A stretch of 33,248 bases of DNA, taken from sequence record SRR31156797_5992; one strand, 5' to 3'. The notes beneath the pieces are model-generated. The model ran no database searches and was not told the origin of the DNA. It saw only the letters and a list, made by a program, of their open reading frames with translations. This document shows positions 1 through 33,248 of the stretch, in pieces. The number at the start of each line of letters is the position of its first letter. Position 1 is the first letter of the stretch. The position numbers and the translations under genes are program-made.

Positions 1-39
1 TTAATAAATACAAAGACCTTGTTATGGAATGATCGGGTG

Positions 40-64
40 AAAAAAAGCCCCTCGATTGAGGGGC
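40..64 (-). terminator. Intrinsic terminator downstream of the SWIM gene
   Basis: Minus strand GCCCCTC-AATC-GAGGGGC followed by T7. Confidence 0.85.
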
Positions 65-75
65 CTTTGATTAAA

Positions 76-606
76 TTAGGAATATTTTTCTAAAAGGAAG
101 AGACACGAGAGCTTTAGAGGATCAGTCAGGTTATGACTTTTCTCATCATTCTCCTCTTTAACAAGTGTTGCTATCCTTTTAATCGGTAAGCCGGAAAGCT
201 CCGCAAGCTGCGAAACAGATACGTCGATAGACTTAAGATCGTCTATAAAATGCTTGAGCGGAGTTGTTTTGATATAAAATTTCACCTCTTCGGTTGTTCG
301 AAGAGATTTTCTGTCTAATTTTTGGTTACTGGCAAATACCCAGGGAGTATAGATGTATGTGAGCCCCAAAGCTGCGGCGTGCTTACAGAATTCTTCTTTT
401 CCACAATCACAATTATACTCAATGGGGTCTGTGTCGATCTTCAGTGTGACTTTATAGTCGCCGTGGTTACCTCGGATGGTTCCATAGATGGTTGAGCTGT
501 CAACGGAACAGTTGATAAACTTACCAACATAGTTCTCAGCTCTTTGCAGGTTCATACTCGTGCTGATATTTTTCAGCTGCTCTTCGGTTAATTTGACTAA
601 CTGCAT
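76..606 (-). CDS. SWIM zinc-finger domain protein
   Basis: CDCGKEEFCKH is a CxC-xn-CxH SWIM motif preceded by a G.I.G..G.Y.V strand pattern. Start moved to ATG at 606, 7 nt after AGGAGG (ORF track starts at 633). Confidence 0.75.
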   Translation of the reverse strand: MQLVKLTEEQLKNISTSMNLQRAENYVGKFINCSVDSSTIYGTIRGNHGDYKVTLKIDTDPIEYNCDCGKEEFCKHAAALGLTYIYTPWVFASNQKLDRKSLRTTEEVKFYIKTTPLKHFIDDLKSIDVSVSQLAELSGLPIKRIATLVKEENDEKSHNLTDPLKLSCLFLLEKYS

Positions 607-693
607 CGGCATGCCTCCTGAATGTATTAACATAATATATTAAACATCACAAATTCTTAAAAATCAATTCGATTTCAGATATTTGTCAATTTA

Positions 694-2976
694 TCAACCC
701 ACTTCAATATACTGAAGTTCACTGCGCCACTTACGCTTCAAAACCTCTCTTATCACTTTGTTTTTTGATTGTGAGAGATCGGGATCATCAGTTAAAATAT
801 CAGCGGCATCACTACGTGCAGTCTGCAATGTTCGGACATCACGAACTATGTTCGAAAAACGGAATTCAGGCAGACCTGATTGTCTTGTCCCGAAGAAATC
901 CCCAGGTCCGCGCATCTCTAGGTCTATCTCGCTGAGCTTAAATCCGTCAGAGTGGGCACACATAGCATTCACCCTCTCAGATGCTTCCTCTGAAACACCT
1001 TCCGAGGTGACAAGTATACAGTAAGATTGCCTGTCGCTTCGCCCTACTCTACCCCTAAGCTGATGAAGTTGTGAAAGTCCAAAACGTTCCGCATTTTCTA
1101 TAACCATAACTGTCGCCTGCGGGATGTCTACTCCGACCTCGATAACTGTTGTAGAGACCAAAATCTGTATATCACCAGCTTTGAAACCGTCCATAAGTGC
1201 TTGTTTCTGCTCATGTTTCATCCTTCCGTGTAAAACTCCGACATTCTCCGCACCAAACTTCTGCGCTATCTTGCGGTGCTCCTCTGTGGCGGCTTTCAGG
1301 TCGAGCTTTTCACTCGTTTCGATCAGCGGATATATAACATAAACCCCGTGACCTTTCTCTATCTCACGGCGCATGAGCGGATAAACCCTCTCTATATTAG
1401 CTTCTGACGTAGTCTGTATCGGTGTTCGCCCCGGTGGGAGCTCGTCTATAACACTGATATCCAAATCACCGTAAAAAGATAGTGCTAATGTCCTAGGTAT
1501 CGGCGTAGCAGTCATCAGGAGAATGTCTGGCATATACCCTTTTTCTATCAATGATTTCCTCTGCTCCACACCAAACCTGTGCTGTTCATCTATGATAGCG
1601 AGACCGAGCTTTGCAAAGTCTGCATCTTCCTGAATTACAGCGTGGGTTCCGAGAACAAAATCAACATGCCCAGCGGCGATAAGCTCCTTTGTGCGCCTCT
1701 TTTCAGCGGCAGTGACCGACCCTGTCAGAAGAACTGCGTTAAGTCCTGTTCCCTGTATCAGCTTAAGAAGGTTCATCATATGCTGTCTGGCGAGCACCTC
1801 TGTGGGGGCTATAACAGCGACCTGATAGCCGTTTTTCACAGCCACAAGCCCCGCAGTGAAAGCTACAATAGTCTTACCGCTACCTACATCACCCTGAACA
1901 AGCCTGTTCATCTGACCAGTGGCGGACATATCGTTAAATATCTCAGCCATCACACGTTTCTGTGCTCCGGTGAATTTGAAAGGTAGCAATTCCTTAATCC
2001 AGTCCAGGTATTCTTTTTTTATGTCAAATACAGTTCCGGTCTGGGTTTCATAAGCTTTCTTTTTAAACAGGAGCCCCATCTGGAGATAGAAAAGTTCCTC
2101 GTAAATAAACCTCTGCGCTGCCGGATGCCGTCTCTCCGCCAGTGCATCAAGGTCGTAAGGATTTTTAGGTCTGTGTATATCAACCAAAGCCTGTTTTGAG
2201 GATGGAAATTTATATTTCGCCTCTAGCCTAGCCGGAAGATGATCTGGAATTTGTGCTAAATATTTATCGAGTGCAGCGTTTATCGCACCGTAAAATGTCT
2301 TTTGCGCCACTGATTTAGGCAGTGAGTAAACAGGGATGATCTTACCCATTTCAGATTCTTTCATAAACTGCGGATGAATAATCGACTCCATTCCGGAGAA
2401 TGAGCCTGACTGACCGTAAAGTGTGTACTGCTTACCCTCTTTCAAAGCACCGGCAGGGTAGCCGGCAGAAAACCTGAACCAGACAGCAGCAAACTGACCA
2501 AAATCGCCTGAGAAAACGGCCTTATACATACGCTTGCGGTTTCTGGTGGTAACTACTGCTCCGCTCTGAAAAACACCTGTGAGTGCCTTTTTACCGCTTC
2601 TCGACTCACCGATATATTCATACCTGTATGGAAAGTGGTAAAGCATATCTTCAACTGTTTCTATGTGCTGTTTTTTTAGTGATTCGAAAGCTTTTTTCCC
2701 TATGCCGGGCAGTTTATCCACCGGAACAGGTGGCATTTCTTCCTTAACTATTAGTGACTGGCTCAGAAGTGCCAGCTCAGACGTAATCTCGTCAAGCTGT
2801 TCTGTGGTGGGATTCCCCTCAAGTGCAGATAAAGCAAGACCCACCAGATTTTCACTCTGACGGGTCTTTAAATTTTTAAGTTTATTTAATATTGTCTCCG
2901 GAGCCTTATAAAACTCAGCACCGGAATCTCTAACCTCAGCTAATAACCTAAGGTATATACTGCGGTCTTCAGACAT
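694..2976 (-). CDS. recG: ATP-dependent DNA helicase RecG
   Basis: QGDVGSGKT, DEQHRFG, TATPIPRT, QLHQLRGRVGR and TRG motif DLEMRGPGDFFGTRQSG. Confidence 0.97.
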   Translation of the reverse strand: MSEDRSIYLRLLAEVRDSGAEFYKAPETILNKLKNLKTRQSENLVGLALSALEGNPTTEQLDEITSELALLSQSLIVKEEMPPVPVDKLPGIGKKAFESLKKQHIETVEDMLYHFPYRYEYIGESRSGKKALTGVFQSGAVVTTRNRKRMYKAVFSGDFGQFAAVWFRFSAGYPAGALKEGKQYTLYGQSGSFSGMESIIHPQFMKESEMGKIIPVYSLPKSVAQKTFYGAINAALDKYLAQIPDHLPARLEAKYKFPSSKQALVDIHRPKNPYDLDALAERRHPAAQRFIYEELFYLQMGLLFKKKAYETQTGTVFDIKKEYLDWIKELLPFKFTGAQKRVMAEIFNDMSATGQMNRLVQGDVGSGKTIVAFTAGLVAVKNGYQVAVIAPTEVLARQHMMNLLKLIQGTGLNAVLLTGSVTAAEKRRTKELIAAGHVDFVLGTHAVIQEDADFAKLGLAIIDEQHRFGVEQRKSLIEKGYMPDILLMTATPIPRTLALSFYGDLDISVIDELPPGRTPIQTTSEANIERVYPLMRREIEKGHGVYVIYPLIETSEKLDLKAATEEHRKIAQKFGAENVGVLHGRMKHEQKQALMDGFKAGDIQILVSTTVIEVGVDIPQATVMVIENAERFGLSQLHQLRGRVGRSDRQSYCILVTSEGVSEEASERVNAMCAHSDGFKLSEIDLEMRGPGDFFGTRQSGLPEFRFSNIVRDVRTLQTARSDAADILTDDPDLSQSKNKVIREVLKRKWRSELQYIEVG

Positions 2977-3429
2977 TTAGAACATGTTTAACGCTTGTGA
3001 CTCACTCTTGCCGAAAATCTCCTGTACATCCAGAATGATAACCATACCGGAAGGGAGCCTTGCCACACCTTTGATGTAGCTGTTTTCAACACTTGTAGAA
3101 GCAGCAGGAGCCTTGTCAACAATTCCACTGTCCACCCTGAGCACTTCCTCAACATGATCAACGATAAAACCGACCATCTTGCCATTGAGGTTGAGAACGA
3201 TAATCCGAGTCTGGTTAGTGTACTCATTCGCAGGTATGTTAAGCTTTTTCCTTAAATCCACGATAGGGATAACCTTACCCCTGATATTTATAATCCCCTC
3301 AACAAAACTAGGCGCCTTAGGCACTTTCGTAATTTCGAGCATACGGAGAATTTCTTTGATATCCATAATATCAATACCGTACTTTTCATTGTTGAGCAGG
3401 AGGTTAACGTATTGTTTGTCTTCAGCCAT
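2977..3429 (-). CDS. cheW: Chemotaxis scaffold protein CheW
   Basis: YGIDI, ITKVPKAPSFVEGIINIRGKVIPIVDLR and VGFIVDHV. Probable start ATG at 3429 (MAEDKQ). Confidence 0.92.
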   Translation of the reverse strand: MAEDKQYVNLLLNNEKYGIDIMDIKEILRMLEITKVPKAPSFVEGIINIRGKVIPIVDLRKKLNIPANEYTNQTRIIVLNLNGKMVGFIVDHVEEVLRVDSGIVDKAPAASTSVENSYIKGVARLPSGMVIILDVQEIFGKSESQALNMF

Positions 3430-3458
3430 AATAAACCCCAAGTTGTATCATTTCTAAA

Positions 3459-3487
3459 ATAATAACAGGCATTTCAGGTTTATGCAA
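3459..3487 (-). promoter_or_regulatory. Putative sigma70 promoter of cheW-recG
   Basis: TTGCAT-17 bp-TATTAT with extended TG. Confidence 0.5.
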
Positions 3488-3490
3488 TTA

Positions 3491-3859
3491 TTAAACCAGT
3501 ACCTCGTCTTTGTTTACGATTCTGTTTTGCGCATCGACCTGAACAACCGTAGGTTTATATGTCTCAAGGTCTTTTTCGTCCATCATAGCAAATGTCGCAA
3601 TGATAACCATATCGCCAACTTGTACGTGTCTGGCTGCAGCACCGTTAAGGCATATTTCGCCGCTTCCTCTGCGCCCTTTGATAGTATATGTGTGGAAACG
3701 TGCGCCATTTGTAATGTTCCAGATGTCAACTTTCTCGAACTCCATGATACCAGCCGCTTCCATAAGGTCTTCATCTATCCCTATGCTTCCTTCGTAATGG
3801 AGGTCAGCATCTGTAACTGTTGCTCTGTGGATCTTAGATTTGAACATATCTCTTAACAT
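3491..3859 (-). CDS. panD: Aspartate 1-decarboxylase
   Basis: [15 protein letters not shown] (G24-S25 autocleavage site), [14 protein letters not shown]. Confidence 0.97.
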
Positions 3860-3870
3860 TTAAGCACCTC

Positions 3871-4716
3871 TTATATCTTAAAAAATTTATTATCTATAAG
3901 TCTCGCACCACCCACTTTAACAGCGAGTGCCACTACAAAATCTTCTGTTATTTTATCGAGAGAATAAAGCTCATCAGCATGGATGACCTCTACATAATCG
4001 ACAGTTGTATCAGTATGTGAATCTATAAAATCTACAATTTTTTGTCTTACAACCTTTGCGTCACGCTCACCATTCCCTATCAGCTCTGTTACGACATTAA
4101 ATGACTTTGACAAACTGAGTGCTGACTCACGCTGATCAGGTTTAAGGTATATATTCCTGCTGCTCATAGCAAGCCCGTCAGCCTCACGGATGATAGGCAT
4201 TCCAACTACATCCACCCCCATATTAAGGTCTGTCACCATACGTTTTATAACCTGAAGCTGCTGGTAATCCTTAGAGCCGAAGTAGGCTTTGTCAGGGGTT
4301 ACAATATTGAAAAGTTTAGAAACAACAGTTGTTACACCGTCAAAATGAGTCGGTCTGGATAGTCCGCAGAGTACCTTTGTCAGCCCTTCCACGCTCACTG
4401 TTGTGCAGTAGCCGCCAGGGTACATTTCTGACGGTTCAGGGAAAAATATGATATCTGCGCCAGCACTGGTAACAAGCTCTGTGTCACGCTCTAAATTTCT
4501 AGGGTATGATTCTAAGTCCTCATTAGGACCGAACTGAGTCGGGTTAACGAAAATGCTGACCACTGTAACATCATTATTTGCCACACTCTCTTTTACAAGG
4601 CTTATGTGCCCGTCGTGAAGAAAACCCATAGTCGGTACAAAGCCAACTGATTTCCCCTGCATACGCAATTGTTTAATCTCTTCTCTTATATCTTTTACAG
4701 TTACTATAATCTTCAT
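3871..4716 (-). CDS. panC: Pantoate--beta-alanine ligase
   Basis: VPTMGFLHDGH, SIFVNPTQF, YFGSKDYQQ, GLAMSSRN, RLIDN. Confidence 0.97.
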   Translation of the reverse strand: MKIIVTVKDIREEIKQLRMQGKSVGFVPTMGFLHDGHISLVKESVANNDVTVVSIFVNPTQFGPNEDLESYPRNLERDTELVTSAGADIIFFPEPSEMYPGGYCTTVSVEGLTKVLCGLSRPTHFDGVTTVVSKLFNIVTPDKAYFGSKDYQQLQVIKRMVTDLNMGVDVVGMPIIREADGLAMSSRNIYLKPDQRESALSLSKSFNVVTELIGNGERDAKVVRQKIVDFIDSHTDTTVDYVEVIHADELYSLDKITEDFVVALAVKVGGARLIDNKFFKI

Positions 4717-4725
4717 CAGTTTACC

Positions 4726-5535
4726 TTAAAATGTATGTTTATCTTCTGGGAATGTGCCAGCTTTAACATCTTTGATATACTCTTTAGCGGCAGCACCGAT
4801 AATCGCTTTAACGTCTGAATACTGCTTAACAAACTTAGGCACAAAATCATCAAACAGACCGAAAACATCGTGGAATACAAGTATCTGACCGTCACACCCA
4901 GCACCTGCGCCTATTCCTATTGTCGGGATATCTATAGATTTCGATACAGTTTCAGCGACATCAGCGACAACACCCTCTAAAACTATAGAAAATGCACCAG
5001 CCTCTTCCAAAGCTTTGGCATCTTCAACAAGTGATTCGTGACCGTTGCGCCCCTGAATCTTATATCCGCCCATAATATTTACCATCTGGGGCATGAGTCC
5101 AATGTGTCCCATGACCACAATCCCAGCCTCTGTTAATTTTCTAACAAGCTCTGCTCTGTTTTTTCCACCCTCAATTTTCACAGCATCAAACCCTGTCTCT
5201 TTAACAAGCCTTATGCAATTCTCAAGTGCCTGTTCATCTGAAACATGATAAGTACCGAACGGCATATCAGCTACAAGATAAGCCCTTGATGCGCCTTTTC
5301 TTACGGATTTACAATGATATATGACCTCATCAAGAGTCACAGGAATTGTACTTCCATAGCCGTTCATGACCATCCCGAGGCTATCACCAACGAGAATGAG
5401 ATCCATTCCGGCCTTATCCAGCATCATAGCAGACGTATAATCGTAAGCGGTAAGGCATGTAACCTTCTCACCTTCGGACTTCATCTTACTGAAAGTATTG
5501 ACATTTATCTTTTTGAGTTCTGAGAATTTGCTCAT
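4726..5535 (-). CDS. panB: 3-methyl-2-oxobutanoate hydroxymethyltransferase
   Basis: LTAYD, ILVGDSLGM, VKIEGG, MGHIGLMPQ, IGIGAGAGCDGQILV. Confidence 0.97.
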   Translation of the reverse strand: MSKFSELKKINVNTFSKMKSEGEKVTCLTAYDYTSAMMLDKAGMDLILVGDSLGMVMNGYGSTIPVTLDEVIYHCKSVRKGASRAYLVADMPFGTYHVSDEQALENCIRLVKETGFDAVKIEGGKNRAELVRKLTEAGIVVMGHIGLMPQMVNIMGGYKIQGRNGHESLVEDAKALEEAGAFSIVLEGVVADVAETVSKSIDIPTIGIGAGAGCDGQILVFHDVFGLFDDFVPKFVKQYSDVKAIIGAAAKEYIKDVKAGTFPEDKHTF

Positions 5536-5605
5536 TATATACTCCTACGCAAGGATAGCGGGGACGTACATCGAGCACGGTTGAAAGGAGATATTCGCTT
5601 TTAAC

Positions 5606-5633
5606 GTGTCTCGGTCCTTCCGGATCCAAGCAC
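5606..5633 (-). ncRNA. pan RNA motif (cis-regulatory hairpin with two bulged adenosines)
   Basis: GUGCUUGG[A]UCC-GGAA-GGACCGAG[A]CAC, about 70 nt upstream of panB. Matches the described pan motif architecture and gene context. Confidence 0.8.
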
Positions 5634-5637
5634 AGAT

Positions 5638-5666
5638 AAGTTAGTACATTATCTTTTATGAGTCAA
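5638..5666 (-). promoter_or_regulatory. Putative sigma70 promoter of panBCD
   Basis: TTGACT-17 bp-TAACTT immediately upstream of the pan hairpin. Confidence 0.55.
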
Positions 5667-5668
5667 GA

Positions 5669-6205
5669 TTAAAAACTAGGAGGTGTCCCTACCCAGAATG
5701 CAACAGCTGGTTTATCAGTTCTGTTTCTTATCTTGTGAGGCAGGTTAGAGCTGAAATAGATACATTCTCCGGTGCGCAGATAGTGTTCCTCATTTCCGAT
5801 AACAACACAGATCTCACCTTCGATAACATACCCTACTTCCTCACCGGAATGCTGATAGAATTCAGTTCCAGTTTCACCGTAAGGATCAAGCTCTATAAGG
5901 ATAGGCTCCATTTTGCGGTTAACAAGTTTTGAAGCTAAAAATGACATTGTGATACTTTTATTTTTAAATACCTTATAATCTGTCTGATTGAATATATTGA
6001 CTATATTTCTTTCATCTTCAAAGAGTTCGCTGATCGTTGTTCCAAGTGCATAACAAATTTTCTTAAGAGATGCGATGGATGGAGAATTCTTTCCATTTTC
6101 GATCTGACTAATAAAACTCTTAGTAAACCCAGTCTTTTGTGAGATATCCTCTAGCGTCATACCAAGCTTTTTCCTAGTCTCTCTAAGTTTAATTCCGTAA
6201 GACAT
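5669..6205 (-). CDS. XRE-family HTH transcriptional regulator with C-terminal cupin (PuuR/SutR-like)
   Basis: HTH LRETRKKLGMTLEDISQKTGFTKSFISQIENGKNSPSI and cupin HSGEEVGYVIEG...G.CIYFSSNLPH. Confidence 0.92.
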   Translation of the reverse strand: MSYGIKLRETRKKLGMTLEDISQKTGFTKSFISQIENGKNSPSIASLKKICYALGTTISELFEDERNIVNIFNQTDYKVFKNKSITMSFLASKLVNRKMEPILIELDPYGETGTEFYQHSGEEVGYVIEGEICVVIGNEEHYLRTGECIYFSSNLPHKIRNRTDKPAVAFWVGTPPSF

Positions 6206-6233
6206 ATTCCACCCCTAGTAATATTTAATTTGA

Positions 6234-6263
6234 AGTATATATTAAACAAATACCGTGTGTCAA
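6234..6263 (-). promoter_or_regulatory. Putative sigma70 promoter of the XRE regulator
   Basis: TTGACA-18 bp-TATACT. Confidence 0.6.
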
Positions 6264-6345
6264 GAAGTATGTTATATTTTATTACACTGTTATAAAAGTG
6301 AATAGATACGGAATTTGTTAATTGTTAATACATTTTATTTATTTA

Positions 6346-6373
6346 TTGACCTTTACCTGTAGTTAGCTATCAT
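6346..6373 (+). promoter_or_regulatory. Putative sigma70 promoter of the gamma-CA gene
   Basis: TTGACC-16 bp-TATCAT. Confidence 0.5.
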
Positions 6374-6409
6374 GAAAATTAGAATTTTCTATCAGAAAGG
6401 AAGTAATAT

Positions 6410-6940
6410 ATGGAAAGTGTAAAAAGAAGATTAAACACTAAACCCACTGTGGGCTCTGGAGTATATATCGCTGATAGTGCAGATATTATCGGAGAAGTCG
6501 AACTTAAAGAAGATAGCAGTGTATGGTTTAATGTTGTGCTCAGAGGCGATGTTGAAAAGATTACAGTTGGTAAATGTTCTAATGTTCAGGATGGAACTGT
6601 TATACATACAACTCTCGATAAGTTTCCAACTGTGATAGGTGATTACGTCACTATCGGGCATAATGCGATGCTCCACGGGTGCACGATAAAAGACAATGTT
6701 TTAATTGGCATAGGTGCAATCATCCTTGATAACTCAGTGGTAGGTGAAAACACCATCGTCGCTGCCGGAACACTTGTACCGCCGGGAAAGGAGTACCCTC
6801 CTAATTCCCTCCTGATGGGAAGCCCTGCAAAGGTCGCTAAAACCCTCTCAGAAGCGGAAATACAGAGCATCAGAGACTATGCTGACAGGTATTATAAGTA
6901 TAAAGAACTTTATATCTCTGAAGGCTGTGAAAAGATTTAA
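6410..6940 (+). CDS. Gamma carbonic anhydrase family protein (YrdA/PaaY-like)
   Basis: Hexapeptide repeats; VLRGD, NVQDGTVIH and TIGHNAMLHGC supply three His Zn ligands. Confidence 0.92.
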   Translation: MESVKRRLNTKPTVGSGVYIADSADIIGEVELKEDSSVWFNVVLRGDVEKITVGKCSNVQDGTVIHTTLDKFPTVIGDYVTIGHNAMLHGCTIKDNVLIGIGAIILDNSVVGENTIVAAGTLVPPGKEYPPNSLLMGSPAKVAKTLSEAEIQSIRDYADRYYKYKELYISEGCEKI

Positions 6941-6941
6941 A

Positions 6942-8465
6942 TCATAGATTTATAACGCTCGTGAAATTCACTTTATCTATAAGAGATTGATCGTGTGACA
7001 CCAGTATTAGTGCGCCCTTATAGCTTTGCAGAGATTCTTCGAGTATATTTACACTATCTATATCAAGGTTATTAGTCGGTTCATCTAAAATAAGAAGCTC
7101 AAGATTAGGATTAGCTAATACGCAGGCGAGTGTTGCTTTTAATAATTCTCCACCACTAATGGTGGAAACGAGTTTTAGTACATTCTCATTACGAAATAGG
7201 ACTCTCGCTAAGCTGTCGTATGCCTTGTTTATACTGTCATCTGGATTGTAATCACAGTAATTATCTAATATTGATTTTGAACCATCGAGAAGCTCAAGCT
7301 TTTGGTCTAAATAAACTGGTTTAGTATTAAGAACGGCACCCCCCCTCAAGGGTGAATACTCTCCGGTAATTAATTTGAGCAGTGTTGTTTTACCACTTCC
7401 GTTATCACCATTAATAATCAACCTTTCGCCATATCTTATATCAATATTAATCCTTTCAAAGACGACCCCTCTCCCGTATGAAAAGCACATATCACTACCA
7501 CTGAAAAGGATTTTTGATTGATTCGTGCTATTTGCAGAAAGATTTATTTTGATAGACTTTCTATCTTCAATTTTATTTTTTAACTCTTTCAGGCGATCAT
7601 TAACTTCAGAATGAATTTTATCTGAAGTCTTGCTTTTCTTACCAGCACTACTCTCTGCCTGCATCCTCTTCTGACCTGCTCCAGCTCTGGTATATTTATT
7701 ACGATTTATATTTTTGAGTCCAATACGCTTCTTCTTCGCAGCATTCTCAGATAACTTTTGCTGTTTCTTAATGATTAGTTTCTCTTCGTTTTCAAGGGAC
7801 GTAAGTTGATTATTTAGTCTGGCATTGTATGCTCTCTTTTCTGAAACATAGTAGCCGTAGCCACCTGAATACATCTGTAAACCTTTTTCAGTAAGCTCAT
7901 ATATTATCTCTATTTTATTGAGAAGTTCACGATCGTGAGAGATTATAAAAAGTCCTTTATCAGTAGCCCTAACCCACTCATAAAAATAGTTTTTAGATGA
8001 GCGATCAAGGTTATTTGTAGGTTCGTCAAAAAAAATAATATCTGAATCAGATATAAAAGTTTTAACTAGCAGAATTTTTGTAATTTCTCCACCGCTGAAA
8101 CTCCGTATATCTCTATCAAATTCAACATCATTAAGTCCAAATCTACTAAGCTCTTTTCTCGCTTCAGACTCAAGCTTCCAGTAATCATTTGTATAACCAG
8201 TATCGTAAATAACATCAGCTAACGAGCCAATTAAATCACCTGTCTTTTGAGGTAAATAGCTGATTTTTGCATTACTTTTGACAACACCTGCTGATGGATT
8301 GGCCATATTTAGGAGAATTTTAAACAGTGTGGATTTACCGATACCATTTTTGCCTATGAGTGCGGTTTTACTTTTATTAGTTATTGTGAAATTAAGGTTA
8401 TTAAATAAGGACTCACCATCAGGGAGACAGAAAGACAGATTATTAGCAGAAATATAATACATCAT
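6942..8465 (-). CDS. ABC-F family ATPase (ribosome-protection-like)
   Basis: Two NBDs (GKNGIGKST/FSGGE/DEPTNNLD and GDNGSGKTT/ISGGE/DEPTNNLD), a long basic linker, no TM segments. Confidence 0.88.
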   Translation of the reverse strand: MMYYISANNLSFCLPDGESLFNNLNFTITNKSKTALIGKNGIGKSTLFKILLNMANPSAGVVKSNAKISYLPQKTGDLIGSLADVIYDTGYTNDYWKLESEARKELSRFGLNDVEFDRDIRSFSGGEITKILLVKTFISDSDIIFFDEPTNNLDRSSKNYFYEWVRATDKGLFIISHDRELLNKIEIIYELTEKGLQMYSGGYGYYVSEKRAYNARLNNQLTSLENEEKLIIKKQQKLSENAAKKKRIGLKNINRNKYTRAGAGQKRMQAESSAGKKSKTSDKIHSEVNDRLKELKNKIEDRKSIKINLSANSTNQSKILFSGSDMCFSYGRGVVFERINIDIRYGERLIINGDNGSGKTTLLKLITGEYSPLRGGAVLNTKPVYLDQKLELLDGSKSILDNYCDYNPDDSINKAYDSLARVLFRNENVLKLVSTISGGELLKATLACVLANPNLELLILDEPTNNLDIDSVNILEESLQSYKGALILVSHDQSLIDKVNFTSVINL

Positions 8466-8549
8466 GATACAACTCCGTTACATAAATTATTTGTTTAGGT
8501 ACAAATTAATATTTATCTAACTATGTTGTTCATTTTATAAACTGCCTCC
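8464..8549 (-). promoter_or_regulatory. Putative translational attenuator of the ABC-F gene
   Basis: A hairpin at 8464-8533 pairs the uORF with the ABC-F SD and AUG. The uORF has its own SD GGAGG at 8545-8549. Confidence 0.7.
8513..8533 (-). CDS. Putative leader peptide MNNIVR
   Basis: ATG AAC AAC ATA GTT AGA TAA, 11 nt after GGAGG. Forms the 5' arm of the SD-sequestering stem. Confidence 0.6.
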   Translation of the reverse strand: MNNIVR

Positions 8550-8568
8550 GAAATTTGATCTATGCCTG

Positions 8569-8597
8569 AATATATGACACAGAAAAGCTAATTACAA
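8569..8597 (-). promoter_or_regulatory. Putative sigma70 promoter of the uORF/ABC-F unit
   Basis: TTGTAA-17 bp-TATATT. Confidence 0.5.
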
Positions 8598-8605
8598 GTT
8601 AAAAC

Positions 8606-8636
8606 AAAAAAGGCGACCCATTTCTGAATCGCCTTT
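8606..8636 (-). terminator. Intrinsic terminator of the LysM lipoprotein gene
   Basis: AAAGGCGATTCA-GAAA-TGGGTCGCCTTTTTT on the minus strand. Confidence 0.88.
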
Positions 8637-8657
8637 GTTATTTAAATTAGAGGAATC

Positions 8658-9503
8658 TTACTTCTTATCAAAGAGTGACCAAGGGCCTCTGTTTCTTGCG
8701 AAATGATCAGCCTTAGCTTTCTCAGCATCTTCGAAGTATTTGCGGATCTTAAAGATCTGACCAGGGAAAATGAGGTCAGGGTCTTTGATCTGCTCTTTGT
8801 TAGCCCAGTAAATGAGTGGCCACATGAATGGGTTCATGAACTTGGACTTAGAGATGTTCCAAAGGTTATCACCTTTAGCAACTTCATAGTTTTCAGTCTG
8901 AGCTTTCATCATCTGAGTTCTAAGCTTAGCTTTACGTGCAGCCTCTGCTTTCTTAGCAGCAGCCTTACCTTCGATGATCTCTTTCTGAATCATAGCGTTG
9001 TCAACTTCAACCTGCTCAAGAACAGCCATAGCTTTTTCGCCCTCACACTCATCAATGAGTGCCTGAGCCTTAGCTATCTTAGCCTGAGCTGCCTGATATG
9101 AAGCGGAATACATGCTTCCGTCTGCGTTAGCAGCAACGTCCATCTTCTTCTTGTAAGCATCAAGCTCAGCCTGTGCTTTATCATTTATCTTAGAGCGCTC
9201 TGCAGCGATCTCTTTAGCCTTCTCAAAAGAAGCTATAGCTTGAAGGAGTGACTCTTTTGCGTCATCGTAAAGAGTTTTATCACCACTTTTTTCAGCTTCA
9301 GCCATCTTAGCTTCAGCAGCAGCAACAGCAGCTTTTGCTTTACCGTATTCTTCTGTAGCGCACTTTTCAGCACCGCTCTCCTGAGCAGCTTTCATTGCGG
9401 CTCTAGCGTTGTCCATCTCTTGTACTGGCGGTTTAGAACATCCAGTTACAACGAGAGCAGCTATAAGAGCAGCAAACATAACGAGTTTGGAAATTCTGGT
9501 CAT
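8658..9503 (-). CDS. Lipoprotein with Ala/Lys-rich helical region (DUF4398-like) and C-terminal LysM domain
   Basis: Signal peptide with lipobox VTG-C; LysM YEVAKGDNLWNIS...WPLIYWANKEQIKDPDLIFPGQ. Start ATG at 9503 after GGAGG. Confidence 0.85.
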   Translation of the reverse strand: MTRISKLVMFAALIAALVVTGCSKPPVQEMDNARAAMKAAQESGAEKCATEEYGKAKAAVAAAEAKMAEAEKSGDKTLYDDAKESLLQAIASFEKAKEIAAERSKINDKAQAELDAYKKKMDVAANADGSMYSASYQAAQAKIAKAQALIDECEGEKAMAVLEQVEVDNAMIQKEIIEGKAAAKKAEAARKAKLRTQMMKAQTENYEVAKGDNLWNISKSKFMNPFMWPLIYWANKEQIKDPDLIFPGQIFKIRKYFEDAEKAKADHFARNRGPWSLFDKK

Positions 9504-9542
9504 TAGAGTCCTCCATTCCATTATTCTAAGTATTAATATCCA

Positions 9543-9571
9543 AATTTAACATAGCTTTTTCTATATGTCAA
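9543..9571 (-). promoter_or_regulatory. Putative sigma70 promoter of the LysM gene
   Basis: TTGACA-17 bp-TAAATT with extended TG. Confidence 0.6.
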
Positions 9572-9590
9572 ACTCGAAAGTTGTCAAATA

Positions 9591-11381
9591 TCAGTCATTT
9601 TCGACGACTTCGAATTTCATATACAGTTCTTTTAACTGCTTCTCATCGATCTTATTTGGAGCGTCGCTCATCATATCTGTCGCCTTCTGTGTTTTAGGGA
9701 AAGCGATTACATCTCTGATCGATTCTGAATCAGTTAAAATTGTCGATATTCTATCCACACCAAACGCTATACCGCCATGAGGTGGAGTTCCGTACTTAAG
9801 TGCCTCTATGAAGAAGCCAAATTTGTACTCTCTGTCCTCTGGTGAAAAGCCGAGCGCATTAAACATCTTCTCCTGAACGTCAGAGCGGTGGATCCTTATG
9901 GAACCGCCTCCGATCTCAGAACCGTTAAGTACGAGGTCGTAAGCCTTTGCTCTCATTTTGCCAGGGTCAGTATCAAACAGCGGGATATCCTCATCAAGAG
10001 GAGCTGTGAATGGGTGGTGCATAGCGACATAACGCTTCTCTTCTGCGTCATAGTCAAGAAGTGGGAAGTCGAGTATCCAAACGAATGAGTAGTCGCCCTC
10101 TTTGATAAGACCGAGGTCTTTTCCGAGCTTGAGTCTCACTTTAGACATATAAAGGTTTACAATTTCCTTCTTTCCTGCGCCGAAGAAGATAATATCACCA
10201 GGCTCACCGTCCATAGCCTTAACTATAGTATCGGCTGAATCCCCTAAAAACTTAACTATTGGCGACTGTAAGCCGTCTTCGTTAACTTTTATATATGCGA
10301 GACCGCCCGCACCGAGTGAAACAGCCATCTCAGTGAGTGAGTCAATATCTTTTCTGGAATATTTTGCACCAGCGCCTTTAGCGTTGATAGCTTTAACTAC
10401 GCCGCCCTCAGCTACAACTTCACGGAAAACTTTGAATCCGCAGTCAGCAACGAGGTCGTTCATAGTTTTAAGGAACATGTCGAATCTTGTATCAGGAGCG
10501 TCGTGACCGTATTTCTCCATTGCGTCATCGAAAGACATTCTAGGGAAGCCTCTCTCAAGCTTGATACCTTTGATCTTGTCGAAGATTTCGATGAACATTC
10601 CTTCAAGGAGTTCCATAAGGTCTTCTCTGTCGATGAATGACATCTCCATATCGAGCTGAGTGAATTCAGGCTGGCGGTCAGCTCTGAGGTCTTCGTCACG
10701 GAAACATTTAACTATCTGGAAGTATTTGTCGTATCCGCCAACCATAAGAAGCTGTTTGAACATCTGTGGTGATTGAGGGAGAGCGTAACACTTACCAGGG
10801 TTAACACGTGAAGGAACGAGATAGTCTCTTGCGCCCTCTGGTGTAGATTTTGTAAGGAAAGGAGTCTCGATATCGAGGAAATCACGAGCGTAAAGATACT
10901 CTCTCATAGTGCGCACGATGTTGTGGCGTGTGATGAGGTTGCTCTGGATCTGCTTTCTTCTAAGGTCGAGATATCTGTATTTAAGCCTTGTCTCTTCATT
11001 AGCGTTAGTGTGTTCGTCTATCATAAAAGGAGGAGTCTTAGAAGCGTTGAGGATTTTGATTTCATCAACATTAACTTCGATCTCGCCTGTAGGGAGCTTC
11101 TTATTGATAGTCCCGTCAGGTCTCATCCCAACTTTACCTTTAACAGCGATTACAAATTCATTTCTGATAGAATCAGCGATATCGTGTACTTCTTTATTAT
11201 GTTCAGGGGACATAACAACCTGTGTGAGTCCTTCTCTGTCTCTAAGGTCAACAAATATAACTCCGCCGTGGTCTCTGCGTCTTTGAACCCAGCCCATAAT
11301 GCAGACTTCTTCGTTAAGGTTTGCTGCTGTAAGTCCTACGCAGCTGTGTGATCGTCTCCAATCGCCCATGTGTGAAAGCAA
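9591..11381 (-). CDS. aspS: Aspartate--tRNA ligase, probably non-discriminating (Asp/Asn)
   Basis: [62 protein letters not shown] start 7 nt after GGAGG. Confidence 0.97.
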
Positions 11382-11382
11382 T

Positions 11383-12645
11383 TTAGTTCCTCCTGAGTTT
11401 ATCGGATATGTAGTTTATAATATTGGTTAATTCAATCTCTTCCTGCACGCCTGCTTCCATATCCTTAACAGCGGCAGTCCCTTTATCCATCTCGTCTTCG
11501 CCTAAAACTACGGTAAATCTAGCACCGTTTTTATCAGCCAGCGAAAACTGTTTTTTCATTTTTCTAAAATCATAGTCCATATCAGCGCTAATACCAGCGT
11601 TTCGCATGGAATTTACAAGTTTAACCGCCTCTTTGTCTGATACATCTTTAAATGAGACAATGTAAGCGTCTATTTCGTTCTCTTTTTCTGTATCTTTAAG
11701 CATCGCAAGTGCGACCATACGGTCTATACCGGTTGCGAAACCTATCCCCGGTGTATTCGGACCGCCTAAGAGCTGTATGAGTCCGTCGTAACGTCCCCCT
11801 GCCCCAACGGCTGCCTGTGCACCGAGTTTATCTGTAACCAGCTCGAAGGCTGTACGCACATAATAATCAAGACCGCGAACCATCATCGGGTTCACATTAT
11901 ACGGCATTTCAAGAGCATCAAGGTAGCTTTTAACACCATTAAAGTGCTCTTCGCACTCACCGCAGAGGTGATCTATAGCCACAGGAGCATCTTTTGTTAT
12001 CTCTTTACAGTTAGGGTTCTTACAGTCGAGGATACGCATAGGGTTCTTATCAAGCCTGCGGAGACAGTCTTCGCAAAGCTCACCCTTATTCTCCTCAAAG
12101 AAGCCTATAAGCTTTTCGTTATAAGCAGGTCTGCACTCAGGGCAACCGATAGAATTTATCTCCATAGAGACAAAATCCTCAATGCCGAGGTTAACAGCGA
12201 GCTTATAAAGTATATATATTACATCTGCATCAACAGCAGGACCACTCGATCCGAAAACTTCTATACCTGCCTGAGTAAACTGCCTGAAACGTCCCCTCTG
12301 AGGGCGCTCACGACGAAACATAGGACCTATATAGTAATACTTTGTTGTTGCTGGCGGATTATAAATATTATTTTCAACGTACGCACGGACAATAGACGCT
12401 GTCCCTTCGGGTCTGAGCGCAACATGTGTTCCGTCTCTATCCTCGAAAGCGAACATCTCTTTCTCAACTATGTCAGTGGACGCTCCGATACCTCTATCGA
12501 AAACTTCAACTTTCTCTAAAACTGGGAGGTAAAATTCCTGATAATTGAATGACCTGAAAGTTTCTTTGAAAACTTTTTCGACTTTTTGCCAGTATCTCGA
12601 TTCCAGTCCGTATATATCTCTGAATCCCTTGACCTTTTTATACAC
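11383..12645 (-). CDS. hisS: Histidine--tRNA ligase
   Basis: [38 protein letters not shown]. Probable GTG start at 12645 after GGAGG (ORF track starts at 12669). Confidence 0.96.
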
Positions 12646-12708
12646 TTGAGACAATCCTCCAAAACTCAAGTAATATGCTAATTTCGCACACTAGTCAACA
12701 TCGAAAAG

Positions 12709-13407
12709 CTATAAATCGAATTTTGTTTTAGCAATATCCACAAGAGCGTGTGAAGCTTCCTCTAAATCGAGCTTAGAAAGGTTCAAAATACCGTGATACA
12801 TCCAGTGGTCATCTATGCTTCTGCCAAAATAATGCTTAAAGTATTTGCGCTTCCTGCTGTCCACTTCTTTAATCTTATCGTGAGCCTCTTTATCACTCAG
12901 TTCCTCACGCATACTTACCCACTTCACCCTGTCTTCCATAGTGGCTACAAGCCTGAAGTGAATAGCCTGCGGGTGATCTTCAAGAATGCAAACACCACCA
13001 CGCCCAAGCACCACAGCGTTCATCTCTTCCGCTGCTTTGTTTATAATACGTCGTACCATCTCGTGAAATGAGCTGGCGTCAGTGATATTTTCATCTCTGC
13101 TATATACATCAAAAAAAGCCTCATGTTCCTGAGACATTATCTTCTTAACTGTTTTAGGAGCGTAGTCCGTCTTCTCAAAGAGATCGGCAAACATATTTGT
13201 ATCAAAATATTTTGACATAAAAGAGCGAACGGATGAATGCTCCTCTTCATCAAAAGCTTTCACTTTCTCTTCGTCAGACCCTGTGAGGATCGCCGCAAAT
13301 TTGACGAGCTCTTTATTGAAAAGTCTGAAACCAAGATTTTCCGCTACACGCTCTGCGACATATTCGCCACCGCATCCGTACTGTCTGGATATAGTTATAA
13401 CTGCCAT
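12709..13407 (-). CDS. Cytidylate kinase-like family protein
   Basis: VITISRQYGCGG P-loop variant, VVLGRGG, D..RK.YFKHYFG, YH..LN. Confidence 0.85.
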   Translation of the reverse strand: MAVITISRQYGCGGEYVAERVAENLGFRLFNKELVKFAAILTGSDEEKVKAFDEEEHSSVRSFMSKYFDTNMFADLFEKTDYAPKTVKKIMSQEHEAFFDVYSRDENITDASSFHEMVRRIINKAAEEMNAVVLGRGGVCILEDHPQAIHFRLVATMEDRVKWVSMREELSDKEAHDKIKEVDSRKRKYFKHYFGRSIDDHWMYHGILNLSKLDLEEASHALVDIAKTKFDL

Positions 13408-13901
13408 AAAGCCACCCCCAGTTGCCTAATACCAAGGTCATCTTTAATTAATTGTATCATATCACCTATTTCACGGCAACTTTCAGGATGTACATAATCT
13501 GGTTTAATATCCTTAAGCGGAGATAATACAAAGCTTCTGTTCTCCATCTGAGGATGTGGAATGTAAAGATTATCAGACTCATAGATGATGCCGTTAAAAT
13601 CAATTATGTCTATATCCATAACACGTGTGTACCATCTACCACTGTTCTCTCGCCCCATAATCTTTTCGATGGTTTTGATAGAACGTAGAAGTTCCTGCGG
13701 CTCCATATCTGTCTCTACAGAAACACATAGATTAAAATATGCGTCCTGATCGTCTTTCAGAAGCGAGGTCGTTTTATATATGGGTGAGACATTTTCTATT
13801 TCACAAAAGTTACTTAGATGTTTGAGAGCTCTACAAAGGTTCGCTCCCTTCTGACCTAGGTTGCTACCCAGCCCAAGTATTGCGGAGTTCTCTCTGCTCA
13901 C
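13395..13901 (-). CDS. folK: 2-amino-4-hydroxy-6-hydroxymethyldihydropteridine diphosphokinase
   Basis: LGLGSNLG, IEKIMGR, RVMDIDII, IPHPQMENRSFVLSPL. Confidence 0.93.
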   Translation of the reverse strand: MSRENSAILGLGSNLGQKGANLCRALKHLSNFCEIENVSPIYKTTSLLKDDQDAYFNLCVSVETDMEPQELLRSIKTIEKIMGRENSGRWYTRVMDIDIIDFNGIIYESDNLYIPHPQMENRSFVLSPLKDIKPDYVHPESCREIGDMIQLIKDDLGIRQLGVALWQL

Positions 13902-14580
13902 TTTCCATCCTCTCTCTGATAGTCTGTAGTAGTTCTCTGTCCTTCATCCCATCAGGGCTTACAGGTGCAAGGAATCTGACCTTAACCTTTTTAAACGGTC
14001 TAACAATAAAGCTCTTTTTAGGGAGAGCTTCGCCTGTACCTTCAAGGATAAATGGAGCAATTTCATGCCCAGTCCTAACAGCAAGAGTGAAAGCTCCTCT
14101 TTTAAAAGGGAGCATCTCTTCAGCATTAGACCTTGTCCCCTCAGGAAACAGTAGCACTGAGAAACCTTCCTGAATTTTCTTAGCAGCGGCGAAAAGTGAC
14201 TTGAGAGCGTCACGGCTTTCACCTCTGTTAATAGGGATAAGCCCTAATGTCTTAATAGCAAAGCCGAAAACAGGTATTTTAAAAAGCTCTTCTTTCGCCA
14301 TGAAAAGAAAGTTTTTATCTATCACAGTGAGGAGCAGAAAAATATCTATGTAACTCTGATGGTTCCCCATGAAGACGTAATTCTTTTTCATATCAAGGTT
14401 TTCAAGCCCTTCAACCTGATACCTGACACAACATAAAGCCATATTAATCTTCGCCCAGATGCGAGCAAGTTCCATATAAATATTTTTACCAAAAATAAGA
14501 AATGGAACACCTATTGCAACAAGTATAACTGTTTGAACAGCGAGGAGAACCCATACGAAAAAACTGTATATTATTTTCAT
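13864..14580 (-). CDS. plsC: 1-acyl-sn-glycerol-3-phosphate acyltransferase
   Basis: NHQSYID (HX4D), FMAKEELF, FPEGTRS. Confidence 0.9.
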   Translation of the reverse strand: MKIIYSFFVWVLLAVQTVILVAIGVPFLIFGKNIYMELARIWAKINMALCCVRYQVEGLENLDMKKNYVFMGNHQSYIDIFLLLTVIDKNFLFMAKEELFKIPVFGFAIKTLGLIPINRGESRDALKSLFAAAKKIQEGFSVLLFPEGTRSNAEEMLPFKRGAFTLAVRTGHEIAPFILEGTGEALPKKSFIVRPFKKVKVRFLAPVSPDGMKDRELLQTIRERMESEQRELRNTWAG

Positions 14581-15947
14581 TTAACCTTTCCAGCTATATC
14601 ACCAAGCACACTGGAGTATGTCGGGTGATTGAAAACGAAATCTTCGATCTTAGTTAGCGGCATCTTTGACTGAACCATCATAGCGAATGTTGAAACAAGC
14701 TCTGTCGCTCCGCTGCCAACCGCATGGCAACCTATAATCTTTTTATTATCAGGATTATATAAAATTTTAATAAGTCCTTTAACAGTACCCTGAACAACAG
14801 ATCTTTCAAAGTTTTTAAAGCTGTGCTTTATCACTTTATAATCAATACCCTGCTCTTTGGCATTCTCTTCGGAAAGCCCGACAGAGGCTATCTCAGGATC
14901 AAGTTTAAGGATCTTAGGGCAGAGATCAGCGCTTATATTACGCTTGTTTTCTATGATGTCACCAGCGGCGATATCAGCAGACATATATGCCCAGTTAACA
15001 AACATATTCATACCTGTGGCATCACCAACCATATAAATATCTTTGTTTGTAGTACGAAGCTTTTTAGTCAGCTTAGGGTATCCCTTTTCGTCGAATTTAA
15101 CTCCGGCACTTTCAGGGTTAAGGCAACTGATATTAGGAGCTCTACCTATAGAGACAAATACTTCCTCGCCCTCTATCTTGCTGTCATCTTTCATAAAGAT
15201 AATAGTTTTATTGCCGACCTTTTCAATCCTGTCAACTGACACACCTTTGCGCACTTCGACACCGCTTCGTTTAAGCTGATCTTCGAATTCTTTTACAACC
15301 TGCGCATCAATGGAAGAGAGGAGCCTATCGCTCCGTTCGATGAGTGTAACTGTACAGCCTATTCTTTTAAAAAACGTAGCATACTCAGTACCGATAAATC
15401 CGCCACCGACAACAACAACGCTTTTAGGTGTCGCCTCAAGATCGAATATATTAGTTGTATCCAGGAGTTTTTTGGTTGAAGGAACATTTGTGCTCATATT
15501 ATTTGAGCCGGTAGCAATCACCGCTTTACCAAAATCGATAAGCTCTTCACCATCTTCTGTAGTTACCTTGACAGTATTTTTATCTGTAAAAACAGCAATA
15601 CCATTAAGTATTTCTACACCGGATGATGCTAAGTTATCAAGGAAACCCTTCACAACCTTGCTCGAGACAGACTCCACATGTTTTCTAGCTTTTTTAAAAT
15701 CAAAGCTGAATTCGTGATTGCAGTCACTCTCGACAAAGTTAGAAGTTTTATTTACAAAACGCTCGTAAAGGTGGCTCACGTGCAGAAGAGTGTTGGAAAC
15801 AACGCTTCCGCCAGTGCAGTAATTACCGCCGATAGATTTATCTATTAGGAGAACTGACCTTTCGTCACCGGTGAGCTTTTTAGCGGCTTCTATACCCGCA
15901 GGACCAGCACCGATGACGATAAAGTCATATCTTTTATTTTCACTCAA
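14577..15947 (-). CDS. Pyridine nucleotide-disulfide oxidoreductase family flavoprotein (Lpd/SthA-like, atypical active site)
   Basis: FAD GAGPAG, ATGS, NAD VGGGFIGTE, GD motif, C-terminal FNHPT; CxxxxC absent. Confidence 0.85.
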   Translation of the reverse strand: MSENKRYDFIVIGAGPAGIEAAKKLTGDERSVLLIDKSIGGNYCTGGSVVSNTLLHVSHLYERFVNKTSNFVESDCNHEFSFDFKKARKHVESVSSKVVKGFLDNLASSGVEILNGIAVFTDKNTVKVTTEDGEELIDFGKAVIATGSNNMSTNVPSTKKLLDTTNIFDLEATPKSVVVVGGGFIGTEYATFFKRIGCTVTLIERSDRLLSSIDAQVVKEFEDQLKRSGVEVRKGVSVDRIEKVGNKTIIFMKDDSKIEGEEVFVSIGRAPNISCLNPESAGVKFDEKGYPKLTKKLRTTNKDIYMVGDATGMNMFVNWAYMSADIAAGDIIENKRNISADLCPKILKLDPEIASVGLSEENAKEQGIDYKVIKHSFKNFERSVVQGTVKGLIKILYNPDNKKIIGCHAVGSGATELVSTFAMMVQSKMPLTKIEDFVFNHPTYSSVLGDIAGKVK

Positions 15948-15950
15948 ATG

Positions 15951-17363
15951 TTAGTACCTGTAATGATCCGGTTTGTAAGGACCCTCAACAGTAACACCGA
16001 TGTATTCAGCCTGCTCTTCAGTAAGAGTAGTAAGCTTAACACCGATCTTAGCCAGGTGAAGTCTTGCAACTTCCTCATCAAGCTGTTTGCTGAGGATATA
16101 CACGCCAGGCTTGTAAGTCTCTTTGTTTTTCCAGAGGTCGATCTGAGCGAGCGTCTGGTTAGTAAAAGAGTTACTCATAACAAATGATGGGTGACCAGTC
16201 GCACAACCGAGGTTTACGAGACGGCCTTCAGCGAGCATAAATATCTCGTGCCCATCTTTGAATGTGTATTTATCAACTTGCGGCTTGATATTTGTCTTAA
16301 CGATTCCGTCAACAGCTTCAAGCTTTTCAACCTGAATCTCATTATCGAAGTGACCGATATTACAAACTATAGCCTGATCTTTCATCTTCACCATGTGTTC
16401 AACACGGATAATGTCTTTATTACCTGTTGTAGTAACATATATGTCTGCTGTACCGAGTGTATCTTCCACTGTCTGCACCTGATACCCAGCCATAGAAGCC
16501 TGAAGTGCGCAGATAGGGTCGATCTCAGTAACAACAACAATAGCACCAAGTCCTCTGAGGGATTCAGCGCAACCTTTACCAACGTCACCATAACCGCAAA
16601 CGCAAGCTACTTTACCGGCGATCATAACGTCTGTTGCACGCTTGATTCCGTCCACAAGGGACTCACGGCAGCCGTAGAGGTTATCGAATTTAGATTTAGT
16701 AACCGAGTCGTTTACATTTATAGCAGGAACAAGAAGTTCACCCTTCTCCATCATGTGATAAAGTCTGTGAACGCCTGTAGTAGTCTCTTCGGAAACACCC
16801 TTCCACTCTGCTACTGTCTCAGCCCATCTTGTAGGAGTCACAGCTAGGATAGATTTAAGCTGAGCGAGGAAAACGCCCTCTTCTGTGCTACCTGGTGTTT
16901 TATCAAGTATAGAAGGATCTTTCTCTGCGGCAAGTCCTGTGTGGATCATCATAGTCGCATCGCCACCGTCATCAACGATAAGCTCAGGACCTTTCCCTCC
17001 AGGGAACGCAAGAGCCTGCTCTGTGCACCACCAGTATTCCTCAAGAGTCTCACCCTTCCAGGCGAATACTGGTACCCCGGTAGCAGCGATTGCCGCAGCA
17101 GCGTGATCTTGAGTTGAGAATATATTACAACTGCACCAGCGAACGTCAGCACCGAGAGCTACAAGTGTCTCGATAAGGACTGCTGTCTGGATAGTCATGT
17201 GGAGAGAGCCCATGATACGAACGCCTTTAAGTGGCTGTTCTTTAGCATATTTCTCTCTTGTCGCCATAAGTCCAGGCATTTCGTGTTCTGCGATAGAAAT
17301 CTCTTTACGACCGAAGTCAGCAAGTGACATATCCGCTACTTTATATTGAGCTGTTGAATCCAT
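15951..17363 (-). CDS. ahcY: Adenosylhomocysteinase
   Basis: [45 protein letters not shown]. Confidence 0.98.
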
Positions 17364-17381
17364 TTTTTCACCTTGTTACGC

Positions 17382-17415
17382 AAAAAAGCACCTGCAAGGC
17401 TAGCCCAACAGGTGC
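17382..17415 (-). terminator. Intrinsic terminator between metK and ahcY
   Basis: GCACCTG...CAGGTGC followed by T6 on the minus strand. Confidence 0.7.
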
Positions 17416-17430
17416 ATTTAGTTCTATTGA

Positions 17431-18570
17431 TTAGCCTATGGCTGATTTAAGTTCTTCTACCTTGTTCGTCTGTTCCCATGAAAACTCACTGCGCCCGAAA
17501 TGACCGTAGGCAGCGGACTGTCTGAAGATAGGTTTTCTGAGGTCAAGAGCGTCCATAATACCCTTAGGTGTCAGGTCGAAGACCTTGTTAACAGCTTCTT
17601 CAATCTTCTCTTCTGAAACTGTGTTAGTACCGAATGTATTAACCATGACAGATACAGGGTCTACAACACCAATAGCGTATGCAACCTGTACTTCACAACG
17701 TGCAGCAAGTCCTGCGGCAACAATGTTTTTAGCTACCCATCGAGAAGCGTAAGCAGCGGAACGGTCAACTTTTGATGGGTCTTTACCACTGAAAGCACCA
17801 CCACCGTGGCGTCCCATACCGCCGTAGGTATCAACGATAATCTTACGACCAGTAAGACCGCAGTCGCCCATAGGACCGCCGATAACGAAACGTCCAGTTG
17901 GGTTGATATGGAATTTTATATCATCCTTAACAAGTTCTTTCGGAAGAACAGGAAGGATAGCTTTATTGATAACGTCTTCTTTTACCTGTTCAAGAGTCAC
18001 ATCTTCAGCGTGCTGAGTGGATACAACTACAGTATCTATCCTGATAGGTGTATAGCCATCATACTCAACAGTGACCTGAGATTTGCTGTCAGGTCTGAGG
18101 TAAGCAAGCTCACCACTCTTTCTAAGCTCCGAAAGCTTTTTAGTAATTTTGTGTGAAAGTGTTATAGGGAGAGGCATAAGCTCTTCTGTTTCATCACAAG
18201 CGTAACCAAACATAAGACCCTGATCACCAGCTCCGCCAACGTCAACACCCATTGCGATGTCAGGAGACTGCTTATCAAGTGTAACCATAACGCCACATGT
18301 ATCGCAGTCAAAACCATGCTCTGCGTTGTCATAGCCGATCTCACGGATTGTTTCTCTGACTATTTCTGGAATCTCAACATAAGTTTTTGTGGTAACTTCG
18401 CCTGAGACAACTACAAGGCCTGTAGTAATCATAGTTTCGCATGCGACCCTGCTGAAAGGATCGTCTTTAAGCATAGCATCTAGAACTGCATCGGATATCT
18501 GGTCCGCCATCTTGTCAGGGTGTCCCTCACTTACAGACTCAGATGTGAAAAGATACTTCTTATTATTCAT
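17431..18570 (-). CDS. metK: Methionine adenosyltransferase
   Basis: [28 protein letters not shown]. Confidence 0.98.
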
Positions 18571-18585
18571 TGTGATATCACCTGT

Positions 18586-18816
18586 TTAAGCGTTTTCTTT
18601 TTTATATTGAGCAAGGAGCAATTCCATCTTGTCTTTGCCCCTAAGCTTGATCACCTTTATCTCTTTAATTCTAGCTTCCACTTCCGGTGGGAAAAATTTA
18701 AGGCTGTAAAGTGCTTCAAGATCCTGCTCGAGGGTAATGTGCTCCTCGAAAAGTGACTTGAAAGTTTCATTTGACTGGATCATCTTATCCACGATTTCGT
18801 TTTTTGCCTTAAGCAT
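18586..18816 (-). CDS. DUF465 / YdcH-like small protein
   Basis: F..LFEEH..LE...IK..KL..KD pattern, 76 aa. Confidence 0.7.
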   Translation of the reverse strand: MLKAKNEIVDKMIQSNETFKSLFEEHITLEQDLEALYSLKFFPPEVEARIKEIKVIKLRGKDKMELLLAQYKKENA

Positions 18817-18829
18817 CGTAAAACACCCC

Positions 18830-19261
18830 TTATTTTTTAGGGATACTCAGAGCCATCCTCAGAGCATCCACACCTTTACCATAATAATCTTTAATCTCGC
18901 CCGTGTTTTCGAACCCGAGCTTTCTATATAGACAAATAGCCCCCGCATTAGTTTTATCTACTTCGAGATAGATGTTCCTAACATCGGGGTGCCTGTATAT
19001 ACATTCATTTAAAAGTTTGACAGCAATGCCTTTTCTTCTATGCACCCTGCTAACAGCAACATGCCCGACTTCGCCCTCATCTAAAATATACCAGAAAATG
19101 ATATAGCCTGCTACTACTCCGTCTATTTCGTAGACGAGAAAATCACAGGTATCTTTCTCCAGCTCTGAAACAAACGATGATTTCGACCACACTCTGCTGA
19201 AAGATTCCTCTTCGACTCTGCAGACAGAGTCAATATCAGCAAGCTTTGTTTCTCTGATCAA
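18830..19261 (-). CDS. rimI: RimI-like GNAT acetyltransferase
   Basis: EEESF...WS, VAV...RRKGIA, LEV..TN.GA..LY.KLGF, YY...DA; adjacent to tsaB. Confidence 0.85.
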   Translation of the reverse strand: MIRETKLADIDSVCRVEEESFSRVWSKSSFVSELEKDTCDFLVYEIDGVVAGYIIFWYILDEGEVGHVAVSRVHRRKGIAVKLLNECIYRHPDVRNIYLEVDKTNAGAICLYRKLGFENTGEIKDYYGKGVDALRMALSIPKK

Positions 19262-19823
19262 AGCTTATTTCCGCCTCACTCTTCCTCATATAAAGAGGAG
19301 AGTAGTCAGTTATAAAATCATTAAATTTATCAGATAGTATCGCTTTTGAAAGGTCGCTCCATTCACCGCCGGAATTAATAACCAGATAGCCATCAGCGCC
19401 TTCTAGCTTCTCTGTCTTATAATCAGAGTAAACACCACTCAAAAAATCATACTCTCTGTAACCGTAAAGTTTCCCTCTGAGCTTGGTTGCGGTCTTAACC
19501 ACGTCCTGCCCAGAGACCAGTGCAGCAGCATCAAGAGAGCTTATCCCCTCAAGTTTTTTACCACATGACAAACAAAACCCGAGCAAACTCCCAACACCTA
19601 TTCTGATGCCGGTGAATGACCCGGGTCCGGTAACTATATAATATTTATCGATATCTTGCGGTCTCAAGCCGGAAGTCTGAAAAATGAAGTCCATCACTGA
19701 CATCATCTTTTCGCTCATTCTGTTTTCAAGCTTTACACTTACAGATGCGAGGACATTGCTGTCTTCGTCGCAAACCGTAGCAGAAAGCCCTTTACCCGAG
19801 GTGTCCACAAGGATTTTGCTCAT
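19236..19823 (-). CDS. tsaB: tRNA threonylcarbamoyltransferase dimerization subunit TsaB
   Basis: ILVDTS, GPGSFTGIRIG, GISSLD, P.Y.RKSEAE. Confidence 0.88.
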   Translation of the reverse strand: MSKILVDTSGKGLSATVCDEDSNVLASVSVKLENRMSEKMMSVMDFIFQTSGLRPQDIDKYYIVTGPGSFTGIRIGVGSLLGFCLSCGKKLEGISSLDAAALVSGQDVVKTATKLRGKLYGYREYDFLSGVYSDYKTEKLEGADGYLVINSGGEWSDLSKAILSDKFNDFITDYSPLYMRKSEAEISFDQRNKAC

Positions 19824-19830
19824 TTGAAAT

Positions 19831-19858
19831 ATACTATCAGAAATTATTTATAAGTCAA
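19831..19858 (-). promoter_or_regulatory. Putative promoter giving a leaderless tsaB transcript
   Basis: TTGACT-16 bp-TAGTAT-7 nt-ATG, no SD. Confidence 0.55.
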
Positions 19859-19891
19859 CACGTCAAATAGATGTTCAATCCACTGCTGTGA

Positions 19892-20512
19892 CTAAAGAAA
19901 AGGATTATAACTCTTTTCGTGACCTATACTGCTGGCAGGACCGTGCCCAGGGTAAACCTTAGTCTCCTCCGGAAGCGTAAAAAGCCCATCCCTGATGCTA
20001 TTTAGAAGCTGGTCAGTGCTGGCATAAGGGAAGTCTGAGCGACCGACAGATTCGAGAAATAGTGTATCGCCAGTCAGAACGGATTCGATCCCTTTGATAT
20101 ATAAGGATACTCCGCCTGGAGAGTGCCCTGGTGTATGGATCACCGTAATCTTTATACCTTCAAAATCAAGCTCAGCCTTATCCTCTAGGTAGCTTGTAAC
20201 CTGTGGGTTTCTCATCTTATCAAAACCGAACATTACTGATGTCTCAGCTCCGTGGGAACAGAGAAATTCGTCATCCTTGTGAAGCATAAAAGGTATATCA
20301 TACTTCTCAATAAGAGCAGTAATACCTCCAATATGATCGAAATGACCGTGCGTATTTACTATCGCAACAGGCTGTAAAGAGTTTGACTCAAGGAATTTGA
20401 TTATCTCATCAGCGTGACCGCCCGGGTCAACAACCACCGCTTTACCATTCTCAGAAATTATATAACAATTGACCCCAAGAGGACCAACAACCATCGAATT
20501 AAGTTCCATCAT
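19892..20512 (-). CDS. MBL-fold metallo-hydrolase (glyoxalase II/YcbL-like)
   Basis: THGHFDH, TPGHSPG, TGDTLF..SVGRSD, PGHG. Confidence 0.92.
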   Translation of the reverse strand: MMELNSMVVGPLGVNCYIISENGKAVVVDPGGHADEIIKFLESNSLQPVAIVNTHGHFDHIGGITALIEKYDIPFMLHKDDEFLCSHGAETSVMFGFDKMRNPQVTSYLEDKAELDFEGIKITVIHTPGHSPGGVSLYIKGIESVLTGDTLFLESVGRSDFPYASTDQLLNSIRDGLFTLPEETKVYPGHGPASSIGHEKSYNPFL

Positions 20513-20532
20513 CTTTCTCCGTGCTTTTTAAA

Positions 20533-20979
20533 CTACTTTGATTCTAATATTATTGTCACAGGGCCGTCATTTTCAAGCCCTACTTTCATGTCAGCAGCAA
20601 ACTTACCAGTCTGCACCCTGTCCACGCCTAGTTCATCTCTGCAATATTTATTAAATAATTCGTAATATTCGTTTGCTGTTTCAGGCTCCATAGAGTTGCT
20701 GAAATCAGGTCTGAGACCTTTCTTACAGTTTCCAGCCAGAGTAAACTGGCTCACCACTATGATCTCGCCATCTATATCTTTAACCGACCTGCCCATCTTA
20801 CCATTTTCGTCGGTGAAAATCCTCAGTTTAACAGCCTTAAGTGCCAATTCTTTGCAAAAAACTTCTTCGTCACCCTTCTCTACTCCGAAAAGTATCAGAA
20901 GCCCTTTAGCTATATCAGCGACCCTTTCGCCGTCTATATCAACATATGCGCTATTGACTCTCTGTAAAACAAGTTTCAT
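20533..20979 (-). CDS. dtd: D-aminoacyl-tRNA deacylase
   Basis: MKLVLQRV, VSQFTL, NDGPVT. True start ATG at 20979 overlaps the murJ TGA (ATGA). Confidence 0.93.
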   Translation of the reverse strand: MKLVLQRVNSAYVDIDGERVADIAKGLLILFGVEKGDEEVFCKELALKAVKLRIFTDENGKMGRSVKDIDGEIIVVSQFTLAGNCKKGLRPDFSNSMEPETANEYYELFNKYCRDELGVDRVQTGKFAADMKVGLENDGPVTIILESK

Positions 20980-22457
20980 CTGAGTACACTCCTGATGCGA
21001 ACCCCTGTTAAACGGAGGCTTGCGAAGTATAAAACTGCTCCGATGGCTATTACAGGGAGTATGTTTAACCCTATATAATAAAGCCAGTAGGTCACCCCGC
21101 CCATTACAGCACAAGCAAAAGCAAGCTTTAATATAAAGACCATATTATCAAAAAACTGATAGTTATAGTCACGAAGTTTGAAATATAAATATGTGCAGTT
21201 CATAGCAGCGGCTATTGCTGACGCTAACGCTATACCAGCATGCCCCATAGGTTTTATAAGGATAAGGTTAAAGACAACATTGGCCACAAGACCTATAACA
21301 GCACCCTTTACAGGTGTTTTCATATCTTTTTCTGAGTGGAACACCCTGCTGAAAACATTGAGCAGTGAGAAGAACATCAGTCCGGCAGTATACATCTGTA
21401 GGGCGTAAGCGGTCGCTGAAACATTATCCGCCGTAAAGCTCATTCTCGCATACACTATATCTATTATAGGGTGAGCGAGAACTATCAAACCTGTTGTAGC
21501 CGGAAGCATAATTATAAAGATAGCATTAATAGCCTTATCAATCAGCCCATTACGTCTACCCATGTCGCCGTCAGTATTTGCACGACTAATCTCTGTGAGT
21601 GTAACCGTTCCCACAGCTACAGCGAACATGCCGAGTGGAAACTGGAAAAGTCTATTAGCATAATATAGATACGATATACTCCCTACCGCAAGGAACGATG
21701 CAAGCACACGACCGATTAGAAAATTAAGCTGAGTTACACCCACACCTGCAAGTGACGGCACAACTAGTAGAAAAGTCTTTCTGACGTCTTTACTGAACCC
21801 GTCTTTAAGATTTGGTCTGTACCCTTTCATAAATGCGGCTGTCTGAACATAAGCGAGCTGTAATATACCGCCAGCAAAAACACCGTAGCATAAATACATT
21901 ATATCTATACCTTTCAGATAGCCTACCCATGCACCAGCGATCATAGCAATATTCAGTATTGCAGATGATGACTGAGGAATATAGTAACTCCCTTTAAGGT
22001 TAAGATAACCAGCGAGCAGAGCACATATAGTTACAAAGAGCAGGTAAGGCATAAGGACAACAAGCATATTCGCCGCTTTTGAAATCAGCTCAACGTCATC
22101 AGCATATCCAGGCATAAAGAGTGTAACAACCTGATGTGGAAAAATTACTGAAATAATTAGTATTACAGATATCATAAGTGTAACAGCAATTATCAGGCTG
22201 GTGAGATAATTATCTGCCGCCTGCTTGCTCTTATGTGTCATATTATCACTTAGAAACGGTACGAAAGCAGAAGAGAGCGCACCCTCTGCAAAGAAGGCTC
22301 TGAAGAGGTTTGGGATAGCGAACGCAACAAAGAAAGCATCCGTCAGACCGCTTGCGCCGAAAAAGCCGGCGATAACAACATCACGTATAAAGCCGAATAT
22401 CCTGCTGGTGAAAATTCCGAGCCCTGATTTCAGTATTTTTTGCATAAATCCAGACAT
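20976..22457 (-). CDS. murJ: Lipid II flippase MurJ
   Basis: SRIFGFIRD, DAFFVAFAIPNLFRAFFAEGALS.AFVP, YANRLFQFPLG. Confidence 0.96.
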   Translation of the reverse strand: MSGFMQKILKSGLGIFTSRIFGFIRDVVIAGFFGASGLTDAFFVAFAIPNLFRAFFAEGALSSAFVPFLSDNMTHKSKQAADNYLTSLIIAVTLMISVILIISVIFPHQVVTLFMPGYADDVELISKAANMLVVLMPYLLFVTICALLAGYLNLKGSYYIPQSSSAILNIAMIAGAWVGYLKGIDIMYLCYGVFAGGILQLAYVQTAAFMKGYRPNLKDGFSKDVRKTFLLVVPSLAGVGVTQLNFLIGRVLASFLAVGSISYLYYANRLFQFPLGMFAVAVGTVTLTEISRANTDGDMGRRNGLIDKAINAIFIIMLPATTGLIVLAHPIIDIVYARMSFTADNVSATAYALQMYTAGLMFFSLLNVFSRVFHSEKDMKTPVKGAVIGLVANVVFNLILIKPMGHAGIALASAIAAAMNCTYLYFKLRDYNYQFFDNMVFILKLAFACAVMGGVTYWLYYIGLNILPVIAIGAVLYFASLRLTGVRIRSVLR

Positions 22458-22493
22458 GACAAATGTTTTCCTTTATTTTTAATGCAAATTCAC

Positions 22494-22529
22494 TTTACAC
22501 CTTATATGACATCAGATATAATGTGTAAA
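22494..22529. promoter_or_regulatory. Palindromic overlapping promoters for ihfB (+) and murJ (-)
   Basis: Plus strand TTTACA-17-TATAAT (22494-22522); minus strand TTTACA-17-TATAAG (22529-22501). Confidence 0.65.
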
Positions 22530-22576
22530 TAAAAAAAATGTTTTAACTAATTGACATTTGCACGGAGATAAAGGTT

Positions 22577-22861
22577 ATGACTAAATCAGAACTTATCGAA
22601 GTAATCTCGACTCAGAATCAAGAACTCACAAAAAAGCAGGTTGAATTCATCGTTAACGGCGTATTCTCCTCAGTAAAAGACGCGCTTAAAACTGGCGACA
22701 AAGTAGAGATCAGAGGCTTCGGAAGCTTTAAGATCAGAGAGAAGAACTCTAAAACTGGGCGCAACCCTAAAACTGGCGACAAAGTTGAAGTACCTTCTAA
22801 GAATGTACCTTACTTTAAGCCTGGTAAAGAGATCAAAGAACTCCTTATCAAAGCTGACTAG
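22577..22861 (+). CDS. ihfB: Integration host factor subunit beta (HU/IHF family)
   Basis: MTKSELIE, VEIRGFGSF, GRNPKTG, VPYFKPGKE. Confidence 0.88.
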   Translation: MTKSELIEVISTQNQELTKKQVEFIVNGVFSSVKDALKTGDKVEIRGFGSFKIREKNSKTGRNPKTGDKVEVPSKNVPYFKPGKEIKELLIKAD

Positions 22862-23015
22862 AGTCTTCTGGCGGGCGTATATCAGATTCTTTCGGGGTTT
22901 GGTTTAGGCTTGCTGTTATTTTTCACTGGCTCATACGGGCTGGTGTATCGAACTGATACATGGCACTCACTTAATTGTGACGTGTTGATATAGTATTACC
23001 TAATTGTCATCCCTG

Positions 23016-23354
23016 TTAGAACTTTTTGTTTATCAGGGATGATTTTCCACTCTTAGCACTATATTTCTTTCTGAGATGTTCTCTGCATATATTTCTTCGA
23101 ATATCACCATGAATAGAATCTTTCTCAGACATGAGTTTTGCTTCCAGGTCTCTATTCATTATCTCTACATTTTCAATATCTTCTAAAAGCTCTTCTTTGT
23201 TATCTATAAGAGATAATATCTGAGTAAGCTGTTTAAGGCATGATTGATACGAACTAGCTTTTTTCAGCAGTTCATCACTGGACTTAGTGTCCATAAGTTG
23301 CTTATGTATTTTGGTTAATTCAGCATAAAGCTGTATGAAATCGTTTTTAGACAT
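23016..23354 (-). CDS. Helical protein, possible FliT/FlgN-like flagellar chaperone
   Basis: 112 aa amphipathic helices with C-terminal Y...S.LINKK, located downstream of fliD-fliS. Function is inference. Confidence 0.5.
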   Translation of the reverse strand: MSKNDFIQLYAELTKIHKQLMDTKSSDELLKKASSYQSCLKQLTQILSLIDNKEELLEDIENVEIMNRDLEAKLMSEKDSIHGDIRRNICREHLRKKYSAKSGKSSLINKKF

Positions 23355-23360
23355 AGTGGT

Positions 23361-23389
23361 ATGGTATAAAATTTTTATAAATATAACAA
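23361..23389 (-). promoter_or_regulatory. Putative promoter giving a leaderless FliT-like transcript
   Basis: TTGTTA-17 bp-TACCAT-6 nt-ATG, no SD. Confidence 0.55.
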
Positions 23390-23422
23390 CATAAAGTGCT
23401 TAGTCTGAGAGTTAATCAGTTA

Positions 23423-23761
23423 TTATTCAAATGGATAAAACTGCATTACTGCATCAGGGCTAGCCTTTTTATGTGCATTCATTGCGTTCTCTGTATCGTC
23501 CATGAACTGCTTCTTCAGTTCTTCGATCATGTCAAAAGCTTCTTCTTCTGACTGAAGCGAAGAGTTAGAAGATGCTGCAAGTCTGTTTTCGTTTCTAATA
23601 CCGATAACGTCAGCAATATATTGCTTTTCGGAATCGCCATTTTTTTCAGACTTGGCATTATCCTGAACTTTCTGAGAACCCTCAGATTGTGATTTCTTCC
23701 TGTCAACACTGGAGAACTTGTCTCTTAAGTTGATGACAGCGCTTTCGTTTTTAACTACCAT
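23423..23761 (-). CDS. Hypothetical protein with flagellin C-terminal-like segment
   Basis: Starts 6 nt after the fliS stop. Disordered N-half, then ENRLAA...LKKQ...AMNAH....P..V. Confidence 0.65.
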   Translation of the reverse strand: MVVKNESAVINLRDKFSSVDRKKSQSEGSQKVQDNAKSEKNGDSEKQYIADVIGIRNENRLAASSNSSLQSEEEAFDMIEELKKQFMDDTENAMNAHKKASPDAVMQFYPFE

Positions 23762-23767
23762 TAATTT

Positions 23768-24187
23768 TTATCCGGCAAAGTTTATCGATTTTGTTTCTTC
23801 CTGTTCCTGTTTAAGAGTTCCCTCTTCTTTAGCAACAACATCCTTCCAGGCTTCTCTAAGCGAGGACATCAGCTTGACAACACTTTCGATTTTCTCTTTA
23901 TCCTTCTCTTTGTTCGCTTCAACAAGCTGCCATATCATGAAGTCATAAAGTCTCATGAGGTTCTTTGATATTTCGCCTGCGTCCATGTTAAGAGTGGACA
24001 TGAGTTCATAAATGATGTTTTGTGCTTTCATAATGTTATTGTGTGATTCCTGAATGTTTCCATCACCGATGGACTTCTGGGCCACACGCATAAACTTGAT
24101 CGCACCATCATACAGAAGCAGCACCAGCTTTCCTTTGGTTGCTCCCTCTACTTCCTGTTTAATGTAATTCTTGTACGGACTCTGCAT
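23768..24187 (-). CDS. fliS: Flagellar export chaperone FliS
   Basis: PY..Y....V..AT...LVLLLYDGAI, KAQNII.EL...L, NL..LYDFM, LREAW. Confidence 0.95.
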   Translation of the reverse strand: MQSPYKNYIKQEVEGATKGKLVLLLYDGAIKFMRVAQKSIGDGNIQESHNNIMKAQNIIYELMSTLNMDAGEISKNLMRLYDFMIWQLVEANKEKDKEKIESVVKLMSSLREAWKDVVAKEEGTLKQEQEETKSINFAG

Positions 24188-24213
24188 ATAAACGACTCCT
24201 TTCGTAAATAATA

Positions 24214-26874
24214 TTATCCGGCCGCATTACTAAAATCTGCAGCTTGCGACTGAGCATCAGCTATCGCCATTTCCATAGCGGTAAACTTTGCCCAATATCT
24301 CTCTAATTGCTGTTCAACTCTGTCTTCTTGATCAACAATTCGGTCTTCTACTCTAACTAGTTCATCATATATACTTCCACTGGTTCCAAGTTTGGAACCG
24401 ATCATCCCTTCGTCAGAAGTATATCTATCATTTATCATCTCTGAGTAATATCTGGACCACCCAAGTTCATTTTGGTAGCCGTTATAGTCAACATCTTCAT
24501 CAATATCCGAAGATTGAGAGAAGAAATTGAATACGTCATCAGAGTTATTGCTGAGTGCATCAATAAAGTCACTATTGTCTTTTAATGTTTCAGCTATAGT
24601 TTCATAATCGGTTGAATTCTCTACAAGATAACCTAATTGTTCCTTTTCATAGTCGCCAGCACCATAAACATCTATACCAAGATCTGACATATCATTTATA
24701 GATCCGGCAATACCAGGCCTTACAGAGAAGAAAACATTTCTTAAAGTTGTATCCATATTTTTTAGCTCAGAGCTTCGCCTGATGATGTCTTCTTTAGTGA
24801 GCTGCTCATAATCTTCCTGATAATCCTCTATGTCAGTATCAGACATTGACTCTTTCGCCGTATCAGTGAGGTAGACCATACTGTCCCTGTCGTCCTCATC
24901 GTAGTCAGGAATGTTAAGCTCAGCCATTATCTCATTATAATGAGCTACAAATTTTGCAAAAGCATCTACTGCCTTATCTGTATCAATTGATATCTCGATA
25001 GTAGCAGCAGTGGTGCTCTCACCATTGAGCGCAAGGGTTACACCATTAATAATGTCAGAAACAGAGTTGGAATCTCTCACATAAGTCTGACCATCAACTT
25101 CAACAATTGCACTCTTACCTTCGGTTCCGATAGTGGATGTTGTAGTCGTATCAAGCGTAAGGTTAAATGATTCAAGCAGATTGCTAGTATCAGTTGAGGA
25201 TCCAACTTCTATAGCGTCTGTGCTATCAGATGTAAGAGTGACTTTATCAGAGATAGAGTCGTAAGCCATAGTTACGCCAGCACCGGATTTATTAACTTTT
25301 TCGATAACATCCGATAAAGTATCAACACCAGCATCAACATATATAGAAACTCCGTTTATGGAGAATGTTCCGGAGTATGGATATTCTGTAAATCCTGCAT
25401 TCTGCAAATCTTCTGTAGTATCAATATTTCCGGATGTCTGACCCTGTTCATATGTTCTCTCTGAAGCGCTAAGGTTCATAATGCTCAACAGGTTACTAGT
25501 ATCGGTATATGAGCCGATTGTTATGGTTGTCGCACCTGTGTCATTTGAACGAAGCTCTATTTTATCTGTTGCAGAATCATAGCTTGCCACAACTCCTGCA
25601 CCAGAAGCGTTTATCATACCGATAAGCTCATTTACACTTGTATCGGTATAGTCATCGATTGTGATTTTAGTATCGTTAATAGTAAAATAACCGTTAGAGT
25701 TCTCATCTACAGTTTCACTAAAACCGGCATTTTCCAAGCCTGCCACAGAGACATCAAGCCCTACTCCGCCAGAAACCTGCGCACTAGTATATTTAGTATA
25801 TGTGTCAGAAGATACATTAAGTGATGAGTCCTGATTAATTGAGAATGAACCCTCTGTAAGTATTGCTCCGTCGTATGCCAAAGAGTATGTCGCTCCAGCA
25901 ACAGCGCCTGCGGTCTTATGTAAAACTTTATCTGTTAGGTTTTCAAGAGTATCTGCAACATGGTATTTATAAATAGAATCAGTGGAACTTGTAGTAGGAG
26001 TATAAGCCTCAGCAAAACCGAGCTCATCCCTGAGAGTCCCTGCGTCTGTTCCGCCAAGAGATATCTGGTAATCGTCAACAGTGGTTTCATAAAGAGCGAT
26101 ACTCCAGTCACCTGAATCATACTCAGCTCTGATTGTCACATACTGCTGTGCATTTGTACCCATGGATGAGTTCAAACCAGCATTAATATTAAATTCAAGA
26201 TTAGCAGCGAGAGAAGTTATGTCATCACCGGTGCTTGCGAAAGTCTCATTGATTGTAAGAGTCTGAGCATCACCATTCTCATCAGTGTAAGAGACAGTAA
26301 TATCCCCAGCAAAATCTGCTAGAAGCTCTCCGTAAGAATCGACATTCGCTCCATCTATATCAGCACCTGCGGACTTAGGTATATAAGTCAGTCCGTCAGG
26401 TTTAAGTTCAGTAGTAGAAACATAGTCTGAACCAGAAGCCTCAATAGTAACTTCGCTAACGCCCTCAAGATTATCATCTGACAAACCTGAAACCCCAGTA
26501 ACGACACTGCCAGCATCTACGATTGAAAACCGTGAATAAGTAGACGAAGCCATAGCGTTATTAGCCATCTGGACAACTTTAATTGAATGAGAACCAACAG
26601 CGGCCTCAGCAGTAGCTGAAGCTGTTACAGTTGACTCATTAGTCGAGGTCGTATCTTTAGTTTTAAAGGTTGACTCAAGGCGCAAAGTAAGGAGATCACT
26701 TGTAAGGTTACCTAGCTTGTCGTTGAAATCTTCATAGACCTCTTCCTCAAGCAAAACCTTACTACGATCACCATATAATGCATCGACAGGAACCTGTGCC
26801 TGCTCAATAAGCTGTTCAACGAGAGCGTTTGTATCCATTCCTGATACAATACCACCAACTTGTATTCCGGCCAT
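24214..26874 (-). CDS. fliD: Flagellar filament capping protein FliD (HAP2), enlarged
   Basis: N-terminal GIVSGMDTNALVEQLI, SNSVSDIINGVTLAL, FVAHYN, C-terminal RYWAKFTAME; adjacent to fliS. Confidence 0.92.
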   Translation of the reverse strand: MAGIQVGGIVSGMDTNALVEQLIEQAQVPVDALYGDRSKVLLEEEVYEDFNDKLGNLTSDLLTLRLESTFKTKDTTSTNESTVTASATAEAAVGSHSIKVVQMANNAMASSTYSRFSIVDAGSVVTGVSGLSDDNLEGVSEVTIEASGSDYVSTTELKPDGLTYIPKSAGADIDGANVDSYGELLADFAGDITVSYTDENGDAQTLTINETFASTGDDITSLAANLEFNINAGLNSSMGTNAQQYVTIRAEYDSGDWSIALYETTVDDYQISLGGTDAGTLRDELGFAEAYTPTTSSTDSIYKYHVADTLENLTDKVLHKTAGAVAGATYSLAYDGAILTEGSFSINQDSSLNVSSDTYTKYTSAQVSGGVGLDVSVAGLENAGFSETVDENSNGYFTINDTKITIDDYTDTSVNELIGMINASGAGVVASYDSATDKIELRSNDTGATTITIGSYTDTSNLLSIMNLSASERTYEQGQTSGNIDTTEDLQNAGFTEYPYSGTFSINGVSIYVDAGVDTLSDVIEKVNKSGAGVTMAYDSISDKVTLTSDSTDAIEVGSSTDTSNLLESFNLTLDTTTTSTIGTEGKSAIVEVDGQTYVRDSNSVSDIINGVTLALNGESTTAATIEISIDTDKAVDAFAKFVAHYNEIMAELNIPDYDEDDRDSMVYLTDTAKESMSDTDIEDYQEDYEQLTKEDIIRRSSELKNMDTTLRNVFFSVRPGIAGSINDMSDLGIDVYGAGDYEKEQLGYLVENSTDYETIAETLKDNSDFIDALSNNSDDVFNFFSQSSDIDEDVDYNGYQNELGWSRYYSEMINDRYTSDEGMIGSKLGTSGSIYDELVRVEDRIVDQEDRVEQQLERYWAKFTAMEMAIADAQSQAADFSNAAG

Positions 26875-26900
26875 CCTTGACCCTCCTATGGATATCAGCC

Positions 26901-26927
26901 TTATCGGCTGTTTTGTTATTTTCTTTA
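26901..26927 (-). promoter_or_regulatory. Sigma28 (FliA) promoter of the fliD operon
   Basis: TAAA-N15-GCCGATAA, exact consensus, followed by AGGAGG SD. Confidence 0.9.
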
Positions 26928-26970
26928 GAAAAAAATTGCCACAAATGCGAAAATGTATTACAACCGAGGC

Positions 26971-27588
26971 ATGAAAAAAATACTTGTTTACGACTGCGAC
27001 GGTGTCCTCTTCAATAGCGAAAAAGCCATTATCGGCTATTACGACTTTATTTTCGAGAAATTCAACTTACCAGCAATAGACTGGAGCGTTGAACAAAACC
27101 TCAGACTCGCCATGATGAACACCAGCCGGGAAATTATCGAGGCATTCACTAAGGACGACGATATCAGCGAAGAGATGTTACATTTTGCCGCTAACACTAA
27201 TTTCAGGAAATTTCTTCCCCTTATGGAGCCTGCGCCAAACATCTTTGAAACGCTGAAAAAGCTTGAGTCCAAGGGCTACACCCTTACAGTATGCACAAAC
27301 AGAGGTATTTCCCTTGAGTACCTGCTCGAATACTTCGACATGGGAAATTTTTTCGCTTATACAATCTCAACACTAGATGTAGCAAAACCTAAGCCAGATC
27401 CTGAAGGATTGCATAAAATTATGGATAAATTTCAGGTAAAAAATAAAGATCTTCTGTTTGTAGGTGATTCTTTTACAGACTACTACGCAGCGAAAGCAGC
27501 AGACGTGCCTTTTGTCGCTTATGAAAACAAGCTCGAAGAGAGCCCTGTAATGAAGGATCATATGGAGATTTTTGATTATCTCGACTAG
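26971..27588 (+). CDS. HAD family hydrolase (phosphoglycolate phosphatase-like)
   Basis: YDCDGVL, CTN, KPKPDP, FVGDS..D. Start moved to ATG at 26971 (MKKILVYD). Confidence 0.9.
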   Translation: MKKILVYDCDGVLFNSEKAIIGYYDFIFEKFNLPAIDWSVEQNLRLAMMNTSREIIEAFTKDDDISEEMLHFAANTNFRKFLPLMEPAPNIFETLKKLESKGYTLTVCTNRGISLEYLLEYFDMGNFFAYTISTLDVAKPKPDPEGLHKIMDKFQVKNKDLLFVGDSFTDYYAAKAADVPFVAYENKLEESPVMKDHMEIFDYLD

Positions 27589-27632
27589 GGTCGAGCGCCA
27601 TATTTAGAGTGGAGTATTTGTGCTGCCACGCA

Positions 27633-28475
27633 CTATGATATAACCTTTGAGAATGCTTCTTTGAGGTCGGAATAAACAGAGTAAGGGATATTCAGATCAC
27701 CCTTACCTGTACCGAGTCCGACTGAGAGCTTGTTATCACCATGATAATCACTACCACCAGCAATAAACAATTCATGCTCTTTTGCGATGTCGTAAAACAT
27801 GCCGTACTTATCCTCAGCAGTATCCGAGCACCAGACCTCTATCCCGTCGAGACCTATATCTTTAAGGAATTTTACAAATGGAGAGTAGTGCTTCTCTTCA
27901 AGGCGCAGAGTCATCGGGTGTGCGAGAATGGCCGCACCGCCAGCCTCATGTATAACATCACAAGCTTTCGCAAACTCTATCCTGTCCTTCGGTAGATAAA
28001 GACTGCCGTCAGAGCCGAGATATTTATCAAAAGCATCGTTCATATTATCAGCATAACCTTCCTTTACGAGAAAGTCAGCTATGTGCGGTCTGCCCAGCTC
28101 ACCGTCCCTCTCCGGAGAGATATCGTCAACAACAACCTTGCGCCCTACAAGATCGCTCACAAGCTCCATAAGACGCTCATTTCGTCTCCGCCTCGCATCG
28201 GTCAGTTCCTGAAGAGTTTTAATGAGTACAGGATTAGTGTGGTCTACAAAAAGACCTGTAAGATGAAACGTACCAGGCTCATAAGCGATGCTTATCTCCA
28301 CTCCGCAAACGAGCTCTATATCAGTTTCCACAGACAAAAAACTCTCTATCCCGTCAATAGTATCATGATCGGTGAGAGCGAGAGCTTCTATTCCACGTTT
28401 CTCAGCATATTTAATCAACTCCTCAGGTGTCATTGTCCCATCCGAGAAAGTCGAGTGTGTGTGTAAATCTATCAT
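27633..28475 (-). CDS. PHP domain metal-dependent phosphoesterase (YciV/TrpH-like)
   Basis: DLHTHSTFSDG, ALTDHDT, GRPHIA, LAHP, GGSDYHG. Confidence 0.92.
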   Translation of the reverse strand: MIDLHTHSTFSDGTMTPEELIKYAEKRGIEALALTDHDTIDGIESFLSVETDIELVCGVEISIAYEPGTFHLTGLFVDHTNPVLIKTLQELTDARRRRNERLMELVSDLVGRKVVVDDISPERDGELGRPHIADFLVKEGYADNMNDAFDKYLGSDGSLYLPKDRIEFAKACDVIHEAGGAAILAHPMTLRLEEKHYSPFVKFLKDIGLDGIEVWCSDTAEDKYGMFYDIAKEHELFIAGGSDYHGDNKLSVGLGTGKGDLNIPYSVYSDLKEAFSKVIS

Positions 28476-28766
28476 TTATCCCTTTCTAACGTTTAATACA
28501 TCTTTCAGAGCAAGAGTTTCAAGCATTCCGTATAAGGTAGGATTATGCGCAACCACTGATAGTGTAACATTATCCACCTTAACCAGCTTAATGAGATAAC
28601 CTATAAGGGCAGAGATTAACGACTGCGCATCTTTAAATTCTAAATCGACCTTTCCAGCATGTTCTATCTTTGCAAGCTCTATAGCAGATTTAACTGTATC
28701 ATAATCATCAAATTTCGCAACCTGACCAATAATCGTTATTTTGTTTTCATTAATAATTATTTCCAT
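28476..28766 (-). CDS. Small STAS-like hypothetical protein
   Basis: 96 aa; LEFKDAQSLISALIGYLIKL...L..MLETLAL resembles a degenerate STAS/anti-anti-sigma pattern. Confidence 0.55.
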   Translation of the reverse strand: MEIIINENKITIIGQVAKFDDYDTVKSAIELAKIEHAGKVDLEFKDAQSLISALIGYLIKLVKVDNVTLSVVAHNPTLYGMLETLALKDVLNVRKG

Positions 28767-28934
28767 TAAAATTCCCCTTAGTTCAGTTTGTCTATATAAG
28801 TATATTAAGCTTTCTGGTCATTTCGTCAACAATATGTGGCAGTTCTCCTGCTCTCATAAACAGCAACAATACAAAGTTAACATCAAAATTATTAATTTGA
28901 AATACCCAGCAACCTTTACAGCTAAAAGAAACTC

Positions 28935-28963
28935 TTGTCATTACTTATGTGAAAGTATATATT
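28935..28963 (+). promoter_or_regulatory. Putative promoter giving a leaderless transcript for the membrane protein-DUF1820-lptFG operon
   Basis: TTGTCA-17 bp-TATATT-6 nt-ATG, no SD. Confidence 0.6.
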
Positions 28964-28969
28964 TCCCCT

Positions 28970-29368
28970 ATGCAACCAGTACATTACATTTTTTATAGAG
29001 CCTGCGTAAACCTCATAGGTATAGGCTTTGCTTCAATGCTGCTTTCAGGTATTGATGTGGAAGGTTTTATGCCGTTATTTATCGCAGGGATAATACTGAC
29101 TTTCTTTCAGACATTCCTACGCCCTATCCTCGTATTCCTAACCCTGCCGTTTCAGATACTCAGCCTGGGGATTGGCTATATAATTGTTAACTCTTTCCTT
29201 TTAAAGCTTACGGCAAGTTTTCTTGATGGTTTAGTGATAACCGGATTCTGGTCGGCATTCTTCGGCGCTCTTATAATAAGTTTCATCAATATGATATTTG
29301 ATGTATTCTCCTCGAAAAGCAACGTACAGGTGCAAGTTATAAGAGGCGGAGACGACGACAATGCATAA
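28970..29368 (+). CDS. 4-TM membrane protein, YvlD/DUF360 ('phage holin family' label)
   Basis: LRPILVFLTLPFQILSLG...IVN..LL, GFWSAFFGALIIS. Start moved to ATG at 28970. Confidence 0.8.
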   Translation: MQPVHYIFYRACVNLIGIGFASMLLSGIDVEGFMPLFIAGIILTFFQTFLRPILVFLTLPFQILSLGIGYIIVNSFLLKLTASFLDGLVITGFWSAFFGALIISFINMIFDVFSSKSNVQVQVIRGGDDDNA

Positions 29369-29663
29369 GAAGCTATTTAAGATCATATTCATAGACGAAG
29401 ATAAAACCATACAGACTATCCACGCATCAGAGTTAAACCCGTCTTCTTTTCTAGGGCTGGTAGAGATTTCCGACATAGTTTTTATAGACCAGTCAGAGCT
29501 CATCATCTCACCGGATGACGGCAACCTTAAAACTAAATTTAAAAATGTCGAGAGGTCTTACCTTCCGCTTAATTCAATCGTCCGCATAGACGAGGTTATA
29601 ATAGAGAAAGAAACCCCAGTAATCAGGCTGTACAGCGAAAGCAGTGATGAAGAAATTTCATAG
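29361..29663 (+). CDS. DUF1820 family protein
   Basis: FKIIF, S.FLGLVEI....F, II.P....LK..F..V.RSYLP..SIVRIDEV. Confidence 0.75.
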   Translation: MHKKLFKIIFIDEDKTIQTIHASELNPSSFLGLVEISDIVFIDQSELIISPDDGNLKTKFKNVERSYLPLNSIVRIDEVIIEKETPVIRLYSESSDEEIS

Positions 29664-30696
29664 ATACATCCTTAAGGAAATCTTTCCTATATTTATATTA
29701 GGTAACATCTTTTTTGTCCTTCTGCTTCTGCTTGATAAATTATTGGACCTAGCCGACCTCTTCTTCACAAAGAATGTTCCGGCACTGCTTATCATACAGA
29801 CAATCATTTTTTACCTACCGTCATTTCTGGTCATAACCATCCCTACGTCTGCCATGCTGGCGGTTATCATAGGTTACGGACGGCTATCATCAGACAGTGA
29901 GATAATAGCTATGCGTGCCGCTGGAGCTGGTAAAAAGTTCTTCACTTACCCTACTCTCATATTCGGTCTGACAGCCTTTCTGCTCGGTTCGGTTATGAGC
30001 TTCTGGCTTATGCCCGCAGGGAGCATGAACGCCATAGCAAACCTCACTAAGATAGCTAAACTAGTATCTATAAAAGACCTTAAAGAGCGAGAGCTCTACA
30101 GTGAGATACCGGGGCTGGTATTCTACACCTTGGAGAAAGAGAGCGACACAAGCTACCGCAAGATGGTGATCATAGATAAAAAGCAAAACTCTGTAATCAC
30201 AGCGAACGAAGCGCAAATTCTCCCATCCGGTGACGCAGGACTTCTTATGAGCCTAAAAGACGGGCGCATAGTAAACCTTAGCGACGACGGTAAACACTCG
30301 AAAATAAACTACGACAGCTTCAAGCTGAACACCCCTCTGCTGACCGCAAGCGGATTCAGGGCTCAATCAGAAAGGATGATGGAATCATCGGAGCTTATAG
30401 ATAATTTCAACAAGGCTCCTATATACAAATTTGAATTTTCCAAACGTCTCGCAATGCCTTTTGCATCAATTGTGATGAGTATTTTCGGTATGTCACTAGG
30501 GATATTTTTCCACCGTGGCGGGCGCACTCTGGCAATACCTATAACCATAGCAGTGATAGCGGTTTACAACATACTCTTTTTCGCATCACAAAACTTTGCC
30601 ATCACAGGGAAAACAGATCCTTTCCTCGCTGCGTGGCTCCCTAATATATTATTTGCTTTCATAGCGTTCTTCTTTTACAGGAGGGCACTCAGGTGA
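29644..30696 (+). CDS. lptF: LPS export ABC transporter permease LptF
   Basis: RYILKE, GRLSSDSEIIAMRAAG, EF.KRLAMP, AAWLPN. Confidence 0.88.
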   Translation: MMKKFHRYILKEIFPIFILGNIFFVLLLLLDKLLDLADLFFTKNVPALLIIQTIIFYLPSFLVITIPTSAMLAVIIGYGRLSSDSEIIAMRAAGAGKKFFTYPTLIFGLTAFLLGSVMSFWLMPAGSMNAIANLTKIAKLVSIKDLKERELYSEIPGLVFYTLEKESDTSYRKMVIIDKKQNSVITANEAQILPSGDAGLLMSLKDGRIVNLSDDGKHSKINYDSFKLNTPLLTASGFRAQSERMMESSELIDNFNKAPIYKFEFSKRLAMPFASIVMSIFGMSLGIFFHRGGRTLAIPITIAVIAVYNILFFASQNFAITGKTDPFLAAWLPNILFAFIAFFFYRRALR

Positions 30697-31778
30697 CAAG
30701 ATTTAACTTATATGTCATAAAGTTATTCGTAAAGAATACTTTACTGGTTCAGGTTTTTGTTGCGATAATTTCCCTCATAGCAAACACCTTTCAGCACACT
30801 AAGATGCTGAGAACATATGACATATCTTTTGGTACACTCATCATATATGATCTGATGAAAACGCCTTATCTCCTTTATTCCACCATGCCGATGACAATAG
30901 TCATCTCTACCATGCTGGTGATAGTCACCCTGCTTAAAAATAATGAGCTGATAGCTTACGTCTCCCTCGGCGGAAAGATACGCAACATGGCATATCCTTT
31001 CCTCATAAGCGGGCTGTTCCTCTCTGCTCTCCTATATATATCAGTGGACGTCATAAACCCGAAAGTGATGCTTGAACGTGAGCGGTTTAAATATGAGCAA
31101 ATCGAAAATAAGAAGTTCAAAGTCTCCGGTAAGCTCTCAGATATGTGGCTCAAAGAGACGGAAGACAGCTTTATAAACATTACAGTTATGGATCCAACAG
31201 CACAAAAACTGATAGGCATTACGGAATACCACCTCGATGACAAATTTCAGGTTGATCAGATAATCACTTACGACTCTGCCGAGTTTATAAACGGAAAGTG
31301 GCTGGAGCGTAACAAAAAGGTTTACACCATGTCGCCCGTACCGAAGTTAACAAGCGATAACGCCACAATTTCAGAAGAGAGAGAGCTTTTCGATGAGCTG
31401 ACAAGCCTGCCTGTCCTTAACCCTAAATACCTATCTATCAGAGAGATAAGAAGAACATCAGACATTCTAAAAAAGCAGAATCTGAACACAGCAAAATACG
31501 ATCTTCAGCTGTATAAATCCTACTCACACGCAATCAGCGTTTTGGTTATAATCCTTGTGATTTTCCCGCTGTGCATCGGCTTTAACCGTAACCAGTCTTA
31601 CATAGTAGTAGCGTCTAAGTCACTGTTTACCGGGTTCGCATACTGGATGTTTATGGCGTCGTGTCAGTCACTCGGCAAGACAGGACTTCTTAGTCCATTC
31701 ATCGCCAGTTTTTTACCTATCGCTATCTTCATGGCGCTTGCACTGGTACTTATCTACCGTAGAGAACGTGCACTCTAG
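30693..31778 (+). CDS. lptG: LPS export ABC transporter permease LptG
   Basis: LLKNNELIA..SLG, WLKE...FINI, LG..G.LSPFIASFLP; follows lptF. Confidence 0.85.
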   Translation: MTRFNLYVIKLFVKNTLLVQVFVAIISLIANTFQHTKMLRTYDISFGTLIIYDLMKTPYLLYSTMPMTIVISTMLVIVTLLKNNELIAYVSLGGKIRNMAYPFLISGLFLSALLYISVDVINPKVMLERERFKYEQIENKKFKVSGKLSDMWLKETEDSFINITVMDPTAQKLIGITEYHLDDKFQVDQIITYDSAEFINGKWLERNKKVYTMSPVPKLTSDNATISEERELFDELTSLPVLNPKYLSIREIRRTSDILKKQNLNTAKYDLQLYKSYSHAISVLVIILVIFPLCIGFNRNQSYIVVASKSLFTGFAYWMFMASCQSLGKTGLLSPFIASFLPIAIFMALALVLIYRRERAL

Positions 31779-31784
31779 CCGTAA

Positions 31785-31903
31785 GTCATTCTGAGTCTGT
31801 ACACAGGCGTAAGAATCTCAGCCCAAAGATCATTTAACTGCTCAAACGTAATCAATTATCTATCGTCCGAGATTGCCACGTCGTTTCACTCCTCGCAATG
31901 ACG
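31785..31903. repeat. REP/RPE-like composite palindromic element
   Basis: GTCATTCTGAG...GAATCTC left half; GAGATTGCCAC...CTCGCAATGACG right half. Confidence 0.7.
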
Positions 31904-31933
31904 TTTATTTACTCTAACGGAACATTTTCCAGT

Positions 31934-31963
31934 TTGACTTCACAACCCTAGAAATGCTAATAT
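31934..31963 (+). promoter_or_regulatory. Putative sigma70 promoter of leuB
   Basis: TTGACT-18 bp-TAATAT with extended TG. Confidence 0.55.
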
Positions 31964-32004
31964 CTCTCTTTGTAAATATTCAAATTATTATGAGGAGTAT
32001 ACAT

Positions 32005-33078
32005 ATGGGTAAAGTAGCAGTTCTCCCTGGTGACGGTATAGGACCAGAGGTAATGCAGCAGGCGATCAAAGTCCTGAACAAAGTTTCTGAGAAGTATGGT
32101 AAAGATTTCGAATTCACTTTCGCTGACGTAGGCGGAATAGCGATAGATAATCACGGCACACCACTGCCGGATGCTACACTTAAGCTTTGCGAGCAGTCCG
32201 AAGCGATTCTTTTCGGTTCTGTAGGCGGTCCTAAATGGGAGACACTTCCTCCTGATCAGCAGCCAGAGCGTGGAGCACTCCTCCCTCTTCGTGCACATTT
32301 CGACCTCTTCTGCAACATCAGACCTATTAAAATTTTCAACCCGCTTAAGGGCGCTTCTTCACTTAAAGAAGAGTACATCCCTAACGGTCTCGACATAGTT
32401 TTCTTCCGTGAGCTCACAGGCGGTATCTACTTCGGTCAGCCGAAAGAGATCAGCGCAGACAGAACTTCCGGTACAGATACAATGACTTACTCCAAGCCGG
32501 AAGTAGACAGAATCTCAAGACTCGCTTTTGAGGCGGCTCAGCTTCGTAATAAGAAAGTTACATCTGTTGACAAGGCGAACGTACTTATGAACTCCATCGT
32601 CTGGAGAGAGACAGTAACAGAGCTTCACAAAGAATACTCTGACGTAGAGCTCGGTCACATGTATGTTGATAATGCGGCTATGCAGCTTGTGCGTAACCCT
32701 TCCCAGTTTGACGTAATCGTTACTGGCAACATGTTCGGAGACATCCTCTCTGATGCGGCGGCTATGCTCACAGGCTCACTCGGAATGCTTCCATCAGCAT
32801 CCATCAACGAATCAAAATTCGGTCTTTACGAGCCTATCGGCGGTACAGCTCCTGACATCGCAGGTCAGAACATAGCTAACCCTATCGCTCAGGTGCTCTC
32901 AGCGGCTCTTATGATACGCTACTCCTTCGCAATGGACGAGGCTGCTTGCGCTATCGAAGACGCAATCGAAGCTATACTTGAGGAAGGCTACAGAACAGGC
33001 GATATCTATAACGAAGGTACAGATCAGAAACTCGTTAAAACTGACGAGATGGGTGACCTCATCGCCAGCAGAATATAG
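32005..33078 (+). CDS. leuB: 3-isopropylmalate dehydrogenase
   Basis: [49 protein letters not shown]. Start ATG at 32005 after GAGGAG. Confidence 0.97.
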
Positions 33079-33170
33079 TCGCTTAAGAGCGACAACCAAA
33101 GCACAATACTGTGAATGTACACTGTGCTGATACGTTTTACGCATCACGATGTGATGCTGATTTACTAACA

Positions 33171-33206
33171 AAAAAAGGCTGCTCAAATGAGTAGCCTTTA
33201 CTTTTT
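33171..33206. terminator. Bidirectional intrinsic terminator after leuB
   Basis: A-tract, GGCTGCTC-AAAT-GAGTAGCC, TTTACTTTTT. Confidence 0.75.
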
Positions 33207-33215
33207 ACAAAATAT

Positions 33216-33248
33216 CGTCATTGCGAGCAAGGCAGCGCCTTGAGGCAA
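33216..33248. repeat. Second REP/RPE-like element, truncated by the window end
   Basis: CGTCATTGCGAG-CAAGGC-AGC-GCCTTG-AGGCAA. The first 12 nt are the exact reverse complement of 31892-31903. Confidence 0.7.

Follow-up and report, generated by a model that had tools for sequence, protein, structure and literature searches.

Does the short leader in front of a divergent ABC-F gene in an environmental bacterium act as a switch that a stalled ribosome opens, and is the gene behind it one for ribosome protection? Inducible resistance-type (ARE) ABC-F genes are known chiefly in Firmicutes and Actinobacteria, and most of them are controlled by transcription attenuators. The locus considered here lies on the minus strand of sequence record SRR31156797_5992, a stretch of 33,248 nt (66.5 kb with both strands together) that is referred to below as the window, and its host is Denitrovibrio (Deferribacterota). 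We read the leader as a translational attenuator of the cat/cmlA/ermC kind, worked by drug-stalled ribosomes and placed before an accessory gene, acquired horizontally, for an ARE-like ABC-F and putative ribosome-protection ATPase that it controls, and give this reading a probability of about 0.65. The features of the locus are listed in Table 1.

Table 1. Features of the ABC-F locus, in window coordinates.
Feature	Coordinates	Strand	Basis or remark
Strain-variable block: promoter, leader and ABC-F gene	6905..8624	-	1.72 kb; gap in syntenic X2 contig
ABC-F gene, 507 aa	6942..8465	-	Two ABC ATPase domains, no membrane domain
CUGUCUCC within the ABC-F reading frame	8423..8430	-	Partner of the uORF Shine-Dalgarno in long-transcript folds
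70-nt AU-rich hairpin, five helices, loop ACCUAA	8464..8533	-	MFE and centroid fold
ABC-F Shine-Dalgarno GGAG	8473..8476	-	7 nt before ATG 8465; hairpin 3' arm
uORF ATG AAC AAC ATA GTT AGA TAA (MNNIVR, 6 codons)	8513..8533	-	5' arm of hairpin
uORF Shine-Dalgarno GGAGG	8545..8549	-	Sequence; 11 nt 5' of uORF ATG at 8533
Sigma-70-like promoter TTGTAA-17-TATATT	8569..8597	-	Consensus scan, 9/12 positions matched
Intrinsic terminator of upstream LysM-domain gene	8609..8636	-	12 pairs, then T run

An earlier note on this DNA had described a promoter, a GGAGG and a six-codon upstream open reading frame (uORF) ahead of the gene, and the latter two are present as it said. The promoter sequence also lies where the note had placed it, but the match is no better than chance (one site, where shuffling of the 500-nt region gives 2.2 on average); because this promoter-like site is not enriched over shuffles, the transcript start that it implies, at ~8562, is given only as a predicted position. 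Among the RNA runs searched, none contains the stretch. Shine-Dalgarno (SD) motifs are in use in this organism, with GGAG, GAGG or AGGA at 13 of the 33 gene starts of the window. The arrangement GGAGG-N5-12-ATG occurs 4 times in the window where 5.4 are expected (both strands, 66.5 kb), and its expectation per 90-nt leader is ~0.007. The spacing of 11 nt between the uORF SD and its ATG is long. A scan for short SD-led uORFs showed that MNNIVR spans 12 of the 13 pairing partners of the main RBS. The uORF carries tandem Asn codons (AAC AAC). We know of no macrolide or phenicol arrest motif that MNNIVR contains, and the inducing drug class is therefore a guess.

The 70-nt hairpin with five helices that the earlier note had described (AUGA/UCAU, ACAAC/GUUGU, GUUA/UAAC, AUAAAU/AUUUAU and AUUUGU/ACAAAU) is exactly the RNAfold MFE and centroid structure, and at its base the uORF and ABC-F start codons are paired to each other. 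All 25 stem pairs are Watson-Crick, so the fold gives no strand-specific signal; four of them are G-C, and the hairpin has 23% G+C. A 78-nt segment folds at -17.2 kcal/mol (z -4.29), with none of 200 dinucleotide shuffles as stable, and a 111-nt segment at -20.7 kcal/mol (z -2.72), with 1 of 200 shuffles as stable. Compared over positions -72 to +6 of the 33 gene starts of the window, z is lowest for the ABC-F leader (-3.78), and the second-lowest value is -2.38. The 3' arm does hold the SD and start codon of the ABC-F gene, as had been proposed, but only partly in paired form: the last G of GGAG alone is paired, its GGA lying inside a 3x3 internal loop, and of the main ATG (8465-8463) only the A and U are paired. 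The mean P(unpaired) of the main RBS over -14 to +3 is 0.29.

The window contains no second copy of the hairpin, which is therefore not a repeat element, and the exact leader pattern had no matches in viral contigs. An Rfam scan of 7800-9200 returned six matches at E <=10, all far below their gathering scores. The hairpin was also considered as a transcription terminator and rejected: no terminator-like site lies in the leader, the stem is not followed by a T run, and a terminator scan of 8300-8800 found solely the terminator of the upstream gene (8636-8609).

Folding was repeated with the uORF held unpaired under a ribosome footprint, a check that the earlier note had proposed, and the stem opens as it had anticipated. 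In these constrained folds the lower three helices are lost and the apical stem alone remains, while P(unpaired) of the main AUG rises from 0.34 to 0.50-0.78. The main SD has a P(unpaired) of 0.69 in the closed state, where it lies mostly in the internal loop, and under the footprint it is predicted to re-pair weakly with downstream codons (0.08-0.38). As modeled, the thermodynamic switch is thus clear for the main AUG, but not for the main SD.

The predicted pairing of the uORF SD varies with transcript length. The uORF SD has a P(unpaired) of 0.89 in a 108-nt transcript and is predicted to be paired in transcripts of at least 163 nt (0.02-0.04), where its region, GGAGGCAG (8549-8542), pairs with CUGUCUCC (8430-8423). 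This pairing is possibly due to chance, because a CUGUCUCC-like site also arises when the gene's first 200 nt are shuffled, in 452 of 5000 cases. In partial transcripts with 3' ends at 8500 and 8470, the models leave the uORF SD open and the AUG half open for as long as the 3' arm has not been made.

The switch that we propose would work as follows. The leader of ~100 nt would fold into one long AU-rich hairpin whose 5' arm consists of the uORF and the first helices, and the ABC-F gene would be poorly translated because its own SD and start codon sit in the 3' arm. Ribosomes would load on the uORF at its own free GGAGG, and the footprint of a ribosome held there would cover the 5' arm, block the stem and leave the main RBS free for another ribosome. 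The likeliest trigger would be a drug that acts at the peptidyl transferase centre and stops ribosomes at initiation or immediately after it, with a lincosamide, a streptogramin A or a pleuromutilin as candidates.

In the single hairpins of cat and cmlA, a drug-stalled ribosome melts the stem that masks the RBS. The in silico features of a translational attenuator are present at the Denitrovibrio locus, namely a leader frame with its own RBS, a main RBS in a stable stem and a frame lying over the masking arm, while the mark of the ARE transcription attenuators of the vmlR, vgaA, msrD, lmrC and tiaA type, an intrinsic terminator that follows the uORF and precedes the ABC-F gene, with an alternative antiterminator, is absent. 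Like cat, cmlA and ermC, as characterized in passages of PMC5418344, the locus would have a purely translational design in which a short leader frame runs into an RBS-masking stem. Those leaders control an acetyltransferase, an exporter and a methylase, whereas the gene here encodes an ABC-F; drug-specific arrest motifs are found in the peptides of those leaders, and the ermC leader has four segments that form two alternative hairpins (same passages of PMC5418344).

Induction through short uORFs is described for vmlR, cplR, msrD, lmrC, vgaA and tiaA in sections of PMC10201436, PMC9226507, PMC10314930 and PMC12421871, with which the earlier note's general statement on ARE ABC-F genes agrees. 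The most similar of these in architecture include cplR of Clostridioides difficile (ARE1), where, according to the parts of Obana et al. (2023; PMC10201436) that treat the leader, SD sequestration and uORF stalling suffice without a terminator, and a poly-U mutant shows that translational attenuation alone holds the gene off. As in cplR, whose uORF MRI has its own SD, a very short uORF lies in a 5' hairpin and the main SD sits within a sequestering stem; cplR is induced by drugs that stall initiation (PMC10201436, same parts). Unlike cplR, which is described there with an intrinsic terminator and two separate hairpins, our locus has one hairpin and no terminator, its uORF has six codons and pairs directly to the main start codon, and the two proteins are distantly related.

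Similarly, the vmlR leader of Bacillus subtilis (ARE2), in the account of Takada et al. (2022; PMC9226507) as far as it concerns leader structure, has a single-stranded SD followed by a stem with a tiny uORF (MIN) and an SD-sequestering hairpin (SL-4) ahead of the ABC-F gene; a 30S toeprint lies at +16 from the uORF AUG, and lincosamides and pleuromutilins are inducers. Control of vmlR is chiefly by transcription attenuation, however, its 219-nt leader combining an anti-antiterminator, an antiterminator and a terminator with NusG pausing (PMC9226507, same account); the leader here shows none of these parts. Closest in protein clade among the characterized genes is tiaA of Streptomyces coelicolor (ARE5), which likewise has a uORF-controlled leader, tiaAL, and confers resistance to pleuromutilins and streptogramin A; its 194-nt leader adopts terminator and antiterminator forms and encodes the peptide MVGDDDISG, in contrast to MNNIVR and no terminator here (sections of PMC12421871). 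The uORF and hairpin before this ABC-F gene thus look like a ribosome-stalling switch of an already described type.

The earlier note had suggested a ribosome-protection module, and the gene product does resemble such proteins: the best family is NCBIfam NF000355 (ribosomal-protection-like), but its score of 361 bits (E 1e-107) falls short of the cut-off of 380. Pfam ABC_tran matches two stretches of the protein, and the alignment shows no variation at the Walker and signature residues. All the named ARE models (Vga, Msr, Lsa, Sal, CplR and OptrA) score far below their own cut-offs, for example 245 bits against 725 for Vga and 224 against 780 for CplR. Sequence matches in the PDB are Sal(B), VmlR2, PoxtA and VgaA-LC, those to Sal(B) and VmlR2 being full-length, whereas the housekeeping proteins YheS and Uup match the second ATPase domain only.

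An AlphaFold model (pLDDT 88.3) predicts the inter-domain linker, residues 202-300, to be a 99-residue hairpin of two helices (202-254 and 260-300); the linkers (ARD) of ARE1-5 are ~30 aa longer than that of EttA, according to passages of PMC6723617. A linker-only search of solved structures gave two insignificant coiled-coil matches and no solved ABC-F. The top Foldseek matches are ribosome-bound ABC-Fs, with EttA and Uup ranked 3rd and 4th, which confirms the ABC-F fold and does not separate ARE from housekeeping types. Judged by its sequence matches, the product appears to be an ARE-like ABC-F and a putative ribosome-protection ATPase. A quick tree, built from 62 rows with no housekeeping outgroup and no reference ARE rows, places the protein on a long branch as sister to seven uncultured proteins (98 SH-aLRT); the group so formed and the actinobacterial TiaA/ARE5 clade are joined in a polytomy, and the protein lies outside that clade.

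The gene and its leader form an accessory, compositionally foreign cassette that is not shared by a syntenic relative. Synteny with a 59-kb contig of run X2 extends over both flanks, and this contig skips 1720 bases (6905..8624) and has 336 other letters instead; the block edges are approximate, because they are set where similarity to this contig stops. The block has a G+C content of 0.34 against 0.42 for the window, and the cassette has a G+C of 0.348 and a GC3 of 0.287, its neighbours having 0.42-0.45. Patchy presence within a genus is a mark of ARE ABC-Fs, according to passages of Murina et al. (PMC6723617). Small contigs of X2 that belong to a low-abundance relative cover 6797-7040, 7253-7535 and 8358-8533, the last being 176 nt long with 12 differences from the window; X2 gives no cover over the cassette part 7604-8254 and is uninformative there. 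A search of a plasmid collection (blastn, distant settings) returned no match to the locus. The ABC-F transcription unit is bounded upstream by the terminator of the LysM-domain gene that precedes it.

Relatives of the protein are abundant and distant. The collections searched yielded no protein more than 41% identical to it and no orthologous leader. Among genome contigs, 594 of 600 stretches encode relatives, and the best 80 of these reach at most 36% identity; among metagenome contigs, 581 of 594 do so, and within the best 80 the top full-length match (locus L100) has 36% identity and the identities of 43-45% belong to short segments. The best named genome matches are actinobacterial loci (33-34% identity), and 22 of 24 such loci have a uORF of the form M..G[DE]DDISG. 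In the relevant sections of PMC12421871, MVGDDDISG is given as the leader peptide (tiaAL) of TiaA, an ARE5 protein that confers resistance to tiamulin and streptogramin A. By these sequence comparisons, the actinobacterial TiaA/ARE5 proteins would be the nearest characterized kin.

The earlier note had pointed to homologue leaders as a check, and the same start-sequestering uORF design was found in distant homologues, but no orthologue was. Five low-G+C homologue loci have ATG-stop uORFs in the hairpin arm opposite the main start codon, and uORFs in the same position are MRY in L100, MRK in a Bdellovibrio locus (z -3.72) and MSQS in a Gordonia locus (z -2.73). Short uORFs over the partner arm occur in 25 of 152 ABC-F leaders and 14 of 172 control gene starts (p 0.026), and those with an SD-like motif in 10 of 152 and 2 of 172, respectively (p 0.015), a modest significance from a scan that used MFE folds, heuristic start calls and ATG-only uORFs. 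The predicted folds thus suggest that a design in which a tiny uORF pairs with the main start recurs in distant homologues.

Could the hairpin work without a drug-stalled ribosome? It might be a constitutive damper on a costly, horizontally acquired ABC-F, with the uORF incidental or a setter of the basal level. The hairpin alone accounts for the fold statistics, short ATG frames arise easily in AT-rich DNA, the uORF SD is distant from its ATG and masked in the long-transcript folds, and the 14 control gene starts likewise carry a short uORF over the partner arm. Set against this, just ~0.007 cases of a complete GGAGG suitably spaced from an ATG are expected in 90 nt, SD-led uORFs over the partner arm are rarer in the controls than in the ABC-F leaders, and the uORF-on-arm design is repeated in independent homologues; we consider such a damper unlikely. 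The leader stem is long and AU-rich (23% G+C), and around the SD and AUG it is interrupted by internal loops and mismatches. It resembles heat-labile hairpins that mask an RBS, and might be an RNA thermometer, or a target for a small RNA or protein, that unmasks the RBS without the uORF. That explanation is highly improbable: Rfam offers no family match, temperature control of an ABC-F has no evident reason, and the SD-led uORF and the recurrence of uORFs in homologues would be left unexplained.

Another alternative keeps the uORF and changes the signal: the uORF and hairpin would sense a non-antibiotic pause, such as Asn-tRNA shortage or translation stress, and the ABC-F would be a rescue factor of housekeeping type. 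The protein does fall below the ARE model cut-off and belongs to an uncharacterized clade, its fold has EttA and Uup among its matches besides AREs, the uORF has its tandem Asn codons, and regulatory roles of ABC-Fs beyond resistance are described in parts of PMC12421871 and PMC11282234. The gene is, however, accessory and compositionally foreign, unlike a core translation factor; its nearest characterized relatives are resistance proteins with drug-sensing uORFs (passages of PMC12421871), and two Asn codons in a six-codon frame are a weak sign of amino-acid sensing. We regard this alternative as quite unlikely, and return to the drug-stalled attenuator as the preferred reading.

A broader interpretation is tentative and rather doubtful: that the promoter, uORF, hairpin and ABC-F gene together make up a self-contained 1.7-kb module of an undescribed ARE subfamily that moves horizontally, with putative inducible protection in Gram-negative environmental bacteria such as Denitrovibrio. 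If so, the subfamily would be allied to the actinobacterial ARE5 and possibly to BAF2/BAF3, groups predicted to be AREs in passages of Murina et al. (PMC6723617), and would protect against drugs of the lincosamide, streptogramin A or pleuromutilin type. A minimal uORF paired directly with the main start codon would in that case be a purely translational sensor design peculiar to this radiation, with an ATG-stop uORF in some members.

Literature searches on uORF-controlled ABC-F genes found no description for Deferribacterota, in line with the earlier note's remark that it knew of no such module described in the environmental lineage concerned. Under the preferred reading of the leader as a drug-stalled translational attenuator, no current idea is overturned; the locus would add a purely translational, single-hairpin version in Deferribacterota, and a divergent clade of ABC-Fs carried from genome to genome in a compact cassette. 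A third gain would be a simple rule that recurs, the pairing of a uORF with the main start, by which metagenomes could be searched for leaders that sense drugs and for ABC-Fs that are candidates for resistance.

On the minus strand, the ABC-F gene is preceded by a hairpin whose 5′ arm carries a six-codon uORF. The promoter-like site, the GGAGG and this uORF were each found at the coordinates claimed in the earlier note; all five helices named there are present, and RNAfold returns the same hairpin as both minimum free energy (MFE) and centroid structure. At the base of the predicted stem the uORF and ABC-F start codons pair together, AUGA with UCAU. The Shine-Dalgarno (SD) sequence and start codon of the ABC-F gene do lie in the 3′ arm as proposed, but the GGA of the SD stands opposite AUA in a 3x3 internal loop, which leaves the main SD with a 0.69 probability of being unpaired when the stem is closed. 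A 78-nt transcript model has an MFE of -17.2 kcal/mol (z -4.29, 0/200 shuffles as stable) and a 111-nt model -20.7 kcal/mol (z -2.72, 1/200). Folding of -72..+6 at 33 gene starts in the window, against 100 dinucleotide shuffles per start, gave the lowest z (-3.78; runner-up -2.38) to the ABC-F leader, which has only 23% G+C. The hairpin is single copy within the window. The sigma-70-like site is the sole one in 8300-8800, where shuffles of the same region average 2.2; it is a consensus match and not evidence of a promoter. A scan of 8300-8800 returned no terminator-like element in the leader, and any control would therefore be translational.

Features of the ABC-F leader in the window, and start-stop leaders of related loci
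Feature	Coordinates	Strand	Detail
LysM-domain gene	9521-8658	minus	upstream of cassette
Intrinsic terminator ending LysM-domain gene	8636-8609	minus	terminator scan
Sigma-70-like site TTGTAA-17-TATATT	8597-8569	minus	9/12 consensus positions
uORF SD GGAGG	8549-8545	minus	11 nt, then uORF ATG
uORF MNNIVR	8533-8513	minus	ATG AAC AAC ATA GTT AGA TAA
ABC-F SD GGAG	8476-8473	minus	7 nt before first ATG
ABC-F start ATG; second ATG	8465; 8462	minus	sequence
ATG-stop leaders of ABC-F relatives	L119:200-298, L134:2908-3006, L159:2908-3006, L150:2171-2269, L126:2176-2274		five metagenome loci

The earlier note proposed that a ribosome arrested on the uORF opens the stem, and constrained folds support this for the start codon. 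With the footprint forced unpaired at any of three positions (P site at the AUG, codon 2 or Arg6), none of the three lower helices survives, the folding energy weakens from -23.8 to roughly -7 to -8 kcal/mol, and the probability that the main AUG is unpaired is predicted to rise from 0.34 to 0.50-0.78. The SD behaves less cleanly: in the open models it forms weak new pairs with codons downstream of it (0.08-0.38 unpaired). In folds of the growing transcript the uORF SD stays free (0.87-0.89) until about 8455 and the uORF AUG is buried only after 8473-8464 have been synthesised; this late burial would thus provide a co-transcriptional window for loading a sensor ribosome. In transcripts of at least 163 nt the uORF SD GGAGGCAG (8549-8542) is predicted to pair with CUGUCUCC (8430-8423, ABC-F codons 12-15), a complementarity that includes one G-U pair; since 452 of 5000 shuffles yield a comparable site, this pairing may be chance and is not built upon.

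To compare leaders among relatives, we took the 160 nt preceding the ABC-F start from 152 of 160 retrieved loci (the best 80 of 594 genome stretches and the best 80 of 581 metagenome stretches), of which 75 fall into 16 similarity clusters and 77 are singletons. The largest cluster comprises 24 actinobacterial loci (L001-L103), including most of the best genome-contig matches (33-34% identity), and 22 of them, from Streptomyces, Micromonospora, Nonomuraea, Asanoa, Lentzea and Amycolatopsis, carry a uORF M..G[DE]DDISG about -170 to -60 from the ABC-F start; the other two are variants rejected by the search pattern. This peptide equals the published tiaAL (MVGDDDISG), the leader peptide of TiaA. 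TiaA is an ARE5-type antibiotic-resistance ABC-F (ARE) that makes cells resistant to tiamulin and pristinamycin IIA, and its induction works through ribosome-mediated attenuation (PMC12421871). Conserved leaders also occur in 15 Streptomyces loci (L018 and others), with GTGCGACCTCGG...GAGCCGTCCTC...CGGTGTCTCGA, and in L137, L139, L141 and L149, which have CATCACTTT...GCTGAGCATCAC...TGTGTTTGTC in common within the 160 nt before the ABC-F start.

Five low-G+C metagenome loci (30-33% identical) have in common an ATG-stop mini-uORF (ATGTAA, ATGTAG or ATGTGA), followed 4 bases later by an anti-RBS, TAATTTCTTTC, complementary to GAAAGAAATTA-TG at the ABC-F start. RNAalifold predicts for the five a 13-pair long-range helix that includes the start codon, with no double compensatory changes, and these leaders look like putative start-stop sensors, of which we found no description before ABC-F genes in the searched literature.

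Other leaders place uORF codons against the main start codon, as predicted for the window. SD-led uORFs do so in L100 (MRY; 36% identity, z -2.05, 7/200 shuffles) and in Bdellovibrio sp. HCB274 (MRK; L045:2884-2997, z -3.72, 1/200), as does MSQS with GAGGAG in Gordonia hankookensis (L053:2845-2967, z -2.73, 1/200); in these models the latter two have the window's architecture, in unrelated phyla. Two further loci picked out by the scan, L012 and L111, have unremarkable folds (z 0.01 and -0.76). In a crude scan (MFE folds, ATG uORFs of at most 12 codons, heuristic start calls), a short uORF lay over the arm pairing with the main RBS in 25/152 ABC-F leaders versus 14/172 other gene starts from the same loci (Fisher p 0.026), and with an SD-like motif in 10/152 versus 2/172 (p 0.015). 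The design is therefore recurrent in the protein family, the individual leaders not being homologous to the window's.

We put the probability that the window leader is a ribosome-stalling translational attenuator at roughly 0.65. A ribosome no further along than the uORF start codon would already release 8480-8464, the stretch with the main SD and AUG, and MNNIVR is not known to contain a macrolide or phenicol arrest motif; for both reasons the favoured trigger would be initiation-arresting drugs, namely lincosamides, streptogramin A or pleuromutilins. Mechanisms of this kind are known. Among the published examples, vmlR (ARE2) has the uORF MIN with a toeprint at +16 (PMC9226507), cplR (ARE1) the uORF MRI with translational attenuation sufficing in a poly-U mutant (PMC10201436), msrD undergoes ribosome-mediated transcriptional attenuation (PMC10314930), tiaA and are5sc (ARE5) ribosome-mediated attenuation (PMC12421871), and the non-ABC-F genes cat, cmlA and ermC have attenuators acting on translation (PMC5418344). 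These cases establish the kind: the sensor is a short uORF, which responds to a ribosome arrested by a drug and releases resistance-gene expression. The window element fits a version of it that has one hairpin and acts on translation only.

A hairpin that damps expression constitutively, the uORF being incidental, is an unlikely account. The window contains 4 instances of the motif GGAGG-N5-12-ATG versus 5.4 expected on both strands, with an expectation of about 0.007 per given 90-nt leader, and one of the three matches besides the uORF's is the true fliD start; the host uses Shine-Dalgarno sequences, GGAG, GAGG or AGGA lying within 20 nt of 13 of the 33 longest-ORF starts in the window. An RNA thermometer or trans-factor target seems very improbable; the leader region matches no Rfam family. 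Slightly less probable than constitutive damping is a sensor of non-antibiotic ribosome pausing before a housekeeping-type ABC-F.

Pfam identifies two ABC ATPase domains in the 507-aa product. Of the NCBIfam models, NF000355 ("ribosomal protection-like ABC-F family protein") matches it best (E 1.1e-107), the score of 361 bits falling just short of the 380-bit cut-off. Lower scores go, in order, to Vga (245), YbiT-type (235), Msr, CplR, Lsa and Sal, with EttA (212) and Uup (208) below the ARE and YbiT-type models. Among solved structures, Sal(B) (7p48, E 1.8e-47) and VmlR2 (8buu) match the sequence over its full length; the match to YheS and Uup is confined to the second ATPase domain. In an AlphaFold model (35 sequences, pLDDT 88.3) two long helices, 202-254 and 260-300, make up the linker between the domains. 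A sequence search with the linker alone gave no ABC-F match among solved structures, and Foldseek confirms the ABC-F fold but ranks PoxtA, VmlR2, EttA, Uup and LsaA alike.

The protein itself is divergent: in a 5.8-billion-protein collection its closest relatives are only 40-41% identical, some of them labeled as Alphaproteobacteria or Legionellales MAG proteins, and all 35 sequences of its alignment match NF000355 (E up to 1e-40). A quick tree of 62 rows, built with the too-short L146 left out and without housekeeping outgroups, gives it a long branch and makes it the sister of seven uncultured proteins (98 SH-aLRT); the group so formed is in polytomy with the actinobacterial clade, a proteobacterial/CPR clade and a Rickettsiales row. 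Murina et al. (PMC6723617) report ARE5 in Actinobacteria and Proteobacteria, associate the predicted AREs BAF2 and BAF3 with ARE5, and list Deferribacteres under DAF1 only.

The surroundings are ordinary chromosomal (pan genes, hisS, aspS, metK, ahcY, murJ, fliD, fliS, cheW, lptFG), and the AspRS encoded nearby shares 92% identity with its counterpart in Denitrovibrio acetiphilus DSM 12809 and 98% with a protein on a 947-kb contig. Adjoining fliS/fliD are two neighbouring 112-aa ORFs (23016-23354 and 23423-23761, minus) with no Pfam match, which may be small flagellar proteins. Parts of the window are present in two sequencing runs, X1, from which this DNA probably derives, and the coral-reef metagenome X2; we compared their contigs over 5000-11500. 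Synteny with a 59,423-nt X2 contig (depth 38) extends over 5005-6904 and 8625-11500 (~87-91% identity); the contig omits 6905-8624 and has 336 different letters in place. The promoter, the leader and the ABC-F gene therefore together form a single indel relative to this related strain. Three small low-depth X2 contigs match the cassette, one of them covering 8358-8533 (176 nt, 12 differences) and ending at the uORF ATG; a rarer population in X2 therefore carries a related cassette. The ABC-F ORF has a G+C of 0.348 (GC3 0.287) and neighbouring genes 0.42-0.45 (GC3 0.37-0.45). No mobile-element genes or flanking repeats were seen around the cassette, nor did it match a plasmid collection. Summed X1 contig depth goes from ~18 to 223-2397 over 10425-10858, a short part of aspS where many contigs continue into dissimilar sequence; we rejected this jump as a genome feature, the conserved AspRS segment being matched by other sample organisms.

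The searched literature, which leaves most subscription journals outside it, contained nothing on ABC-F proteins in Denitrovibrio or on uORF-controlled ARE-ABCFs in Gram-negatives, and for ABCF in Deferribacter only Murina et al. (PMC6723617) was relevant; the earlier suggestion that none is described in such an environmental lineage agrees with this search, which falls short of proving absence in print. What is new is the host phylum and a divergent orphan ABC-F, carried in a compact cassette missing from a related strain, with terminator-free, direct pairing of uORF to start codon.

Follow-up and report, generated by a model that had tools for sequence, protein, structure and literature searches.

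The window analyzed here, a 33,248-nt stretch of DNA from record SRR31156797_5992, carries on its minus strand a set of flagellar genes preceded by a sigma28-type promoter (26901-26927) that lies 27 nt upstream of the fliD start codon. In order of transcription, these genes are fliD (24214-26874), encoding an 886-aa filament cap protein (PF02465 and PF07195); fliS (23768-24187), encoding the flagellin chaperone (PF02561, E 1e-40; TIGR00208); the gene under study, hereafter X (P0001; 23423-23761), encoding a 112-aa mini-protein resembling a flagellin tail and delineated by its open reading frame, family conservation and purifying selection; and a gene for a probable FliT (23016-23354), predicted to be a 112-aa protein of three helices. 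The start codon of X falls 6 nt past the fliS stop, as expected from the initial annotation, which had placed a 112-aa reading frame right after fliS, and X is a genuine gene that has been conserved. The operon is bordered by a divergent HAD hydrolase gene (26953-27588) and a convergent HU/IHF-family gene (22577-22861), an order preserved in most of the loci compared (10).

The promoter pattern, which we take to represent the sigma28 consensus, has a single match in the window, at the position given above, and 4 of 100 shuffled sequences yield one. Allowing up to one mismatch, the pattern is found upstream of fliD in 11 of 34 loci, and weaker variants can be seen by eye at the same site in several of the 11 misses that were printed. 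No excess of sigma70 promoters or terminators was found around X, and a CsrA-type ANGGA motif lies by the X start at just 3 of 33 junctions. The sequence indicates that fliD, fliS, X and the fliT-like gene are co-transcribed as a sigma28-type operon, in agreement with the coexpression proposed at the outset. The FliT-like nature suggested for the fourth gene also holds: 7 of 25 orthologs match PF05400 weakly (best E 5e-4) and the three-helix model resembles FliT 3a7m with a TM of 0.66, but an E of 1.8, so that this gene probably encodes FliT. X itself shows no match to PF05400 and is not a FliT by Pfam.

Outside the window, which has no such gene, 11 of the 33 genomes with X (L048:1854-2021, L053:1312-1485, L058:1851-2024, L062:1310-1483 and L068:5783-5965, among others) have a YjfB_motility-like reading frame of 56-61 aa (PF14070), placed either right after X or between it and the fliT-like gene. 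Eight of nine such frames tested match PF14070, three of them at or above the cut-off, which suggests a fuller fliD-fliS-X-yjfB-fliT module. The idea that the YjfB-like protein is a hook- or cap-tail mimic was rejected, as it yielded no PDB match.

Relatives of X were recovered by word search (32) and by profile search among 1.84 billion representatives (15). Those present in databases are hypothetical proteins of Denitrovibrio (Dacet_1451, 71%), Geovibrio, Limisalsivibrio, Deferribacter and Calditerrivibrio, with more distant relatives in Chrysiogenes, Desulfurispira and Desulfurispirillum, and the members of the family are stand-alone proteins of 97-113 aa. Judging from these relatives, the window is probably Denitrovibrio-like. 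Among 68 genomes of the phylum, many of which may be incomplete, 33 carry X: 30 with one strong copy and three (G006-G008) with a diverged copy, leaving out a weak match inside a 756-aa frame. In all 33 carriers, spanning both divergent groups, X lies directly behind fliS, which supports a tight linkage of the two genes. In 30 genomes X starts 2-7 nt past the fliS stop and no AGGAGG precedes it; in the remaining three the distance is 15-28 nt and an AAGGAGG is present.

A fliS gene was detected in 60 of the 68 genomes, and none of the eight genomes without a detected fliS carries X. Conversely, 27 genomes have fliS without X; in the 20 of these loci that were inspected, fliS is directly followed by a FliT-like gene (13) or by other sequence (7). 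We inferred a quick tree from the FliD C-terminus and FliS (53 rows, seven of them less than half filled; drawn with midpoint rooting and without a clade test), on which the presence and absence of X requires two changes. Eighteen rows without X form a single group on this tree (SH-aLRT 96), nested among X-bearing rows, which suggests that X was secondarily lost in one fliS-bearing group; this large group retains fliD. Because X is absent from 27 fliS-bearing genomes, it is an accessory and not an essential checkpoint. Where X is present, it is under purifying selection, with a dN of 0.028 against a dS of 0.68 in one pair of genes; between the window and L001, the C-terminal half shows a pN of 0.09 with saturated pS.

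Two kinds of departure from the common arrangement were observed among the loci surveyed. In G067 and G068 (L080:1200-3513 and L081:1450-3769), FliD is short (about 510 versus about 890 aa), FliS is divergent, and FliW and CsrA were not found; their flagellar cluster is possibly of different derivation. G009 and G010 (L082:3044-3703 and L083:2768-3403) have no X and encode a FliS with a low-complexity C-terminal extension of about 70 aa.

Beyond the phylum, P0050, P0062 and P0065 were all that the profile searches recovered. No relatives of X were found in phages (query P0001) or plasmids (query P0073), nor any relatives of FliS in viral contigs. In the Atlas, 22 of the 30 nearest clusters are unnamed proteins of 104-116 aa from other phyla, with top scores of 0.95-0.96; an ExsE cluster (0.89, the top named one) and Flagellin_C clusters (0.86-0.87) come from a listing without sequences and serve as leads only. 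P0065 (L094:6001-6315, 104 aa) is a distant look-alike with a flagellin-like end, with no flagellar genes recognizable by eye within 6 kb. Since P0065 stands alone, the linkage to fliS is shown for this one phylum. A sigma70-like TTGACT...TATAAT sequence can be seen by eye upstream of P0065.

The predicted protein divides into two halves. Residues 1-48 (23618-23761) comprise a moderately conserved N-terminal segment with a helix at 12-24 and a variable, poorly conserved linker at 25-48 in which 88% of residues are polar or charged; pLDDT falls below 50 at 27-40. This bears out the polar, disordered N-terminal half described initially, and the whole segment is a candidate export leader. The recognizable motifs, D51-V-I-G-I and a stretch running from E58-N-R-L-A-A to A104-V-M-Q-F-Y109, lie in the second half. 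The best-conserved block is formed by residues 49-63 (0.73), and E58 and N59 (23585-23590) are the sole invariant residues in alignments of 61 and of 24 members. As a monomer, X is modeled as largely unfolded (pLDDT 64, pTM 0.26), with helices at 12-24, 42-65 and 72-94; Foldseek returned no match to it, and all Atlas structure rows for X lie below the naming bar. Conservation across the aligned family reaches about 95% for the C-terminal F-Y-P-F-E/D (23423-23437 in the window), which may be a degron or a block to polymerization. Three distant members do not have it and end in K-L-L, as in flagellin.

The relationship of X to flagellin emerges at the level of the family. Used singly, the X sequence finds no PDB match at E<=10; X and its relatives give nothing above the cut-offs of Pfam and NCBIfam (in one scan, among 25 of 33 weak families listed), and a search of five genomes with the Flagellin_C model (PF00700) misses X even at E<=1. 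Profiles of the family, searched against the PDB at E<=10, retrieve flagellins in 4 of 4 matches (A1, best E 3.7e-3), 17 of 17 (A2, main clade only, 2.6e-4), 23 of 23 (A7, 9e-6) and 34 of 36 (A3, including distant members, 1.1e-7). These flagellin matches always fall at the flagellin C-terminus, over the last 50-65 residues, and include the FliS-bound flagellin chains 5MAW, 6GOW and 1ORY. Against native flagellin tails the real profile scores 13.3 bits, a value that none of 100 profiles with shuffled columns attained (their mean was 1.2 and their maximum 11.0). In hhalign comparisons with native flagellin tails, whole-length X profiles give probabilities of 5% (main clade) and 67%, and the C-terminal half alone gives 50% and 81%.

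When the A3 profile was run over whole genomes, it made 31 secondary matches, mostly in long frames; three that were fetched are flagellin C-termini, and three in G008 lie at the ends of flagellin genes. In addition, the motif ENRL-x-GMS-x-IRDV of the three distant members closely resembles the flagellin EN-x-x-A-x-ES-RIRD. The flagellin likeness of X is thus confirmed as above chance, but at the family level only, so that the C-terminal consensus noted by eye in the initial annotation stands for family profiles and fails for the single sequence and for Pfam Flagellin_C. On this alignment, residues 50-109 (23435-23614) correspond to the final part of D1-C together with the spoke and D0-C of flagellin. 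X can be aligned with the flagellin C-terminal segment that sits on FliS over about 58 residues, up to the C-terminus; the two share the EN-LAA motif and the pattern of spoke and D0-C helix, and X too can be modeled on FliS. In contrast to flagellin, X has no Flagellin_N, D1 core or variable domains, lies below Pfam detection and, in the main clade, carries an extra PFE end. The tail has also drifted, with AHKKA replacing AQANQ and F-Y-P-F-E standing where flagellins end in L-L-x. Two further features of flagellin loci were observed: a flagellin paralogue that has diverged strongly and lost the EN motif from its tail (L024, L030 and L119; frames of 674-678 aa) and a conserved 62-63 aa reading frame starting MAAM-x-VQKKD that adjoins flagellin genes (L011, L012 and L014).

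The N-terminal half of X does not extend this likeness. Against 12 native flagellin N-termini its hhalign probability is 0.14%, and Pfam finds no Flagellin_N (PF00669); a D0-only mini-flagellin with a flagellin-like N-terminus was therefore rejected, and polymerization of X into the filament is unlikely in view of the missing N-terminal helices. A related alternative is that X is an exported minor assembly factor, escorted by FliS to the export gate and acting at the tip with FliD, where it would be a D0-only spacer or would start the nucleation of the filament. Late export substrates show a layout of floppy leader plus chaperone-bound tail, which X shares; co-transcription with fliD, the kept spoke and D0-C segment, and a model of helix 42-65, loop and helix 72-94 resembling the end of flagellin would also suit such a role, and the invariant EN-LAA block could mean subunit-like packing. 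However, X has no N-terminal D0/D1 partner helix and no folded core (pTM 0.26; no Foldseek match), and it is gone from the large fliS-bearing group that retains fliD. We consider this alternative unlikely.

The initial annotation had also likened the DVIGI segment to FlgM. The motif and the layout are indeed present, with D-x-I-x-I in X where native FlgM has D-x-V-x-L-S, but the resemblance finds no statistical support: homology between the N-terminal halves of X and FlgM was not significant (hhalign 0.9-2.6%), nor did the N-terminal half of X match FlgM or FlaG N-termini significantly in these comparisons. That X is a diverged second anti-sigma28 factor, a paralogue of FlgM, could account for its similar size and layout, and whole-profile hhalign against FlgM gives 22% and 11% over 31 gappy columns. 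Yet all 10 genomes tested have a canonical FlgM gene at another place, X has no match to PF04316, FlgM is absent among the PDB matches, and the C-terminal half scores at most 1.7% against the FlgM C-terminal half compared to 50-81% against the flagellin tail, making a FlgM origin very improbable. FlaG is likewise a different family, encoded separately in 5 of 5 genomes tested, and X gives no match to PF03646. Hence X is, as initially expected, no ordinary FlaG or FlgM, both of which its relatives encode separately.

To evaluate FliS as a partner, we modeled FliS residues 1-128 with X residues 46-112. The complex scores 0.63 compared to 0.01 for the best control, with at least 85% of contacts agreeing between runs and a partner pLDDT of at least 66. 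The mark set for this score is reached by 51 of 78 solved pairs, 2 of 108 mismatched pairs and 7 of 44 blind pairs of neighboring genes. In the model, X contacts FliS through residues 67-111 (23429-23563), the stretch that aligns with flagellin D0-C, and the interface positions are more conserved (0.63) than the other positions of 64-112 (0.47). Because similar FliS complexes have already been solved, with 5MAW, 6GOW and 1ORY tied to them in the consulted parts of PMC6070490, the pass may reflect memory of FliS-flagellin structures and denotes likeness, not proof that this copy binds. The model is in keeping with the FliS partnership proposed initially, subject to this caveat, and we regard binding of X to FliS as probable. 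The flagellin D0-C region is described as wrapping FliS, which also contacts the D1 core (sections of PMC6070490 and PMC5466977), and the last flagellin residues are reported to matter for FliS binding in C. jejuni (PMC5466977, in part).

A flagellin-derived remnant might alternatively serve a function unrelated to FliS, for instance with FlhA or a protease as partner, or be near-neutral. The divergence of the tail, the clade-specific, invariant YPFE end that flagellins do not have, and P0065, alone and away from flagellar genes within 6 kb, are consistent with this alternative; a Bdellovibrio protease described as recognizing flagellin C-termini (bioRxiv 10.64898/2026.06.08.730854) points to another possible partner for such tails. 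Strong purifying selection (dN 0.03 versus dS 0.68, one pair), the fixed position behind fliS in both divergent groups and the passing FliS complex model argue against it, and we deem it improbable.

Binding to FliS leaves one feature aside. The conserved block 49-63, and with it E58-N59, lies outside the modeled interface, a point absent from the initial annotation, and FliS binding does not account for it. In the alignment, N59 falls opposite N237 of the 286-aa flagellins, and counting profile positions puts it opposite N255 of the 304-aa B. subtilis flagellin Hag (6GOW); the 286-aa PDB chains presumably share the N237 numbering of T. pallidum. Asparagines N237 in T. pallidum, N255 in B. subtilis and N287 in B. 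burgdorferi are reported as needed for FliW binding (PMC12327847, in part), hinting that E58-N59 may mark a second partner of X. X could then act as a double decoy that mimics the cytoplasmic flagellin pool, binding FliW via E58-N59 and FliS via its tail, so that FliW would be held off CsrA and flagellin translation kept low until X was exported or degraded.

The invariance of the two residues outside the FliS interface and the alignment of N59 with the FliW-essential asparagine fit such a scheme, as does the protection of Hag 240-260 by FliW (as stated in sections of PMC6070490). FliW and CsrA, encoded in 60 of the 68 genomes, accompany X in 32 of 33 carriers, but they are also present in 24 of the 27 fliS-bearing genomes without X, and a co-distribution of X with FliW/CsrA was rejected on these counts. 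Furthermore, the flagellin N-terminus, not detectable in X, is described as sufficient for FliW binding in B. subtilis (PMC6070490, in part) and indispensable in C. jejuni, whose FlaC retains the asparagine and is said not to bind FliW (the relevant passages of PMC5466977). A double decoy is accordingly conceivable but doubtful.

The explanation that we favor, tentatively, is that X is a stand-in for the flagellin tail that buffers FliS. According to this proposal, X would be a FliS client that descends from the C-terminal end of flagellin and whose translation, through re-initiation, keeps pace with that of FliS; in the model, its last 45 or so residues wrap FliS as the flagellin D0-C helices do. 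Lacking the D1 core, the second FliS contact, X should bind FliS more weakly than flagellin, and lacking the N-terminal D0/D1 helices it should not be able to act as a normal filament subunit; together, these two properties would make it a buffer on FliS. Newly made FliS would stay occupied by X until flagellin out-competed it or until X was exported, possibly by means of its own floppy N-terminal half. Delivery of flagellin, or the supply of free FliS able to bind FlgM, would thereby become subject to a threshold or a delay. We counted in favor of this proposal the position behind fliS in every carrier, the flagellin-tail homology, the FliS model with its better conserved interface, the existence of non-flagellin FliS partners, the N-terminal half that does not match flagellin N-termini and the absence of X from genomes without fliS. 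Against it we counted the possible origin of the model's pass in solved structures, the passing blind neighbor pairs, the drift of the tail, the Pfam miss, the 5% whole-length hhalign probability, the conserved block outside the interface and the fliS-bearing genomes without X. With X lost from a large group, we would expect its phenotype to be mild, comparable to that of HP1076 of Helicobacter pylori, for whose deletion PMC7248283 reports no motility phenotype.

Several known systems bear comparison with X. HP1076 is presented there as a non-flagellin FliS partner that mimics part of flagellin, and by description it imitates the D1 contact, whereas X imitates the D0-C tail and sits by fliS. 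FlgM (PF04316), the secreted anti-sigma28 factor, is another non-flagellin partner, its secretion being restrained by FliS in Salmonella (PMC8527033, in part); X is like it in size, floppy N-terminal half, D-x-I/V-x-I motif and probable FliS partnership, and unlike it in that the C-terminal half of X is flagellin-like and the true FlgM is encoded apart, beside flgN. C. jejuni FlaC, in the portions of the literature consulted, is a non-structural flagellin derivative bound by FliS and itself secreted, but it retains both D0/D1 halves. FlaG is reported to antagonize FliS-flagellin delivery at FlhA (PMC11536152), and Shewanella SO3234, between fliD and fliS, occupies the FliT position with a function left undescribed in the corresponding text of PMC3120886.

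ExsE of Pseudomonas aeruginosa is a secreted, chaperone-sequestering regulator. Like X, it is small and disordered, and the proposed common principle is a type III chaperone kept occupied until export; unlike X, it belongs to an injectisome, and alignment-level homology between the two was not seen. A literature search, with subscription journals largely outside its reach, found no paper on the X family or on a stand-alone flagellin-tail partner of FliS, nor is the X family mentioned in the consulted passages of a flagellar gene survey from 2026 (PMC13277936).

The observation made in the initial annotation is thus confirmed, and its interpretation is supported in part. Taken together, these data suggest that X, so far undescribed, is an accessory of the fliDS operon that stems from flagellin, occurs phylum-wide and probably binds FliS: a conserved family in a core flagellar operon that Pfam and NCBIfam have missed, reaching so far across one phylum and dispensable there. 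Cultured carriers, including Denitrovibrio acetiphilus (Dacet_1451), Deferribacter desulfuricans and Desulfurispirillum indicum, make binding assays with purified proteins feasible. It is also conceivable, if unlikely, that X is the prototype of a regulator class, free-standing flagellin-tail mimics that titrate FliS with the D0-C tail and FliW with E58-N59 and are cleared by export; were this so, a secretion-sensing step would be added to the FliS/FliW/CsrA flagellin circuit, and P0065 and the unnamed Atlas clusters of 104-116 aa would be further members or independent inventions. Flagellin supply is governed by few known partners, namely FliS, FliW, CsrA, FlgM and FlaG. If the buffering proposal is true, a flagellin-tail mimic made together with FliS would constitute a new way to meter that supply and a flagellar counterpart to the chaperone-sequestering regulators of injectisomes.
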